Assembly: GCA_035537435.1 (NCBI GenBank) | Contig: DATLMC010000015.1 | Span: 36,860-100,859 of the forward strand | DNA from: Pyrinomonadaceae bacterium | Lineage (GTDB): Bacteria; Acidobacteriota; Blastocatellia; Pyrinomonadales; Pyrinomonadaceae | Length of the DNA: 64,000 bases | Direction of reading: 5' to 3' | Notes under the pieces: model-generated | What the model saw: the letters and a program-made list of their open reading frames with translations, nothing else | Told to the model about the DNA's origin: nothing | Databases searched by the model: none | Shown here: one piece after another, positions 1 to 64,000 of the stretch | How the letters are laid out: each line of letters opens with the position of its first letter | How positions within the stretch are numbered: position 1 is the first letter of the stretch | Made by a program: the position numbers and the translations under genes

Positions 1-54
1 ACCGCCGTCGCCGTCGTGCTCTACGAGGCGCTGCGCCAGACCGGCGCGTTTTAA
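1..54 (+). CDS. 3' end (17 codons) of a SpoU/TrmH-type RNA 2'-O-methyltransferase (TrmL-like), partial
   Basis: Frame 1 reads [17 protein letters not shown] then a stop. The AVA..LYEA.RQ tail resembles the C-terminus of TrmL/SpoU methylases. Only 17 aa are visible. Confidence 0.35.
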
Positions 55-227
55 GCCAAAAGGCCGGGGAAAACGGGCTCGCCGCGATCCGCCGGGCGGG
101 TCGAGTCGGTCGCCGCCGCGCGCGTCTTCCGCCCGCCCGCGCTCAGCCTTTTGCCCCCGCGCGTGTTATCATTTCCGTTTCCGAAACGCGCCCCGAAACG
201 CGCCGTTCTAATCTGTGCAGAGGGAAT

Positions 228-2045
<1,818 letters not shown>

Positions 2046-2050
2046 ACAGG

Positions 2051-2192
2051 TTGTGGGGGCAGGGCTCGTCCCCGCCCGCTCGGGCGCGACGGCGCGAAAA
2101 GGAGAAGCGCGATCATTCAACCCTGAATGATCGCGCTTCGTGTTAAGCGATCACATGGATCGCTCGCGGGCAGGGACGAGCCCTGCCCCTAC
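2051..2192. repeat. REP/REPIN-like inverted-repeat element, copy 1 (long form)
   Basis: Arms TGTGGGGGCAGGGCTCGTCCCCGCCCGC and GCGGGCAGGGACGAGCCCTGCCCCTAC are in inverted orientation. An internal hairpin gcgcgatcattca/tgaatgatcgcgc is present. It lies directly 3' of typA. Confidence 0.85.
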
Positions 2193-2470
2193 GGCCCTCG
2201 CGCTTCCTGAGCGCAATCGTTTATCCTTCGCGCCCTTCGCCTTCGTCATCGTCACCCGGCTGATAAACCTCGTAGCCCGTCGCGTCGTCGTAGTAGTAAT
2301 CGCCCGGCTCGCGCCCGCCCTCGGTGTGCGGCGGCGGGGCGGGTTTTGGTGTATCATCCGGCGCACGCTCTTTCATCAAAGTCCTCCCGCCGCGCGAAAT
2401 CCGTGGTCGTGATTTCCTCGCGTGGGTTGAATGTTAGCCCCATCTGATCCCCGAAGTAAAAAGGTGCAGC

Positions 2471-5125
<2,655 letters not shown>

Positions 5126-5230
5126 CATCCGGAATGGGACTCACCGCTAGGGGACTCGGCGCAGCATTCGATCTATAGGGCTGCGCCCTATCGCTCCCGC
5201 GTCCGGTGAACGCGTTGCCGCCCGACCGAT

Positions 5231-5719
5231 ATGACTACCTACCTCCTGACATGGAACCCTGTTAAATGGGAGTGGGTCGATCTCCGAGACTGCATCGGCG
5301 AGGTCGCGCGCACGGGGTGCTATTCGAGCGACTGGAGCAGCGGGAACAATAAGAGTGTGGTTAAAGGCGACAGGGTCTTCCTCCTGCGCCAGGGGTTAGA
5401 GCCGCGCGGGATCTGCGGCTCGGGCTTCGCCGACTCCGGCGTCTACGAGGACGTTCACTGGAGTGAGCGCAAGGCACAGGCCGGCAAGGTGACGAGGTAC
5501 GTGAGAGTTAAGTGGGATGTCTTGTTGGATGCGGAGAACGAATCCATCTTCCCGCGCGAGTGGCTCAACGAGCCGCCGCTCTCGCGTGTCAACTGGAACA
5601 CGCAGATCTCGGGGATCAGGATTCCGGACGACGTGGCGGAGGAACTCGAAGAGAGGTGGGCCGAGTTCCTGGAGGGGAGGCGCAAAGCGTTCTCTCTTTT
5701 CGCCAACAAACTTAACTGA
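5231..5719 (+). CDS. Hypothetical small protein, possible PUA-like (EVE/SRA-like) fold
   Basis: 162 aa. The pattern YLLTWNPVKWEW...GDRVFLLRQG..PRGICGSG...HW resembles EVE/PUA-like reader domains fused to McrB/HNH-type restriction enzymes. GC looks lower than the flanks. The fold assignment is unverified. Confidence 0.5.
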   Translation: MTTYLLTWNPVKWEWVDLRDCIGEVARTGCYSSDWSSGNNKSVVKGDRVFLLRQGLEPRGICGSGFADSGVYEDVHWSERKAQAGKVTRYVRVKWDVLLDAENESIFPREWLNEPPLSRVNWNTQISGIRIPDDVAEELEERWAEFLEGRRKAFSLFANKLN

Positions 5720-5784
5720 CCAACCGGAGTAGCCTGACAAACAGTCCTGCGAGCCCGCAAGGATTGCGCCGCCGGAGGTGAAGC

Positions 5785-8778
5785 ATGGCTGACGATTTCA
5801 GATATGACGTTTTCCTGAGCCACAGCTCTAAAGACAAGGCGGTCGTGCGCCCCCTCGCTGAACGTCTGCGCGCCGACGGCGTCCGGGTGTGGTTCGACGA
5901 GTGGGAGCTGAAGCCCGGCGACAACATTCCCGCGAAGATCGAGGAGGGGCTGGAGCACTCCCGCGTGCTCGTCCTCTGCTTGTCGTCGCACGCCTTCGGT
6001 TCTGACTGGGCGCAGCTAGAGTCCGGCACCTTCCGCTTCCGCGACCCGCTCAACAAGGAGCGCCGCTTCATCCCCCTCCGCCTCGACGACGCCCCCATCA
6101 AAGGCTCGCTGGCGCAATTCAGTTACATAAACTGGCGGGCGAAAGGCCGTAAGCAGGCATACGCGAAACTTCTCGAAGCTTGCCGCCCGCCAGCAAAGCA
6201 GTCCCCAGAGGTAGAAGCGGAGGCCATAGACATTCAGGTTGCAGAAAAGGCCATCCAACTCGATTACAAGAACGTGTTTATCAATACCTACGCGTTTAGT
6301 TCAGATGGAAAGCGCGCGCTCACTAGTTCTAGCGACAGTACCGTGCGGCTGTGGGACGTGGAGATGGGGAAATGTTTATGCGTCCTCGAAGGCCATACTA
6401 ACGAAATTCAGGGTCTGGACTGGAGCGCCGATCAGAGACGAGCGCTCTCCGGCTCCCATGACAAGACCGTGCGGCTGTGGGACGTGGAGACGGGTAAGTG
6501 TTTGCGCGTCCTCGAAGGCCATAAAGACGGCGTCATGCGTGTGCAGTGGAGCGCCGATCAGAGACGAGCGCTCTCATGCTCTTGGGATAAGACCGTGCGG
6601 CTGTGGGACGTGGAGACGGGGAAATGTTTGCGCGTCCTCGAAGGCCACACGACTAATGTTAGGAGCGTGGCGTGGAGCATTGATCAGCGTCGTGCCTTCT
6701 CCGGCGACAGCAGTGGTGGCATTCGGGTGTGGGAGTTATCGGAGTTTGTCACCGAGGCGCGAGCACCAGAAAGTACCGCTCCTGTATTGCCATCCATGCC
6801 AGAGCAGGTTCAATACACGAACGCTAAAGTTCTTCTTGTTGGCGAGAGTGGTGCGGGGAAGACAGGGCTGTCGAAGGTGCTGGCGGGTGAGGAGTGGCAG
6901 CCGAGCGATTCGACGGTCGGCGCGTGGGCGACGCAGTGGAAGCTGCCGGTGGATTCCAAAGACGGCATGGAGCGGGAAATCTGGCTGTGGGATTTTGGGG
7001 GGCAGGCGGATCAGCGTCTGATCCACCAGCTCTACATGGACGAGACTGCGCTGGCGGTGCTGGTCTTCGACGGGCAGAAGGAAGACACCTTCGAGACGCT
7101 GGGGCAGTGGGATCGAGATCTCACGCGCGCCTCGCGCAAGCCGTTCTCCAAGCTGCTGGTCGCCGGTCGCGTGGACGCCGGGGGCTTGCGCGTCAGCCGC
7201 AGTCAGGTCGAAGCCTTCGCGCGCGAGCGCGGCTACACGCAGTTTCTCGAAACCAGCGCGAAGCAGAACATCTGCTGCGAAGACCTCCGGCAAGCCATCC
7301 TCGGCGGCATCCGCTGGGAGGACATTCCGTGGCGCTCCTCGCCGCTGCTCTTCAAGCGGCTCAAGGAGGAGATCGTCAGCCTCAAGGACGAGGGGCGCGT
7401 GCTGATGCGCTTCAACGAGCTGCGCGAGACGCTGCAACTGCGTCTCGCAGGCGAGGGCGCGCGCTTCACCAATGAAGAACTGAAAGCCGTGGTGAGTCTG
7501 CTGGCAGGCCCCGGCGTGGTGTGGGAGCTGAAGTTCGGCAGTTGGGTACTGCTCCAGCCCGAGCGTATTAACGCCTACGCGCAAGCAGTGATCCAGACGA
7601 TGCGCGAGGACGAGCACGAGCGCGGATGCCTGCCGGAGGAACGCGTCTTGAAGGGCGACCTCAAGTACCACTCCTCCGCCGAGCGTCTAGGGGCTGATGA
7701 GGAGCGGTTTGTACTGCTCGCCATGCACCAGACGCTCGTCGAGCGCGGACTCTGCCTGCGCGAACATACTGACACGGGGCCGCTGCTCATCTTCCCCAGC
7801 TACTACCGGCGTGAGCGGCCGGAGCTGGTGGGCCACCCGGCGGTGCTCGTGAGCTACCGCTTCAACGGCTTCCTCGACGACATCTACGCCACGCTGGTCG
7901 TCCGCCTGCACCACACGCGCCCCTTCGAGCAGGATCAGCTCTGGCGCTACGCCGCAGACTTCAAGACGCTCACCGGCAAACAACTCGGCGTGAAGATGAC
8001 CCGCCGCGCGGAAGGCGCGGGCGAGCTGGAAGTCTATTTCGATCCGGCCATCGAGGTCGGGGAGAAGATCATCTTCAGCAAGTACGTCCACGAGCACCTG
8101 TTGCAGAGCGCAAGTGATGTGGTGCGGCTGCGCTATTACGTCTGCCCGCACTGCGGGACGCCGGTGGAAAACCGGGAAGTGGCGATGCGGAAACTTGAGG
8201 AGGGCAAGAAAGACATCCTCTGCGTCAACTGCGAGAAGCGCGTCCCGCTCTGGGATCAACTTGAGGAGATGTTCGCCAGCCCGGAGATGAAGGAGCACGT
8301 GCGCCAACTTCGGGAGCAGTCAGCCGTCGTGCTCGACAACGAGAGCAAGGATCGCGCTCTAGTCGGCGACGTGATCTCGACGGTGGCGCTCGCCGGGCAG
8401 ATCAGCCGGGAGTTCAACGTGAGCGACCACGGCATCGACATGGAGATCGAGTTCAAGTCAGACGACGGCGAGGCGACGGGTCGGAAGTTGTACCTGCAAC
8501 TGAAGTCTGGCGACTCCTACCTCCGCAAGCGTAGACGCGACGGCGCGGAAGTCTTCACCATCAAGGACGAGCGCCACGCGCGCTACTGGATGGAGCAGGC
8601 GTTCCCCGTGCTGCTGGTCGTCCGCAACTCCGAGGGCGAGGTGCGCTGGATGGAAGTGCGCGACTACCTGAAGCGCGCGAGTGACGGCGGCAAGAAAGCC
8701 GTGAAGCAGATCGTCTTCGCGGGGGAGCGCCTGGACGTGATGAGCGTGCGCCGCTGGCGGGATAAGTTGCTGCGCTAA
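5785..8778 (+). CDS. Multidomain TIR - WD40(x4) - Roc (Ras-like GTPase) - COR - zinc ribbon - DUF4365/Mrr-like nuclease-fold protein
   Basis: 997 aa, with RBS GGAGGTG before ATG 5785. TIR: YDVFLSHSSKDK and SDWAQLE (aa 6-120). WD40: VRLWDVETGKCLRVLEGH repeats (aa 165-318). Roc: G1 GESGAGKT, G3 DFGGQ, G4-like GRVD, G5 ETSAK (aa 347-507). COR-like: IPWRSSPLLFKRLKEEI...YRFNGFLDDIYATLVVRLHH. Zinc ribbon: CPHC..x21..CVNC. C-terminus: DHGIDMEIEF..LYLQLKSG, typical of DUF4365. Confidence 0.85.
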   Translation: MADDFRYDVFLSHSSKDKAVVRPLAERLRADGVRVWFDEWELKPGDNIPAKIEEGLEHSRVLVLCLSSHAFGSDWAQLESGTFRFRDPLNKERRFIPLRLDDAPIKGSLAQFSYINWRAKGRKQAYAKLLEACRPPAKQSPEVEAEAIDIQVAEKAIQLDYKNVFINTYAFSSDGKRALTSSSDSTVRLWDVEMGKCLCVLEGHTNEIQGLDWSADQRRALSGSHDKTVRLWDVETGKCLRVLEGHKDGVMRVQWSADQRRALSCSWDKTVRLWDVETGKCLRVLEGHTTNVRSVAWSIDQRRAFSGDSSGGIRVWELSEFVTEARAPESTAPVLPSMPEQVQYTNAKVLLVGESGAGKTGLSKVLAGEEWQPSDSTVGAWATQWKLPVDSKDGMEREIWLWDFGGQADQRLIHQLYMDETALAVLVFDGQKEDTFETLGQWDRDLTRASRKPFSKLLVAGRVDAGGLRVSRSQVEAFARERGYTQFLETSAKQNICCEDLRQAILGGIRWEDIPWRSSPLLFKRLKEEIVSLKDEGRVLMRFNELRETLQLRLAGEGARFTNEELKAVVSLLAGPGVVWELKFGSWVLLQPERINAYAQAVIQTMREDEHERGCLPEERVLKGDLKYHSSAERLGADEERFVLLAMHQTLVERGLCLREHTDTGPLLIFPSYYRRERPELVGHPAVLVSYRFNGFLDDIYATLVVRLHHTRPFEQDQLWRYAADFKTLTGKQLGVKMTRRAEGAGELEVYFDPAIEVGEKIIFSKYVHEHLLQSASDVVRLRYYVCPHCGTPVENREVAMRKLEEGKKDILCVNCEKRVPLWDQLEEMFASPEMKEHVRQLREQSAVVLDNESKDRALVGDVISTVALAGQISREFNVSDHGIDMEIEFKSDDGEATGRKLYLQLKSGDSYLRKRRRDGAEVFTIKDERHARYWMEQAFPVLLVVRNSEGEVRWMEVRDYLKRASDGGKKAVKQIVFAGERLDVMSVRRWRDKLLR
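6340..6717 (+). repeat. Three tandem near-identical 126-bp units (WD40 blades) inside the TIR-ROCO gene
   Basis: accgtgcggctgtgggacgtggaga(t/c)ggg.aa.tgttt.tgcgtcctcgaaggcca recurs at 6340, 6466 and 6592. tggagcgccgatcagagacgagcgctctc recurs at 6421 and 6547. Confidence 0.85.
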
Positions 8779-8937
8779 AGTTTATCGTCGAATCCGGTGT
8801 CGGGCGCGACGGTCATAGCTAGCGGGCGAGGGGGGGGCGGGAGGTGAGCCGGGGCGGTAGCGGCGGCGCGTTTATCGCCTCCCCGGGTTGATCCCGTTTC
8901 CCCGCATCTTTCGCGTTATATGCCAGAGGTGGATTTT

Positions 8938-9657
8938 ATGGCAATCAACGCGAAGCTGTTACATCGCCCGTCGGATCGGGGCCTGTTCCGGGCCGCGGCG
9001 ATCCTCTTCCCGCTCGTCGTCCTGGCCGGCTACTTCAAGTCCTACTATTTCAGCGCGTTCTTCGACGTGAGGCCGGTCGCCAACGCACTCGTCCACGCGC
9101 ACGGCCTGGTGATGACGCTGTGGGTCGTTTACTTCACGGCGCAGATCTCGCTGATCCGCACGAAGAACGTCAGGCTGCACATGACCATGGGGATGGCGGG
9201 CGTCGCACTGGCCGCAGTCGTCGTCGTCGTCGGGCTCGCGACCGCTTACGACGCGCAGCTCGTGCGGGGGGCGGCTCCCGCCGGGATACCCCCCCACTCG
9301 TTCTTCCTGATCCCGGTGTTGGACATGATCCTGTTCGTCGTCTTCTTCGCCGGGGCCATCTATTACCGCAAGCGCCCGGCGGAGCATAAGACCCTGATGT
9401 TGATGACGGCGATCAACTTCATGCCGGCCGCGCTCTCGCGGACGCCCATGGTGCCGGCGCAGTTCATGCTCCACTGGGCGTTCGGCGTCCCTGCTCTCGT
9501 CGCGCTCGTCTGCCTCGGCTGGCACACGGCGAAGCACTGCCGGCTCAACAAAGTCTTCGCCGCCGCCGTGCTGCTTCTAATAGCGGCGCACCCGCTGCGA
9601 CTCGCCCTCGCCGGCTCGAAAATCTGGCTCCAGTTTGCCGCCTGGCTCGCCCCGTAG
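8938..9657 (+). CDS. Polytopic inner-membrane protein of unknown function
   Basis: About 6 hydrophobic helices. ATG 8938 follows GAGGTGG; the track ORF begins at 8920. No recognisable catalytic motif. Confidence 0.6.
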   Translation: MAINAKLLHRPSDRGLFRAAAILFPLVVLAGYFKSYYFSAFFDVRPVANALVHAHGLVMTLWVVYFTAQISLIRTKNVRLHMTMGMAGVALAAVVVVVGLATAYDAQLVRGAAPAGIPPHSFFLIPVLDMILFVVFFAGAIYYRKRPAEHKTLMLMTAINFMPAALSRTPMVPAQFMLHWAFGVPALVALVCLGWHTAKHCRLNKVFAAAVLLLIAAHPLRLALAGSKIWLQFAAWLAP

Positions 9658-9755
9658 CGGCCGCCGCCCCCGCGCCCACTAACTGACGCGGCACGACCGG
9701 CCCCGGAGACTTCGGGCGCGGTCTCCGTAGCCAGGAAAAAGATAGCGACTAAAGA

Positions 9756-9793
9756 GCGCCGCGCCGGCTCTGTGTACAGAGCCGGCGCGGCGC
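9756..9793. other. Near-perfect 17-bp-arm palindrome (hairpin or operator candidate)
   Basis: gcgccgcgccggctctg tgta cagagccggcgcggcgc. It lies about 100 nt after the membrane-protein stop and has no U-tract. Confidence 0.4.
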
Positions 9794-10127
9794 GTGCGTC
9801 CGGCGCGTCGCCTGATCGTTCGCAACCGTCGCGCGTGCGGACGAACCTGTAAAGAAAAATTCTCTTGCCCGCGCGCGCCCGCACGGTCTAGAGTTGCCGC
9901 GCCGGTTCCACATCAACAAGCAGCCTTGCACACCGCGCGAACCGGCGTCGTCAACACAAACTTTACCCACCCGTCCCAACTCGCCGCGCGCCCGCGCGGC
10001 ACATAACACCTCACCGTGAGATCGCGGGTCGTGATCTGCGTTCTCGGCACATTCTCTCTGTGCGCGCGCGGGTCGTGCCCTGCGCGTCCCTGTTAGCCGT
10101 CCGCTTGTTGCGCCGAGGAGACTTCAC

Positions 10128-11432
10128 ATGAGAACTTTTCGCAAACGCCTCGCCCTCTTCCTCTCACTCACGCTGCTCGCCCTGCTCACCTACACCTCGC
10201 CGCTCAGCCCGCGCGCGCAGGCGCAGACCTTCAACGAGACTTTCGAGAGCGGCACGAAGACCGCCTACGCCGCGGCGGACGTGCAACTCGCCACGGGCTT
10301 CTGGAACTTCAACGACGCTTTGATCGGCAACCTCTCGACGGATCGCAAAACGGGCGCGGCTTCCGCGCGCATCCGCAACGCGGGCTCCCTGTCGATGGAC
10401 TTCAACGTGCCGAGCGCGGGCACGGTCACAGTCCAGCACGCCGTCTTCGGCACGGACGGCGCGTCGTCCTGGGAGCTGTGGGCTTCGACGAACGGCGGCT
10501 CGTCTTACGTCAAGGTCGGCAACACCATCAGCACGACCTCGACCGCGCTCGCGACCGCGACCTTCACGGTCAACTCGTCGAGCCCGGTGCGCTTCTCCGT
10601 CCGCAAAGTGTCGGGCGGGGCGAACCGCATCAACGTCGACAACTTCACGATCTCGTCCGGCTCCGCGCCGCCCGCCGCCAGCGAGCACCTGACGATGGGC
10701 AACCCGACGGGCGCCGCGGTGAACACCGCTCAGCCGGACAACTACCTGCTCGACAAGCCGCAGTACGCCGCCGGCTACAGCCGCGACCTCGGCCGCCCGA
10801 ACTGGGTGAGCTGGCGCCTGTCGAGCGTGTGGCTCGGGAGCACGCCGCGCCAGGACGACTTCCGCAACGACACGACGCTCCCGGCGGGCTGGTATCAGGT
10901 GCAGGCGACCGATTACACTGGCTCCGGCTTCGACCGCGGTCACCACTGCCCGTCCGCCGACCGCACGCTGAACGTGCCGGACAACTCCGCGACCTTCCTG
11001 ATGACGAACATGATGCCGCAAGCGCCGGACAACAATCAGGGTCCGTGGGCGGCGCTCGAAACCTACTGCCGCACGCTCGTCAGCCAGGGCAACGAAGTCT
11101 ACATCGTCATGGGCGGCGCGGGCTCCGGCGGCACGGGGTCGAACGGCGGTGTGACGACGACCGTCGCCGCGGGTCACGTCGCCGTGCCGGCGAAGACGTG
11201 GAAGGTCATCCTCGTGCTGCCGGACGCGGGCGGAAACGACGTGGTGCGCGTGACGACCTCTACGCGCACCATCGCCGTCATCATGCCGAACGCGCAGGGC
11301 ATCAGGACGAACACCTGGCAGAGCTTCCGCGTGAGCGTCGATCAGGTCGAACAGTTGACGGGCTACGACTTCTTCTCGAACGTGCCCGTCGCCACGCAGA
11401 GCGTCATCGAGGCGCGGGTTGACAACCAGTGA
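10128..11432 (+). CDS. Secreted DNA/RNA non-specific endonuclease (Serratia NucA / Endonuclease_NS family) with an N-terminal beta-sandwich-like domain
   Basis: 434 aa with a signal peptide and RBS GAGGAG. Active-site GFDRGHHCPSADR (DRGH motif) and TNMMPQ. Confidence 0.85.
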   Translation: MRTFRKRLALFLSLTLLALLTYTSPLSPRAQAQTFNETFESGTKTAYAAADVQLATGFWNFNDALIGNLSTDRKTGAASARIRNAGSLSMDFNVPSAGTVTVQHAVFGTDGASSWELWASTNGGSSYVKVGNTISTTSTALATATFTVNSSSPVRFSVRKVSGGANRINVDNFTISSGSAPPAASEHLTMGNPTGAAVNTAQPDNYLLDKPQYAAGYSRDLGRPNWVSWRLSSVWLGSTPRQDDFRNDTTLPAGWYQVQATDYTGSGFDRGHHCPSADRTLNVPDNSATFLMTNMMPQAPDNNQGPWAALETYCRTLVSQGNEVYIVMGGAGSGGTGSNGGVTTTVAAGHVAVPAKTWKVILVLPDAGGNDVVRVTTSTRTIAVIMPNAQGIRTNTWQSFRVSVDQVEQLTGYDFFSNVPVATQSVIEARVDNQ

Positions 11433-11452
11433 CGCGCGCGACGTAAAACGGA

Positions 11453-11488
11453 GGCCGCCCGCCGCGTCGCGAGCCGCGGCGGGCGGCC
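11453..11488 (+). terminator. GC-rich hairpin 3' of the nuclease gene
   Basis: ggccgcccgccgcg / cgcggcgggcggcc forms a 14-bp stem 20 nt after the stop. There is no clear U-run. Confidence 0.4.
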
Positions 11489-11640
11489 GCTCAACGGATC
11501 GCACGGGAAGAAGATGAACGAAAAGGCGTACCGCGTGGGCACGATCAACCTGGCGATCTACGTCGTGGGTCGCAGCCCCGGCGGCGACTGGCTCGGCGTC
11601 TCGACGCGCGTCGTCGAGACATAGAGACCTTCGCAAGACC

Positions 11641-11777
11641 GTAGGGGCAGGGCTCGTCCCTGCCCGCTCGGGCGCGAAGGCGCGAAAGTATGAATCGTGA
11701 TCATTAAACGATGAGTGATCACGGATCGGTTGAGCGACCTGTCGGTCGCTGCGGGCGGGGACGAGCCCTGCCCCTAC
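11641..11777. repeat. REP/REPIN-like element, copy 2 (long form)
   Basis: GTAGGGGCAGGGCTCGTCCCTGCCCGC ... GCGGGCGGGGACGAGCCCTGCCCCTAC, with a central gatcatt-containing spacer as in copies 1 and 6. Confidence 0.9.
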
Positions 11778-11865
11778 AATTCTGTTCGGGGCTCTTAAGT
11801 TCTTGTAAGTCTCCGAAAGTTCGCGGGCGGCTGCGCGTGCGCCCGGCATAGGTGGCCAAGTGCTC

Positions 11866-14100
11866 ATGAAAAAAACTCAGACGCTCATCGCGCTGCTGAT
11901 CGCGTTCTCGTTCCTGCCGCGCGCGCGCGAGGCGAGCGCGCAAAGCGAGGGGCCGCGGCGCGGCATCACGGCGGAGGACTACTACTCGTTCGAGTTCCTG
12001 GGCGACCCGCACCTGTCGCCCGACGGCAGGTGGGTCGCCTACGTCTTGACGACGGTCGATCAGAAACAGAACCGCCGCGTCTCGAACATCTGGCTCGCGG
12101 CTGTCGACGGCGGCCGCGAGCCGCGGCAGTTCACGGCGAGCCCGCAGTCGTCCAGCTCGCCGCGCTGGTCGCCCGACGGCCGCTCGCTCGCCTTCCTCTC
12201 CGCGCGGCCCGAAGCGGCGGGCGTCTCGCCTTCCGCGCCGCCCGCGCCACAGGCGTCGCCGGGCGTGCCTGCCACTACGAGCCAGTCGGGCACGATTGGC
12301 GCGGCGCAGACGCCGATGCCTTCGACGAGTCCGGCGGGCTCGCCGCCGACGCCGACGACGCCGGGCGTCTCCAGCGCGCAGGCGACGGCGAGCGCCCCGG
12401 AGACCCCGCGCACGCAGGTCTACTTGCTGCCGCTCGACGGCGGCGAGGCGCGCCGCGTGACGAACCTGCGCAACGGCGTGTCGAGCTTCCAGTGGTCGCC
12501 CGACGGCACGCGCCTCGCGCTCCTGAGCCGCACGGGGCCGAGTGACACGAAAGCCCCGTCGAGCGACGTGCGCCACTACAAGCACCCCTCCTACAAGTTC
12601 AACGACACGGGCTGGTTCGACGACAAGCGCAGCCACGTCTTCGTCGTCGATGTCGCGACCGGGGCGTCGCGGCAGATCACTTCGGGCGACGACTGGAACG
12701 ACACGGACCCGCAGTGGTCGCCCGACGGGAGACGGATCGCCTTCGTCTCCGACCGCACCGGCAAAGCCTTCGACGAGAGCCGCAACACCGACGTGTGGGT
12801 CGTCAACTCGGACGGCACGGGCGCGCTCACAAAGATTTCAGATCACGACGAATCCGACGCTGGCCCGCGCTTCTCGCCCGACGGCAAGTGGATCGCGTTC
12901 ACGGGCGAGTTGCGTGATCGTGATCACCCGAAAATCTTTCTCGCGCCCGCGTCGGGCGGCGCGCCGTCGAAGTTGGCCGCGCGCGCGCTCGATCTCATCC
13001 CGTCGGGGCTCGAATGGGCAGAAGGCGGGCGCTCGATCTTCTTCGAGACGGGCGTGAAGGGCGAGTACCAGCTCTTCCGCGTGGACGTGCAGAGCGGCGA
13101 AGTCCGTCAGGTGACGACGGGCGCGCGGGCGGTGAGGAACGTGGACATCAACGACGCGGCGCGGAAGATGATCTACACCGCCAACGACTTCAAGCGCCTC
13201 GACGATCTCTACGTCGCCGGCCTCGACGGGAAGAACGAGAGGCAGATCACGCGGCTGAATCAAAGGCTCTGGGGTCAACTGCAACTCCAGGACGTGGAGC
13301 GCTTCACCTACAAGAGCGCTGACGGCTGGGACGTGGACGGCTTCCTCGTCAAGCCTCTGGGCTGGCAGGAGGGCAGGAAGTACCCGTTGATCTTGAGCGT
13401 CCACGGCGGGCCTGCCGGCCAGTACGGCGTCGACTGGTATCAGGAGTTTCAGGTCTACGCGGCGAAGGGGTGGGCCGTCCTGTTCACGAACCCGCGCGGC
13501 TCGACCGGCTACGGGCAGAAGTTCGAGCGCGGCATCGAGGGCGAGTGGGGGGGGAAGGACTACCAGGACGTGATGAACGGGGTGGACGCCGCGCTCGCGC
13601 GCTACCCGTGGATCGACCGCGAGCGCCTCGGCGTGACGGGCGGCTCTTACGGCGGCTTCATGACGAACTGGATCGTCGGCCACACGAACATCTTCAAGGC
13701 CGCCGTCACGCTGCGCAGCGTCACGAACTTCGTCTCGGACGAGGGCACGCGCGACGGGGCCTACGGGCACTCGCCCGACTTCGGCGGCGATCTCTTCGAG
13801 CGGTTCGATCTCTACTGGGATCGCTCCCCGCTCAAGTACGCGAAGAATGTTAAGACGCCGATCCTCATACTCCATTCGGATAACGACTTCCGCGTGCCGC
13901 TGGAGCAGGGCGAGCAGTGGTTCCGCGCGCTGAAGCACTACGGCGCGACCGCCGAGTTCGTCATCTTCCCGCGCGAGAACCACAACCTCACGCGCACGGG
14001 CGAGCCGAAGCACCTCGTCGAGAGCATGAACTGGCAGCTCTACTGGTTCGACCGCTACCTCAACGGCAACACGGCCGCCGTCCCGCCCGACGCGAGGTAG
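11866..14100 (+). CDS. Secreted S9-family peptidase (TolB-like beta-propeller plus prolyl oligopeptidase catalytic domain)
   Basis: Signal peptide MKKTQTLIALLIAFSF. Nucleophile VTGGSYGGFM, Asp HSDNDFRVP, His RENHNL. A Pro/Ser/Thr/Ala-rich insert is present. ATG 11866 is preferred over GTG 11860. Confidence 0.9.
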   Translation: MKKTQTLIALLIAFSFLPRAREASAQSEGPRRGITAEDYYSFEFLGDPHLSPDGRWVAYVLTTVDQKQNRRVSNIWLAAVDGGREPRQFTASPQSSSSPRWSPDGRSLAFLSARPEAAGVSPSAPPAPQASPGVPATTSQSGTIGAAQTPMPSTSPAGSPPTPTTPGVSSAQATASAPETPRTQVYLLPLDGGEARRVTNLRNGVSSFQWSPDGTRLALLSRTGPSDTKAPSSDVRHYKHPSYKFNDTGWFDDKRSHVFVVDVATGASRQITSGDDWNDTDPQWSPDGRRIAFVSDRTGKAFDESRNTDVWVVNSDGTGALTKISDHDESDAGPRFSPDGKWIAFTGELRDRDHPKIFLAPASGGAPSKLAARALDLIPSGLEWAEGGRSIFFETGVKGEYQLFRVDVQSGEVRQVTTGARAVRNVDINDAARKMIYTANDFKRLDDLYVAGLDGKNERQITRLNQRLWGQLQLQDVERFTYKSADGWDVDGFLVKPLGWQEGRKYPLILSVHGGPAGQYGVDWYQEFQVYAAKGWAVLFTNPRGSTGYGQKFERGIEGEWGGKDYQDVMNGVDAALARYPWIDRERLGVTGGSYGGFMTNWIVGHTNIFKAAVTLRSVTNFVSDEGTRDGAYGHSPDFGGDLFERFDLYWDRSPLKYAKNVKTPILILHSDNDFRVPLEQGEQWFRALKHYGATAEFVIFPRENHNLTRTGEPKHLVESMNWQLYWFDRYLNGNTAAVPPDAR

Positions 14101-14357
14101 AGGTGATGAGCACTGAGCACTGAGTACTAAGTCGCCGGACGAGCGCCCCGGGTGTTAACCGCGCGGGTTTTCAACCCCCCGGCGGTTAATAGTCGGGGCG
14201 CTCCTCTATCTTCACGCGCCGTCGCCGCCCCTCTCCCTAAAACGGGTCGGCACAACATAGTGCGTGCGGGGCACTACCCACGCGCACTATTTTGTGGTAG
14301 ATTGCGCGCGAATGATGTGACCGCCCGGCTCGCGGGCCGCCTGCCGTGATTTGCCCC

Positions 14358-15308
14358 ATGCAGAAGCTGATCCTCGCCGTCGCCTTCCTGATCGTCGCGA
14401 GCTGCGCCCCAGCCCGCGGTCAAACCAGCCGACCCCGCCCCGACGCGAAACGCCGCCCGGCGGACGCGCCGCTCGTCTTCCTCGACAGCACGAGGGAGCG
14501 CGACGGGCTCAAGGGGCCAGTGCGCCGCGTCGAGACGGAAGTCGTGAAGGTGGACTTCGACCGGGGCACGCGGGTCGAGCAGCGGCGCTCGCTCCTGGAG
14601 CGCACCCTCTACGACGAGAGCGGGCGGCGCGTCGAGAACCAGACCTACCCGGTCGTCGGCGAGGCGCGCGGCGACGAGATTCACAAGTACGACGCGCAGG
14701 GCAACCTCGCGGAGACGGTCGTGCGCGACGCGCGGGGCGCGACGCTCAGCCGCACGGTCTACGAGTACGAGTTCGACGCCTTCGGCAACTGGGTGAAGAT
14801 GACCGCCTCGGTCGCCGTCGTGAGCGCGGGCAAAGCGGGCTACGAGCCCGTCGAGGTGACCAGCCGCAGCATCACCTACTACCAGACCGACGAAGGCGTC
14901 GGCGCGAACACGCCGACCGCCGCGGGGGCGCAAGTCGCCGCCGCCGCGAGCGCGAACCCCGCGGCCAAGGGCGCGGGCGGCCAGGGGCCGCGCGAGGTCT
15001 CACGCGCGGCGGGCGACGAAGTGCGTGAGTTGGAGGTCGGCCTGCTGAACGACCGCGCCACGTCGCTGCCCAAGCCCGCCTTCGTGGTGACGGGGAAGCG
15101 GCTCGACGAGCCCGTCACCGTGTCGGTCGAAGTCGTCGTGGACGAGGCGGGGCGCGTCGTCGAGGCGCGCGCGAAGAACGGCCCGCCAGCGCTGCGTGAA
15201 GCCGTGGAGACCGCGGCGCTACGCGCGACGTTCCGGCCCTTTAACGTGGAGGGCCGCCCGGTCAGGGCGCGCGGGACGATGAGCTTCGCTTTCAACTTCT
15301 CGCCGTGA
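14358..15308 (+). CDS. Lipoprotein with YD-like repeats and a TonB-C-like C-terminal domain
   Basis: Lipobox LIVASC. YDESGRRVENQTY / KYDAQGNLAETV / YEYEFDAFGNWV repeats. The C-terminus VSVEVVVDEAGRVVEARA...FRPF... is TonB_C-like. Confidence 0.55.
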   Translation: MQKLILAVAFLIVASCAPARGQTSRPRPDAKRRPADAPLVFLDSTRERDGLKGPVRRVETEVVKVDFDRGTRVEQRRSLLERTLYDESGRRVENQTYPVVGEARGDEIHKYDAQGNLAETVVRDARGATLSRTVYEYEFDAFGNWVKMTASVAVVSAGKAGYEPVEVTSRSITYYQTDEGVGANTPTAAGAQVAAAASANPAAKGAGGQGPREVSRAAGDEVRELEVGLLNDRATSLPKPAFVVTGKRLDEPVTVSVEVVVDEAGRVVEARAKNGPPALREAVETAALRATFRPFNVEGRPVRARGTMSFAFNFSP

Positions 15309-16480
15309 GGTGGCGGGGCGGCACGGTTCACGACCCGGCGGTCGAGAGTTTGAAAACGCGAGGGCATACGGGGAAGCAGGAAGTGGAAAACGTAGAGCGC
15401 ACGCAGTTCGTGGTCTTAACGGGTCATCTGGACGACCGCCCTTTGCCCGATCTCGTCAGGACGTTGCGGGCACAGAGGAAGTCTGGGCGGTTGCAGGTCG
15501 AGTACCCGGACGCGCCCGGCTCCTTCTTCTTCGAAGAAGGTCAGCTCGTCGACGCGCAGCTCGGTTCCCTGCGCGGCGTCGAAGCCCTCTACGCCGCGCT
15601 CTCCCTGCGCGGCGCGTCCTTCAACTTCAACCCGCTGGTGCGCCCGCCAGAGCGCAGCATCGACCGGCAGGGGCAGAAGTTCATCAGCGATCTGGTGGAA
15701 GCCCCGCGCCGCGAAGGTCTCTCGGAGATCAGGGTCGCGGGCAGGGAACTGCACGCGCCGCAGTCCGTGCCGCACGAGTTGCCGCCCGCGCCGCAGAACG
15801 CGCTCGTGCGACTTGAGCCCGCGGCGGCCGCGGCGCTGACCGCCCCGCTCGAAGCGCGGCTCGACGCGGTGGAGTCGGCCATCGTCTCCGCCTCGCGGCG
15901 CTTCTCGCGCGAGCGTCTGATCTACCTGATGGTCATCGCGTTTCTGTCCGGGCTCGCCTCGATCACGGCGCTGCAAGTTATCTTCACGCCCCGCGAGTCG
16001 TCGCCCGCGGCCGGGGTCGCGCAGACGAATCCGAAGCCCGCGGCCGCGGACACACCGGGCGGCGCGGCGGCCGCGGACGCGGCGCGGACGACGGCCGACG
16101 CGGCGGCGACTACTCAAGGGGCGGGGGCCACAGCCAGGGTCGAGACCGGGCGCGCCGCGCCGCCGCAGCCTGCGGGCGCGTCGAAGAAGGCCGAGCCCGC
16201 CGCGAAGCAGGCGCAAGCCGCCCCGCCGCCCGCGCAGTCTGCCGCCGTCCCGCAGACGGACGCGCGCAAGGCGGCGGCGCAGGACGCGCCGGCGCGCGGC
16301 GGCTACGTCGTCCACGTCCTGATGGAAGTGAAGGACGGGCGCGTGGCGGAGGCGCGCGTGCTCAACCCCCGACCCGGCGCGGGCGCGTACGAGGCGCTCG
16401 CGTTGCGCATGGCGCGCCAGCGCCGTTACCCAGACACCTTCACCGGCGGCGACACGTGGAAGATCACGGTGAAGCCCTGA
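15305..16480 (+). CDS. DUF4388 (PatA-N-like) domain protein with a TM segment, an Ala/Pro-rich linker and a TonB-C-like C-terminus
   Basis: LTGHLDDRPLPDLVRTLRAQRKSGRLQVE...FFFEEGQLVDAQ is typical of DUF4388. GTG 15305 overlaps the upstream TGA as GTGA. An alternative GTG is at 15383. Confidence 0.55.
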   Translation: MRWRGGTVHDPAVESLKTRGHTGKQEVENVERTQFVVLTGHLDDRPLPDLVRTLRAQRKSGRLQVEYPDAPGSFFFEEGQLVDAQLGSLRGVEALYAALSLRGASFNFNPLVRPPERSIDRQGQKFISDLVEAPRREGLSEIRVAGRELHAPQSVPHELPPAPQNALVRLEPAAAAALTAPLEARLDAVESAIVSASRRFSRERLIYLMVIAFLSGLASITALQVIFTPRESSPAAGVAQTNPKPAAADTPGGAAAADAARTTADAAATTQGAGATARVETGRAAPPQPAGASKKAEPAAKQAQAAPPPAQSAAVPQTDARKAAAQDAPARGGYVVHVLMEVKDGRVAEARVLNPRPGAGAYEALALRMARQRRYPDTFTGGDTWKITVKP

Positions 16481-16551
16481 CGGTAAGCGCCGCGCGCGAG
16501 AGATCGCCCGCGGCGCTTTTACACGAACCGCGCGGGGCGCTCGGACGAGTG

Positions 16552-18018
16552 ATGCTGTTCATCCAGAACAACAACCTGGCGATCTCGCTCGACGAGGGCG
16601 CACGCCTCCGCCTGCTCGAAGCGCTCGCGGCGCGCGGGCACGCCCCGCTCGTCCGCGCGTCGCGCCGTCGGCGCTTCGAGCTGCTCGTCGGCGGGGGGGC
16701 GGAAGACGGGGCGGCGGGGTCGGCGGCCGCGGAACTGGAGCGGCGTTGCGCCGCGCGGCGCGAGTCGCGCCCGGCCGGCGGCGCGTACACGCCGGGCGAT
16801 CTCTTCTGCGCGAGCGATTGCGTGTTCTTCGTCGTCTTCGGCGAGTCGGCGGGGGAGGGGTTGAGCGCAGGCGTCGTCTACAGCATCGAGACGACCGAGC
16901 CGCTGCTCAAGCTCGACCGCTTCTGCCGCGACGTGCGCGAGGCTCTGATCAGGATCGAGGGGGGCGAGGACGGCGAGGCGCGGGCTGAGGCGCGGGGGCC
17001 TCACGAGCTGCCGTGCTGGAAGGCGCGCTCTGTCCAGTCGTCTCAGGGGCTGGCGCGCTTCATCGCCATCCAGCCGACGGACTTCGCCGTCGCCGCGCGC
17101 TGCCGCGGCGGCGCGCGCGAGTTCCTGCGCGCCTCGGAGTTGATGGAGAGTCAGGCGGTGCGGCTCTTCCTGCGGCGCGTGCAGGAGATGCGGCGCGAGG
17201 GCTACACGCCGCGCCGCCTGCTCGCGGAGGCGGTCGCCGCGGGCGGCGTCTCGGTCGAGCGGATGCTGGACGCGGGGCTGCTGGAGCGCGAGGTGCGCGT
17301 GAGCTGCCGCAAGTCTGGGCACGCGCTGTTTGATCTGCCGACGCCCGACTCGCTCGCCGCGATCACGATCAGCAAGGCGAAGTGCAGCCTGTGCGCCGCG
17401 CCCGTCGCCGACGAGGTGGTCGAGGAGACGATCAACCCGACGTGGCTCGCCGTCACGCTGCTCGAAGACGGCACGTGGCTCAACAACCGCGTCTACAAGA
17501 TCATCCGCTCTCTGGGCGTGCCCGACAGCGAGATCGCGACAGGCCCCGCCTCGCCGCACGGCGAGTCGTACATCGCGGCGGAGGTCTGCGGCAAGTCCTT
17601 CCTCTTCGTCACGCGGGACGGCGATCTGACGCCGGCGTTCGCGCGCCGCGTCGTCGAGACGGTCGCCGAGACCGAAGCCGCGCACCTCGTCGCCGTCACG
17701 ACCGGCGCGGTCGAGGACGAAGGGCGCTTGCGCCTCTACGAGTTCGCGTGGCGGAGGGCGCGCGACGGGAGAGATTTAGACGTCACGCTCGCCGAAGGGC
17801 TCGCGGCGGCGCGCCCGGAGATCGAGCGGGCCTTCGGGCGCGCCGTGCACCGCGAGCTGGCGCGCCGACTCTTCACGCTCGACGCGCCGCTCGGCTTCGG
17901 CGCGTCCAACTTCGTGCTCGACTGGTTCAACCTCACCCGCGCCCCGGGCGCGAAGGGCAGCGAGGCGGGCGCGCCCATGCCCCTCTTCCCCGAACTCGAT
18001 CAGCGCGTCGCGTCTTAA
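16552..18018 (+). CDS. Hypothetical protein (about 489 aa), no recognised domain
   Basis: Coding-like composition, co-oriented with and downstream of the DUF4388 gene. ATG 16552 (MLFIQNNNLA) is preferred to the track start at 16456. Confidence 0.5.
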   Translation: MLFIQNNNLAISLDEGARLRLLEALAARGHAPLVRASRRRRFELLVGGGAEDGAAGSAAAELERRCAARRESRPAGGAYTPGDLFCASDCVFFVVFGESAGEGLSAGVVYSIETTEPLLKLDRFCRDVREALIRIEGGEDGEARAEARGPHELPCWKARSVQSSQGLARFIAIQPTDFAVAARCRGGAREFLRASELMESQAVRLFLRRVQEMRREGYTPRRLLAEAVAAGGVSVERMLDAGLLEREVRVSCRKSGHALFDLPTPDSLAAITISKAKCSLCAAPVADEVVEETINPTWLAVTLLEDGTWLNNRVYKIIRSLGVPDSEIATGPASPHGESYIAAEVCGKSFLFVTRDGDLTPAFARRVVETVAETEAAHLVAVTTGAVEDEGRLRLYEFAWRRARDGRDLDVTLAEGLAAARPEIERAFGRAVHRELARRLFTLDAPLGFGASNFVLDWFNLTRAPGAKGSEAGAPMPLFPELDQRVAS

Positions 18019-18815
18019 CGCGGCCGCGTGCGCTCGGTCTGGTGCGGGCGGCTCCACAGCAACTGGCCGTCGCGCGGATCGACGCCGACGATTGCGTCGT
18101 ACATGAAGGCGACGAGCTCGTCCTGCCCGCCGACGTTGATGAGGAGCGGCGTGGAGGGCGAGTTGCGGAAGTCGTGCCGCTTCCAGACGACGCGCCCGTC
18201 CCTCTGATCGAAAGCCACGAGGGCGCCGCCCGCGCCGCCGACCTGCATGATGACGGTGTCGCGGTAGGCGGTCGGGCTACAGGCGTAGCCGTTGACGCGG
18301 AGCGTCCCCTGAAACTCGCCCAACAGATCGTGCCTCCAGACGAGCTTTCCCGAAGCGCGATCCAGCGCGTGGAGCTTGCCCGTCGCCCCGTCGACGAAGA
18401 CGCGCCCGCCTGAGACGAGCGGCGTCGCGTGCGGGCCGGGGCCGTTCTCCATCGAATAGTCGGGCGAGAACGGCGCGTCGTAGGCGTACTCCCAGAGGGT
18501 CTTGCCGCTCGCGGCGTCGAGGGCGACGGCGACCTCCTGCGTCCCGCGCCGGTACATCGTAAACAGCCGGCCGCCTTCCGCCGCGATGGCCGAATAGCCT
18601 TCGCCGAGTTCGCGAGCCCACAGCCGCCGCGGCCCCGTTTCGGGCCACGAGGCCGCGAGCCCCTTCACGTCGGATTTGAAATCCCTGCGCGCCCCGCCCC
18701 ACTGGGGCCATTCCAGCGTTTGCGCCGAAGCCAAAGGTGCGACGCACGCGAGGCACAGCAGCAGCGCGACACGGGGCGCGACGCGGACGCGCAGAGCCGG
18801 GTTCTGATTCTTCAT
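18015..18815 (-). CDS. Secreted PQQ-like beta-propeller repeat protein (short, possibly truncated)
   Basis: Signal peptide, then repeated G.L.A.D..(S)GK..W motifs (ALDAASGKTLWEY, ALDRASGKLVWRH). At 266 aa it is shorter than typical family members. Confidence 0.6.
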   Translation of the reverse strand: MKNQNPALRVRVAPRVALLLCLACVAPLASAQTLEWPQWGGARRDFKSDVKGLAASWPETGPRRLWARELGEGYSAIAAEGGRLFTMYRRGTQEVAVALDAASGKTLWEYAYDAPFSPDYSMENGPGPHATPLVSGGRVFVDGATGKLHALDRASGKLVWRHDLLGEFQGTLRVNGYACSPTAYRDTVIMQVGGAGGALVAFDQRDGRVVWKRHDFRNSPSTPLLINVGGQDELVAFMYDAIVGVDPRDGQLLWSRPHQTERTRPR

Positions 18816-19091
18816 CGTCTACCGCCCCGCGCCTTCCGGCTTTGGCTTCTCGAAGAGCGACGGCGGGACCTCGCCGTTAAGGATGATCGACTCGACGCTC
18901 GAAGAGAGCGAAGGCTCGGCAGGAGCGGGCAATCGGCGGCGAGATGCCCCGCCGCGCGGCGGACGGCGGCGCGGATGATAGCAGGTGCGGGCTTGAATCG
19001 GGCGAGACGCGGGCGGGGCAGAAAAGTGATGAGTACAGAGTGGAAGACAAATGCTTTAACTCGGTACTCCGTACTCATCACTCGGTACTCA

Positions 19092-20078
19092 TCACTTTTC
19101 TCTATCGGCGAAGATCGAGCCGACGCGGCGGAAGCGTTCCTCGCTCGCGCGCACCTGCTTGAGGAAGCCGGGCATGTTCGTTGCAGTCCACTCAGCGATC
19201 CGCGGCTGCCGACCGTCGGCGTCCGTCAAGCCGTACTCGCGCGCCAGCGTCCACGAGCCGAAAACTTTGCCCGACTTCTTCAGCACCTTCGGATCGGCCG
19301 CGAGCGCCGCGACGCCGCGGCCGACGAGCAGCGGCGTCTCCGACTCGATGAAGGAAGGGTGTTTCTTCGCGCCGTCGCGCCAGTTCTCCTCGGTCACGCC
19401 GAGGTGTTCGAGCATCGCCTCGGAGCGCAGGAAGCCCGGCGAGACGGCGACCGCCGCGACACGGTGGCGTCGCAGCTCCTCGGCAAACGCGAAGGCGAGG
19501 CGGATGACCGCGGCCTTGACGAAGTCGTAGAAGAATTGACCGCGGTAGTAGAGCCCGTCGCCGTCCGTGATCTCGACGACGAGCCCGCGCTTCTGCCCGA
19601 CCATCAGGGGCACGCCGTGGCGGCTCGTGATGACGTGCGAGAGCACCGCGCGCTCGATCATCTTGAGACCCTTTTCGAGCGAGCACTCCCAGAAGGGCTT
19701 GCCCCACTCGGTCAGGTGGTCGCCGCCCCACACGTCGTTGACGAGCACGTCGAGGCGACCCTGCTCGCGCTCGACGCGGCGGAAGAGCGCGCGCACCTCC
19801 CGCTCGTCGGTGTGATCGACCCGCGCGTGAACGCCTACGCCGCCGTGCGCCGAGACCATCTCGGCCGTCTCTTCAATCGTCTCCGGGCGCGCATCCGGGT
19901 CGAAGGCGTTCGCCTTCGTCCTCCTCTTCGCGATCCTTTTACCGCGCACGCTCCGGCCCGTGCAGTAGACAGTAGCGCCCGCCTCGCCGAGCGCGCGGGC
20001 GATGCCGCGGCCCGCCCCGCGCGTCGCGCCCGCCACCACCGCGACCCTGCCTTCGAGCGATCCGGTCTTGCGTCCCAT
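19092..20078 (-). CDS. SDR-family oxidoreductase with a C-terminal extension
   Basis: AVVAGATRGAGRGIARALGEAGATVY Rossmann motif. RBS GGGAGGG. Confidence 0.85.
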   Translation of the reverse strand: MGRKTGSLEGRVAVVAGATRGAGRGIARALGEAGATVYCTGRSVRGKRIAKRRTKANAFDPDARPETIEETAEMVSAHGGVGVHARVDHTDEREVRALFRRVEREQGRLDVLVNDVWGGDHLTEWGKPFWECSLEKGLKMIERAVLSHVITSRHGVPLMVGQKRGLVVEITDGDGLYYRGQFFYDFVKAAVIRLAFAFAEELRRHRVAAVAVSPGFLRSEAMLEHLGVTEENWRDGAKKHPSFIESETPLLVGRGVAALAADPKVLKKSGKVFGSWTLAREYGLTDADGRQPRIAEWTATNMPGFLKQVRASEERFRRVGSIFADREK

Positions 20079-20090
20079 CGCGCCCTCCCG

Positions 20091-21083
20091 TCAGCGCGCC
20101 GCCGCCGCCCCGCCCCGCGCGGGCCGTTCCTCTCCGAGGTACTGCCTGCCGCGCCGCGCGATCCCCTCCAGCCATTCGACGTGCCGCTCCACGCCCGTCC
20201 TCATCCACTTCATCGAAGGGATGACGTTCTCCGCGAAGTGCTTGATTAGATCGGGCCGGCGGCCGTCGTAGTCCGTGAATCCGTACTCACGCGCCAGCTC
20301 GTAGGAGCTAGTGATGTCACCCGTGCGTTCCATGACTTTCCGATCCTGCGCGAGCGCGGCGACGGCGCGGCCGATGAAGAGCGGCGACTCGGATTCGAGG
20401 AAGTTCGCGTCCTTCTTCGCGCCGTCGCGCCAGTTCTCTTCGGTGACGCCGAAGTGTTCGAGCATGAACTCCGCGCGCAGGTAGCCCGGCGTGATCGCCA
20501 CGGCCGCGACGCGGTGCTTGCGCAAGTCCTCCGCCAGCATCACGGCGAGCCCCTTCAACGAAAACTTGACGAGCTGCGCCAGGATGTTGCCCCCGCAGAA
20601 GAGCAGATCGAACTCGGTCACTTCGACGATCAGACCGCGCCGCCGCCTGATCATGAGCGGCGCGGCGTACCTGGCGGTGATGACGTGCGAGAACAGCGCG
20701 TTCTCTAAGATCGCCACGCCGTTCGTCAGATCGGTCTCGCAGAGGGAAGTCCACCCGGCCATCCTCATGTCCGTGCCCGCGACGTTGTCCGCGAGCACGT
20801 CGAGTCGCCCCTGCTCCCTCTCGACGCGCTCGAAGAGGGCGCGCACTTGCGCCTCGTCCGTGTGATCGACCTGCGCCGCGATGCCGACGCCGCCCGACTC
20901 GTTGACCATCCCCGCGGTCTCTTCGATGGTCTCCGGCCTGCCGTAGGGCGAAGGGTGGCCTTCGACGCTGCGACCCGTGCAGTAGACGGTCGCGCCCGCC
21001 TCGCCGAGCGCGCGCGCGATGCCGCGCCCCGCGCCGCGCGTCGCGCCCGCCACCACCGCCACCTTGCCTTTCAAACTCGCCAT
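20091..21083 (-). CDS. SDR-family oxidoreductase (tandem paralogue of 19092-20078)
   Basis: The same AVVAGATRGAGRGIARALGEAGATVYCTGRS motif and a collinear alignment with its neighbour. AAGGAGG precedes ATG 21083. Confidence 0.85.
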   Translation of the reverse strand: MASLKGKVAVVAGATRGAGRGIARALGEAGATVYCTGRSVEGHPSPYGRPETIEETAGMVNESGGVGIAAQVDHTDEAQVRALFERVEREQGRLDVLADNVAGTDMRMAGWTSLCETDLTNGVAILENALFSHVITARYAAPLMIRRRRGLIVEVTEFDLLFCGGNILAQLVKFSLKGLAVMLAEDLRKHRVAAVAITPGYLRAEFMLEHFGVTEENWRDGAKKDANFLESESPLFIGRAVAALAQDRKVMERTGDITSSYELAREYGFTDYDGRRPDLIKHFAENVIPSMKWMRTGVERHVEWLEGIARRGRQYLGEERPARGGAAAAR

Positions 21084-21182
21084 CACGCGCCTCCTTCTCC
21101 GACTTGCGGCAAGTTTACCGAAAACGCGGTCGGGTAGTCTTGGCGTTTTTTGATGCGGGACGGGAGAACCCCCGCCGCCGGC

Positions 21183-22046
21183 TTAAGAGAGGCGGCAGCT
21201 CCCGGGCGAGGCGTGCGTGAGCTTGCGAAACTGTTTGTAGAAGCGCCCGAGATCGTTGTAGCCCACGTCCCCGGAGACCTCGATGATCTTCTCGCCGCGC
21301 GCGAGGCGGAGCATCGCGTCGCTCGCGCGGAGCTGGCCGCGGTACGCGTGCGGCGGCATCCCGTAGTCGCGCTTGAACTGCCGCGTGAGGTGCGCGTGCG
21401 AGACCCGGAGGCCCGCGGCGATCCGCGCGATGGACGAATCCGGATCGCGGTAAGACTCGTCGAGCGCGCGCTTGGCTCCGAGGGAGAGCGGAGACGGGCG
21501 CGTGCACCGCTCGACGGTGCGGCTCGCGCGGCCCGCCGTGAGAGCTTCGAGTACTTCAATCGGGTTCGACGCGCGCGCTCGCTCGTCAACTTCGACGAGC
21601 GCCGAACGGCTCTCGCGCCCGTGGGGGACGCGACCCGCGGCGGCGACGCCGACCCAATAACTCCGCACGTCTTCGAGCACGATCTCCGTGATCGAGTGGG
21701 GCGCGTACAAGAGCCCGAAGCAGCGCGGCTCGACGCGGACGCGCGCGCCGTCCTGCACGTAGTAAACTTCGCCCGCGCTCAGCCGGTGCAGCTCGAAGAG
21801 CCAGCCGCCGCCCGAGACGACGCAGCCCTCCAGCCGCCCCTCGACCTCCATCTCCTCCTCGATCCACACGAGCCCGCCCGGCAGCGTCTCGACCCTCCGC
21901 CGCGAGCGCACCACGCCGCCGCCGCCCGGAAGGCGCAAGACGTGCTGAGAGACTTCCGGGGCGACGCCGACAACGCGCCCGCGTTCTTCGTGCGAAGAAT
22001 GGCGCGCGCGTTCGTCGCGTGCGGTGGATGAAGTGGCGCGGCTCAT
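21183..22046 (-). CDS. AraC-family transcriptional regulator (cupin-like N-terminus, HTH C-terminus)
   Basis: The C-terminus HAHLTRQFKRDYGMPPHAYR...VGYNDLGRFYKQFRK is a typical AraC HTH. Confidence 0.85.
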   Translation of the reverse strand: MSRATSSTARDERARHSSHEERGRVVGVAPEVSQHVLRLPGGGGVVRSRRRVETLPGGLVWIEEEMEVEGRLEGCVVSGGGWLFELHRLSAGEVYYVQDGARVRVEPRCFGLLYAPHSITEIVLEDVRSYWVGVAAAGRVPHGRESRSALVEVDERARASNPIEVLEALTAGRASRTVERCTRPSPLSLGAKRALDESYRDPDSSIARIAAGLRVSHAHLTRQFKRDYGMPPHAYRGQLRASDAMLRLARGEKIIEVSGDVGYNDLGRFYKQFRKLTHASPGSCRLS

Positions 22047-22058
22047 GCTTCGGTTCCT

Positions 22059-22949
22059 TCAGTCGTCATGGCTGCGGCCGCCGGCGCGCCGCGGCAGGAG
22101 CAGCGCGACGCTCGTCAGGATGAGCGCGCCGCCGAGGGCGGTGCGCGCCGTCAGCGACTCGCGGAGCACGAGCGCGCCGAGCACGACGGCGATGAGCGGT
22201 TCGGGGATCGACATCAGCAGCAGCTTCATCGCGCCCATGCGGCGCAGCAGCCAGTAGTTCAGACCGAACGCGGCGACCGAGCCGACGAGCGAGAGGTACA
22301 GGAGCGAGGCGGTCGCGGTCGGCGTCCAGCGGAAGTGTAGCGGGTTGCCCTCGCGCGCGAAACCGAAAGCGAGGAGCGGGATCATGGCGGAGAGCATCTG
22401 CCCCGTCATCAGCGTCAGCGGATCGAGGTGGCCGCCGCGCGCCTTGACGATGACGTAGGCGAGCGCGACGCAGATCGCGCCGCCCGCGACCGCCGCCGAG
22501 CCCGCGAGCGCAGTCCACCCGGCGACCCTCAACTGATCGGAGAAGATGACCGCGACCCCGACGACGCCGAGCGCCAGCGCGCCGAGCTTCGCCATCGTGA
22601 ACCGCTCTTCGGGCAGGAGGTAGTGTGCGAAGGCCAGCCCGAAGACCGGGGTGGCCGCTTGCAGCACCGCCGTCAGCCCCGAAGGGATGAACTGCGCGCC
22701 CCAGAAGAGCAGCGCGTAGTTGCAGCCCAGCAGCAGCAGCCCTGTCCCCGCGACGAACGCGAGGTCGCGACCGCGCCGCGGGAATTTCGCGCGCCGCGCG
22801 ACGACGAAGGGCAGCAGCACCGCCACCGCCACCGCCAGCCTGATCCCGGCGAAGCTCACCGGGGGCAGGTCGCGCAACCCCAGCTTGATGAAGAGCCAGA
22901 CCGTGCCCCACACGCAGCACACGACGACCCACACGATCACCACCCTCAT
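22059..22949 (-). CDS. EamA/DMT-family transporter
   Basis: 296 aa, about 10 TM helices, duplicated EamA-like halves. Confidence 0.8.
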   Translation of the reverse strand: MRVVIVWVVVCCVWGTVWLFIKLGLRDLPPVSFAGIRLAVAVAVLLPFVVARRAKFPRRGRDLAFVAGTGLLLLGCNYALLFWGAQFIPSGLTAVLQAATPVFGLAFAHYLLPEERFTMAKLGALALGVVGVAVIFSDQLRVAGWTALAGSAAVAGGAICVALAYVIVKARGGHLDPLTLMTGQMLSAMIPLLAFGFAREGNPLHFRWTPTATASLLYLSLVGSVAAFGLNYWLLRRMGAMKLLLMSIPEPLIAVVLGALVLRESLTARTALGGALILTSVALLLPRRAGGRSHDD

Positions 22950-23539
22950 CGCGCGCCCCGCAATCCGTTCATGCCCGCCCGCCCGTGTCTCCGCATCGAC
23001 CGCGCCGCCGTTCTAAATGATCCACGCGTGTAAGCGCGAACGAGTCGACGACATCGAAGCAAGGATTCCCACGCATTGAATCATAGAATCATAAGCTCGC
23101 CGGTTGGATCGTCCACTAAAGACGAGGGGCGCGTGACGCCCAAGCGATCCCGCGCCGGGCGAGTCGCGTTAAATCTACACCGCGGGGGAGTAGGGTGGAA
23201 GCCTGAACGCCGGGCCGCCGAGTTGACCGGGCCGTCAGGCGCGCTCTCGGCTCAAACATCACTACGTATCTGCCTATCGGGGCTGCGGCGAGGGCGACAC
23301 GGAAACAATGCACCGGGTGTTCGATTCCAGTAACCCGCCCGCGCCGCCGGGACGCCCGCCGACAGTGCCGAAGCCCGGCTGTTAACACTTGTACGCCGCC
23401 GCGACGGCTGAGCCGGCAGGGCACGATAGTTGCCACACTGACGAATGACTCCCACTAATCAACTCTCTCCGACGGTGTGTGTAGTCGTTAACCGAAATGC
23501 TGAATAAGTGAAATCTAACTTCAAGGAAAGGGTTGAACC

Positions 23540-23965
23540 ATGAAAAAGTTACTTCTGCTGAGCGTCGCCGCGCTGCTTCTGGCCGGCTCGACCGAGGCGT
23601 TCGCGCAGGGTCGCATCCGCGGCGTACGCAACAACGACCGTCAAGACCGCCGGCGCGTCCTGCGGGGGATTCGCTCCGGGCAGATCACGCGCGAAGAGGC
23701 CCGTCAGATACGCGAACGCGAGCGGCAGATTCGCGCCGAGCGGCGCGTCTATCGCGCGGACGGCACGATCACGCGCGAGGAGCGGCGCGAGATTCGCCGC
23801 GACGAGCGCGGACAGGATCGCTACATCCGCCAGCAACGCCGCGACGACGACCGCCGCCCTCGCTACAACAACGTCCGCAATGATCGTAGGCGCGGCAACG
23901 GCTACTACCGGCGCGGGGCCGGCTCGCCGAGCCACCCGGTCTTCGGGAGGCGCAACCGCTATTAA
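23540..23965 (+). CDS. Secreted, extremely Arg-rich repeat protein
   Basis: Signal peptide MKKLLLLSVAALLLAGSTEAFAQ, then ITREEARQIRERERQIR / ITREERREIRRDERGQDR repeats. RBS AAGGAAAGGG. Confidence 0.55.
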   Translation: MKKLLLLSVAALLLAGSTEAFAQGRIRGVRNNDRQDRRRVLRGIRSGQITREEARQIRERERQIRAERRVYRADGTITREERREIRRDERGQDRYIRQQRRDDDRRPRYNNVRNDRRRGNGYYRRGAGSPSHPVFGRRNRY

Positions 23966-24152
23966 CAGGGGCGTCTACGATTGCCATCTCGGCAGAGAGG
24001 CCGCGTGCGTTCGGCGCACGCGGCCTCTCTTTTTGGCAGCCGCTCAGTAACGACGGCGCCGAATTCAGACAGCCCGCGTCGCGGGGGGCGGCGTGAGAAG
24101 GCTCACATCGCCGCGTCCGGTCGAACGGCCCGCCGGGCGCGCCACGGGGCGC

Positions 24153-24314
24153 TCACCTTCGCTTCGGGGGAAGAGTCTCCCCGCACTTCTGGCAGGGCAC
24201 CGCCTCGTTCTTCTTCTCCTTCGGCACGATCTGTTTCCGCCCACACTTCGGGCACCGCCGCGCCAAAGTCTCGGCCACCGTGTGAGCGATCACCCAAGAG
24301 AATATCGGATTCAT
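24153..24314 (-). CDS. Small zinc-ribbon protein (53 aa), absent from the ORF track
   Basis: My translation: MNPIFSWVIAHTVAETLARRCPKCGRKQIVPKEKKNEAVPCQKCGETLPPKRR, with CxxC..x17..CxxC. The ATG lies 8 nt after the yitT-like stop on the same strand. Confidence 0.4.
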   Translation of the reverse strand: MNPIFSWVIAHTVAETLARRCPKCGRKQIVPKEKKNEAVPCQKCGETLPPKRR

Positions 24315-24321
24315 AGCGCCC

Positions 24322-25239
24322 TCAGTGCAGAACTCGCCTCTTTACTATCCCGCCGCTCACGTCAGAGATCGGGTGGACGATAATAAAGGGGGCTTCGTCT
24401 ATCTCCCTGGCAATGTTCTTAACATTCCCGATTTCCAGCCGTGTCACGACGCAATACAGAATATCCTGCTCCGCCCCCGACCGGCCGCCCCGGCCCCTGT
24501 AGACCGTGACGCCGCGGTTCAAGTCGCGGATGATCGCCGCCTTGATCTCCTCGCTCCTGTCGGAAACAATGATCACGGCGGTGTACTCCTCGATCCCGTG
24601 AATCAGAAAATCGATCGTTTTCGACGCCGCGAAATAAGTGAGGATCGAGTAGAGAGCCGATTCGATGCCGAGAAAAAAAGCGGCGGCCGAGAAAATAAAA
24701 ATATTCAGGATGAGGATCACGTCGCCGACCTTCAACAGGTGGCTGCTTTTGCTGACCAACAGCGCGGCGATCTCCGTCCCGTCCAGGACCGCGCCGCCGC
24801 GGATGGCGAGGCCGATGCCCCCGCCGATGAAGAAGCCGCCGAACACGGCGGTTAAAAGTTTGTCGGGCGTAACGTCGGGGTACTTGACGAAGACGAGGCA
24901 GACGGACAGGCCCGCAATCGCCAGCGCACTTTTGACGGCGAACTTCCTGCCGATCTGGCGATAGCCGAGGGCGATGAACGGGAGGTTGATGACCGGAATC
25001 AGAATCGCCAGCGGGAACCCGAGCACGTCCGAGAGCAACATGGAGACGCCCGTCACGCCGCCGTCGATGAAGCGGCTCGACAGCAGAAATCCTTTCAGCC
25101 CCATCCCCGCCGAAAGAATACCTAAAACGATGAGAAGGATACTGACTGACTCTCGAACCAGTGCGCTCATGTGGTAAGGATAGTCGCTTACGTTATGACT
25201 CTCAAACCCGGAAACGCCCGCCGCCGGAATTAAGCCCAC
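24322..25239 (-). CDS. YitT-family membrane protein (DUF2179 C-terminal domain)
   Basis: Polytopic N-terminus. The C-terminus GVTVYRGRGGRSGAEQDILYCVVTRLEI...IVHPISDVSGG is typical of DUF2179. The real start may be ATG 25170. Confidence 0.8.
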   Translation of the reverse strand: MGLIPAAGVSGFESHNVSDYPYHMSALVRESVSILLIVLGILSAGMGLKGFLLSSRFIDGGVTGVSMLLSDVLGFPLAILIPVINLPFIALGYRQIGRKFAVKSALAIAGLSVCLVFVKYPDVTPDKLLTAVFGGFFIGGGIGLAIRGGAVLDGTEIAALLVSKSSHLLKVGDVILILNIFIFSAAAFFLGIESALYSILTYFAASKTIDFLIHGIEEYTAVIIVSDRSEEIKAAIIRDLNRGVTVYRGRGGRSGAEQDILYCVVTRLEIGNVKNIAREIDEAPFIIVHPISDVSGGIVKRRVLH

Positions 25240-25354
25240 GCGCGCGCGAACGGCGTTGAATTTTCACCGCTCGGAAGCGTAGGGGAGCGGACGGCCGCCG
25301 GCGCAAAGGGTCGGGTGAGTTGTTATGCCCGTGTCGGGCGCGGAGAGTAGGGCT

Positions 25355-25747
25355 TCAGCGATCTTCTACGAGCGTTCCCTGGTGGTAGACGATCTTCCAA
25401 CCTTCGGCCGTGCGACGCCAGATCGTCGACCGGCGGGTAAGGCGGCCGCCCTGATTCAGCGTGTAGGTGAGAAGGTAGTTGTCGGCGGCAATCTCAAGGC
25501 AGTGGAAGTCGTGAGTCTGCCAGTCGTCCTGAGCCCGGTTCGCGTAGCGTCTCTCAAGTTCGTCCAACACGTACTGTCGGCCATAGCGTCGCCCCGACGC
25601 GCCGACTTCCCAGAACGTGGCTTCCGTCATGCGCTCGAAGTCGGCGCGCGTCGTCCCGAACTCCGGGCGATGGAAGATCGGCTCACGCCTTATGAGTTCG
25701 TCCAGCACGCCCGAAATCTTCGGGTCTGTGATCAGGTTCGGTTCCAT
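25355..25747 (-). CDS. NTF2-like / DUF4440-family protein
   Basis: 130 aa. FWEVGASGRRY...LLTYTL......RRSTIWRRTAEGWKIVYHQGT matches the SnoaL/DUF4440 pattern. Confidence 0.6.
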   Translation of the reverse strand: MEPNLITDPKISGVLDELIRREPIFHRPEFGTTRADFERMTEATFWEVGASGRRYGRQYVLDELERRYANRAQDDWQTHDFHCLEIAADNYLLTYTLNQGGRLTRRSTIWRRTAEGWKIVYHQGTLVEDR

Positions 25748-26118
25748 GTTCGCCGAGTACCCTTTCCGGAAGACTTCCCCTCGACTCTGCCCTTACAACG
25801 AGGGGGGTGGGAGCCCAGAATAATTCTTTGTGTGTGTCCTGACGCACAGACGGCCGCTTGAGCATGGCTTACTCTGCGACATCTCACTCCTACAACAAAT
25901 GCTTACCCGACTAAGCCCGAGTCACCAGGGAGAGAAAACTGGTAACGGTGTCAGTAGCGAGTCGTTCATCTATACCTGACCGGACGCAGGTATAGTCCCC
26001 GGAACTCACGTCCTTTTCCTCGTAAACACTTTTCCCACGCCCCCATTCTATCCGGCGAGCGGCCCGGGTTCACACCAACGCGCCGCCATGATACTTATAT
26101 GATTTCAGGGGCGGAAAA

Positions 26119-26838
26119 ATGGCGCTGACACTGAAGACTCGTTTCAAATACTCAAAACTCAACACGCTGGTCTTGCGCGCCGGATACGGGTGGGGGCAAG
26201 TTACCACGAGTGGCGAAGTCTGCACCTACACCTGCGACAAGGGTATGAAAAAGCCGCCGGCAGAAATAGAAACGATCAGAGAGATCATCTCGCTGCGTAT
26301 ACAATTTTGTACCGGCCTCGACCTCGCCGCGACCTTCCTCATGCTGAGCAAAATGTGGAGCGTGAACAGGCTTCAACTGAAGAGCTGCGGCATAAAAGAG
26401 CTGCCCCCGGAGGTCGGCGCGCTCACCAACATCGTGGATTTCGACCTCGGCAACGAAGGCCAAAGCCCTAATGAGTTCACGACCTTCCCGCCCGAGTTCG
26501 CTTCCATGAAACGGCTACGGTATCTCAGGCTACACCACAACCCTCAGTTCGAAGCGTTCCCGCCGGAGGCGGCGAAAATGACCAGCTTAAGGCACATCAG
26601 CTTAAGGGGCTTTCGTTCGCTGCCGAAAAATATCGAGTTATTCCCGAACCTGGAAGATCTAAAGTTAACTTACAGCGGCATCGTCCCGAGGCAGGTCTTG
26701 CCGCTCATCGCCCGCCCGAACGGCCTCAAGTCCGTCACGGTCGGCGAGGCGTATTACGACATGTTCAAAGAACGCACCGCGGAGTACCCGGACTTTTCCG
26801 TCACCGAGGAGCAAACCTCACTCCGGGGGGATTATTGA
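26119..26838 (+). CDS. Leucine-rich-repeat (LRR) protein
   Basis: LQLKSCGIKELPPEVGALTNIVDFDL, MKRLRYLRLHHNPQFEAFPPE, MTSLRHISLRGFRSLPKNIELFPNLEDLKL. Low GC. It is the only plus-strand gene in the island. Confidence 0.6.
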   Translation: MALTLKTRFKYSKLNTLVLRAGYGWGQVTTSGEVCTYTCDKGMKKPPAEIETIREIISLRIQFCTGLDLAATFLMLSKMWSVNRLQLKSCGIKELPPEVGALTNIVDFDLGNEGQSPNEFTTFPPEFASMKRLRYLRLHHNPQFEAFPPEAAKMTSLRHISLRGFRSLPKNIELFPNLEDLKLTYSGIVPRQVLPLIARPNGLKSVTVGEAYYDMFKERTAEYPDFSVTEEQTSLRGDY

Positions 26839-26867
26839 AATCGTTCCTCGCGGGAACCCGGGCAGCA

Positions 26868-26957
26868 ATCCAACGCCCGCCGTCACCCGCGCCCCTGCGC
26901 GACGTGCATGAGAGTCACCGTGATGAGCGTCGGGTACATGCCGTCGTCGGGCGCGCC
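26868..26957. repeat. Island repeat copy iv (attC-like imperfect palindrome)
   Basis: atccaacgcccgccgtcacccgcgcccctgc...catgccgtcgtcgggcg. The central roughly 70 nt are about 80% identical to copy iii. The minus-strand end reads GTTGGAT. Confidence 0.5.
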
Positions 26958-26971
26958 GCTGGAGTCCATGT

Positions 26972-27505
26972 TCAATCGTTGGTGATGTCTTCTGTATTAC
27001 GAGAAGCTCCGCCTGTGTGCCTTTGGATCGTTCCCAACTCGCGCGTCGTCGTTTCAGTAACACTTACCGGCTCAACCAGGCGCGGCATTGCCTCAACGTC
27101 AAAACCCACGCCTTTCACACCCCCCGGCAACATCTGACGCTCCTTCATCAGGTGCAGCCGACTTTCACGCTCCTTTAACTTCTTGAAGAAGCCGCCACGA
27201 ATCAGATTCGCCAACCCAACTCCGCCGACGGTCAGCGCGCCGATCACGAAGGAAACCCAGATCCAAAGAAAAACCGGGTTCGCCAGATGCGGTAAAGTGA
27301 CGGCCCCAAAGACGATGATGAAGTTTGTCAGCATCAGGACTGTCGCCATCATCAACCCGATGCCCGTAATCTCTCGCTTCTCACGCCGAAGTTGATTATC
27401 GCTATTGGTAAGCAAGTCGGTGACAAGACCGAGCGGTAAGCCGCAGCGCGCACAGAAGCGCATATCGTCGGAAACTTGGCGGTGACCGCATTGTGGACAA
27501 AACAT
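26972..27505 (-). CDS. Zinc-ribbon domain membrane protein
   Basis: MFCPQCGHRQVSDDMRFCARCGLPL followed by 3 hydrophobic helices. GGAGG lies before the ATG. Confidence 0.6.
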   Translation of the reverse strand: MFCPQCGHRQVSDDMRFCARCGLPLGLVTDLLTNSDNQLRREKREITGIGLMMATVLMLTNFIIVFGAVTLPHLANPVFLWIWVSFVIGALTVGGVGLANLIRGGFFKKLKERESRLHLMKERQMLPGGVKGVGFDVEAMPRLVEPVSVTETTTRELGTIQRHTGGASRNTEDITND

Positions 27506-27600
27506 CTAAACCTCCAGGAAGTAACATCGTTAAGTTTGTCAAAACCTGCGTCCGGTACGTCAGTAAATTTATAGCCTATGATGCTCGTCCGTCCGGGAAC

Positions 27601-27700
27601 ATTAAACGAAGCGCCCGACGCCCGGCCTCGCCCGCGCCCCTGCACAAGATGCATGAGAGGGGCCGTGATGGGGCGTCGGGTGTATGCCATTGCTATGCGG
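27601..27700. repeat. Island repeat copy iii
   Basis: gcgcccgacgcccg pairs with ggggcgtcgggtg. The core cccgcgcccctgc..tgcatgagag..ccgtgatg..cgtcgggt.atgcc is shared with copy iv. It overlaps the last codons of the VOC gene. Confidence 0.5.
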
Positions 27701-28118
27701 CGTCCGCGCCGCCATCGACCTCCGCGTCTTTCTCTCTCTGTCGTTCGCCGAACCAGTAGCAGAGGCCGTCCGGCGCGACCACGTAAAAGACCTTCCACGA
27801 CGTGTCGTCGTGTCGCTCGATGTCGAATCCGGGCTCGCCCTTTTCCAGGCCGTTCGCCTTCAACTCGGCGAACGCCGCTTCGACGCTATCAACCTCGAAG
27901 GCGCAGCCGTCCTGGGACGGATCGCCGCCGTTCTCGGCCAAGCCTATCCGGATGCCATCTCTGCCGAGCACTGCCGACCTGTGCGGCGACCCGCCCCGCG
28001 ACAGAATCCGGAAGCCCATGACGGCCTCGTAAAAGGGGAGGGCGGCTTCCAAGTCCCCCACGGGCAGGTTCATGTTGTCGCCCTGATACCCCCGGGCGCT
28101 TTTGACTTCTGCCTTCAT
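27693..28118 (-). CDS. VOC (glyoxalase/bleomycin-resistance/dioxygenase) family protein
   Basis: 141 aa. LPVGDLEAALPFYEAVMGFRI...HRSAVLGRDGIRIGL...FEVDSVEAAFAELKANG matches the paired beta-alpha-beta-beta-beta pattern. Confidence 0.7.
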   Translation of the reverse strand: MKAEVKSARGYQGDNMNLPVGDLEAALPFYEAVMGFRILSRGGSPHRSAVLGRDGIRIGLAENGGDPSQDGCAFEVDSVEAAFAELKANGLEKGEPGFDIERHDDTSWKVFYVVAPDGLCYWFGERQREKDAEVDGGADAA

Positions 28119-28227
28119 TCCGGCCTCCAGAGCCTACGGGTAAGCATTCCGATACGTCCCACTCGTGTGATTAAGGATGAACTGTTCTCGACGGCAACGT
28201 CTAGCACCCACGACACCCCACGCAGAC

Positions 28228-28318
28228 GCATAACGCCCGGCATCAGCGGTGCGACTTCAACTTTGGAGGTAAGGGGCGCGCCGGGTACGCGTCCGCCGCA
28301 TGCCGACGCTGGGCGCGG
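28228..28318. repeat. Island repeat copy ii
   Basis: gcataacgcccggcatcagcgg ... gcatgccgacgctgggcg. It shares taacgcccggcatca and gcatgccg-N5-gggcg with copy i. Confidence 0.5.
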
Positions 28319-28337
28319 TCTACGTAACCACAGACGG

Positions 28338-28829
28338 CTACTTACTACTATCAGCCCGAACCATATCAATCACTATGGCACTAGACAGGATTAGCACGTC
28401 GTCTTCGTCCTCTACGACATCCACGCCGTACGTGTCAGTCCAGGAGAACCACTGCCTTGATACCGTAGCAACCGCCCGCTCCCCTCTGCTGAACGTAAAC
28501 TCCAGGTGCCAGAAGTCACCTTCGGCGACCAGATCATCAGGGCCGGGCACGTCAACCGTGAACACGTGCTTGAAGAATGAGAACAGTTCTTTCTTAACGA
28601 CGGCAAAAAGCTGTCCGTCTCTGTAGATCTCATAAGTCGGCCCCCACGCGAACAGTTTCTGCCGGATGAAGGCGAGTTCGTTCCCCGACATATCTCGGAA
28701 CGTCAGTTGATGACCGAAACTAAAAGCCGCCCCCTCAACCGAGAATACCTCTTGACCCTGGTCGTTCTTAATATGGAAAGCGCCGCCCAAACTGAAGAGC
28801 CTCTGTTTCATCAGATAACGCATAATCAT
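28338..28829 (-). CDS. LURP-one-related / YxjI-like (tubby C-terminal-like fold) protein
   Basis: MKQRLFSLGGAFHIKNDQGQEVFSVEG...FRDMSGNELAFIRQKLF...YEIYRDGQLFAVVKKE..F...F....EGDFW..EF is collinear with the B. subtilis YxjI pattern. Confidence 0.65.
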   Translation of the reverse strand: MIMRYLMKQRLFSLGGAFHIKNDQGQEVFSVEGAAFSFGHQLTFRDMSGNELAFIRQKLFAWGPTYEIYRDGQLFAVVKKELFSFFKHVFTVDVPGPDDLVAEGDFWHLEFTFSRGERAVATVSRQWFSWTDTYGVDVVEDEDDVLILSSAIVIDMVRADSSK

Positions 28830-28856
28830 TCCTCGTGCATATCTAAACCATACAGC

Positions 28857-28960
28857 ATCTAACGCCCGGCATCACCCGCCGGTAGACATCTGCGGAGGCT
28901 TTCGCTCTTGCCAATGACACCGGGCTCATGCCGGCCGGGTGCATGCCGTTGTCGGGCGGC
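28857..28960. repeat. Island repeat copy i
   Basis: atctaacgcccggcatcacccgccgg ... ccggccgggtgcatgccgttgtcgggcg. The long imperfect stem has single-base bulges. The minus-strand end GTTAGAT lies about 28 nt before the next ATG. Confidence 0.5.
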
Positions 28961-29063
28961 GGATTCATTAGAAGAGGTCGGGCGAGCATTACGGGGGCAT
29001 TGAACTGCCTTACTTAATCCCGCCGCCCATTGCCGAAGCGCGCAGCTTAACCTGTCGCGGAAC

Positions 29064-29663
29064 TTACTTCTTACTTTTTTGCTTGAGCGGTCTGTCGAGG
29101 GAGTCTACGACCGTCGCGATACGCGGAGCCTCCCGGAGCAGCGCTACCTTGCGACGCGCCCCGTCCACGAGCACGTCGGCGTTCTCGAAAACCTTCTTAA
29201 CTCGCTCGGCTGACTCAGGCGTAAGATTCTTTAGCGGTATGAGGATCGGGCCTTCGTCCAAGAAGGGCTGCCCGGCCACGTCCGCGGGGACGCCCGCCCG
29301 CGCCTCATTACTGAACGCCCCGAGGGGGATGGCGTTGAGATCGCGGTAGAGCGTGTAAGCCTTCTTCTTGCCATGATACATGGACACGAGGTCAGCGCCG
29401 CCACGGCTTTGTGCCCACTCCTCCACGGCGATCCCGTCGCCCCGTGTCGTAATCCAGACCCTCACTAGAGGGTTGGGAGGGTTCATGCCGGCCGGGCAAA
29501 GTATATAATCGAAGTAAACGTAGTCGTGCTCGATCAGTTCCCAGTTCCGCTCCGACCGCTCGCCCTGCTCGCACTTGGACTGCTTCTGTTGCCCGAATCC
29601 AGTGCCCGCCGGGGCTACGGCTAAACCTGCGCCGAACAGAGATGTCAGAAAAATCTTGCGCAT
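29064..29663 (-). CDS. Secreted hypothetical protein
   Basis: ATG 29663 is preceded by GAGGAGG. Signal peptide MRKIFLTSLFGAGLAVAPAG. No recognised domain. Confidence 0.5.
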   Translation of the reverse strand: MRKIFLTSLFGAGLAVAPAGTGFGQQKQSKCEQGERSERNWELIEHDYVYFDYILCPAGMNPPNPLVRVWITTRGDGIAVEEWAQSRGGADLVSMYHGKKKAYTLYRDLNAIPLGAFSNEARAGVPADVAGQPFLDEGPILIPLKNLTPESAERVKKVFENADVLVDGARRKVALLREAPRIATVVDSLDRPLKQKSKK

Positions 29664-29699
29664 GGACGCCTCCTCTGGAACCACTGTCACCCTTCAGCC

Positions 29700-29801
29700 G
29701 CCTAACACCTTAGACTAGCCGCGGCCGCCCGACGCCTGAATTAACCGGCGAGCTATCAACTTCAAAGACAAGAGACCCGCTGATCGCGCGTCCGGTTGAA
29801 T
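29700..29801. repeat. Island repeat copy v (most divergent)
   Basis: Plus strand gcctaac ... gttgaat, matching RYYYAAC ... GTTRRRY. It shares ccgcccgacgcc with copy iii. The internal pairing is weak. Confidence 0.35.
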
Positions 29802-29807
29802 GAGTTG

Positions 29808-30326
29808 TTATGACCCGCGTTGTCGCTCTCTGTAGTAGTGTTCGCGGACTTTCGCTTGCCACTTTAGAAACACCTCAGTCAAGGCTGATTTATTTTCCTT
29901 AGTCATTCTCGGTTTGGGCATTTTGTGCACAAAGACATCAGTGACTCCGCGGTCAAAAATCCCGCCTGATATGCCGTCTTCTCTGAAAACCAAGAGTGGG
30001 AGACCTAACGAATAAAGAATGCCTGACTCCAAATGATTCCAAGCTGTAGGAAATGTTACGGAGCGGGCGGTTCTCTGTTCTTTTGTACCGCGCTTCCAGA
30101 TAATTGACCTGCTCATAGCTTGCTCGAACCCAAGTATTACTCCGCCCGAGCAATGAGTCGCAAGTACGTACACTTCCCTTAAAGGCAGATCCGTCGGGTA
30201 ATCTGATCTGCCAAGCGCACGTGGCTCAAACCTAAGCATGTCCAGCTCCCTCAAAATAATGCGCCTGCAATTCTCTTGCGTTGGGTTGAGAGCAGTAGGA
30301 CAAGATACAAATACTGGTATTCTCAT
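29808..30326 (-). CDS. Hypothetical protein, possible TIR-like / nucleoside 2-deoxyribosyltransferase-like Rossmannoid fold
   Basis: 172 aa and the lowest GC in the window. MRIPVFVSCP...VILGFEQ...PTAWNHLESGILYSLGLPLLVFRE resembles the NDT/TIR-like pattern. Unverified. Confidence 0.45.
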   Translation of the reverse strand: MRIPVFVSCPTALNPTQENCRRIILRELDMLRFEPRALGRSDYPTDLPLREVYVLATHCSGGVILGFEQAMSRSIIWKRGTKEQRTARSVTFPTAWNHLESGILYSLGLPLLVFREDGISGGIFDRGVTDVFVHKMPKPRMTKENKSALTEVFLKWQAKVREHYYRERQRGS

Positions 30327-30352
30327 AAATCACATCCTTCGCAGGTGCATAA

Positions 30353-31915
30353 CTAGTATTCTACCGCGGGAGTGACGCGCAGGTCGCGCCCGGTCATCTC
30401 GGCGGGCTGTGGGATGCCGAGGAGCGCGAGCATGGTGGGCGCAACGTCTTCGAGCGCGCCGCCTTCGCGGAGGGTCGCGCCGCGCGCGGCTTCGTCGACG
30501 AGGAGGAGGGGGACGGGGTTGGTGGTGTGTGCGGTGTGCGGCTCGCCCGTCGCGGGGTCGATCATCTGCTCGCAGTTGCCGTGATCGGCCGTGATGATCG
30601 TGCGGCCCCGCGCCGTCTTGAGCGCCTTCGTAATCCAGCCCAGACAAGTATCGACGTGCTGCACCGCCTCGATGGTCTTTTCGAGATTGCCGGTGTGGCC
30701 GACCATGTCGGGGTTGGCGAAGTTGATGATGAACACGTCCGTCTCGCGCTCGTCTATCGCGCGCAGGATTTTGTCCGTGAGCGGGTAGGCCGACATCTCC
30801 GGCTTGAGGTCGTAGGTGGCGACCCTCGGCGAGGGCACGAGGAGCCGCCGCTCGTGCGCGAACTCGCGCTCCGCGCCGCCGTTGAAGAAGTAGGTCACGT
30901 GCGCGTACTTCTCCGTCTCCGCGAGACGGTAGTTGCGGACGCCGACGGCGGCGAAGACTTCCGCCAGGATGTTGACGGGCTGCGTCGGCGGGAAGGCGAC
31001 GGGCAGCGGGAACGTCTTGTCGTAGACGGCGAAGCAGACGAAGTGCGCGTGCGGGCGGTTCGGGGTGGGGAACTCCTCGAAGCCCGCGACGGCGAGCGCG
31101 TCCGTGATCTGGCGCGCGCGGTCGGCGCGGAAGTTGAAGAAGACGACCGAGTCGCCGTCAGAAATCGTGGCGACCGGACTGCCGTCGCCGCGCGTGACGA
31201 CGATGGGCTCGACGAACTCGTCCGTCACGCCCCGCGCGAAAGAGTTTCTGATCGCCTCGACCGCGTCGGCCGCGCGCGCGCCCTCACCGTTAACTAGAAG
31301 TTTGTACGCGCGCTCCGTCCGCTCCCAGCGCTTGTCGCGATCCATCGCGTAGTAGCGACCGACGACCGACGCGACTTCGCCGACGCCGATCTCGGCGCAC
31401 TTGTCGCGCATGGCGGCGACGTAGCGGTCTGCGGAAGAGGGCGGCGTGTCGCGCCCGTCGAGGAAGCAGTGGACGTAGACCCGCCGAAGCCCGCGCTTCT
31501 CGGCCATCCGCAGCAGCGCGTAGGCGTGCTCCTGCGATGAGTGGACGAGGCCGTCGGAGGTGAGGCCGATGAGGTGGAGCGCGCGGTCGTGCCTGGCGGC
31601 GCTGTCGAGCGCGGCGTTAAGAGCGAGGTTCGAGAAGAACTCGCCCGTCTTGATCTCGTGGTTGATGCGCTCAAGGTCTGTGCGCACGACGCGCCCCGCG
31701 CCCATGCAGAGGTGCCCGACGTTGGAGTTGCCCATCACGCCCGCCGGCAGCCCGACGCACTCGCCCGAAGCCTCGATCAGAGTGTGCGGGTATTTTTCTA
31801 ACAGCTCGTCGTAGAAGGGCATCGAGGCTAACGCGACGGCGTTGCCCTCCCGGCGCGTGCTGTAGCCGAAGCCGTCGAGGATGATGAGCGCGAGCGGTCC
31901 CTGTCTGTCAGTCAA
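30353..31915 (-). CDS. gpmI: 2,3-bisphosphoglycerate-independent phosphoglycerate mutase
   Basis: 520 aa. [22 protein letters not shown] motifs. Confidence 0.95.
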
Positions 31916-31942
31916 CGATTACTCTCCTGAAGTGGCGAGTCC

Positions 31943-33358
<1,416 letters not shown>

Positions 33359-33528
33359 TCACATTTCGCGGCGGACAGTCAAAGCGCGGGGAGTTTTCGC
33401 GTGGGGGAATCGCCCGCGGGCGGCCGGGCGCGCGCGGCGTGTCACTTTCGTGGTCTTTTAGCTACAGGCGCGCGAAGTCATGCGAGTATAAAGAAGAGAT
33501 ACCGGCGCGGCGGAATTATTGTGAGTTG

Positions 33529-33714
33529 ATGATGACGACGAAAGCGAAGGCGCAGCAGACGACTCAGACCGGCGCGGGAGACGCGGCGAAGAAGACCCGC
33601 CCGCTCGCGGGTTTCTTGATCGCCGGGGCATCGCTCGCCGCCCTGTTCGGTCTCGCCGTGCTCAAGGGGCGGGTTAAAGACGACAGCGAAACATCAAGGG
33701 AGGCAAGGAACTAA
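33529..33714 (+). CDS. Small single-pass membrane protein (61 aa)
   Basis: MMTTKAKAQQ...LAGFLIAGASLAALFGLAVL... Its stop abuts the next gene's ATG. The start is uncertain. Confidence 0.4.
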   Translation: MMTTKAKAQQTTQTGAGDAAKKTRPLAGFLIAGASLAALFGLAVLKGRVKDDSETSREARN

Positions 33715-33715
33715 C

Positions 33716-34012
33716 ATGTCAGCACAAGGTTTGGGCAAGGCGACCGACGCCAAGCTTAACGATTTCACCGGCGCGGGCGGCTCTGCGCTCGCGACCAAGA
33801 CCGACAAAGCCGAGACGATGCTCAAGACCATCGACAACACGACGGTCGAGTCCACGGGCGTCAGCCTGTTCCACATCCTGACCATCGGCTCCATCGGCGC
33901 GTCGCTCGCGCTCTTCTTCAGCGGCAACAAGCAGGCGGGCATCTTCGTCGGGCTGTGGCCGCCGACCTTCCAGGCTCTGAAGTCCGTGGTCGATAAGAGC
34001 AACAAGCAGTAA
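33716..34012 (+). CDS. Small membrane protein (98 aa)
   Basis: RBS GGGAGG. Hydrophobic segments LFHILTIGSIGASLALFF and GIFVGLWPP. Two terminators follow. Confidence 0.5.
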   Translation: MSAQGLGKATDAKLNDFTGAGGSALATKTDKAETMLKTIDNTTVESTGVSLFHILTIGSIGASLALFFSGNKQAGIFVGLWPPTFQALKSVVDKSNKQ

Positions 34013-34023
34013 AGCCGGCTATC

Positions 34024-34046
34024 TTTTTTCCGTGCTCACGGAAAAA
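34024..34046. terminator. Bidirectional-looking hairpin (ttttttccgtg ctc acggaaaaa)
   Basis: A 7-bp stem flanked by a T-run and an A-run, 12 nt after the stop at 34012. Confidence 0.55.
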
Positions 34047-34071
34047 GCGTACAAGGGGTGGGCAAGGGGGC

Positions 34072-34108
34072 GGCGCGGGTTGATAACTTCAACCCGCGCC
34101 TTTTTCTT
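34072..34108 (+). terminator. Rho-independent terminator
   Basis: ggcgcgggttga taac ttcaacccgcgcc followed by tttttctt. Confidence 0.75.
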
Positions 34109-34200
34109 GCCGCGCAAATCCATTACCATTCGCGTTGAAAACTCCCAAACTCTGTCGGCTGCGGTGACATCGAACAAGCGGGTCGGAGGTCTTGAGGGGG

Positions 34201-35454
34201 ATGAGAATCAGGGGAACGTTCGTCGCGCAACTGCTCTCGGCGCTGCTCGCCGCGGCGTCGGTGTCGCTCTGCGATCTCGCGCCCCGCGCCGGCGCGCAAG
34301 GGGCGGGCGCGCCGGCGCAACAGCCCGCGCCGCAGACGCGCGACCGGCGCGTCGATGCCCGGCCCGCGCCGCAGGCGACGCCGCAGACGCTCGCCACGCC
34401 GCCCGCGTCGCCGACCCCCGCGGCCGACGACGAAGAGGTGCTCTCCGTCGAGACCTCGCTCGTCAACGTCCTCTTTAACGCGGTCGACCGCGACCGACGC
34501 TTCGTCACCACGCTCCGCCAGGAGGACGTGCGCGTCTTCGAGAACGACGCGCCGCAAGTGGTCTCCGTCTTCCAGCGCGAGACCGATCTGCCCGTCTCGC
34601 TCGCCGTCCTCGTCGACGTGAGCTGGTCGCAGAAGGTGACGCTGCCGGACGAGGCGCAGGCCGCCGGCGAGTTCGTCGACGCCGTGCTGCGCCCCAACAA
34701 GGACAGGGCCGCCGTCGTCTCCTTCACGGGGACGGCGACCGTCGAGCAGGACCTGACCTCGGATCGCGCCGCGCTCCACCGCGCCATCGCGAGCCTCAGA
34801 GTCGTGCCGCCCGCGGACAAAGACGAGGCGTTCGTCTACCAGGAGGGCGAGAAGGCTGAGGTCGTGCCGGAGGAGGTCGAGCAGTACGGGCTGCCCGGCT
34901 CGACCGCGCTGTGGGACTCGGTCTGGGCGACCGCCACCGACCTGATGTCGGCGACGCCGGAGAACACGCGCCGCGCCATCATCATCCTCTCCGACGGCGA
35001 CGACACGACGAGCCGCGTCAAGAAGGAGGACGCCATCGACGCCGCGCTCAAGGCGAACACGATCATCTACTCAATCGGCGTCGAGCCGATCTGCGAGGAG
35101 CCGGACGCGGACTGCCACTACGAGAAGGGCGCGCTGCGCAAGGTCTCGGAGCGCACGGGCGGGCGCGCCTTCTTCCCCGAAGACGAGCAGCAACTGAGGG
35201 CCGCCTTCGCTGAGATCAACCAGGAGCTGCGCACGCAGTACCTCGTCGCCTACTCGCCGACCAACAAGGCGCGCGACAACACCTACCGCCGCATCCGCAT
35301 CGAGATCATTAACCCCAGGCTCCGCGATCAAAAAATCAAACTCACCTACCGCGAAGGCTACTTCGCCGCGCCGCCCGCAGCCGTGCGCCCCAAGCCCGCG
35401 CGCGCCCCCCAGGAGCGACTCAAACGCCCCCCCCGCCGCCCGCGGAAGAAATAG
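34201..35454 (+). CDS. Secreted VWA-domain protein (VWFA-related acidobacterial type)
   Basis: Signal peptide. VFENDAPQVVSVFQRE. MIDAS LVDVSWS. ATG 34201 follows GGAGG..GAGGGGG. Confidence 0.85.
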   Translation: MRIRGTFVAQLLSALLAAASVSLCDLAPRAGAQGAGAPAQQPAPQTRDRRVDARPAPQATPQTLATPPASPTPAADDEEVLSVETSLVNVLFNAVDRDRRFVTTLRQEDVRVFENDAPQVVSVFQRETDLPVSLAVLVDVSWSQKVTLPDEAQAAGEFVDAVLRPNKDRAAVVSFTGTATVEQDLTSDRAALHRAIASLRVVPPADKDEAFVYQEGEKAEVVPEEVEQYGLPGSTALWDSVWATATDLMSATPENTRRAIIILSDGDDTTSRVKKEDAIDAALKANTIIYSIGVEPICEEPDADCHYEKGALRKVSERTGGRAFFPEDEQQLRAAFAEINQELRTQYLVAYSPTNKARDNTYRRIRIEIINPRLRDQKIKLTYREGYFAAPPAAVRPKPARAPQERLKRPPRRPRKK

Positions 35455-35471
35455 GCGCGCACTTCAAAAAC

Positions 35472-35563
35472 GTAGGGGCCGGGCTCGTCCATGCCCGCCG
35501 CTACCCGAAGACTCAAGTTGAGAGCTACCGCGGCTCGCGGGCAGGGACGAGCCCTGCCCCTAC
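35472..35563. repeat. REP/REPIN-like element, copy 3 (short form)
   Basis: GTAGGGGCCGGGCTCGTCCATGCCCGC ... GCGGGCAGGGACGAGCCCTGCCCCTAC, between convergent genes. Confidence 0.9.
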
Positions 35564-35630
35564 AAATTAACGGACGCCGGGTGGGAAGTCCCCGGCGTCC
35601 GTCGTGTGAACACAAACTGCGCGCGCCGTG

Positions 35631-37370
35631 TTAGGGCGCGGAGGCGAAGGCCAGGTCGGTGATGAGGAGCGCGCCGGAGGCCGTCTGGTCGAACTGGAGT
35701 TTGACGGAGCGGATGTCGGTCAGGTTGACGCCGGTGAAGGAGGCGAGCGGGATGCGCGCCGTGTTCAGGACGACCTTCGGGACGGGGCCGGTCGTGCCCG
35801 GCGGGTAGAAGAGGGCGGTCGAGACGCTGCCGACGAGCACCGAGCTTTGCGCGCCCGTGCCGTCCGTGAGGACGACCGAGAAGCTCTGCGCCGCGTTCGT
35901 CGCGTTGCGCGTGTCCTCGAAGTTGACGCTGACGCGGAACTGCAAAGCCTGGAAGCCGCTCACGTCGCGCGAGCCGAGCGGCAGGTCGTTCGTGTAGCTC
36001 GCGCCGCCCGCCGCCCAGCCCGTGCGCAGTTGACTCAAGCCGCGCAATGTAGAGCGCGCGCTTGGAACGGTGTGCGGCTGGCGGCTGGTAGACTGCGCGG
36101 CAGTCAGGCAGTGCTGCGGCTCGGGCGAGTTGCCGCCGCACAGATCGTGCGGCGTGAGCCCCGTCTGCGTGGACGCGCCGCCCAGCGTGTCGGTCGTGAG
36201 GTTCGCTGCGGTCAGCAGGCGATTCACGTCGCGCCGCTTCGTCGCCGCGTCGGGCGCGTGGTAGGAGACGTGCAAATCGGTCGTCTGCGCCGAAGCGGGG
36301 GGCGGAGCCGCGCCCGTCAAGATCGGAGTGAACTGCGTCTCGCCGCCGACGTAGACGCGGAAGAACGCGGAGAGGTAGGCGACGCCCGTCCCGCGCTGCT
36401 GCGCGCTCGTGAGCCGATGGTTGCCCGCGCCCGTGCCGCACTGCGCGTCGCTCTTGCCGCTGCTGACGAAGGAGGTCCAGTCGTCCGCCGTGGCCGCGGA
36501 GAACATGCCCGGCGTCCAGACGGTGTTGTAGAAGTTGTGGTTCGCGCCCATCACCTGAATGGTGTGCTTCGCGCCGGTGTCGCCCGCCACGTTGTAGCGC
36601 GCGTCGTCGTAGAAGTGGACGCCCTGATTGTCACTCACGTCGCCGTCGCAGTAGGGGAGGACGACGGCGAGCGCGGAGTTGTTGACGACGGGCCGGTTGA
36701 AATCGACGGGCGCGAGCGGGAAGACGCCCTTGATCGTGTAGGGCGAGCCGAGGGATGCGTTGTAGAGGTAGTGCTTGACGACGCCCTCGCCGCCGCGCGA
36801 GTGGCCCATCGTGCCGACGCGCGTGAGATCGATCTTGCCGACGAACTTCGTGCCGAACGGGGCCGCGCCGGTCGTGTTGAAGGTGTTGAGCTGATTGAGG
36901 TGGCGCTGGACGAGTTCGGCGCGCGCCTGCATGCCGAGGTCGTTGACGTTGTTGTCGAAAGCGTTGATGCCGTTGGCGCTCACGGAGACGACGATGTAGC
37001 CGTTGCTCGCCAGAATTTGCGCGACGTAGTCGTAGCCCTGGTAGCTGGGGATCGGCTGCTGGTTGCTCGGGCAGGGCCAGCGAAGGCTCGCGGCCGAGCC
37101 GCGGAAGCAGGTGGCGTGACGCCCGTGGAGGAAGACGACGACGGGGAAGGGGCCGCCCGTCAGATCGGTCGGGTGGTGGATCGACGCCTTCACCTCGACG
37201 GCCGAAGGGAAGCCGGTCGGCTGGAACGCGAGGTTGCCGTAGTCGTACTCCTCGCGCGTGACGGCGCGGGGGCCGGTCGTGCCGGGGTCGGGCGTCTGCG
37301 CCGCGGCGCTGAGCGCGCAGCAGGCGACGAGGAACGACATGAGGGTGAGTGTCTTGAGAGTGTTGCGCAT
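35631..37370 (-). CDS. Secreted alpha/beta hydrolase (lipase / PAF-acetylhydrolase / PETase-like N-terminal half) with an uncharacterised C-terminal domain
   Basis: Signal peptide. Nucleophile elbow GHSRGGEG. 579 aa. Confidence 0.7.
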   Translation of the reverse strand: MRNTLKTLTLMSFLVACCALSAAAQTPDPGTTGPRAVTREEYDYGNLAFQPTGFPSAVEVKASIHHPTDLTGGPFPVVVFLHGRHATCFRGSAASLRWPCPSNQQPIPSYQGYDYVAQILASNGYIVVSVSANGINAFDNNVNDLGMQARAELVQRHLNQLNTFNTTGAAPFGTKFVGKIDLTRVGTMGHSRGGEGVVKHYLYNASLGSPYTIKGVFPLAPVDFNRPVVNNSALAVVLPYCDGDVSDNQGVHFYDDARYNVAGDTGAKHTIQVMGANHNFYNTVWTPGMFSAATADDWTSFVSSGKSDAQCGTGAGNHRLTSAQQRGTGVAYLSAFFRVYVGGETQFTPILTGAAPPPASAQTTDLHVSYHAPDAATKRRDVNRLLTAANLTTDTLGGASTQTGLTPHDLCGGNSPEPQHCLTAAQSTSRQPHTVPSARSTLRGLSQLRTGWAAGGASYTNDLPLGSRDVSGFQALQFRVSVNFEDTRNATNAAQSFSVVLTDGTGAQSSVLVGSVSTALFYPPGTTGPVPKVVLNTARIPLASFTGVNLTDIRSVKLQFDQTASGALLITDLAFASAP

Positions 37371-37921
37371 TAGGGTTTCACTCCTTCCGTGCCGAGCTTG
37401 AGCTTTTCGGGAAGCGCGGTGCGCTCTTTCTTGTTCTCCTTGTCGCCGTAGGAGAGGTAGACGGTCGCGCCGTCTTTGATCGCCGCCTCGTCGAAGGTGA
37501 CGACGGTGATCGCGTCGAGGTCTTCGCTCTCGACGCCGTAGCCGAGCGCCACGTCGTCGAGCCAGACGACCGGCGGCAGCGCGCGCACGGCGAAGGGGCC
37601 GCCCGTCACCGTCACGCGGAACGCCTTCGTCACCGCCACGCGCTGCCCGCCGACCTCGGCGTTCGTGATGCGCGGCAGCGCCACCTCTTCGACGCGGTAC
37701 GAGCGCAGCTTCAGCAGCCCCTTCGGCGTCGTGTTCGTGCCGCGGCCCACCACCTTGCCGGGCAGTTTCAGTAAGTCTGTCACGGTGAACTCCTGTTCGG
37801 GGGCGGGCGTCTGCGCGTCCTGTCCGAACGCCGCGCCCGCGACCGACAGCAGCAGGCAGGCGACGGCCAGGAGGCGCGCCGCGCCCCGACGCAGCCCTTG
37901 TGCGTTTCGCTTCATGTGCAT
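37370..37921 (-). CDS. Secreted hypothetical protein, translationally coupled to the hydrolase
   Basis: Signal peptide LLAVACLLLSVAGAAFGQ. Its TAA overlaps the downstream ATG as TAATG. Confidence 0.55.
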   Translation of the reverse strand: MHMKRNAQGLRRGAARLLAVACLLLSVAGAAFGQDAQTPAPEQEFTVTDLLKLPGKVVGRGTNTTPKGLLKLRSYRVEEVALPRITNAEVGGQRVAVTKAFRVTVTGGPFAVRALPPVVWLDDVALGYGVESEDLDAITVVTFDEAAIKDGATVYLSYGDKENKKERTALPEKLKLGTEGVKP

Positions 37922-38204
37922 ACAGATTTCTCCTTAACGTGCGAGGGTTGAGGATTTACGGAGCAGCAGGGACCGGGCGCGCGACGCGCAGCGGGTGCTC
38001 TAGCCTCCGGCAAAGTTGGGGACGTGAGAGTTCTTCGTGCTGGCTGGTTAGTGGATGTTCACACGAGACTGGCTCAGGTGAGGCTTCCCGTCCACTACGA
38101 AGACACGCAAAAGTAGCCGCATCGCTCGTGCCTGTCAAGTCGCGAGGGCCGCCCGCTTCGGGGCGCGCGCGGCGTGAGGAGGCGGCGCGCGCTGTTGATC
38201 GCAT

Positions 38205-39113
38205 TCACGCCCTCTCTAACAGCGCGCAGCCGCCCATGCGCCGAAACTTCTCGCGCTTCGCGTGCGGCTGGACGCGCGCGATGAGACGCCCCAGCCAGGC
38301 CAGCGGCATCTCGCGCTTCAGGCGGCGCGCCTCCTCCATCAGCGAGCGGAACTCCGCCTCGCGCCAGCCGAACCGACGGAAGAAGTCAGTCCCTTCCTCT
38401 GGCGCGAAGCGGAAAGGCGCGTTCGCCTCGGCGACGCGCTTGCCCCAGGTCTTCGCCATGCGCTTGATGATTTCCGGCCGCACGATGTCCGCCAGCCACC
38501 AGCGGAAGGAGGCTTGCGCGTGCAGGTCAGCGGCGAGCGCGCCGACCTGCTCCGGCGCGAGGTAGACGAGCAGCCCCTCCGAGATGACGAGCGCGCGCTC
38601 CGAGCTTGCGCCCACGCGCGCGAACAACTCCCTGCGCGCCTCGACTTCGGAGAGGTCTAGCTTCACGACCTCGTGTTCGCACACCGCGCGCTCGCCCGCG
38701 AGCGTCTGCTCTTTGTAGTCGACAATCCCCGGTAGATCGACTTCGATCCACCGGAGTGTCGGCGGCAAAGGGAGCCGGTAGGGTCGCGCGTCGAGACCGG
38801 CGGCGAGGTTGACGACCGTGTCGAGCTTGTCGCGCTCGATGGTGCGCAGGATCATCTCGTCCATGACGCACGTGCGCACGACTATCGCCCACGAGAACGC
38901 CGCGCTCTTCTCCATCCCGCGCACGATCTGCTCGCCGCGCTCGCCCGCCAGCCGCCGCGCGAGGTGGTCGCGGAAGTGCGCGTCGGGCCTTTCCGTTTCG
39001 AGCGCGCGGTAGAAGGCGACCCAGCGCGCCGTGTCGGAGATGTTGCGGATGAGCGGGGCGGCGGCTTCGGAGCCTTGAGAATGAGACCCTTGAGCGTCCG
39101 GCTGATTCTTCAT
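38205..39113 (-). CDS. Class I SAM-dependent methyltransferase (leucine carboxyl / TIGR00027-like O-methyltransferase)
   Basis: SDTARWVAFYRALE, DTVVNLAAGLDARPYRL. Confidence 0.8.
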   Translation of the reverse strand: MKNQPDAQGSHSQGSEAAAPLIRNISDTARWVAFYRALETERPDAHFRDHLARRLAGERGEQIVRGMEKSAAFSWAIVVRTCVMDEMILRTIERDKLDTVVNLAAGLDARPYRLPLPPTLRWIEVDLPGIVDYKEQTLAGERAVCEHEVVKLDLSEVEARRELFARVGASSERALVISEGLLVYLAPEQVGALAADLHAQASFRWWLADIVRPEIIKRMAKTWGKRVAEANAPFRFAPEEGTDFFRRFGWREAEFRSLMEEARRLKREMPLAWLGRLIARVQPHAKREKFRRMGGCALLERA

Positions 39114-39362
39114 CTCGCCTCCTTAAACTTTGCCGGGAGCGGAGCGGCGGTCGTCGGGCGGGCGACGGCTAGGATACACGAAAGACTGTGCGGGCGTTGG
39201 CGAAAAGATCGGCGCGCTCGACCGGCGCGCTCGCTATTTTGCTTTTGACTTTTAGGGTGCTTATACTTTCCCACGTTCCCGACACTTAGAACTTGTGTGG
39301 AGATAATCGCTCCGCGGGAGCGGAATGTTTATAGCCCCGGCGTCTTGGAACCGGCGCAAGCC

Positions 39363-39466
39363 CCGCGGGAGCGGCATCTCACATCTCGCCCCCGACGGGG
39401 CTCCGAAAGGATGTCGGGCTTACCGGGCGATAAACATCCCGTCCCTGCGGGACTTTTACAACAGCT
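39363..39466. repeat. Repeat family 2, copy A
   Basis: About 80% identical over about 104 nt to 54429-54532. The shared core is tctcgcccc.gacggggctccg.aaggatgt. Confidence 0.75.
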
Positions 39467-39530
39467 TCTAAAAACGCGCGCCGCCGCGCCGCGCCGCGAA
39501 AGAGATTCCGAACCGAGGAAGCCCACCGCC

Positions 39531-41873
39531 ATGCCGTCGAAATTCTTGCGCGCCGCCGTCCTGTCAGTCTTCTTCGCTGCTTCAGCGCAGGTCGCGCTGC
39601 CGCAGTCGAAGACGAACCCGAGCGACAAGTTCCGCCAGCTCGAAGAGATTTTGCCGACGCCGAACGAGCAGCGCGCGGCTTCGGGCGCGCCCGGTCGCAG
39701 CTACTGGCAGCAGCGCGCCGATTACAACATCAAGGTCGAACTCGACGACCTCCGCCAGCGCGTCACCGGCTCGGAGACCATCACCTACTACAACCAGTCG
39801 CCCGACGCGCTCCCTTACCTCTGGGTGCAGCTCGATCAGAACCTCTTCGCCAAAGACTCCGACTCCGTCTTGACCTCCGCCGCGCCGAGCTTCAAGGACA
39901 TCCCCTACCGCACCATCGATTCCCTGCTCGCGCGCCGCGACTTCGAGGGCGGCTACCAGATCACGGCCGTGCGCGACGCCGCCGGCCAGCCGATGCGCCA
40001 CGCCGTCGTGAAGACGATGATGAGGGTCGATCTCGCGCGCCCGCTCGCGCCCGCCCAGTCCGCCAGCTTCTCCGTCGATTGGAGCTACAACATCAACGAC
40101 GCGCGGCGCGTGGGCGGGCGCACCGGCTACGAGTACTTCCCGAAGGACGGCAACTACATCTACGAGATCGCGCAGTGGTTCCCGCGCATGGCCGCCTACA
40201 ACGACGTGTCGGGCTGGCAGCACAAGCAATTCTTAGGGAGCGGCGAGTTCACCCTTGAGTTCGGCAACTACCGCGTCTCGATCACCGCCCCCGACGATCA
40301 CATCGTCTCCGCCACCGGCGTGCTGCAAAACCCGAACGAGGTCTTGACGGCGCAGCAGCGCGCGCGCCTGAGGCAGGCGGAGACGGCGCGCGCGCCCGTC
40401 ATGATCGTGACGCCCGCGGAGGCGCGCGCCAACGAGGCGCACAGGGCCGCGGGCAGGAAGACGTGGGTGTTTGCCGCCGACAACGTGAGGGACTTCGCCT
40501 TCGCGTCGTCGCGCAAGTTCATCTGGGACGCGCAGGGGCACAACGTCGACGGCAACCGCGTGCTGGCGATGTCTTTCTACCCGAAGGAGGGCGAGCCGCT
40601 GTGGTCGAAGTATTCGACGCACGCGATCATGCACACCCTGAACGTCTACTCGCGCTACTCCTTCACCTACCCGTACCCCGTGGCGCAGTCGATCAACGGG
40701 CCGGTGGGCGGGATGGAGTACCCGATGATCTGCTTCAACGGCCCGCGCCCCGAGGAGGACGGGACCTACCCGGCGGCGACGAAGTACGGCCTGATCTCGG
40801 TCGTCATCCACGAGGTCGGGCACAACTACTTCCCGATGATCGTCAACACGGACGAGCGGCAGTGGACGTGGCTGGACGAGGGGCTCAACACCTTCCTCCA
40901 GTACCTCGCCGAGCAGGAGTGGGAGGCGAACTACCCTTCGCGGCGCGGCGAGCCGCGCAACATCACCGAATACATGGCGAGCGCCGATCAGGTGCCGATC
41001 ATGACGAACTCCGAGTCCGTCCTCCAGTTCGGCAACAACGCCTACGGCAAGCCCGCCACCGCGCTGAACATTTTGCGCGAGACCGTGCTCGGCCGCGAGC
41101 AGTTCGACTTCGCGTTCAAGCAGTACGCGCAGCGCTGGAAGTTCAAGCGGCCGATGCCGGCCGACTTCTTCCGCACGATGGAGGACGCTTCGGGCACGGA
41201 CCTCGACTGGTTCTGGCGCGGCTGGTTCTACACGACCGACCATGTCGATCTCTCCATCGAGCGCGTGCGCCTCTTCCGCACCGACACGATGAACCCCGAC
41301 GCGGAGAAGGCAGCGCGCCGGGCCGAGCGCGCGGAGCGCCCGCCGTCGCTCTCCGAGGAGCGCAACCGGGCGCTCGCGAAGCGCGCCGACGAGTTTCCGA
41401 GCCTGCGCGATTTTTATAACGAGTACGACGAGCTGGTCGTGACCGAGCGCGACCGCGAGGAGTACCGGAAGTTCTTGCAGGGGTTGACGCCGCGCGAAAG
41501 GGAGCTCTTGCAGACGGGGTTGAACTTCTACGTCGTCGATCTCAAGAACGTCGGCGGGCTGGTGATGCCGGTCATCTTCGAGATCGAGTACGCCGACGGC
41601 ACGAAGGAGACGATGCGCATCCCGGCGGAAATCTGGCGCTACAACAACGCGGAGGTGTCGAAGCTGATCATGACGCCCAAAGAGATACGCTCGATCTCCC
41701 TCGACCCGCGGCAGGAGACGGCGGACGCGGACGCCTCGAACAACAGCTTCCCGCGCCGCCCCGTGCAGACGCGCTTCCAGATCTTCAAGCAGCAGACGAC
41801 GCAGAACCCGATGCAGCAGTTGGAGCGCAAGCAGCCCGCGGCGCTCCAGCCGCCGCCCACGCCGAACCCGTGA
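39531..41873 (+). CDS. Secreted M1-family zinc aminopeptidase
   Basis: Signal peptide MPSKFLRAAVLSVFFAASAQ. GGMEYP, HEVGHNYF, WLDEGLNTF. The track start at 39297 reads through a repeat and is rejected. Confidence 0.9.
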   Translation: MPSKFLRAAVLSVFFAASAQVALPQSKTNPSDKFRQLEEILPTPNEQRAASGAPGRSYWQQRADYNIKVELDDLRQRVTGSETITYYNQSPDALPYLWVQLDQNLFAKDSDSVLTSAAPSFKDIPYRTIDSLLARRDFEGGYQITAVRDAAGQPMRHAVVKTMMRVDLARPLAPAQSASFSVDWSYNINDARRVGGRTGYEYFPKDGNYIYEIAQWFPRMAAYNDVSGWQHKQFLGSGEFTLEFGNYRVSITAPDDHIVSATGVLQNPNEVLTAQQRARLRQAETARAPVMIVTPAEARANEAHRAAGRKTWVFAADNVRDFAFASSRKFIWDAQGHNVDGNRVLAMSFYPKEGEPLWSKYSTHAIMHTLNVYSRYSFTYPYPVAQSINGPVGGMEYPMICFNGPRPEEDGTYPAATKYGLISVVIHEVGHNYFPMIVNTDERQWTWLDEGLNTFLQYLAEQEWEANYPSRRGEPRNITEYMASADQVPIMTNSESVLQFGNNAYGKPATALNILRETVLGREQFDFAFKQYAQRWKFKRPMPADFFRTMEDASGTDLDWFWRGWFYTTDHVDLSIERVRLFRTDTMNPDAEKAARRAERAERPPSLSEERNRALAKRADEFPSLRDFYNEYDELVVTERDREEYRKFLQGLTPRERELLQTGLNFYVVDLKNVGGLVMPVIFEIEYADGTKETMRIPAEIWRYNNAEVSKLIMTPKEIRSISLDPRQETADADASNNSFPRRPVQTRFQIFKQQTTQNPMQQLERKQPAALQPPPTPNP

Positions 41874-42403
41874 GGGCTTTCGAGTTGAAGCGCCACGCCG
41901 TCAAGCTCTTATGTCTCGCGCTGGCCTTGGCCGCGCTCGCCGCGCCCGCGGAGCGGCGGGCGTCGGCGCACAAGTTCCACACGAGCTTCGCCGAGGCTGA
42001 CTACGACGCCGAGACGCGCTCGCTCCAGATCACGCTGCGCACGTTCCCGGACGATCTCGAAGCGGCCGTCCGCAGGCGCGGCGGCAGGCGGGTCTCGCCC
42101 GACGACAAGAAGGCTTTCGGCGCGCGGGTCTTCGCCTACCTGCAGGAGACGTTTCAGGTGAGGACGGCGAAGGGGGAGGCGGCGAAACTCTCCTGGGTCG
42201 GGATGGACGCGGGCGCCGATTCCGCGTGGCTCTACTTCGAGGCTTCGCTGCCCGAGGGCGTCGAGGGCGCGCAGGTGCGGCAGCAGTTCTTGTGCGACCT
42301 CTACGACGATCAGATCAACCTCGTCAACGTTAAGTCGGGCGGGCGCAAAGTCGAACTCCGTTTCGAGCGCGGCGGCGAGTTCAAAGTGATCACTCTCAAG
42401 TAG
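41870..42403 (+). CDS. Secreted DUF6702-like protein
   Basis: HKFHTSFAEADYDAETRSLQITLRTFPDDLE resembles the DUF6702 family that often neighbours M1 peptidases. GTG overlaps the upstream TGA as GTGA. Confidence 0.5.
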   Translation: MRAFELKRHAVKLLCLALALAALAAPAERRASAHKFHTSFAEADYDAETRSLQITLRTFPDDLEAAVRRRGGRRVSPDDKKAFGARVFAYLQETFQVRTAKGEAAKLSWVGMDAGADSAWLYFEASLPEGVEGAQVRQQFLCDLYDDQINLVNVKSGGRKVELRFERGGEFKVITLK

Positions 42404-42454
42404 CCGCGCGCCACCAACGCGCCGGCCTCACACCTCTCATGTGCGATGACGACC

Positions 42455-42546
42455 GTAGGGGCAGGGCTCGTCCCTGCCCGCCGCTTGCGCCGGATGATCG
42501 TTCGCGCTCACGCGCTCATGCGGGCAGGGACGAGCCCTGCCCCTAC
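42455..42546. repeat. REP/REPIN-like element, copy 4 (short form)
   Basis: GTAGGGGCAGGGCTCGTCCCTGCCCGC ... GCGGGCAGGGACGAGCCCTGCCCCTAC, between convergent genes. Confidence 0.9.
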
Positions 42547-42609
42547 AATTATTCCTCGGGCGCATTCATTTGCGGATCGCTGCGAGATTGAACCTGAAAT
42601 GTCTGCGCG

Positions 42610-44274
42610 CTAGCGGGCGGCGAGGTTCGCGATGGCGGCGACGAGTTCGGCGGACGTAACCGGCTTCGGCAGGTGGAGCTGGAAGCCCGCGCGCAGGGCG
42701 CGCACCCGATCCTCGGCGTGCGCGTAGGCGGTGAGGGCCGCGGCGGGCGTGCGGCCCCCGCGCTCGGGCGGGAGCCCCCGCACTTTACCGATCAGCGCGT
42801 AGCCGTCTTCGCCGGGCATCCCGATGTCGGCGAGCAGCACGTCGGGCCGCTCGCTCTCGATGGCCGCGAGCGCCTCGGCGGCGGAGCCGGCGGTCAGCGC
42901 CTCGGCGCCGCACTCGGAGAGCGTCCGCGCGAACAACTCGCGCGCGTCCGGCTCGTCGTCCACGACGAGCACGCGCACCCCCGTCAGGCTCTCGCAGTCG
43001 AGCGCTTCGGCCCCGCGCGGGTCGCTCGCGCCCGCGCGCCCGGACGCGACGACGGCGCGCTGCGCCACGAGCGACGAGAGCGGCAGCCTGATGGTGAAGG
43101 TCGTGCCGCGCCCCACGCCCGCGCTGTCCGCCGAGACTTCGCCGCCGTGCAGCTCCGTGAGCTGCCGCACGATTGCCAGGCCGAGGCCGAGGCCGCCGTA
43201 GGTGCGCGTCGTGGCGGCGTCCGCCTGCCGGAAGCGATCGAAGACGTGCGGCAAAAACTCCGGCTCGATGCCGATCCCCGTGTCGCCGACGCTAATCTCG
43301 ACGCCCGACGCGGCGCGGGCGAGGCGCACCTCGACGCGCCCGCCCGCGGGCGTGAACTTGACGGCGTTGTTGACGAGGTTCCAGACGATCTGCTGGAGGC
43401 GATCGGCGTCGCCCAACACCGCCCCCGCCGCGGCGTCGAGCGCGTGGCGCAGCTCGATGCCCTTCGACTCGGCGGCCGGGCGCGCGGCGTCGAGGGCCGC
43501 GCCGATCACGGCGTCGAGATCGACCGGGCGCACGTCGAGCAGGAGCTTGCCCGAGATAATGCGCGACACGTCGAGCAGGTCTTCGACGAGGTGGAGCTGC
43601 GCCAGCCCGTTGCGCTCGATCACTTCGAGGGCGTGCGCGGCGATCTGCTCGTCGGGCACGCCGCGGCGCAGCAGTTGCGCCCAGCCGAGGATGGCGGTCA
43701 GGGGCGTGCGCAGCTCGTGCGAGACGGTGGCGAGAAACTCGTCCTTGAGTCGGCTGTTGGCTTCAGCGTTGAGGCGCGCCGCCTGCTCGCTCTTGAGCAG
43801 TTGCTCGCGCTCCTCGCGCGCGCGAGAGAGCGCGTCGAGGTGATCGCGCACCTCGTACTGGCGCAGCCGCGCGCGCAGCGCCGAGCGGACGACGCTCAAG
43901 ATCGTGACGATGTGGGCGGGCCGCTCGATGAAGGTGACGTTGCCCGTCTCGCCGAGCGCGGCGAGGGCCGAGAGCGTGTCGGCGGCGGCGGCCCCGCTTC
44001 GCGCGAGGACGATGAGCGGCAGATCAGACCACGGGGCTTGCGCGCCGAGCGTCGCGGCGAGCGCGCGCGCGCCGGCCTCGGTCAGCGCCTCCCGCGTGAT
44101 GAAGGCCGCCCCCGCGCCGCGCTCGACCTCGCGGCACAGCCCCTCGACGCCCGCGCACTCCTCGGCGGCGATCCCCTGCTCGCTGAGCGCCGCGCACGCG
44201 AGCGCGGCGTCGCGCCCGACGGGCGCGACGACGAGCACGCGCGTCTCGGCGTTGAGGGCTTCAGCCTTCGGCAT
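42610..44274 (-). CDS. Hybrid sensor histidine kinase: N-terminal pseudo-receiver, HisKA, HATPase_c, C-terminal receiver
   Basis: H-box SHELRTPLTAILGW, N-box NLVNNAVKFT, G-boxes DTGIGI and GGLGLGLAIV. The C-terminal REC has VLVVDDEPD..LLADIGMPGEDG..LTAY..LPKP. The N-terminal REC-like domain lacks the acidic pocket (VLVVAPVGRD). Confidence 0.9.
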   Translation of the reverse strand: MPKAEALNAETRVLVVAPVGRDAALACAALSEQGIAAEECAGVEGLCREVERGAGAAFITREALTEAGARALAATLGAQAPWSDLPLIVLARSGAAAADTLSALAALGETGNVTFIERPAHIVTILSVVRSALRARLRQYEVRDHLDALSRAREEREQLLKSEQAARLNAEANSRLKDEFLATVSHELRTPLTAILGWAQLLRRGVPDEQIAAHALEVIERNGLAQLHLVEDLLDVSRIISGKLLLDVRPVDLDAVIGAALDAARPAAESKGIELRHALDAAAGAVLGDADRLQQIVWNLVNNAVKFTPAGGRVEVRLARAASGVEISVGDTGIGIEPEFLPHVFDRFRQADAATTRTYGGLGLGLAIVRQLTELHGGEVSADSAGVGRGTTFTIRLPLSSLVAQRAVVASGRAGASDPRGAEALDCESLTGVRVLVVDDEPDARELFARTLSECGAEALTAGSAAEALAAIESERPDVLLADIGMPGEDGYALIGKVRGLPPERGGRTPAAALTAYAHAEDRVRALRAGFQLHLPKPVTSAELVAAIANLAAR

Positions 44275-45823
44275 CGTCGCCGCCCGCCCCCCGTGACTCG
44301 TCGTTCTTCCTGAGCAGCGACTCCGAGCCGCCGCGGAAGACGGGCACGCCCGTCAGCACGCCGTGGAACTCTTCGAGCGCGCGACCGACGCTGATGCCGC
44401 GCGGCGAGAGTTGCAGCTCGCGGATCGTGCGCTCGTGGCCGCCGGTGCGCTTCTTGATGACGGAGACGGCGTTGCGCACCGCGCCCGCCGCCTCGAAGTA
44501 GCGGAACAGCAGCACGGTGTCGGCGATGTAACTCACGTCCACGGGCGAGGTCATCGCGGTGCCGAGGAAGCCGTGCTGCGCCGTGATGACCAGCGTGATG
44601 ACGCCCCGCTGGTTGAGGTAGGCCAGCAGCTCGTGCATCTGCGCGATCAGGTAGCGCGCCTCCGGCATCGCCATCAGGTAGCCGTTGAGGCTGTCGATGA
44701 CGACGACGCGCGTGCGGCTCTCGTCGATGCCGCGGCGGACGATGTGCGCGAACTCGCCGGGCGACAGCTCGGCCGGATCGACCTGCTTGATGTTCACGAG
44801 CCCGGCTTCGACGTGCCGTTTGAGATCGATGCCGAGCCCTTCGGCGCGCGCGAGGTAAGTCGTTAAGCCCTCGTCGAAGATGTACACGTCCGCCGACTCG
44901 CCGCGCTCGGCGGCGGCGGCGGCGAACTGCGCGGCGACCGACGACTTGCCCGATCCGGCAGGCCCCATCAAAAGCGTGCTCGTGCCGCGGTCGAGCCCGC
45001 CGCCCATCAGCGCGTCCAGCTCCGGGACGCCGCTCGACACGGGCTCGCGCGCGGTCGTCTCGCGGTGCTCGGCGGCGACGAGGCGCGGGAAGACGACGAT
45101 GCCGCCCGTCTCGATCTTGAAGTCGTGGTTGCCGCCGCGGTAGCGCGCGCCGCGCAGCTTCTTGACGCACAGCGTCCGGCGCTCGGAGCCGTAGCCCTGC
45201 CCCGACTGTTCGAGTACGACGACGCCGTGCGCGATGGAGTGGACTTGCAGATCGGCGTCCACCATGGTGCGGTCGTCCAGGAGGAGCACGGTGCAGCCGC
45301 GCCCGGCGAAGAAGCGCTTGAGCGCGAGCACCTGCCGGCGGTAGCGCAAAGGCTCGCCCGCGAGCAGGCGCATCTCCGAGAGCGAGTCGATGACGACGCG
45401 GCGCGGGCCGAGCCGCTCGAACTCCGCGAGCATCGCCTTGATCGTCTCGCCCAGCTCGATCTCCGCCGGGTGGAAGATTGTGTACTGCGAGTCGGGGCGC
45501 AGCGTCTCCTCGTGCGGGATCAGCTCGTAGATGTTAACGCCTTCGAGCGACCACCCGTGCGAGCGCGCGACGGCGCGCATCTCCTCCTCCGTCTCCGAGA
45601 GCGTGACGTAGAGCACCGGCTCGCCCCGCCGCGCGCCCTCCATCAAGAACTGCATCGCGAGCGTCGTCTTGCCCGCGCCCGGATCGCCCTCGACCAGGTA
45701 GAGACGTTCGGCGGGGAAGCCGCCGCCCAACACGTCGTCGAACCCCTCGACGCCCGTCCCCATCCGCCCCTCCGAGGACGCCGCCGACGCGCGCACCTCT
45801 GCGTTCTGCTGAGTGTCGTCCAT
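44261..45823 (-). CDS. KaiC-family double RecA-like ATPase
   Basis: Two Walker A motifs, GDPGAGKTTLAMQF and GPAGSGKSSVAAQF. GVEGFDDVLGGGFP and GVPELDALMGGGL. It overlaps the kinase start by 14 nt. Confidence 0.9.
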   Translation of the reverse strand: MDDTQQNAEVRASAASSEGRMGTGVEGFDDVLGGGFPAERLYLVEGDPGAGKTTLAMQFLMEGARRGEPVLYVTLSETEEEMRAVARSHGWSLEGVNIYELIPHEETLRPDSQYTIFHPAEIELGETIKAMLAEFERLGPRRVVIDSLSEMRLLAGEPLRYRRQVLALKRFFAGRGCTVLLLDDRTMVDADLQVHSIAHGVVVLEQSGQGYGSERRTLCVKKLRGARYRGGNHDFKIETGGIVVFPRLVAAEHRETTAREPVSSGVPELDALMGGGLDRGTSTLLMGPAGSGKSSVAAQFAAAAAERGESADVYIFDEGLTTYLARAEGLGIDLKRHVEAGLVNIKQVDPAELSPGEFAHIVRRGIDESRTRVVVIDSLNGYLMAMPEARYLIAQMHELLAYLNQRGVITLVITAQHGFLGTAMTSPVDVSYIADTVLLFRYFEAAGAVRNAVSVIKKRTGGHERTIRELQLSPRGISVGRALEEFHGVLTGVPVFRGGSESLLRKNDESRGAGGDDAEG

Positions 45824-46017
45824 ATCCGCCCTGAGCTAAGTTTTGAAAGATACGATTTGCGCTCGAAGATAGCAGAGCGGGACGACCGCGCGCCAGCTTA
45901 AACTCAGGGAGGCCGGGGCGAGCCCGCGCCGCCCGCGCGGGACGAAGCACCCGCGCATGACGCCTCGGCGTATTTCACCGGGCATCGGCCGCGGAGAATT
46001 TTTATAGTTTCAATGAC

Positions 46018-46053
46018 GAAGCCCCGCCGCGCGGTAAAGCGCGGCGGGGCTTC
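46018..46053. other. Perfect 15-bp GC-rich hairpin in a 760-bp gene-free region
   Basis: gaagccccgccgcgc ggtaaa gcgcggcggggcttc. Confidence 0.5.
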
Positions 46054-46583
46054 GCTCCGTGGTGGGGAGCTTAATGAGCCCCCGCAGCCCCCGACAAGCT
46101 TTGGGGGCTCACTCCCCACGGGGAGAGGTGGCGGACGAGCCTCGCGCCGGGAGCCGTGCATGGTAATGCCTCCGGCGAAATCATCGGCGCGTAGCAACGT
46201 CCCGCGTGCGTCTCACTCCGCGGCGTCCCGCCCGCCGCGGGATTCCGGGGTTGACGTATGAACTCGCGAGGGTGCAGTTCATCTCGTTATCTCCCGACCC
46301 AAAATTTCATCCCGGCACCAGCCGACGATCCTTAACGCTGCCTAATCTAGCGGCACGACCTTGAGGAAAACTTGAGCCGTGCTCCGAAAATAAAAGCCGC
46401 TATTTTCCCGCAGAAAAGCGCGTCTTCCTGAGGCTCCCGGTGGGATTAAGGCGGACTTGAGGAGATTGCGATTGCGTTGCGTCAGGCGGTCTCCGGCGGG
46501 TCGCGCGGCGGCGGGCGGTGAGCGAAGGCGTCGCGGCACGGCCCCTCGGCCCCCTCGCGGCTCGCGCCGGCCGCGCCCGTCGG

Positions 46584-47840
46584 TCATTCGTCGCGGCCGC
46601 GGCGCTGTAGCCCGTTCGTCAGGAGCCGCACGCCGAGGACGAAGAGGGAGATGGAGAGCGCGGGCGAGAGCAGCACGAGCGGCTGCTCTCGCAGCAGCGC
46701 GAGGTCGGAAGCCTCCGCGAGCATCGTGCCCCAGCTCACTTCCGGCGCCTGCACGCCGACGCCGAGGTAGGAGAGCGAGGTCTCGGCGAGCAGGAAGGCG
46801 GGCAGCATCAGCGAGAGCTGCACGAGGACGGCGCGCGCCGCGTTCGGCAGGATGTGGCGGAAGAGGACGCGCGACTCCCTCATGCCGAGCGCGCGCGCCG
46901 CCGTGACGTACTCCCTCTCTCGCAGCTCCAGGACGAGCCCCCGCACGAGCCGCGCCATCTCGGCCCAGCCGACGGCGACGAAGATCACGATGAGGAACGC
47001 GGCGGCTCTCGCGGTCGGAAGCTCAAGGGGCAGCGCGGCCCGCGCGGCGAGGATGAGGACGAGTTCGGGCAGCGCCATCATCGCGTCCGCCGCGCGCATG
47101 AGCACGGCGTCCGTTTTGCGCCCGGCGTAGCCGGCGAGGCAGCCGACGAGGACGCCGAGCGCGGCGGCTAAGAGCGTGCCCAGGGGGCCGACCGAGAGCG
47201 AGAAGCGCGCGGCGGCGAGGAGCTGCGAGAAGCGGTCGCGACCGAGCCGGTCGGTTCCGAGCAGGTGCAGGCGCGGCGCGGGCCGAGACGTTTGCGACGC
47301 CGCGCCCGACGGGGAAGTTTGTGTTGTAGTCCCCGGCCGGGGAGTTTGAGAAGGCGGCCGAGCGAAATTTTCGCCCCCGCTTTTTTCCTCGCCCGCGCCG
47401 TCTTCAGCCGCGACGCCGAAGAGGTGGCGGTCGGTCGTGTAGAGTCCGAGGAACTTGTAAGTGTAGCCGCGCGCCAGGAGCGTGAGCGGGTAGTCGCGCG
47501 TCGAGTCTTCCGCGTAAGCGCGCGAGAGGGGATCGGCGAGGCGGCGCGCGCGGACGAAGGGGCGCGCGTGGAAGTCGCCCGCGGCGTCGAAGAAGTGGAG
47601 GGGCGTGGGCGGCGCGAAGGTCTCGGCGCGCGACTGCTCGCGGTAGTCGTAGGGCGCGATGAAGTCTGAGAACGCGGCGGCGAGGTAAAAGATCGCGATG
47701 ATCGAGAGGCCCAGTGCGATCCCCGGGCGGCGGCGCGCGAAGTGGCCGCCGCGCCGACGCAGGCGCGCCAAAGAGTTCAGCGCGCGCGCCTCGCTCACGC
47801 TCGCGCTTCGTGCGCGGGAAGAGTCGGCGGGCGGTCTCAT
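46584..47840 (-). CDS. Peptide ABC transporter permease (DppC/OppC-like) with a low-complexity loop insert
   Basis: The ATG at 47840 overlaps the upstream stop as ATGA. It has the EAA-like region ARALGMRESRVLFRHILPNA. The 634-aa track ORF is an artefactual 5' extension. Confidence 0.85.
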   Translation of the reverse strand: MRPPADSSRARSASVSEARALNSLARLRRRGGHFARRRPGIALGLSIIAIFYLAAAFSDFIAPYDYREQSRAETFAPPTPLHFFDAAGDFHARPFVRARRLADPLSRAYAEDSTRDYPLTLLARGYTYKFLGLYTTDRHLFGVAAEDGAGEEKSGGENFARPPSQTPRPGTTTQTSPSGAASQTSRPAPRLHLLGTDRLGRDRFSQLLAAARFSLSVGPLGTLLAAALGVLVGCLAGYAGRKTDAVLMRAADAMMALPELVLILAARAALPLELPTARAAAFLIVIFVAVGWAEMARLVRGLVLELREREYVTAARALGMRESRVLFRHILPNAARAVLVQLSLMLPAFLLAETSLSYLGVGVQAPEVSWGTMLAEASDLALLREQPLVLLSPALSISLFVLGVRLLTNGLQRRGRDE

Positions 47841-48817
47841 CGGGCGGCGCTCAGGGCGCGGCGCGGCGTCGGGCGCGAGGTCTCGTCGCGGCGCAGGCGC
47901 GGGTCGTTCAGGCGCAGCAACACGTCCGCGGCGAGGTTGCCGAGGAGCACGGCGGTCGCCGTCACCATCACGACGCCCATCAGGAGCGGCGCGTCGCGCC
48001 CCCTGACGGCTTCGACGCTGAGCGCGCCCAAGCCCTGCCAGCCGAGCACCGTCTCGGTGATGACCGAGCCGCTGACGAGGCTCCCGAGCGAGTAGCCGAA
48101 GATCGTGATGAGCGGGTTCAGCGCGGCGCGCAGCGCGTGGCGGAGGACGACCGCGCGCTCCGTTAAGCCCTTCGCGCGGGCGACCGTGACGAAGTCTTCG
48201 GCGAGCGCGGCGCGCAAAGATTCGCGCGTCTGCGCGAGGAAGAGCGCGACGAGCGGCGCGGCGAGCACGATGGCCGACGGGAGCACGCGCGAGAGTGAGA
48301 CGGGCGACGCCTCGCCCGCGCCGCCGATGGGGAAGAGGTTCGTGCGCGCGGCGACGGCGAGCGCGACGAGGGCGAGCACGATGCGCGGCGTCGAAGCCGC
48401 GACGAGGACGAGCGCGCCGCTCGCGCGATCCCACAGGCCGCGGGGTCTGCGCGCCGCCTGCACGCCGAGCGCGAGGGCGACCGCCCACGCGAGCGCGAGC
48501 GTGACCGCCGCGACCAGCACGGTGCGCAGCAGGCGCGGCAGGATGATGGTGGAGACGGGCGTGCGGTAGAGGAAGGAGTAGCCCATGCGCCCGCTGGCGA
48601 ACTCGCCGAGCCAGCGCGCGTAGCGCAGGGGCAGCGGCTGGTCGAGGCCGTAGAGGCGGCGCAACTCCCTGACGGCGTCCTGCGAGACGTGCGGATCGGA
48701 GCTGAACGCGGAGAGCGCGTCGCCGCCCGCCGCCGCCAGCAGCCCGAAGGTCAGGGCGGAGACGACGAAGAGCACGACGACGCCCTGCAAAACTCTGGAG
48801 GTGATCAGCTTCAGCAC
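47837..48817 (-). CDS. Peptide ABC transporter permease (DppB/OppB-like)
   Basis: MLKLITSRVLQGVVVLFVVSALTF...; ARAKGLTERAVVLRHALRAALNPLIT. Confidence 0.9.
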   Translation of the reverse strand: MLKLITSRVLQGVVVLFVVSALTFGLLAAAGGDALSAFSSDPHVSQDAVRELRRLYGLDQPLPLRYARWLGEFASGRMGYSFLYRTPVSTIILPRLLRTVLVAAVTLALAWAVALALGVQAARRPRGLWDRASGALVLVAASTPRIVLALVALAVAARTNLFPIGGAGEASPVSLSRVLPSAIVLAAPLVALFLAQTRESLRAALAEDFVTVARAKGLTERAVVLRHALRAALNPLITIFGYSLGSLVSGSVITETVLGWQGLGALSVEAVRGRDAPLLMGVVMVTATAVLLGNLAADVLLRLNDPRLRRDETSRPTPRRALSAAR

Positions 48818-49146
48818 GCGCGCGGGGGGCGGACGGAAGGGCCGCCGGACTCTTCTAACACCCTTCGTCGGGCGGCGACAAGAGGTTTATTCGCGGCGCG
48901 GGCGGTTTGAAAGTCAGGACTCAGAGCCGCCGGCGCAGGGGCGCGGAGGGGTCGCAGAGATTTTTGTCTCCCTCCGCGTTGACTCCGCGCCTCCCGCGCC
49001 CGCGCGGTGAATCTTTCTCCTGCCCTTACCGCAGGTTATAAATTGTGATGGACAACGACGATCATCCGTGATTGAATCGAGAAGCCTCGCCGGACATCAA
49101 TGCTAAAGACCTTCCCCACGCGATTCTTTCGCCCCGGACAGCCAAG

Positions 49147-50925
49147 ATGAAAAACAGACCGCAGAGAAAGCCCTTGCTTGCCGCGCTCGTCGCGCTCGCG
49201 TGCGCGCTCGCCGCGTGCCAGCCCGCCCCGCAGCAGAACGCGAACTCGCCGAGCCAGTCGCAACTCCCGCGCGAGAAGACCACGGGCAAGCGCGGCGGGC
49301 AGCTGACCTACCGCCTGAGCGCGCCGCCCAAGACTTTCAACTACGTCATGTCAACGGGCGACGACGTGACGACCACCCTCACGCTCTTCCTGCTGTCGAG
49401 CCGCCTGGTCGAGCTTGATCACGACGCGCAAGGCTACACGCCCGCGCTCGCCGAAGAGTGGAAGCTCGGCGCGGACGCGCGCAGCGTCGACGTGACCCTA
49501 CGCGACGGGCTCAAGTTCTCCGACGGCCAGCCGCTCACCTCCGAAGACGTGGCCTTCACGCTCCGCGCGCTCTACGACGAGCGCCTCAAGCCGCCCATCT
49601 TCCGCGACGCGCTGATGCCCGGCGCGAAGCCCATCGAGATCAGAGTCGCGGACGCGCGCCACTTCACGCTCGCTTTCACGGAGCCGGTGAACGTCCCGGA
49701 AAACTACATGTCGAACCTCGCCGTCGTGCCGCGCCACGTCTTCGAGCCGCTGCTCAACTCCGGCAAGCTCGCGGAGGCGTACGGCGTCACGTCCGATCCG
49801 AAGTCGATGGTCACGTCGGGCAAGTTCGTCGTCGAGTCGAGCGCGCCGGGCGAGCGCGTCGTGCTCGCGCGCAACCCCTTCTACTGGAAAAGGGACGCGG
49901 CGGGCAACCAGCTCCCGTACCTCGACCGCCTCACGCTCGAAGTCATCTCGGACGAGAGCAACGCCATCGCGCGACTCGGCCAGGGCTCGCTCGACATCTA
50001 CGACCGCGTGCGCCCCGCCGACTTCGCGGGCGTGCGCGCGGGGGCGGGCAGCGCGCGCGGCTACGATCTCGGCCCCGGCCTCTACGCCGACGATCTCTGG
50101 TTCAACCTCAACCCGGGGGCGCGCGCCGACGGCAAGCCCTACGTCGACCCGGCGAAGCTCGCGTGGTTCGCCGACGTGCGCTTCCGCCGCGCCGTCGCGC
50201 ACGCCATCGACCGCGAGCACATCGCGAAAAACGTCTGGCAGGGCCTGGCGACGCCGCTCTCCGGCTTCATCACGCCCGGCAACCACGCCTGGGCGGCGAC
50301 CGATCTGCCGCGCATCGACTACGATCTGGAGAAGTCGCGCGCGCTCCTGAAAGAAGCCGGGTTCGTGACGCGCGGCACGACGGAGTCGCCGGAGCTGTAC
50401 GACGCGAAAGGCCGCCGCGTCGAGTTCACCGTGATCGCCCCGTCGGGGACGAAGACGAGGGTCGATTCGGCGACGGTCGTGCAGGAAGACCTGGCGAAGC
50501 TGGGGATGAAGGTCTCGGTCGCGCCCATCGAGAACGCGCAGGTCGCCGAGCGCATCAACCAGTCGTTCGACTACGAGGCGGTCTTCTACGGAACCTCCGC
50601 GACCGAGCCCGACCCTTCGTCGTACGTCGACGTGCTGCGCAGCAACAGCCCGCAGCACCTGTGGAGCCCGAACGAGCCTAGACCAGCGACCGACTGGGAG
50701 GCGCGCATCGACGAGCTGGCGGCGCGCCAGGCCCACGAGACCGACCGCGAGCGCCGGCGCGCCATCTTCCACGACATCCAGCAGGTGATGGCCGAGCAAC
50801 TGCCGCTCATCCCCATCGTCTCGCGCCACATCGCCGTCGCCGCGAACGCGCGCGTGGGCAACTACCGGCCGAGCCCGCTCCCGCCCTTCTCGCTCTGGAA
50901 CGCGGAGGAGTTGTTCGTCAAATGA
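49147..50925 (+). CDS. ABC transporter substrate-binding lipoprotein (family 5, peptide/nickel)
   Basis: Lipobox LACALAAC. It has the typical SBP_bac_5 layout and is divergent from the permease genes. Confidence 0.9.
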   Translation: MKNRPQRKPLLAALVALACALAACQPAPQQNANSPSQSQLPREKTTGKRGGQLTYRLSAPPKTFNYVMSTGDDVTTTLTLFLLSSRLVELDHDAQGYTPALAEEWKLGADARSVDVTLRDGLKFSDGQPLTSEDVAFTLRALYDERLKPPIFRDALMPGAKPIEIRVADARHFTLAFTEPVNVPENYMSNLAVVPRHVFEPLLNSGKLAEAYGVTSDPKSMVTSGKFVVESSAPGERVVLARNPFYWKRDAAGNQLPYLDRLTLEVISDESNAIARLGQGSLDIYDRVRPADFAGVRAGAGSARGYDLGPGLYADDLWFNLNPGARADGKPYVDPAKLAWFADVRFRRAVAHAIDREHIAKNVWQGLATPLSGFITPGNHAWAATDLPRIDYDLEKSRALLKEAGFVTRGTTESPELYDAKGRRVEFTVIAPSGTKTRVDSATVVQEDLAKLGMKVSVAPIENAQVAERINQSFDYEAVFYGTSATEPDPSSYVDVLRSNSPQHLWSPNEPRPATDWEARIDELAARQAHETDRERRRAIFHDIQQVMAEQLPLIPIVSRHIAVAANARVGNYRPSPLPPFSLWNAEELFVK

Positions 50926-50968
50926 AATGTTGCGGCGGTTGGCGACCGGACGCGACCGGGGAATCATT

Positions 50969-51038
50969 GTAGGGGCCGGGGCCTGGTCCCCGCCCGCCCG
51001 TCGCCGGAAAAACGGGCGGGGACGAGCCCCGGCCCTAC
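50969..51038. repeat. REP/REPIN-like element, copy 5 (shortest, most diverged)
   Basis: GTAGGGGCCGGGGCCTGGTCCCCGCCCGC ... GCGGGGACGAGCCCCGGCCCTAC. Confidence 0.8.
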
Positions 51039-51157
51039 GGCCATCACGCATCACTCGCACCCAGCCGCAAGTCGCTATAGGCGAGGGCGGAAAGCGAAAG
51101 AGACCGAAGCTGTGGGGCGTTCGGTCTCTTTCGCTTTCCGCTTTCTTACTCTGAACT

Positions 51158-54121
51158 TTACTGGTTGAGCAGCTTTTGCAGCACGGCCATCGCGTGCGCG
51201 AGTTCGAGGCGCGTGAGCGGGGCTTGCGGGCGGAAGGTCATCTGCTCGTTGGCGAGCAGCCCGCGCGCGACGGCGACGTAGACGTAGCCGCGCAGCGCGG
51301 CGGGAACCTTCGCCGCGTCGGTGACGCCGAGCAGCGCGTCGCCCGCGCGCGCGTCCGCCTCCGATTGCAACCCCGCGGCGCGCACGAGCGCGATCGCCGC
51401 CGTCACGCGGTCGGCCGGCGCGTTGGGCGAGAAGGAGTCGCCCGCCGCGACATTGGGGAAGAGCGCGCCGCGGGGTGATCGCTGCGCGCTCTCGACGAAG
51501 AGCATCGTCGTCTGATCGCGCACGTCGCGGTAGGTCGGCGCGGCGGGCAGGTACTGCGGCACGCGACCGCCGATGACGAGCGCCGCCGCCAGATCGCCGC
51601 GGCTCGCGAAGAAGGAGGGGCGGAAGTTGCGCCCCGCCGGTTCCATGACGAACGTGCGCAGGCTCTGGTAAACGTCCTCGCGCTGCTGCGCGCCGAGGGC
51701 CGAAATGTCGTTGAGCGTCGCGTACTCGGCGTGCGCCGTCTCCAGCACGCCGGTGAACTCCTGCGCCGTGCCCGCCAGGCCGAGCGTGTTCTTCACCGTC
51801 ATGCGCCACGCGCCGGCCGGAGGCCGCGCGACGAGCGCGCGCTCGCGGTGACCGGCGAGACCGGGCAGGTTCAAGACGTTCACGTCAGCCTGCTTCGCGC
51901 CCGCCGCATCGTAGAGCGCCATGCCGAGATCGTTCAGACTCCAGAGCGGCCCCCAGCCGATCTGCATCGAGGCGAAGAGGGAATTTTCCGGCACGCCGAA
52001 GGTCGTCTCGTAGCCGGTCGCGCCGGGCGTCACCGTGCCGTGCAACACTTGCGGCGCGTCCGCCACGGCGCGGAAGAACCTGCCGTCGAACCCGGCGCGG
52101 AAGCGACCCATGCGCCGCTGCGGGAAGGCGGCTTCGAGCACGGCGGCGTGCGCGTTGAGCACGCCCGCCCCGACCTCGTGCTGGTAGTAGGGCGCGAGCG
52201 GCGTCGCCGTGCGCTGGAGGATGTCTTTGATCTGCCAGGGCGTGAGCCGCGGGTTCGCTTCGAGCATCAAGGCGACGGTGCCGGCGACCTGCGGCGCGGA
52301 AAAACTCGTGCCCGTCGCCGTCGTGTAGAAGGGGAGCAGTCTCGGCGCGAGCCCCGCGTCGCTGTTGAAGCCGACGCCTTCGATGCCGGTCTGACTCACG
52401 CCCGTCGAGCGCAAGCCCACGACCTTGACGCCGGGCGCGACGAGGGTGGGGCGCGCCTCCGCGTTCGCGAAGTCGCCGCGCGAGGAGAACGAGGCGAGCC
52501 TGCCGCCGTCGGTCGCGCCGACCGAGACGACCCACGGCGCGGCGGCGTAAGGGTTCAGCGTGCGAAGGCCCGGCCCGGTGTTGCCCGCCGAGAAGACCGC
52601 GGTGACGCCGCGGTCGAAGAGCATCTTCGTCGCGACGTTGACCGGATCGTTCGGGTCGTAGACCGCCTCGGCCGAGAACGAGCAGTTGACGACGCGCACG
52701 CCTAAAGACGCGCCGCGCTCAAGCAGGTAGTCGAACCCGTTCAGCACGAAGACGAGGTTGGCGTCGCCCGCGCCCAGGCCGACGATGCGCGCGCCGGGCG
52801 CGACGCCCGCGTACTGCCCCGCGGAGCGCGAGCCGCTGCCGCCGATGACGCCCGCGACGAACGTGCCGTGCCCGTGCGCCTGATCGGTGTCGGGCAGGTT
52901 CTCTACGTTGGCGGGGTAGTTGAACCCGGCGGGCACGCTCTGGAGGTCTGCGAGCTTGACGTTCTGCGCGACGCGCCCGGCCAGGTCGGCGTGCGTCGCG
53001 TCCACACCCGTGTCCAGCACGGCGACCGTCACGCCGCGCCCGGAGACGGGGAGCCCGCCGTTGAAGCGCGTCAGATCGGCGTCGGCCTGCGCGCGGTCGA
53101 CGCCGGTCGCGCCGCGCGCGGGGTCGGCGGCGAATTCGAGCGTGCGGTTGCCGTAGATGGAGCGCACGGCCGAGAGGTGCGAGATTTGGATGATCTGATC
53201 GCGCGTGGCGGTGACGTAGATCATCGGGAGGACGCGGAAGCGCGTGCCGCCGATGACGCCTATCGACTGAAGGTCTGCGAGGTCTTGATCGGTCGGCAGC
53301 CGGTGGTAGACGAGGACGGCGTTGACCGAGCTGTCGTCCGCCATCCGGTCGAGCGTCAGCGCGAGTTCCGGATCGACGCTGCGCAGGCCGCCGGTCGACG
53401 CGCCGACCGGCGCGATGCCGGACGTGCGCCTGACGCTGTCCGCGCCCGTGATCTGTATGCCGTCGGCTCCGGTCACCTGAATGCCGTCGGCCCCCGTCAC
53501 CTGTATGCCGTTCGGCGAGACGGCGAAGGCGCGCCCGTCCGGTGTCTTGACGATGACGCCGTCGGCCCCGGTCACCTGAATGCCGTCGGCCCCCGTCACC
53601 TGAATGCCGTCGGCGGTAATGATCTGGATGTCGTCGGCTCCGGTCGTCTGGATGCCGTTGACGCCGAAGGCGGTGACCGAGTTCGACGCCCCCGTCCGCA
53701 CGCCGTTCGCCTGCCGGAAGACGACCGAGTCGGCGCGGTACTGTGTGCCGTCGGCTCCGGTCACCTGGATGCCGTCGGCCCCCGTCACTTGTATGCCGTC
53801 GGCGGTCGTCACCTGGATGCCGTCGGCCCCGGTGACCTGTATGCCGTCCGCGCCTGTCGTCTGGATGCCGTCGGCTCCCGTTGTCTGGATGCCGTCGGCT
53901 CCCGTGACCTGTATGCCGTTGACGTTGAAATTGAGGATGCCGTCGGCACCGGTGACTTGAATGCCGTCGGCACCGGTGACCTGTATGCCGTCGGCTCCGG
54001 TCACCTGAATGCCGTCGCCACTGCGGATGAGCAGGCCGGCGTAAGCCGGGCCGGAGCACAGCAGGCAGGCGAGGGCGAGGGAAGTGATCTGGCGTAAGCT
54101 CTTCAAAACAGTATTGCGCAT
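51158..54121 (-). CDS. Secreted S8 (subtilisin-like) serine peptidase with an N-terminal octapeptide-repeat array and an SLH-like C-terminus
   Basis: Triad VAVLDTGVD, HGHGTFVAG, GTSFSAPQVAG. More than 20 GADGIQVT repeats. The C-terminus PLTRLELAHAMAVLQKLL is SLH-like. Confidence 0.9.
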   Translation of the reverse strand: MRNTVLKSLRQITSLALACLLCSGPAYAGLLIRSGDGIQVTGADGIQVTGADGIQVTGADGILNFNVNGIQVTGADGIQTTGADGIQTTGADGIQVTGADGIQVTTADGIQVTGADGIQVTGADGTQYRADSVVFRQANGVRTGASNSVTAFGVNGIQTTGADDIQIITADGIQVTGADGIQVTGADGVIVKTPDGRAFAVSPNGIQVTGADGIQVTGADGIQITGADSVRRTSGIAPVGASTGGLRSVDPELALTLDRMADDSSVNAVLVYHRLPTDQDLADLQSIGVIGGTRFRVLPMIYVTATRDQIIQISHLSAVRSIYGNRTLEFAADPARGATGVDRAQADADLTRFNGGLPVSGRGVTVAVLDTGVDATHADLAGRVAQNVKLADLQSVPAGFNYPANVENLPDTDQAHGHGTFVAGVIGGSGSRSAGQYAGVAPGARIVGLGAGDANLVFVLNGFDYLLERGASLGVRVVNCSFSAEAVYDPNDPVNVATKMLFDRGVTAVFSAGNTGPGLRTLNPYAAAPWVVSVGATDGGRLASFSSRGDFANAEARPTLVAPGVKVVGLRSTGVSQTGIEGVGFNSDAGLAPRLLPFYTTATGTSFSAPQVAGTVALMLEANPRLTPWQIKDILQRTATPLAPYYQHEVGAGVLNAHAAVLEAAFPQRRMGRFRAGFDGRFFRAVADAPQVLHGTVTPGATGYETTFGVPENSLFASMQIGWGPLWSLNDLGMALYDAAGAKQADVNVLNLPGLAGHRERALVARPPAGAWRMTVKNTLGLAGTAQEFTGVLETAHAEYATLNDISALGAQQREDVYQSLRTFVMEPAGRNFRPSFFASRGDLAAALVIGGRVPQYLPAAPTYRDVRDQTTMLFVESAQRSPRGALFPNVAAGDSFSPNAPADRVTAAIALVRAAGLQSEADARAGDALLGVTDAAKVPAALRGYVYVAVARGLLANEQMTFRPQAPLTRLELAHAMAVLQKLLNQ
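53438..54022 (-). repeat. In-frame 24-bp tandem repeats encoding (T)GADGIQV(T)
   Basis: Three blocks, at aa 34-125, 154-188 and 203-228 of the S8 protein. ggcatacaggtcaccgg.gccgac-type units are visible on the plus strand. Confidence 0.9.
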
Positions 54122-54428
54122 GGCGAGGGGAACTCGACGCGAATCGTTCTTACCGCTTCTTAAATTGTTCGGGCAAAGGACTCTACCGGCGACGGGGTCG
54201 CACGCGCGTGCGAGGGCCGAGCTTAGTGTCGGGGAGAAAAAAGTAACATAGTCCGGCGCGAAACTATAGTAGTTAGCGTCGGGGGATCTATTACATTTTT
54301 GTTACGTTTCGCGGATGACATAAACCCCTTACACCGCGCGTGCTGCGTCAGTCCCGTGAGCGAATTTGGCGACGGCGGTGCAGCCGCGGCGCGACTGTTT
54401 TTAAGAAGCTGTTTAGCGACTAACGCTC

Positions 54429-54532
54429 CGCCGGAGCGGCACGTCACGTCTCGCCCCTGACGGGGCTCCGGAAGGATGTGGCGGTCGCCGGGCTATCGAC
54501 ATCAAGTCCCTCGGTGACGTGTTGAACAGCTC
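54429..54532. repeat. Repeat family 2, copy B
   Basis: It aligns with 39363-39466 and abuts the stop codon of the regulator gene. Confidence 0.75.
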
Positions 54533-57500
54533 CTAGCTCATCAACTGCTTGAAAGCCTTCTGCGTCTCCGCCGCCGGCTCGACGCCCAGCTCCTTGCGCA
54601 GGAGTTTGCGCAGACTCTCGTACTGATCCTTCACCGCCGCGCGATTCCCCAGCGCCGCGTGCGCGCGCATGATCATGCAGTGCACGTCCTCGCGGAACTG
54701 ATCTTCGGCGAGGGTGCGCTGCGCCAGCTTGAGCGAGCGCAACCAGTCTTCCGACTTCTGCGCGGCGACGGCGAGGGTTTCGAGCATCCGCAGGTGCTGC
54801 TCCTTGTAGTAGGAGCGCTGCTCCTCGACCCAGTCGTCGTAAGAACCCTGCATGAAGTCGCCGCGGTACAACTCGACGGCGCGCTCGAAGCATTCGACGA
54901 AGCGCGCTTGATCGCCGGCGCGCCGAGCCGACTCGCCCTCCGCGAGCAGCCGGTCGAACTCTTCGGTGTCGACGAAGTAGGGGAAGTCCTGGCTGAGCAA
55001 ATAATCGCCGTCGCGGTAGACGAGAAAGTTCTGCTTCACCGGCTGGTTGCTGTTCAGCGCCTTGCGGATGTGCGAGACGGTCGGGTGAAAGTTCTTCTCG
55101 ACCGCCTCGAAGTCCGACTCGCCCCAGAAGGTGTCGATGATCGTGTCCTTAGAGGCGCGGCGGTGCCGGCGCGAGGCGATGAAGCAGAGGATGTCGCGCG
55201 CCCTCTTGGTCGTCCACGCGTCGGCCGCGAGCGGGCGCGCCGGGTCGCGGTAAATCTCGACGGGGCCGAGCATGCGGATCGAGAGATCGGCCGAGGGCTT
55301 CGGCGCGACCGCCGCGGTCTGCGAGCCGAAGGCGGCGGCCGCGCGACCGGCGGCGGCCCCCGCCTGCGCCGTCGGCGCGTCGAGCGCCTGCGAGACCTGT
55401 TCGGCGAGATCGGGCGGGAGCAGGGCGCGCGCGTCGGGCGGCGAGAAGAGCCGCGGGTCGGCCGTCACCTCGCGCCGCAGCCAGTACTCGTAGTCGTAGC
55501 GCGAGGCCAGCTCGACCGCCCGGCGCAGGTTTTCGACGACCGCGCCGTCGCGCCCGTCCTCCGCGTCGCAGGCGGCGAGGGCGAGCGAAGCCTGCGCCTC
55601 GTAGTAGTGGAGGCTGTGCTCGCGGAAGTGTGCGAGCGCGGGCTCAAGCTCGGCGCGGGCCGCCGCGCTCTGCCCTTGCGCGAGCAGGACGCGCGCGAGC
55701 GCGAGGCTCGCGGTGCGGACGCCGCGCTCGTCGCCCGCCTCTCGCCGCGCCCCGATGAGCCGGTCGAGCAGAGAGCGCGCCGCGCCGGTGTCGCCCTTGC
55801 GCAGGTTTAAGAGCGCCTTCTCTTCGAGCAGCTCGTAGCGGGTGATGTCGATGCCGACCTCGCCGTAAGACTGCTCGGCGTGTTTGTAAAACTCTTCGGC
55901 GCGCGCCACGTCGCCGCGCTCGCGGTAGAGATCGCCGTAGGTCTGGAACGCCTCGGCGCGCTGCGAGGTGAGGTTAAAGAGGTGGCACACCTCCAGCGCG
56001 CGGTCGAGGTGGCGCTCGCACTCCGCGAGGTCGCCGCGATACAGGTGACAGCGCGCGAGGTTGAGGTACGCGCCCGCCTCTTGCGGGACGGGGCGCGCGT
56101 TCTGCTTGTCCTTCCCGCCGTCGCTACGCATCCGGCGCAGCCAGCGCATCGCCTCGGCGAAGTCGCCGCGGATCATCGCGGGCAGTCCCAGATTGTGCGC
56201 GATGAGGTGCGCGTAGTGTTTGTCGTTTAGCCCCTCGGCGAGTTGCAGGGCGTCGCGGAACTCGCCCTCGGCCGTCGTCCACTCGCCGAGCGCGACGTAG
56301 CAGAGCCCGCGCGTGTTGCCGACCTTGACGCGCACGGTCGAGCGTTCGGCGGCCAGCTCTAACGCGCGGTCGAGGTGCGTGAACGACGCCGCGCAGTCGC
56401 CCCGGCGGCGCGCGATGGTGGCGAGCGAGTGGAGCGCTTCCGCCTCGCCCTCCTCGTCGCCGCGCGCGTTCAGGAGCGCGGCGGCGCGGCGCAGGTGCGT
56501 GTCGGCGACGTCGAACCTGCCGCGCAGGCGCGCGACCTCCGCCCGGTAGAGCAGCGCGCGCGGGTGGGCCTCGACGGCCTCGTCCGGGAGTTGCTCGACG
56601 AAGCGGACGAGCGGGGCGAACGCCCCGGCCGCGAGCCAGTCGCCGCCGTGCTCGGCGATGAGCGCGGCGGAACGTGTGAACTCACCCGCCTCGTGCAGGT
56701 GGTGGATCGCCTGCTCCCACTGCCGTCGGGAGGCGAAGTATGCGGCGCAGCGCGCGTGCTCGGCGGCGACGCCCGCCTGACCCACCTCGGCGCGCAGACG
56801 CCGGCGCAGGAAGTCCTGGAAGAGCGGGTGCAGGCGATACTCCTCGCCGCGCTCGTCGCTCGCGACCGTCATGAAGACGTTGCGGCGCACGAGCAGCGGC
56901 AGGAGCGCCGCGCAGTTGGCCTGCGGGTAGAGCACGGCGCAGGCGTCCGGCTCGATGCGCTCCAGGGGCGAGACGCGCAAAAGCATCTGCTGCACGTCGC
57001 GCGGCTCGTCGGCGAAGACCTCTTCGGCGAAGTAGTCGAAGATGTCGCGCTCGCTCTGGCGCAGGATTTCGCCGAGGTCTGGGCTCTCGCCGCCGCGCGC
57101 GAGGGCGTGGCGTTGCGCGACCTGCCGGACGAGTTGCAGCGCCGTGATCCAGCCGTGCGTGCGCTCGCGATATTCCTGAAGCTGTTCGGGCGTCAGTTCG
57201 AGATCGAAGACCTGGCGGAACAGCTCCTGCGTCTCGGCGTCGGTGAAGAGCAGCTCCTCGCGGTCGATGATCGTGAGCGAGTTGTGCGCGCGCAGCCGCG
57301 AGAGCGCGAGCGGCGGAACGTCGCGCGAGATGATGATGACGTGAACCACGTCGGGCAGGTAGGCGAGCAGGCGGTCGACGACGCGGTGGACGAGCGTCTC
57401 CGCGCCGAGGTGGTGGTAGTCGTCGAGGACGAAGACGATCTGCTGATCGACGAGATCGAGGATTTCGTTCAGCAGCACGTCGACGGCGCGCTCGGGCTGC

Positions 57501-57901
57501 TCGGCGAGTTCCGCCGGGGCCTGCTGCAAGTAGGAGAGCGTCGCGTCGCCGAAGGCGGGGACGAGCTGCCGGATGCCGTGCGCGACGTAGCCGAGGAAGA
57601 CCGAGGGGTCTGCGTCCGTGCGGTCGAGCTGATACCAGACGAACTTGCGCGACTCGTTGCGGATGAAGTCGGCGACGAGCGTGGTCTTGCCCGAACCGGC
57701 GGGGGCGGCGACCAGTGTGACGGGCTGTTCGAGGTTCGAGCGGAGGCGGTCGCTGAGGCGCGGGCGGTGGAGCAGCGCGGGCGTCGGGCGCGGCGGCAGC
57801 AGCTTGGTGCGCAGGAAGAAGGTGGGCGCGGACGCCCCCTCCGCCAGCGGGGGTAGCGGCGTGGTCTGGAGTTTTCCCGTGCGGCGCAGCCTGTTGCTCA
57901 T
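54533..57901 (-). CDS. Large STAND-type regulator: MalT-like AAA ATPase - TPR array - OmpR/SARP winged helix - BTAD
   Basis: Walker A AAPAGSGKTTLV, Walker B IVFVLDDYH. The central TPR-like helices are followed by SIRMLGPVEIYRD (SARP wHTH). The BTAD end reads REDVHCMIMRAHAALGNRAAVKDQYESLRKLLRKELGVEP. Confidence 0.85.
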   Translation of the reverse strand: MSNRLRRTGKLQTTPLPPLAEGASAPTFFLRTKLLPPRPTPALLHRPRLSDRLRSNLEQPVTLVAAPAGSGKTTLVADFIRNESRKFVWYQLDRTDADPSVFLGYVAHGIRQLVPAFGDATLSYLQQAPAELAEQPERAVDVLLNEILDLVDQQIVFVLDDYHHLGAETLVHRVVDRLLAYLPDVVHVIIISRDVPPLALSRLRAHNSLTIIDREELLFTDAETQELFRQVFDLELTPEQLQEYRERTHGWITALQLVRQVAQRHALARGGESPDLGEILRQSERDIFDYFAEEVFADEPRDVQQMLLRVSPLERIEPDACAVLYPQANCAALLPLLVRRNVFMTVASDERGEEYRLHPLFQDFLRRRLRAEVGQAGVAAEHARCAAYFASRRQWEQAIHHLHEAGEFTRSAALIAEHGGDWLAAGAFAPLVRFVEQLPDEAVEAHPRALLYRAEVARLRGRFDVADTHLRRAAALLNARGDEEGEAEALHSLATIARRRGDCAASFTHLDRALELAAERSTVRVKVGNTRGLCYVALGEWTTAEGEFRDALQLAEGLNDKHYAHLIAHNLGLPAMIRGDFAEAMRWLRRMRSDGGKDKQNARPVPQEAGAYLNLARCHLYRGDLAECERHLDRALEVCHLFNLTSQRAEAFQTYGDLYRERGDVARAEEFYKHAEQSYGEVGIDITRYELLEEKALLNLRKGDTGAARSLLDRLIGARREAGDERGVRTASLALARVLLAQGQSAAARAELEPALAHFREHSLHYYEAQASLALAACDAEDGRDGAVVENLRRAVELASRYDYEYWLRREVTADPRLFSPPDARALLPPDLAEQVSQALDAPTAQAGAAAGRAAAAFGSQTAAVAPKPSADLSIRMLGPVEIYRDPARPLAADAWTTKRARDILCFIASRRHRRASKDTIIDTFWGESDFEAVEKNFHPTVSHIRKALNSNQPVKQNFLVYRDGDYLLSQDFPYFVDTEEFDRLLAEGESARRAGDQARFVECFERAVELYRGDFMQGSYDDWVEEQRSYYKEQHLRMLETLAVAAQKSEDWLRSLKLAQRTLAEDQFREDVHCMIMRAHAALGNRAAVKDQYESLRKLLRKELGVEPAAETQKAFKQLMS

Positions 57902-57918
57902 CGGTCAGAGGGGGACGG

Positions 57919-57993
57919 GTCAGACCGCCTGCCGCAAGCGGGCGGTTGATTAAAGCGAGAAGAACCCGCCCGCTTGCGGCAGGCGGTTCTGAC
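57919..57993. other. Very long inverted repeat (about 26-bp arms) between the two ATPase/regulator genes
   Basis: gtcagaccgcctgccgcaagcgggcgg ..20 nt.. ccgcccgcttgcggcaggcggttctgac, with one bulged T. Confidence 0.7.
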
Positions 57994-58075
57994 AAAGACA
58001 GCGACGAGCGCGCGTGTGAACGCCGAAGGGCGAGGGTTGAAAATCTACCGCGGGGGCGACGCCGCCGGCGTCCCC

Positions 58076-58915
58076 TTACGCCGCGGAAGACTTCGGCGTG
58101 TAGCTTTTGACGAGACGGAGCGGAGCGCCCGCCTGCTGCTGCCGCGCGTCCGCCTCATGGCCCTCGCCCCTGGCGGCGACGTTGCGCGCCGCGGAAGCCT
58201 CCTGCTCGGCGCGGGTCTGGCCGCCGCGCGCGAGCGCGTCGAGCGCCGCGGCGCGGCCCCAGGTCTCGGCGAGCGCCTGCGCGGCGAGCTTCGGCGGCAG
58301 GTTGTAGCTCGTGAAAAGCTGCTCCGCCTCCGCCTGCGTGAAGGCGAGCGCCTGCTCTTCGATCACGCGCAGCGTCTGCTTCGAGCGCATCCGCCAGAGC
58401 GGCGCGGGAGGGAGCGTGCGCCCGATCAAGATCATGTGCGTCTCCGCCGGGAGCAGCGGCAGGAGCCTCGCGAAGAAAGGCACGACCCACCCGGCATCAT
58501 ATACCAGATGGAGATCGTCCACGACAATCAGGAGCGGCTCGCTCGCTTCGAGCATCGTCATCTCGTAGACGAACGACTCGGCGACGAGCACGGCGTCCTG
58601 CTCGTTCGCGCCGCCCGCCAGCAGCGCGAGCGTCTTGCGGCCGAAGCCGGGGTGCTGGCCGCGCACGGAGGCGACGAGGTATTGCAGGAACGTCTGCAAC
58701 TCGACTTCGGGCGCGTCCACCTTGTACCAGGCGACGCGCCGCCCGCAGCGGCCGGCGAAGTCGAGCGTCAGAAGGGTCTTCCCCGCGCCCGTGCGGCCGG
58801 CGATGACGGTCGAGTTGCAGCAGCTCATGCTCTCAGTGAGTACGTCCAGGAGGCGCGGGCGCGAGACGCGCGGCGCGTCCGGCGGCATCGTGATTTTGTC
58901 GAGGATCAAACTCAT
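58076..58915 (-). CDS. Short MalT-N-like AAA ATPase (paralogue of the N-terminus of 54533-57901)
   Basis: RPRLLDVL..., Walker A AGRTGAGKTLLT, Walker B LLIVVDDLH. At 279 aa it has no TPR or DNA-binding part. Confidence 0.65.
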   Translation of the reverse strand: MSLILDKITMPPDAPRVSRPRLLDVLTESMSCCNSTVIAGRTGAGKTLLTLDFAGRCGRRVAWYKVDAPEVELQTFLQYLVASVRGQHPGFGRKTLALLAGGANEQDAVLVAESFVYEMTMLEASEPLLIVVDDLHLVYDAGWVVPFFARLLPLLPAETHMILIGRTLPPAPLWRMRSKQTLRVIEEQALAFTQAEAEQLFTSYNLPPKLAAQALAETWGRAAALDALARGGQTRAEQEASAARNVAARGEGHEADARQQQAGAPLRLVKSYTPKSSAA

Positions 58916-59399
58916 CTACTCACTCTCTCTTCTCGCTCTCGCATCTGTTGACGGTCGTGCGCCGAGCCAGGGGGCAGGCAGCCGCGCGCGTGAGGGCTGT
59001 CGAGCCGAAAGTTCGTCGCACGTCCCTGTCAAAGCCGGAGCCGGGTGGGCGCGTTCGACCCGCGCCGCCCGACTTCTGAGGGCAGTCTGCGCCACGGCCC
59101 TTGAGGAATTCTTGAGGATTTCAGGGCGCGTCCGCCGGCGGGCGGGGCGCTGTGGCGGGCGGCGGCGGCGGCGAGCAGGGAACACGACGCGGAAGTCGTT
59201 TGTCGAGACCGGGTTGACTCTGATGACGGCGCGGTCTGTCGTCTACCCCGGATCGCCCGGCGGCGAGCCGCTGATAACCTTTTCGCCACGCGCCGCGCCG
59301 CGAATATTTTAGCGGCGCGCGCCCGCAAGCTTCTTGGCAGCGGCGCGCTTTTCGTTCATCATTGGCGAAATTTTCGGGACGGATACGGGAGGAGTGGGA

Positions 59400-61382
59400 A
59401 TGGCAGGGCAAAAAATCGCGCCTTACGGATCGTGGGAGTCGCCGATCACGTCCGATCTCATCGTGCAGGGCTCGGTCGGGCTCACGCTGCCGCAGAGCGA
59501 CGGCGCGGACGTTTACTGGACGGAGGTGCGCCCGCAGGAGGACGGCCGCAGCGTCGTCGTCCGGCGCGAAGGCGACTCGCGGCGCGACCTCATCCCGCCG
59601 CCCTTCAACGCGCGCACGCGCGTCCACGAGTACGGCGGCGGCGACTACACCGTCCACCAGGGCACGCTCTACTTCTCGAACTTCTCCGACCAGCGGCTCT
59701 ACCGCCTCGCGCCCGCCGATCCCGCGCCCGTCCCGCTCACGCCGGAGTCGGGTTCGCGCCTGCGCTACGGCGACATGACTTTCGACGCGGCGCGCGACCG
59801 ACTCATCGGCGTGCGCGAAGAGCACACGGACGGCGGGCGCGAGCCCGCGAACGCGCTCGTCGCCGTCCCGCTCGACCGGGACGCGGAAGGGAACGTCGGC
59901 GAGGTGCTGGCTTCGGGCTACGACTTCTATTCCTCCGCGCGCGTGAGCCCGGACGGAAAGTTTCTCGCGTGGCTCGCGTGGCGTCACCCGAACATGCCCT
60001 GGGACGGGACGGAGCTGTGGGTCGGAGAGTTTGGCGACGCGGGCAGGCTCGCGCGCACGCGCCGCGTCGCGGGCGGCGAGGACGAATCGATCTTTCAACC
60101 CGAGTGGTCGCCCGCAGGCGCGCTGCACTTCGTCTCCGACCGCAGCGGCTGGTGGAACATCTACCGCGCGTTGGCTGACGCGAACCTCGCCGACGAGGCG
60201 GCGGAGATCGAGGCCGAGAACCTGTGCCCGCTCGAAGCCGAGTTCGGCGAGCCGCAGTGGGGCCTGGGCGTCGGGACTTACGCCTTCACGTCCGCCGACG
60301 AGATCGTCTGCACCTTCCGCGAGCGCGGCGTCTCGCGCCTCGGCGTGCTCGACACGTCGGCGAAAAAGTTGCGCCGCGTCGAGTCGCCTTACGAGGACAT
60401 CACCTACGTGCGCGCCTCCGTCGAGACGAGGCGCGCGGTCTTCCGCGGGGGCTCTCCGACGGAGGGCTCGTCCGTCGTCGAGTTCGATCCGGCGACCGAC
60501 GAGTTTAAGACCCTGCGCCGCTCCAGCGCGCTGCAACTCGACGAGGGCTACCTCTCCGCCGCGCAGGCCGTGGAGTTCCCGACCGAGAATGGTCTGACCG
60601 CGCACGCCTTCTACTACCCGCCGCGCAGCCGCGATTTCGCCGCGCCGGGGGGCGAGCGCCCGCCGCTCCTCGTCAAGAGTCACGGCGGCCCGACCGCCGC
60701 GGCCGTGACGACGCGCAACCTCAACGTCCTCTACTGGACGAGCCGCGGCTTCGCCGTCCTCGACGTGAACTACGGCGGCTCGACCGGCTACGGCCGGGCC
60801 TACCGCGAGCGGCTTACGGGGACGTGGGGCGTCACGGACGTTGACGACTGCGTGAACGCGGCGAAGTACCTGGTCGGGCGCGGGCTGGCCGACGCCGAGC
60901 GGTGCGTCATCGACGGCGGCAGCGCGGGCGGCTACACCACGCTCGCCGCGCTCGTCTTCCGCAAGCAGTTCAAGGCGGGCGCGAGCCACTACGGCGTCTC
61001 AGACCTCTGCGCGCTCGTGCGCGACACGCACAAGTTCGAGTCGCGCTACCTGGATCGCCTGATCGCGCCGTACCCGGAGCGCGAGGATATTTATCGGGAG
61101 CGTTCGCCGATCAACTTCGCGGACGGGCTGTCGTGCCCGGTGATATTCTTCCAGGGGCTCGAAGACAAGGTCGTGCCGCCGAACCAGGCGGAGATGATGG
61201 TCGAGGCGCTGCGCCGCAAAGGTTTGCCCGTCGCCTACGTCGCCTTCGCGGGCGAGCAGCACGGCTTCCGCCGCGCCGAGAACATCAAGCGCTCGCTCGA
61301 CGGCGAACTCTACTTCTACTCGCGCGTCTTCGGCTTCGAGCTGGCGGGCGACATCGAGCCCGTGCCCATTGAGAATCTCTGA
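59400..61382 (+). CDS. S9-family peptidase (cytoplasmic-looking, no signal peptide)
   Basis: RBS GGGAGGAG before ATG 59400. Nucleophile [10 protein letters not shown], Asp GLEDKVVPP, His GEQHGF. Confidence 0.9.
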
Positions 61383-61442
61383 ATGGTTGTCGCAAGTGCC
61401 GACTTATAGCGGTTCGCGAATGCGTGCGACCGGATAATCGTT

Positions 61443-61581
61443 GTAGGGGCAGGGCTCGTCCCTGCCCGCTGGGCGACTGACAAATCGCTCGACCGATCCG
61501 CGATCATTCAATGTCGAATGAGCATTGACCGCTTCTTTCGCGCTTGCGCGCTCACCGGGCAGGGACGAGCCCTGCCCCTAC
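61443..61581. repeat. REP/REPIN-like element, copy 6 (long form)
   Basis: GTAGGGGCAGGGCTCGTCCCTGCCCGC ... CCGGGCAGGGACGAGCCCTGCCCCTAC, with a gatcattcaa-containing spacer. Confidence 0.9.
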
Positions 61582-61633
61582 CATCTTCACGGATCATTCG
61601 CCCCCAACTGCGAACCGCTATCAGGAGTCTCCC

Positions 61634-62974
61634 ATGAAAAGAAGCCCGCTCGCGCGAGCCGCGAGCCTGCTGTGCGCGCTCGCGCTCGCCGCCTCGTCGT
61701 CGTTCGCGCAGGCGGCAGACCCCGCGCTCCTCGCGGAGATCAACCGCATCCGCGCCGTCGACAACCACGCGCATGTGCCGAAGGTGGTCGGCGAGGGCGA
61801 GCGGGCGGACGAGGAGTTCGACGCGCTGCCGTGCCCGCCCGAGCCGGACGCCGTCGCGTTCGCGCGCGCGCTGCCCGGCAACCCGGAGTTCGTCGCCGCG
61901 TGGCGCGCCCTCTACGGCTACGATCACTCTGACATGAGCGAGGCGCACGTGCGCGAGCTGCTGGAGCGGAAGCGGCGCGTGAGGCGCGAGCAGGGCGACA
62001 ATTACCCCGCGTGGGTGCTGGACAAGCTCGGCATCGACGTGATGCTCGCCAACCGCATCGCGATGGGGCGCGGCCTCACGGGCGCGCGCTTCCGCTGGGT
62101 CCCTTACGACGACGCGCTCCTGTTCCCGCTCGACAACTCCGCCCTGAAGCGGCTGAGCCCGAACCGCGCATACTTCTTCGGGCGCGAGGAGCCGATCCTG
62201 AGCCGCTACCTCTCCGAGTCGGGCGTCGCGCGCCGCCCGGCGACGCTCGCGGAGTACCTGACGCGCGTCGTCACGCCGACGCTCGAACGACAGCGCAGGG
62301 GCGGCGCGGTCGCCCTCAAGTTCGAGGCGGCGTACCTGCGCGCGCTCGACTTCGACGACGCCTCGCAGGCGCAGGCCGCGCGCGTCTACGCACGCTACGC
62401 ACGCGGCTCCGAGCCCGGCGCGGCGGACTACAAGACGCTGCAAGATTTCCTCTTCCGTCATATCGCGCGCGAGGCGGGGCGGCTCGGTCTCGCCGTCCAC
62501 ATCCACACGGGCGGCGGCTGCGGAAACTTCTTCCAACTGCGCGGCAGCAACCCCGCCCTGCTCGAACCCGCGCTTAACGATCCCGCGTTGCGCAAGACGA
62601 CCTTCGTGCTCGTCCACGGCGGCGAGCCCTTCACGCGGCAGGCGGCGTTTCTGCTCGGCAAGCCGAACGTCTACGCGGACTTCTCCGCGCAGACCTTCCT
62701 CTTCTCGCCGCGCGTGCTCTCCGAGACGCTGCGCTACTGGCTGACGCTCTACCCGGACAAAGTCCTGTTCGGCACAGACCTCTTCCCCGGCTCGCCCGAA
62801 ATCGACTGGGAGGAGTTCGGCTGGCAGACGACCACGACCGCGCGCCGCGCCCTCGCGCTCGCCTTGACCGGCATGGTGCGCGACGAAGAGATCACGCGCG
62901 AGCGCGCCGCCGAGATCGCGCGGATGGTGATGCGCGAGAACGCGCTGAAGCTCTACGGGATCGGCGCGCGTTGA
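61634..62974 (+). CDS. Secreted amidohydrolase-superfamily (TIM-barrel metal-dependent hydrolase) protein
   Basis: RBS AGGAG. Signal peptide. VDNHAHVP (HxH), HIHTGGG, VLVHGG, FGTD. Confidence 0.8.
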   Translation: MKRSPLARAASLLCALALAASSSFAQAADPALLAEINRIRAVDNHAHVPKVVGEGERADEEFDALPCPPEPDAVAFARALPGNPEFVAAWRALYGYDHSDMSEAHVRELLERKRRVRREQGDNYPAWVLDKLGIDVMLANRIAMGRGLTGARFRWVPYDDALLFPLDNSALKRLSPNRAYFFGREEPILSRYLSESGVARRPATLAEYLTRVVTPTLERQRRGGAVALKFEAAYLRALDFDDASQAQAARVYARYARGSEPGAADYKTLQDFLFRHIAREAGRLGLAVHIHTGGGCGNFFQLRGSNPALLEPALNDPALRKTTFVLVHGGEPFTRQAAFLLGKPNVYADFSAQTFLFSPRVLSETLRYWLTLYPDKVLFGTDLFPGSPEIDWEEFGWQTTTTARRALALALTGMVRDEEITRERAAEIARMVMRENALKLYGIGAR

Positions 62975-63015
62975 CGGGGAAGTCGTGGGGGGCGAGAGGC
63001 CGGAAGCCGCGGGGC

Positions 63016-63054
63016 GAAGAAAAAGAGGCGGCGGAGGTTAACCTCCGCCGCCTC
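63016..63054 (-). terminator. Rho-independent terminator of the TonB-dependent receptor gene
   Basis: Perfect palindrome gaggcggcggaggtt/aacctccgccgcctc. On the minus strand it is followed by TTTTTCTTC. Confidence 0.75.
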
Positions 63055-63091
63055 GAAAAGTCTTGCGGTCTCCCGCGAGACGGGTCAGTGG

Positions 63092-64000
63092 TTAGAAGTT
63101 GAAGCGCGCCGCGAACTGGATGACTCGCGGGTTGCTGCTGAAGACCCGATCGGCGCGCAGGAAGTCCGGCGTGACCGGGGAGATCTGGTTGAACTGCGTG
63201 ACGCCCGTCGTCGCGATGGGGTCAACCGTGTTCACCGTGCCGGGGACGAACTGCGGGTGGTTGAGCACGTTGAAGAAGTCGGTGCGCAACTGGAAGGTCT
63301 TCGACTCGCCGATGCGGAAGTTCTTGAAGATCGAGAAGTCGAGGTTGTTGATGCGGGGCATCGTGAAGGTGTTGCGGCCGAGGGTCGAGGCCGCGCCCTG
63401 GCCGGCGACGACGTAGCGCGCGTTCGGGTTCTGGGCGACGTAGGCGACGGTGGCCGCGCGGGCGGCCGCGGCGAGCGCGGCTGTCGCCGCGGCCGAGCCC
63501 GGCGAGTTGGAGCAGAGCGACGGGCTGGCGCCGATGGTGCCGTCGTCGCTGACGAACTGCCCGGTCCTCGTGCGCGCGCAGACGTCGCTGCCGACGCCTT
63601 CCAGCCCGCCCGGGTTGAAGATGGCGCGGTCGCCCGCGGAGTCGCCGTTGAGGTTGGAGTCAATGCCGCTGCGGATCGTCACCTGCTCGCCCGACTCAAT
63701 CGTGTAGGTTCCGGCGAGGTTGAAGCCGCCGAGCGCCGTGCGCAGGAAGCGGTTCGAGTCGTTACGGAAGAACGGGAGCTCGTAGATCATCGAGTGGACG
63801 AAACGGTGGCGGTGATCCAGAGCCGAGTTGGCGCGCTCGCGGCGCAGGTTCTGGAAGTCCTCGACGCGCCGGGGCGAGAGCACCGTCGAGAAGACCTCGG
63901 CGGTCGTGTCGTCGATCAGGTGGCTGAAGGTGTAGGCGGTGCTCATCTGCAGGCCGTTCGAGAAGCGCTTCTGGAGCGAAGCCGAGCCGCCGTGGTAGAT
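63092..64000 (-). CDS. TonB-dependent receptor / outer-membrane beta-barrel, C-terminal part (partial, continues beyond the window)
   Basis: It ends ...NPRVIQFAARFNF with a terminal Phe and shows an alternating beta-strand pattern. The frame stays open to position 64000. Confidence 0.8.
   Translation of the reverse strand: MYHGGSASLQKRFSNGLQMSTAYTFSHLIDDTTAEVFSTVLSPRRVEDFQNLRRERANSALDHRHRFVHSMIYELPFFRNDSNRFLRTALGGFNLAGTYTIESGEQVTIRSGIDSNLNGDSAGDRAIFNPGGLEGVGSDVCARTRTGQFVSDDGTIGASPSLCSNSPGSAAATAALAAAARAATVAYVAQNPNARYVVAGQGAASTLGRNTFTMPRINNLDFSIFKNFRIGESKTFQLRTDFFNVLNHPQFVPGTVNTVDPIATTGVTQFNQISPVTPDFLRADRVFSSNPRVIQFAARFNF

Follow-up and report, generated by a model that had tools for sequence, protein, structure and literature searches.

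A TIR-WD40-Roc-COR-zinc ribbon-DUF4365 protein of a Pyrinomonadaceae bacterium, a putative ROCO-switched conflict receptor with a short WD40 array

The STAND/NLR-like antiphage proteins of bacteria (Avs, bNACHT and TIR-NLR) have sensor repeats, a switching NTPase and a death effector within a single chain, and use TIR domains and Mrr-like/DUF4365 nucleases as effectors. The Roc-COR module is known from LRRK2, where it is mutated in Parkinson's disease. To our knowledge, no physiological role has been established for prokaryotic Roco proteins, CtRoco included, and the ancestral function of Roc-COR is therefore likewise not established. All prokaryotic Rocos known at the time of a 2019 review were LRR-Roc-COR proteins, and GTP binding and hydrolysis were described as coupled to a dimer/monomer cycle in CtRoco and LRRK2 (PMC6337361). 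Kaur, Iyer, Burroughs and Aravind (eLife 2021, PMC8195603) predicted a counter-invader function for proteins in which an AP-GTPase and a COR domain are joined to rapidly evolving repeats and to effectors that vary, the TIR domain among them. The systems of their Fig. 6D are single polypeptides built around Roc/AP-GTPase and COR, with a rapidly evolving repeat sensor N-terminal of this core and effectors of several kinds (TIR, REase-fold, caspase, calcineurin-like and others). The text of that purely computational work describes LRR sensors and C-terminal effectors, and its source data hold rows labelled 'TIR+BetaPropeller+AP-GTPase' (NIM12342.1, NIR05736.1, NIM12946.1 and HCS91914.1) that are given without COR, zinc ribbon or DUF4365 annotation. 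The bacterial ROCO 'conflict systems' are so far predictions only.

Among described antiphage systems, SPARTA (short pAgo with TIR-APAZ) and SPARDA (short pAgo with DREN/DUF4365-APAZ) use the two effector domains considered here, one in each system, under an Argonaute with a nucleic-acid guide as sensor. In both, induced oligomerisation switches the effector on. The SPARDA DREN has the catalytic residues D41, Q60 and K62; its tetramer is active and its monomer is not, this dependence on oligomerisation being known from NbaSPARDA only (PMC12205087). In AbTir, W204 and E208 are needed for NADase activity, and TIR domains of this type also produce cADPR isomers (PMC11374754).

The window analysed here is a 64,000-nt stretch of a Pyrinomonadaceae genome (GCA_035537435.1, contig DATLMC010000015.1, 36,860 to 100,859, forward strand). 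A first-pass annotation had proposed that one of its genes (Table 1) fuses six modules into a protein of 997 aa. The reading frame starts with ATG and is intact, every motif quoted in that annotation was found in its place, and all six module calls proved right. TIR, WD40, Roc and DUF4365 pass Pfam's own thresholds, while COR was confirmed by fold comparison only. The full-length AF2 model has a pLDDT of 80.5. Alignments of two clades show K359, DFGGQ, the four cysteines and the catalytic residues of the TIR and DUF4365 domains as invariant or nearly so. A PDB sequence search was swamped by WD40 matches when the full-length protein served as query. A promoter and terminator scan gave no signal above chance.

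Table 1. The gene and its modules, with nucleotide positions in the window
Feature	Position	Strand	Evidence
Whole gene, TIR-WD40(4)-Roc-COR-ZnR-DUF4365	5785..8778	+	ORF list and translation, Pfam domains, full-length AF2 model
TIR domain, aa 7-135, with WxxxE motif W75..E79	5803..6189	+	Pfam, PDB relatives, conservation
WD40 array of four blades, aa 163-320, presumed sensor, short allele	6271..6744	+	Four Pfam repeats, 42-aa units, AF2 strands
126-bp tandem DNA repeat under the WD40 units, 2.4 copies, 85% match	6340..6647	+	TRF
Roc GTPase, aa 341-505, with P-loop, DFGGQ, AGRVD and ETSAK	6805..7299	+	Pfam, Rab-like PDB matches, Foldseek
COR domain, aa 506-783, COR-A winged-helix and COR-B alpha/beta	7300..8133	+	AF2 and Foldseek
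Zinc ribbon, aa 784-822, with C787, C790, C813 and C816	8134..8250	+	Cysteine conservation
Long single helix joining zinc ribbon to DUF4365, aa 825-869	8257..8391	+	AF2 helices 825-831 and 833-869
DUF4365 (DREN/Mrr-like PD-(D/E)xK) nuclease domain, aa 871-997	8395..8775	+	Pfam, PADLOC, PDB

The N-terminal domain matches TIR_2 over aa 9-130 (E 4e-29) and contains YDVFLSH (aa 7-13) and DWAQLE (aa 74-79). Its best solved relatives in the PDB sequence search are AbTir, PdTIR and BtpA/TcpB (E 3e-16 to 1e-11). W75-A-Q-L-E79 aligns with W204..E208 of AbTir, in agreement with the earlier placement of E79 at the position of the catalytic glutamate. W75 does not vary among 61 sequences; E79, R22 and D38 are each kept in at least 90% of them. 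Judged by these residues, the TIR effector looks active as an NADase.

At the other terminus, DUF4365 is matched over aa 871-993 (E 2e-22), with DHGIDMEIEF at 881-890, LQLKSG at 904-909 and D881, D885, E889, Q905 and K907 as key residues. D881, D885, Q905 and K907 are invariant in the family alignment, and the D..QxK motif is the counterpart of the catalytic D41/Q60/K62 set of the SPARDA DREN; judged by this motif, the second effector, too, looks active, as a predicted nuclease. The domain also matches PDB entry 9qbq ('DUF4365 domain-containing protein') and the PADLOC model Aga_REase, a short-pAgo-associated nuclease, and the proposed Mrr-like module is borne out. Potential effectors with conserved catalytic residues sit at both termini of one chain, whereas SPARTA and SPARDA have one effector each. 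Membership in a short pAgo system was rejected, as the Aga_TIR and Aga_REase matches cover the effector domains only and no Argonaute is found among recurrent neighbour families. Thoeris, in which ThsB is paired with a ThsA gene (SIR2/SLOG or similar), was rejected likewise, the similarity to ThsB being at the level of the TIR domain only and no partner gene of any kind being conserved across loci. The zinc ribbon (CPHC at 787-790, CVNC at 813-816) yields Pfam matches that are all sub-threshold, but its cysteines are conserved: both alignments show C787, C790 and C813 without variation, and the same holds for C816 in alignment A1.

The switch of this protein was proposed to be a ROCO GTPase in place of a STAND ATPase. 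Pfam matches to Ras (E 3e-20) and Roc (E 2e-16) over aa 348-501 uphold this, and no NACHT, NB-ARC or AP-ATPase core is matched by Pfam in the window protein. The PADLOC TIR-NLR match covers the TIR domain alone (model positions 4-73 of 824). GESGAGKT (353-360, including K359), DFGGQ (403-407), AGRVD (460-464) and ETSAK (489-493) are invariant across the family in two alignments. The G4 motif AGRVD reads GRxD in place of NKxD with the Asp retained, as had been noticed, and the nucleotide specificity is therefore an assumption.

Profile searches of the region after Roc in Pfam, NCBIfam and PADLOC gave no COR match, and a PDB sequence search with the segment from Roc to the end returned Rabs only. 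An AF2 model (pLDDT 84.4, pTM 0.79) was compared with known structures by Foldseek, and the top 27 matches are ROCO proteins, with all plain Rabs ranking lower. These include LRRK1 (8e05, E 2e-20), CtRoco (6hlu, E 8e-20), the CtRoco RocCOR structure (3dpu, E 2e-19, TMt 0.67, 511 columns) and an isolated COR (3dpt, E 3e-11, TMt 0.66). The tandem as a whole matches LRRK1, CtRoco, LRRK2 and MbRoco2 over 511-690 columns. Because the model matches Roc-COR structures ahead of plain GTPases, the COR-like region is, as modelled, a real COR domain. CtRoco (LRR-Roc-COR), LRRK1 and LRRK2 share with the window protein this fold (E 2e-20 to 2e-19), the P-loop, DxxGQ and SAK motifs and a repeat domain before Roc. 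The window protein differs from them in its sequence (about 14-18% identity), in escaping the Pfam COR profiles, in its GRxD motif, in the added TIR and nuclease effectors and zinc ribbon, and in having no kinase. With respect to the STAND/NLR proteins, the Ras-like GTPase with COR is a non-homologous NTPase core, and the effectors are at both termini.

Two homologue searches returned 1,858 and 1,540 matches, and the COR-zinc ribbon segment alone is represented by 1,912 protein clusters at 50% identity with a near-constant architecture. Family members occur across many phyla, with identities of up to 70-95%, and comparisons between phyla give 70-85%; all genomes carrying them are MAGs or enrichments, and the taxonomic labels may therefore include binning errors. 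The C-terminal effector slot is swappable: cyanobacterial plasmid genes encode WD40-Roc-COR-zinc ribbon followed by TIR or a metallophosphoesterase instead of DUF4365, with NACHT in one of them and the zinc ribbon kept throughout. Like the AP-GTPase-COR conflict systems, the protein thus combines a repeat sensor, GTPase, COR and effector, with effectors that vary among relatives; it differs from those described in the text of Kaur and colleagues in its WD40 sensor, its N-terminal TIR together with C-terminal DUF4365 and its zinc ribbon after COR. The four source-data rows named above very probably belong to the same family, judged by architecture and NCBI names alone, because the architecture matches and two of them are named 'DUF4365 domain-containing protein'. 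The gene had been put forward as a new system, and is rather part of a very large family of which members are already tabulated in those data (PMC8195603). The accompanying statement that no system of this architecture has been characterised experimentally agrees with our profile and literature searches, and the literature search found no experimental test of any family member. The match in a phage collection was short and DUF4365-like only, and therefore gives no sign that phages carry the gene.

The lower-GC patch is real (0.623 for the ORF and 0.575 for its WD40 part; the window as a whole has a mean of 0.672 with an sd of 0.048), but the dip is modest and GC is a weak argument for horizontal acquisition, for which the near-identity across phyla and the missing synteny are better evidence. 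Of the Pfam families found around 19 loci, none is shared by more than three loci. The upstream 162-aa ORF, once considered a possible partner, is excluded: it stands beside the gene only in a syntenic relative (L031), where it is intact (94% aa identity) though the gene itself is deleted, and it is absent beside the gene elsewhere; it matches no family and no PDB entry. The downstream 245-aa membrane protein is absent from L031 and all other loci and was likewise rejected, and neither flanking ORF in the window matches any PADLOC model. A survey of homologues for defence islands found toxin-antitoxin (TA)/Abi modules or transposases adjoining the gene in five of eight annotated loci and housekeeping-like surroundings in the other three, the window included; enrichment is weak, with bona fide defence models matched by only about 5 of 121 neighbour ORFs. 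Matches to PbeA, DinG and mREase_IV among the neighbours were discarded as UvrB cross-matches. Elsewhere in the window, a GC dip stronger than that of the gene lies at 25.5-30.5 kb.

The WD40 array (four Pfam repeats, E 1e-37) consists of regular 42-aa units. Across the family, the entropy of the unit peaks at positions 21, 22, 24, 40 and 42 on a constant framework, and units are 65% identical within one protein as opposed to 53% between proteins. Closest relatives are 86-94.5% identical from Roc to the end, and match at only 0-40% of the hypervariable WD40 positions. The pN/pS ratio is 0.84 at hypervariable WD40 codons and 0.36 in the framework; as a test for positive selection these values carry no weight, because synonymous sites are saturated. 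Fungal incompatibility NLRs are marked by WD40 repeats that are likewise hypervariable and evolve in concert. In HET-E/D/R (NWD), the tandem WD40 units are closely similar apart from a few hypervariable positions, evolve in concert and vary in number; these proteins differ in having a NACHT ATPase rather than ROCO and a HET effector domain, and in being eukaryotic.

The reading towards which we lean, as just on the probable side, is that the gene belongs to a large family, spread by horizontal transfer, of NLR-like conflict receptors that are single proteins and act by abortive infection, a ROCO GTPase taking the place of the STAND ATPase. A WD40 propeller, normally of seven blades with five hypervariable positions each, would bind an invader ligand, probably a phage protein. 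Binding would be passed to the adjoining Roc-COR, whose nucleotide state, in a presumed direction of the GTP switch, would govern self-association, the known Roco dimer/monomer cycle being the precedent. The oligomer would gather the N-terminal TIRs into active NADase sites and the C-terminal DUF4365 domains into an active nuclease oligomer. Loss of NAD+, possibly with formation of cADPR isomers, and indiscriminate cleavage of nucleic acids would then stop or kill the infected cell. The fuller proposal, that these proteins function in bacteria as GTP-gated receptors of innate immunity in which one oligomerisation, induced by the ligand, fires both TIR NADase and DUF4365 DNase and an array of 2-14 blades tunes or toggles recognition, is more tentative and falls somewhat short of probable.

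The window copy itself has to be considered apart from its family. The count of only four blades is correct for this protein by Pfam, unit spacing and AF2. Four blades do not belong to the design of the family but mark an atypical short allele, because 122 of 142 full-length relatives carry seven, with 2-6 in about 9% and 14 in some (blade number was taken from the TIR-to-P-loop distance, as a regex-based count proved unreliable). Four blades cannot make the usual seven-blade propeller and are fewer than the at least seven of a canonical closed one, and this copy may therefore be a weakened or inactive allele. It is a real, if rather doubtful, possibility that the cut from seven blades to four has crippled the sensor in a lineage that is losing the gene, an explanation compatible with conflict receptors in the rest of the family, which may function. 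The gene is visibly eroding in this lineage: a sister contig, 99% identical, carries one unit more, the fifth, and a 1-bp frameshift, both within the repeat array, and L031 is a pseudogene with a 1.86-kb internal deletion (window 6455..8315) that breaks the frame, the 126-bp repeat being the site of both the length difference and the deletion breakpoint. However, the window frame is intact with all catalytic and metal-binding residues kept, AF2 folds the four blades as 16 strands (pLDDT 93-98), and short arrays recur in the family and may therefore be a normal, reversible state of the repeat array. We consider it unlikely that the count of four results from a short-read metagenome assembly that collapsed near-identical 126-bp units of a longer gene. 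At an overall identity of 85%, the units have identical runs of about 57 nt in common, and two assemblies from what is essentially one population differ by one unit and one base within the array; but a divergence of 15% is resolvable with long k-mers, the junctions are in frame between regular units, and short arrays are also present on multi-megabase contigs, such as a two-blade allele (P0183) on one of 7.9 Mb.

An alternative for the family as a whole is a function other than antiviral, as ROCO signalling, as self/non-self recognition (allorecognition or programmed cell death) or as a sensor of GTP level or stress with TIR as signal generator or scaffold. The likeness to fungal HET-E/NWD proteins, the housekeeping surroundings of several loci and the cADPR isomers made by AbTir-type TIRs would fit such a function, and Roco proteins have been proposed as GTP sensors (PMC6337361). 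We hold it to be quite improbable, since both destructive effector types serve proven antiphage systems (TIR in SPARTA and Thoeris, DUF4365 in SPARDA), no partner gene able to read a TIR signal is present, the swapping of effectors and the transfer between phyla are what defence genes typically show, and TA/Abi modules and transposases are among the neighbours.

The putative conflict-receptor family suits a clean test, being a single gene with no partner and two easy read-outs (NAD+ loss and DNA degradation). Its sensor surface is obvious and its point mutants are clear, and natural variants from which to pick a tractable homologue number in the thousands. If protection from phage is true, a small GTPase would join the STAND ATPases as a switch of NLR-like immunity in bacteria, and the family would show abortive infection by two effectors at work in nature. 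If the GTP-gated receptor reading is true, the family would provide the first experimentally tractable ROCO (LRRK2/DAPK-type) GTPase as the switch of a pattern-recognition receptor, and immune sensing would be the ancestral job of Roc-COR proteins.

The open reading frame proposed by the first-pass annotation is real: it has an ATG start and encodes 997 aa in both the ORF list and the translation, and all of the motifs quoted for it were found at the residues named. The claimed TIR, four WD40, Ras/Roc and DUF4365 domains each score above Pfam's own cut-offs (table below). Searches with PADLOC and NCBIfam gave domain-level matches only, with the N-terminal end matching the TIR of ThsB, Aga_TIR, PDC-S66 and retron-TIR and the C-terminal end the DUF4365 of the short-Argonaute-associated 'Aga_REase'. 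No whole-protein match to a known system was found in either resource, and PADLOC v2 has no model covering the whole protein. The gene had also been placed in a lower-GC patch; a dip is present, but it is modest (0.623 for the ORF and 0.575 for its WD40 part, versus a window mean of 0.672, sd 0.048).

For residues ~505-865, Pfam gave no COR match and only sub-threshold zinc-ribbon matches. An AlphaFold2 model of aa 336-997, built from an alignment of 74 sequences in two clades, was confident (mean pLDDT 84.4, pTM 0.79). In a Foldseek search of the PDB with this model, the top 27 matches were exclusively ROCO proteins, including LRRK1 (8e05, E 2e-20), Chlorobium tepidum Roco LRR-Roc-COR (6hlu, E 8e-20 over 516 columns), CtRoco RocCOR (3dpu, E 2e-19, TMt 0.67), many LRRK2 entries (E 1e-18 to 6e-12), M. 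barkeri Roco2 (4wnr, E 1e-13) and an isolated COR domain (3dpt, E 3e-11, TMt 0.66). Plain Rabs followed from rank 28 on (E ~1e-10, ~170 columns). Because ROCO structures alone occupy these top ranks, above the Rabs, what had been called a COR-like region is a true COR domain, and the window protein is, as judged from its predicted fold, a bona fide ROCO. C-terminal of COR come a four-Cys zinc ribbon, a long helix and DUF4365. Cysteines C787, C790 and C813 of the ribbon are invariant in both family alignments, and C816 in one of them (A1).

The closest relatives of the TIR domain are the bacterial NADases AbTir, PdTIR and BtpA/TcpB. Most bacterial TIRs need the alpha-C 'WxxxE' motif, W204/E208 in AbTir, for their NADase activity (PMC11374754), and W75-x-x-x-E79 of the window protein aligns with it; R22 and D38, the equivalents of AbTir R151 and D167, are also conserved. 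At the other end, DUF4365 corresponds to the 'DREN' nuclease of SPARDA short-Argonaute systems, in which D41, Q60 and K62 are catalytic (PMC12205087). The window domain has the same D…QxK motif and matches a solved DUF4365 protein (PDB 9qbq), and its D881, D885, Q905 and K907 are invariant. Both effectors thus look catalytically competent at the level of their residues. TIR NADases need self-association, as abstracts on SPARTA also state. The SPARDA DREN, too, is inactive as a monomer, and acts as a collateral nuclease only once filament formation forces tetramers (PMC12205087). Given these two requirements, TIR and DUF4365 are, by analogy, probably proximity-activated enzymes, one at each end of the protein.

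Genes on cyanobacterial plasmids have the WD40-Roc-COR-zinc ribbon chassis in common with the family (~33% identity) but differ from it in what follows the zinc ribbon. Calothrix BAZ36750, whose gene adjoins a phage integrase, has a TIR at its C-terminus; a relative in Nostoc sp. C057 has a metallophosphoesterase and further domains, and one in N. flagelliforme has these plus NACHT. DUF4365 thus sits in a swappable effector slot. The TIR is the sole recognisable effector of the Calothrix protein, a point in favour of an effector role for both TIR and DUF4365.

The WD40 repeats were compared as 437 in-register 42-aa units from 90 proteins. Their framework (TVRLWDVETGxCLRVLEGH…SGSxDx) is nearly constant, and entropy peaks at positions 21, 22, 24, 40 and 42, which in WD40 propellers line the top, ligand-binding face. 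Units inside one protein are more alike than units of different proteins (65% versus 53% identity), which indicates concerted evolution. Between the window protein and its closest relatives, identity is 86-94.5% from Roc to the end, 71-87% in the TIR, 68-82% in the WD40 framework and 0-40% at the hypervariable WD40 positions. A codon-level test for positive selection gave a pN/pS of 0.84 for hypervariable codons versus 0.36 for the framework, with synonymous sites between units saturated.

With the part from Roc to the end as query, 1,858 proteins were recovered; identity is 80-95% in the top 120, most of which have a length of 1,120-1,150 aa. A second clade, ~49% identical, has the same architecture. 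An exhaustive search with the COR-zinc ribbon segment returned 1,912 clusters at 50% identity (495 with E≤1e-30), and among the best 150 matches nearly all full-length proteins have the order TIR-WD40(7 or 14 blades)-Roc-COR-zinc ribbon-DUF4365. A minority of the family has extra modules, namely AAA_21/AAA_15 ABC-type ATPases, AAA_35 or ATPase_2-like ATPases, a receiver domain or multiple DUF4365 copies. Loci at 60-85% identity in reference genomes come from Acidobacteriota, Polyangia, Armatimonadota, Deferribacteres, Cyanobacteria, Alpha- and Gammaproteobacteria, Actinobacteria and Poribacteria, and the second clade adds Verrucomicrobiota, Planctomycetota, Gemmatimonadota and Nitrotoga. Since such identity reaches across phyla, the sequences indicate that the family has been transferred horizontally, with the caveat that all source genomes are MAGs or enrichments. 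Tandem DUF4365 copies stand behind the zinc ribbon in family proteins P0304 (1,727 aa, five copies) and P0290 (two). C-terminal extensions carry HEAT and an AAA_21/AAA_15 ABC-type ATPase in P0246 and P0242, and an ATPase_2/AAA_22-like module in P0273, P0307 and P0310; a further long extension is found at locus L022. The multi-DUF4365 and long-extension members may be genuine fusions, or neighbouring genes may have been read through.

The short WD40 array of this copy is unusual. Seven blades are found in 122 of the 142 full-length proteins and two to six in only ~9%; the window protein has four. Seven-blade homologues include P0136 of Candidatus Nitrotoga sp. M5 and P0002 (95% identity). The sister JGI contig (L001; identical C-terminal part, 99% nucleotide identity) has a fifth WD40 unit and a 1-bp frameshift, which accounts for JGI's truncated 703-aa gene call. 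In the syntenic Pyrinomonadaceae MAG locus (L031), whose flanking genes show 88-94% protein identity, part of the interior of the gene is deleted and the frame is broken. Assembly artefacts do not account for every short array, since the two-blade allele P0183 lies on a 7.9-Mb contig. For these reasons the window allele may be a weakened or inactive one, or its repeat may be mis-assembled; every catalytic residue is nevertheless intact.

Neither adjacent ORF qualifies as a partner: the upstream 162-aa ORF is absent beside the gene at all other loci except L031, and the downstream membrane protein at all other loci. No conserved partner was found, with no Pfam family in more than three of 19 loci (121 neighbour ORFs). 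Within 10 kb, one locus (L035) has HepT/MNT, HigBA-like, VapBC and RelE/MqsA-like genes, the Nitrotoga locus (L036) AbiEii and VapBC, L002 a PIN toxin, L040 a DDE transposase with DUF433/DUF5615, and L038 an IS200-like transposase; neighbours in the window, L037 and L039 are housekeeping genes. Real defence genes identified by PADLOC among the 121 neighbours are few (one PD-Lambda-2 component, type II methyltransferases at two loci and PDC-S03 at two loci). PADLOC helicase matches (PbeA, DinG, mREase_IV) were rejected as spurious, the gene directly downstream being uvrB (L009, L020, L032). All in all, this looks like an accessory gene that is mobile and self-contained, and whose defence-island signal is weak.

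The 162-aa ORF had no match in Pfam, NCBIfam, PADLOC or the PDB. A downstream segment including the membrane-protein ORF is missing from L031, which makes the locus prone to indels on either side of the gene; an extra protein in L031 is a further sign of a variable locus. Elsewhere in the window, an endonuclease gene, together with the NuiA-like gene that follows it in the sister contig, looks like one half of a NucA/NuiA-like nuclease-inhibitor pair, and the strongest low-GC patch is possibly a second acquired island.

Domains and features of the ROCO locus, the rest of the window and related loci
Feature	Position	Strand	Remarks
ROCO gene	5785-8778	+	
TIR_2	aa 9-130		Pfam E 4e-29
WD40, four repeats			Pfam E 1e-37
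Ras/Roc	aa 348-501		Pfam E 3e-20 / 2e-16
DUF4365	aa 871-993		Pfam E 2e-22
Segment deleted in L031 gene	6455-8315		
S9 prolyl-oligopeptidase-family protein	2471-5125	+	long low-complexity Q/S/E-rich insert (…QQSQQQTAQQSQQQSQQ…) in N-terminal half, in L031 too
162-aa ORF	5231-5719	+	65-bp gap to ROCO gene; N-terminal motif 'YLLTWNPVKWEW'; in L031 94% identical, intact although ROCO gene deleted there
Segment missing from L031	8832-9752		
Membrane-protein ORF	8920-9657		245 aa, multi-pass; no family match
DNA/RNA non-specific endonuclease	10128-11432	+	Endonuclease_NS, E 3e-56
NuiA-like gene	L001 8769-8879		36 aa, matches nuclease inhibitor NuiA; window ~11514-11624 by offset
Low-GC patch	25500-30500		0.536-0.58 vs mean 0.672; small, accessory-looking genes, several ORFs without family
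LRR protein, in patch	26119-26838		
Zinc-ribbon protein, in patch	26972-27505	-	
LURP-one-related protein, in patch	28338-28829	-	
Extra protein in L031	L031 4967-8434	-	1,155 aa, secreted-looking; between S9 peptidase and 162-aa ORF; no window counterpart
Long ORF at L022	L022 8627-13762		1,711 aa
uvrB arrangement	~12.1-14.1 kb of L009, L020, L032		three related Acidobacteriota genomes

Kaur et al. (eLife 2021, PMC8195603) predicted prokaryotic counter-invader systems that combine AP-GTPase (that is, Roc) and COR; the LRRs of these systems evolve rapidly, and the effector can be any of at least 24 domains, TIR being one. Their source data contain rows labelled 'TIR+BetaPropeller+AP-GTPase' (PMC8195603), two of which carry the NCBI name 'DUF4365 domain-containing protein'. 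These rows have no COR, zinc-ribbon or DUF4365 annotation; the match of architecture and names indicates that they are very probably members of the family. A 2019 review stated that all known prokaryotic Rocos are LRR-Roc-COR (PMC6337361). No experimental study of a ROCO-based antiphage system was found in the literature, so this kind of gene is known computationally and experimentally untouched.

What the analysis shows is the parts list and its conservation; the following mechanism is an inference, held as a whole to be slightly more likely than not. The top face of the WD40 propeller would bind an invader protein, upon which the nucleotide state and self-association of Roc-COR would shift, much as in the dimer/monomer cycle of Roco proteins (PMC6337361). 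Assembly into higher-order forms is predicted to require ligand and to vary with nucleotide. In the resulting oligomer, clustered TIR domains would become active as NADase and DUF4365 domains, as tetramers, would become active as nuclease, and infection would be aborted through NAD+ depletion and nucleic-acid cleavage.

Follow-up and report, generated by a model that had tools for sequence, protein, structure and literature searches.

Directly past the stop codon of gpmI, on the chromosome of an uncultured soil acidobacterium of the family Pyrinomonadaceae, lies an island of short genes whose spacers carry imperfect palindromes. Are these palindromes attC recombination sites, as a preliminary description of the window (the whole 64-kb stretch analysed, out of a metagenomic contig of 69.4 kb) proposed, or do they belong to a repeat family foreign to integrons? 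Our results support the proposal: at a probability of about 90%, the island is a CALIN, i.e. a set of integron cassettes each ending in an attC site, without a nearby integrase gene.

Setting and gene content of the island

The sharp fall in GC content described for the island was borne out, the cassette ORFs ranging from 0.478 to 0.646 versus 0.676-0.689 in gpmI, eno and the flanks. The cassettes are oriented as eno-gpmI, and the low-GC cassette DNA begins at the TT of a junction, G|TTATGC, that takes its G from the end of the gpmI stop codon; among members of the attC family, GTTATGC also occurs as a variant of R'. Comparison with relatives showed that the differing stretch runs from 30377 down to 23010, homology with the related locus L075 picking up again at 23009. 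Five ORFs running in one direction on the minus strand, and a sixth that is inverted, were recovered where they had been reported, within the following features:

30347..30353, minus strand: left junction G|TTATGC, G supplied by the TAG stop of gpmI
29808..30326, minus strand: cassette 1 ORF, 172 aa, GC 0.478, predicted TIR/NDT-like flavodoxin-type fold
29064..29690, minus strand: cassette 2 ORF, 208 aa, GTG start, ATG at 29663, hydrophobic N-terminus
28338..28829, minus strand: cassette 3 ORF, LURP-one-related (PF04525, E 3e-19)
27693..28118, minus strand: cassette 4 ORF, glyoxalase/VOC superfamily (PF00903)
26972..27505, minus strand: cassette 5 ORF, N-terminal zinc ribbon and membrane segment
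26119..26838, plus strand: inverted LRR ORF, 239 aa, in the cassette after attC-5
25355..25747, minus strand: DUF4440-like ORF, 130 aa
25209..25339, minus strand: possible degenerate terminal attC, low confidence (5' arm GCCCGACACGGGCATAACAACTCACCCGACC, 3' arm GCTTAATTCCGGCGGCGGGCGTTTCCG)
23010..25208, unstranded: remainder of the stretch absent from L075, GC 0.58-0.69
24322-25170, minus strand: YitT gene call, within that remainder
24153-24314, minus strand: gene call, 53-aa zinc-ribbon ORF, within that remainder
23540-23965, plus strand: gene call, 141-aa ORF, within that remainder

Pfam confirmed the labels LURP-one (LOR), glyoxalase/VOC, zinc ribbon and LRR. The label "TIR/NDT-like" given to the cassette 1 ORF found no support in sequence families, with no match in Pfam, PADLOC or PDB sequence searches, but it did in the predicted fold, the AF2 model (pLDDT 82) matching TIR-STING, SARM1 TIR, MilB, BcmB, DNPH1 and NDT in Foldseek with E-values from 6e-5 to 5e-3. 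Family searches with the cassette 2 ORF returned no match.

Contrary to what had been claimed, the series runs on past the LRR gene, where the DUF4440-like ORF and the possible attC remnant lie. This ORF may share the cassette of the LRR gene, or it may form its own cassette with the upstream attC lost; an R'-like remnant of 15 nt, GGCGGCGCGTTGGTG, was spotted at 26073-26087 by eye only. Both the LRR-to-DUF4440 interval and the terminal remnant fit a clean cassette pattern poorly. No attC was detected in 23010..25208.

A family of attC sites in Acidobacteria

The repeats were searched with a covariance model (R1) derived from 40 copies, all in other genomes. The pattern used to collect these seeds was taken from sites 2, 3 and 5 of the window, so that their scores are partly circular; this share is bounded at ~26 bits by chance matches of the pattern in other phyla, which scored at most 26.3 bits with R1. 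The pattern has no match in attC-4. Across the 64-kb window, R1 recognised only the minus strand of the island, with scores of 69.3, 65.7, 55.8, 51.1 and 16.3 bits; outside it, no match exceeded 20.7 bits. A further 111 kb, made up of nine loci whose gpmI is more distantly related (67-76% identity) and of the three unrelated loci L077-L079, gave nothing at E<0.01. In total, R1 found 156 sites across 40 loci of Acidobacteria, arranged in arrays of uniform orientation with as many as 18 sites in 8 kb. The attC model published for Acidobacteria (Ghaly et al. 2021, PMC8352920), used as its HMM component, identified 72 sites in the Acidobacteria loci and no site in any other locus retrieved. Between them, the two attC models recognise all five sites of the island, four at 51-69 bits with R1 and the fifth with the published HMM (E 4.4e-5). 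Nor are the repeats dispersed: within the window they are confined to the island, with no exact half-site match outside it, and elsewhere they form co-oriented arrays, one of them beside a bona fide intI.

The consensus of 139 sites displays the R'' box [G/A][C/T]C[T/C]AAC (RYYYAAC) and the R' box GTT[A/G/C]G[G/A][C/T] (GTTRRRY), in two sequence subtypes, a GGCATGCACCCGAC-type and a AACTCATT...CCGGTTAAT-type. In the family alignment 92% of the cells are paired, versus at most 38% in slid controls, and compensatory cells number 282 versus 92 +/- 7 in shuffles. In the related genomes the hairpin joins an R box (GCCYAAC/GTTRGGC) through a short unpaired stretch to an L box, whose arm facing the cleaved AAC carries two extrahelical bases, 6 bp from each other. 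These bases stand at positions 16 and 23 of the bottom strand, on either side of a 6-bp stem, and the last one is T, a geometry that agrees with Nivina et al. 2016 (PMC5027507).

Sites of the island and their erosion

The five spacer repeats were found almost exactly where they had been placed, and were re-measured from R'' to R'. Each is an imperfect palindrome of 85-101 nt, whose recombining bottom strand is the plus strand of the window:

29727..29813, minus strand: attC-1, divergent subtype, R'' TCATAAC (29807-29813, overlapping the cassette 1 ORF stop)
28857..28957, minus strand: attC-2, R'' GCCCGAC, R' GTTAGAT, 101 nt
28228..28314, minus strand: attC-3, R'' GCCCAGC, R' GTTATGC, 87 nt
27613..27698, minus strand: attC-4, R'' GCATAGC (overlapping the cassette 4 ORF stop), R' GTCGGGC
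26868..26952, minus strand: attC-5, R'' GCCCGAC, R' GTTGGAT, 85 nt

The strongest R1 match is attC-5 (69.3 bits, E 7e-15), with two L-box pairs flagged as non-standard in the model alignment, followed by attC-2 (65.7 bits, E 5e-14; published HMM E 0.02), attC-3 (55.8 bits, E 1e-11) and attC-4 (51.1 bits, E 2e-10), the last mutated in both conserved triplets. Membership of a single family, claimed for all five repeats, holds for these four; the repeat at 29.7 kb, attC-1, represents a divergent subtype (R1 16.3 bits, E 0.055) that the published HMM matches at 20.0 bits over model positions 4-101. Similarly, the R' assignments GTTAGAT, GTTATGC and GTTGGAT stood, and those of GTTTAAT (27.6 kb) and GTTAGGC (29.7 kb) were replaced by GTCGGGC on grounds of homology, at 29727-29733 in attC-1, where GTTAGGC at 29700-29706 is a possible alternative. 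The terminal candidate at 25209..25339, identified by half-site similarity with a 5' arm aligning to attC-1 and to two spacers of L075, falls under threshold with both R1 and the published model.

The preliminary description could not place canonical R''/L''/L'/R' boxes. They are invisible from this sequence alone because the window copies have mutated R'' boxes, and it is the family consensus, which is canonical, that locates them. The one-sided bulge of 5-6 nt that the description reported proved to result when the arms pair in another register, CGCCC with GGGCG; what bulges out is the R'' AAC together with the spacer.

Taken alone, the window mostly lacks the defining triplets. None of its four strong sites keeps both AAC and GTT, versus 108 of 131 sites elsewhere (82%; Fisher p 0.0013): the R'' AAC is gone from all four, and GTC replaces GTT in two of the five sites. 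Only 3-4 Watson-Crick pairs are left in the R box, versus a mode of 5-6 elsewhere. Array members elsewhere adopt the canonical hairpin (z -2.8 to -5.3), whereas the bottom strands of the window fold with z from -2.5 to +0.6, most copies not exceeding chance as judged against shuffled sequence; the structural evidence for the family is its covariation, not the folding energy of the window copies. The array looks largely fossil, with partly decayed recombination sites. From the loss of AAC, the GTC for GTT and the poor R-box pairing it follows that excision is probably inefficient or lost.

Integrases and alternative origins of the array

In Pyrinomonadaceae MAGs, three arrays of the family adjoin an integrase gene or its remnants. 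In locus L053 the array adjoins a complete IntI of 318 aa (TIGR02249, 476.6 bits, cut-off 265), transcribed divergently from the first cassette and attC and 54% identical to the IntI1 query; intI remnants lie beside the arrays of L050 (15 sites) and L037 (11 sites). Queries with IntI1 and the L053 IntI detected no intI in the 64-kb window, which therefore harbours a CALIN. The island is absent from four relatives with gpmI 92-93% identical, and the genes that relatives have at this place are not the same set.

It might be argued that a complete integron is present, the island being its distal part and the integrase lying just outside view, as the window covers 64 of the 69.4 kb of the contig and some CALINs arose when a rearrangement broke up an integron (Cury 2016). 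We regard this as very improbable, considering that gpmI-eno, syntenic with relatives, fills the slot 5' of the first cassette that intI and attI occupy in L053, and that neither an intI remnant nor any other IntI-like tyrosine recombinase was found within the 64 kb. Scarcely credible, in turn, is an origin of the repeats as REP- or MITE-like intergenic palindromes or transcription terminators, unrelated to integrons and imported with foreign DNA. They are indeed GC-rich imperfect palindromes in intergenic spacers, their most stable fold in the window is the non-canonical register with its one-sided bulge, and the R'' AAC is absent from four of the five copies. This origin is contradicted by the strict co-orientation of the family elsewhere, one copy per small ORF beside intI or its remnants, by a consensus with canonical extrahelical bases and by the matches to the published attC model; moreover, there are no further copies in the 64-kb window, no T-tracts and no enrichment of terminator-like matches.

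A third possibility, which we consider unlikely, is a working satellite platform, in which an IntI acting in trans would repeatedly swap cassettes at a fixed attI-like or attG hot spot past gpmI and the eno-gpmI promoter would replace Pc. In one of the four close relatives, L075, the 15 nt GTAGAATACTAGTTA (30350-30364) are shared with the window, divergence starts immediately after GTTA, and the first gene is a different one, encoding an ankyrin-repeat protein; attC-like arms lie past this gene and before EamA, and the hairpin that follows gpmI in L075 is deleted in the window. GTT is retained in three window sites, an R'' GAC variant in ~11% of array sites suggests that this change may be tolerated, cassettes and gpmI point the same way, and insertion by IntI at genomic GWT sites is experimentally documented (bioRxiv 10.1101/2022.09.11.507474). 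Against such a platform, the junction is common to one relative only, the L075 sites remain under threshold with both models, neither junction nor attCs were found in three other close relatives, the R boxes of the window are eroded, and the junction resembles the family attI (L053, L050) only weakly.

Under the CALIN interpretation, the cassettes would derive from a Pyrinomonadaceae-type integron. An IntI encoded elsewhere would bind the attC hairpins and cut between A and C of AAC, cassettes being excised by attC x attC recombination and inserted either at attI or at genomic sites of the G|TT type. The cassettes of the island may have arrived together, as a circle integrating at a GTT site, or step by step, at a position that is in use in L075 too. 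If these promoterless cassettes are expressed at all, read-through from eno-gpmI would be the most plausible source; the hairpin after gpmI in L075 is missing from the window.

Comparison with known systems

With the Vibrio cholerae superintegron the island shares homogeneous, long attC sites (around 100 nt or more), co-oriented, with a single site for each small ORF; it differs in host phylum, in stem sequence, in having two extrahelical bases in its family rather than three, and in lacking an adjacent IntIA. The 3' end of the VCR, ...GGGCGTTA, we take to be the same as that of the island family. Like the sedentary chromosomal integrons of Acidobacteria (Ghaly et al. 2021, PMC8352920), whose attC HMM matches attC-1, attC-2 and the related arrays, the island belongs to a taxon-wide homogeneous attC family; unlike them, it has neither integrase nor attI, and its family comprises two subtypes. 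Insertion at genomic attG or secondary sites (Loot et al., 10.1101/2022.09.11.507474) offers a parallel in the G|TT junction, which fits the GWT consensus, and in the location apart from any att platform, although several cassettes rather than one are present here and the event itself is inferred.

The island also agrees with the CALIN as described in 2016 (PMC4889954): two or more attC sites share a strand at spacings under 4 kb, neither intI nor an intI pseudogene lies near the island, the number of sites (about five) equals the average CALIN size, and the cassette functions are non-resistance or unassigned. The island departs from it in its eroded R boxes and in starting from the stop codon of gpmI, a housekeeping gene with a remodelled end. 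Elements of this type are well known, and the island constitutes a further, lineage-specific case.

Composition and gene content of the island

Downstream of gpmI, five minus-strand ORFs lie head-to-tail and code for a 172-aa protein, a 208-aa protein, a LURP-one-related protein, a glyoxalase/VOC protein and a zinc-ribbon membrane protein; beyond them lie an inverted LRR ORF and then a minus-strand DUF4440 ORF. GC content is 0.478-0.646 in the island ORFs, against 0.68-0.69 in eno, gpmI and flanking DNA, and exact matches to the repeat half-sites were confined to the island within the 64-kb window, which bears out the preliminary description of a low-GC island of short co-oriented ORFs separated by related palindromes. 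The half-site search also returned two exact copies of a 17-mer, CGCCCGCTTGCGGCAGG, inverted and 22 nt apart, which form a perfect hairpin at 57928-57983. An Rfam search of the whole window gave no match, Rfam being devoid of the attC family, and a promoter and terminator scan was uninformative. Elsewhere in the window, two paralogous short-chain dehydrogenase genes are adjacent (19110-20051 and 20254-21155), and the relatives identified by gpmI (L074 and L075) show one.

The first cassette protein (ORF1; 29808-30326, minus strand) belongs to a highly conserved family, with 1,743 homologues sharing 62-97% identity, distributed over many bacterial phyla and one archaeal MAG; it has no Pfam domain and a predicted TIR/NDT-like fold. 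Because homologues elsewhere precede a SLATT-domain protein, as found in three other contigs (L077, 6001-7174; L078; L079), a conflict-system origin of ORF1 is suggested, from a two-gene system that is only half represented in the island. PADLOC returned no defence-family match for any of the cassette proteins, and none of them is shared with the arrays used for comparison.

Recurrence of the repeats in Acidobacteria

A gapped pattern taken from the window repeats and scanned over one genome per species recovered 71 loci, about 40 of which belonged to MAGs of Pyrinomonadaceae or other Acidobacteria and carried clearly homologous sequences. The family covariance model (R1) was seeded with 40 external copies only, and the window was searched with filters off, giving these matches:

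26864-26957, minus strand: attC-5, 69.3 bits
28853-28962, minus strand: attC-2, 65.7 bits
28224-28319, minus strand: attC-3, 55.8 bits
27609-27703, minus strand: attC-4, 51.1 bits
29723-29816, minus strand: attC-1, 16.3 bits

All five matches lie within the island on the minus strand. Outside the island, the top R1 score in the 64-kb window was 20.7 bits, for a GC-rich hairpin (GC 0.80; 43298-43362, plus strand) without L box and GTT, probably a chance match. Since the pattern derived from window copies, its circular component was gauged by chance pattern matches in other phyla, which scored at most 26.3 bits; attC-4, at 27.6 kb, was not matched by the seed-collecting pattern. In the Acidobacteria loci R1 identified 156 sites over 40 loci, always co-oriented within a locus and a few hundred bases apart, with up to 18 per 8 kb, and R1 gave no match at E<0.01 in another 111 kb, drawn from relatives more distant in gpmI and from three unrelated loci. 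Dispersed REP- or MITE-like repeats (the preliminary description had entertained a REP-like family) are very improbable, as no copy lies outside the island in 64 kb and copies in the other loci occur in co-oriented arrays.

An independent comparison was made with the Acidobacteria attC covariance model supplied as a supplement to Ghaly et al. 2021 (PMC8352920), whose HMM component was rebuilt and run with nhmmer (HMM part only). Its two best matches in the window were attC-1 (29732-29810, minus strand, E 4.4e-5, nearly the full model length) and attC-2 (28858-28952, minus strand, E 0.02), followed by attC-3 at E 1.8, attC-4 and attC-5 not being found; elsewhere, it recovered 72 sites, all of them in Acidobacteria loci, the remaining loci fetched giving none. 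From its HMM match, the 29.7-kb site (attC-1) can be assigned to the Acidobacteria type of that model (R''-AACTC-RTT...CCGGTTAA-spacer-R'), and the other four sites belong to a related subtype. Near-consensus sites of the Pyrinomonadaceae type were also observed in two contigs labelled as cyanobacterial MAGs (L026, 218-317, and L058, 2679-2775; Chroococcidiopsidaceae and Synechococcales), which could reflect misbinning or transfer.

Box structure of the sites

Bases left free in the search pattern proved to be conserved across the family, and the five regarded as bulged read AACAA in most copies. With these, the 5' end of the family becomes GCCYAAC-AAC-GGCATG and the 3' end ATGCC-GGGC-GTTRGGC, because of which the two ends can be read as the canonical R'' (RYYYAAC) and R' (GTTRRRY) boxes. 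Over 139 sites, R'' runs G/A, C/T, C, T/C, A (121), A (134), C (135), and R' runs G (131), T (136), T (132), A/G/C, G, G/A, C/T, fitting the two consensuses. When the 139 sites were aligned to the canonical structure of R box, spacer, L box and stem, 92.2% of cells were paired, a figure favoured by an alignment fitted to the model; compensatory changes occurred in 17 of the 23 pairs, compensatory cells numbered 282 versus 92 +/- 7 in shuffles, and sliding the partner by 1-3 columns reduced pairing to 38% or less. A second register, CGCCC/GGGCG, which is possible because the spacer is GC-rich and was preferred by RNAalifold, was set aside as an alternative pairing: the conserved AAC of the family and its complementarity to R' fit the canonical R box, and for array members the bottom strand adopts precisely the canonical hairpin (z -2.8 to -5.3).

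The R''-L'' arm of this canonical hairpin carries two single unpaired bases, both nearly invariant: a top-strand G (136/139) and a top-strand A (132/139), with a 6-bp stem between them. They correspond to C16 and T23 on the bottom strand, the last being a T, and lie on the arm facing the AAC that is cleaved. Such geometry agrees with that described by Nivina et al. 2016 (PMC5027507), in which a 6-bp stem and a T as last extrahelical base are needed for efficient recombination. Two deviations were noted: the first extrahelical base is C, not the usual G, and the last base is C in attC-2. The window sites measure 85-101 nt, within the attC range of 57-141 bp, and each lies 3' of a minus-strand ORF; all arrays in four Acidobacteria loci (L015, L050, L056 and L037) are co-oriented.

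Association with integron integrases and CALIN status

A link between the family and integron integrases is provided by one Acidobacteria locus (L053), in which a 318-aa ORF matching the TIGR02249 'integron integrase' model at 476.6 bits (cut-off 265) diverges from the first cassette and its attC. A truncated copy of the same intI gene lies beside 15 sites in L050, and an intI fragment beside 11 sites in L037; an attI-like segment, ending TTAGC-G↓TTRG, is conserved between L053 and L050. Large chromosomal integrons were observed in Pyrinomonadaceae MAGs, with a complete intI-attI-cassette start in L053 (1778-3674), at least 15 attC sites beside the truncated intI in L050 (265-8000) and 14-18 sites per 8 kb in L056 and L015.

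Within the 64-kb window, tblastn searches using IntI1 and the L053 IntI as queries gave no match. Where a complete integron would have intI and attI, ahead of the first cassette, the window has gpmI, so that the island does not qualify as a complete integron, and the similarity between the left junction and the family attI is weak and unconvincing. A CALIN, as defined by Cury et al. 2016, comprises at least two attC sites within 4 kb on one strand with no integron integrase nearby; the window contains five same-strand sites, 629-870 nt apart, and no IntI-like sequence in 64 kb. With no integrase in the window and gpmI in the place of intI/attI, the island is therefore, under that definition, a CALIN with Acidobacteria-type attC sites. 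The proposal of an integron-like cassette array without an integrase is thus supported, R1 scoring 51-69 bits at four sites.

Probable degeneration of the window sites

The GTT triplet is retained in three of the five window sites (attC-2, attC-3 and attC-5) and the crossover triplet reads GTC in attC-1 and attC-4; AAC occurs only in attC-1, the R'' triplets of the other four being GAC, GAC, AGC and AGC. These triplets would fit mutated descendants of canonical sites. Both AAC and GTT are intact in none of the four strong window sites, versus 108 of 131 elsewhere (Fisher p 0.0013); R boxes form 3-4 Watson-Crick pairs out of 7 in window sites, versus a mode of 5-6 elsewhere; and the four rank 87th, 99th, 119th and 130th by R1 score among 139. 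Bottom-strand folding z-scores range from -2.5 to +0.6, versus -2.8 to -5.3 elsewhere. Folding energy was accordingly dropped as evidence for the window hairpins, which are no stabler than shuffles, and family covariation was used instead. The array may have been eroding since its separation from an integrase, and its present mobility is probably low.

In the gap that separates the DUF4440 ORF from the start of the inverted LRR gene, the minus strand at 26073-26087 reads GGCGGCGCGTTGGTG. This segment is similar to the 3' terminus (L'-spacer-R') of attC sites of the family, and a site since lost may have left it behind.

The gpmI junction in relatives

The window belongs to a 69.4-kb contig of JGI metagenome 3300039219. 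Its gpmI protein matches one from a Pyrinomonadaceae MAG at 100% identity and those of several metagenomic relatives at 92-93%, which places the host among the uncultured Pyrinomonadaceae (Acidobacteriota). The preliminary description would have been contradicted by relatives with an invariant gene set; instead, in four contigs whose gpmI is 92-93% identical, the gene is followed by other small genes, and no R1 site occurs in any of the four. A metagenome scan for gpmI yielded, among the matches listed, relatives of at most 76% identity, none with attC sites. The interval after gpmI is variable in every close relative examined (L075, 1866-4175; L074, 2246-3900), its contents including an ankyrin-repeat protein, a methyltransferase, a BrnT/BrnA toxin-antitoxin pair, and DUF1508 with DoxX.

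From homology to L075, which ends at the last gpmI codons and resumes at window position 23009, just upstream of EamA, about 7.4 kb is specific to the lineage of the window. The gpmI C-terminus of the window (30353-30377) differs from that of four close relatives, which end in ...GRDLREA* or ...GRDLRGA*. Compared with L075, about 60 nt have been deleted, whereby the gpmI ORF runs on into sequence immediately preceding the cassette junction, and the hairpin that follows gpmI in L075 (1866-1920) has been lost. At the junction, L075 shares 15 nt, GTAGAATACTAGTTA, and then diverges. Past its first gene and ahead of EamA, L075 also has attC-like arms (ATCTAACAACTCATTGAGCCGGAC ... CGGGTTAATGCGGCGTTGGGC, some 220 nt from each other) that neither model accepts; these L075 spacers and a terminal remnant at 25209-25339, attC-like by eye and alignment and below threshold for both models, were not counted as sites.

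This comparison with L075 alone hints that one site has been used repeatedly; if the shared junction reflects such use of a single chromosomal site, it would exemplify in nature the genomic (attG) route of insertion described recently. We consider it rather improbable that the post-gpmI site is a recurrent, integrase-independent landing pad with a fixed junction (…GTAGAATACTAG↓TTA), at which an IntI acting in trans would have placed cassettes that differ between Pyrinomonadaceae lineages and a housekeeping glycolytic operon would supply the promoter, replacing Pc. On that reading, the site would amount to a 'satellite integron platform' of natural origin, resting on an attG-type site.

Significance

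CALINs have already been catalogued by thousands, and the island adds one in a poorly studied soil phylum, with two minor points of interest: the visible decay of recombination sites, and a junction at the gpmI stop codon common to one relative. As a probable example of decay, it would illustrate how R-box triplets mutate and hairpins lose stability in an array parted from its integrase. Sedentary integrons of large size occur in Pyrinomonadaceae MAGs; their attC sites form one homogeneous family, to which the window cassettes can be traced, and the family model and box assignment are usable for annotating such arrays in Acidobacteria metagenomes.
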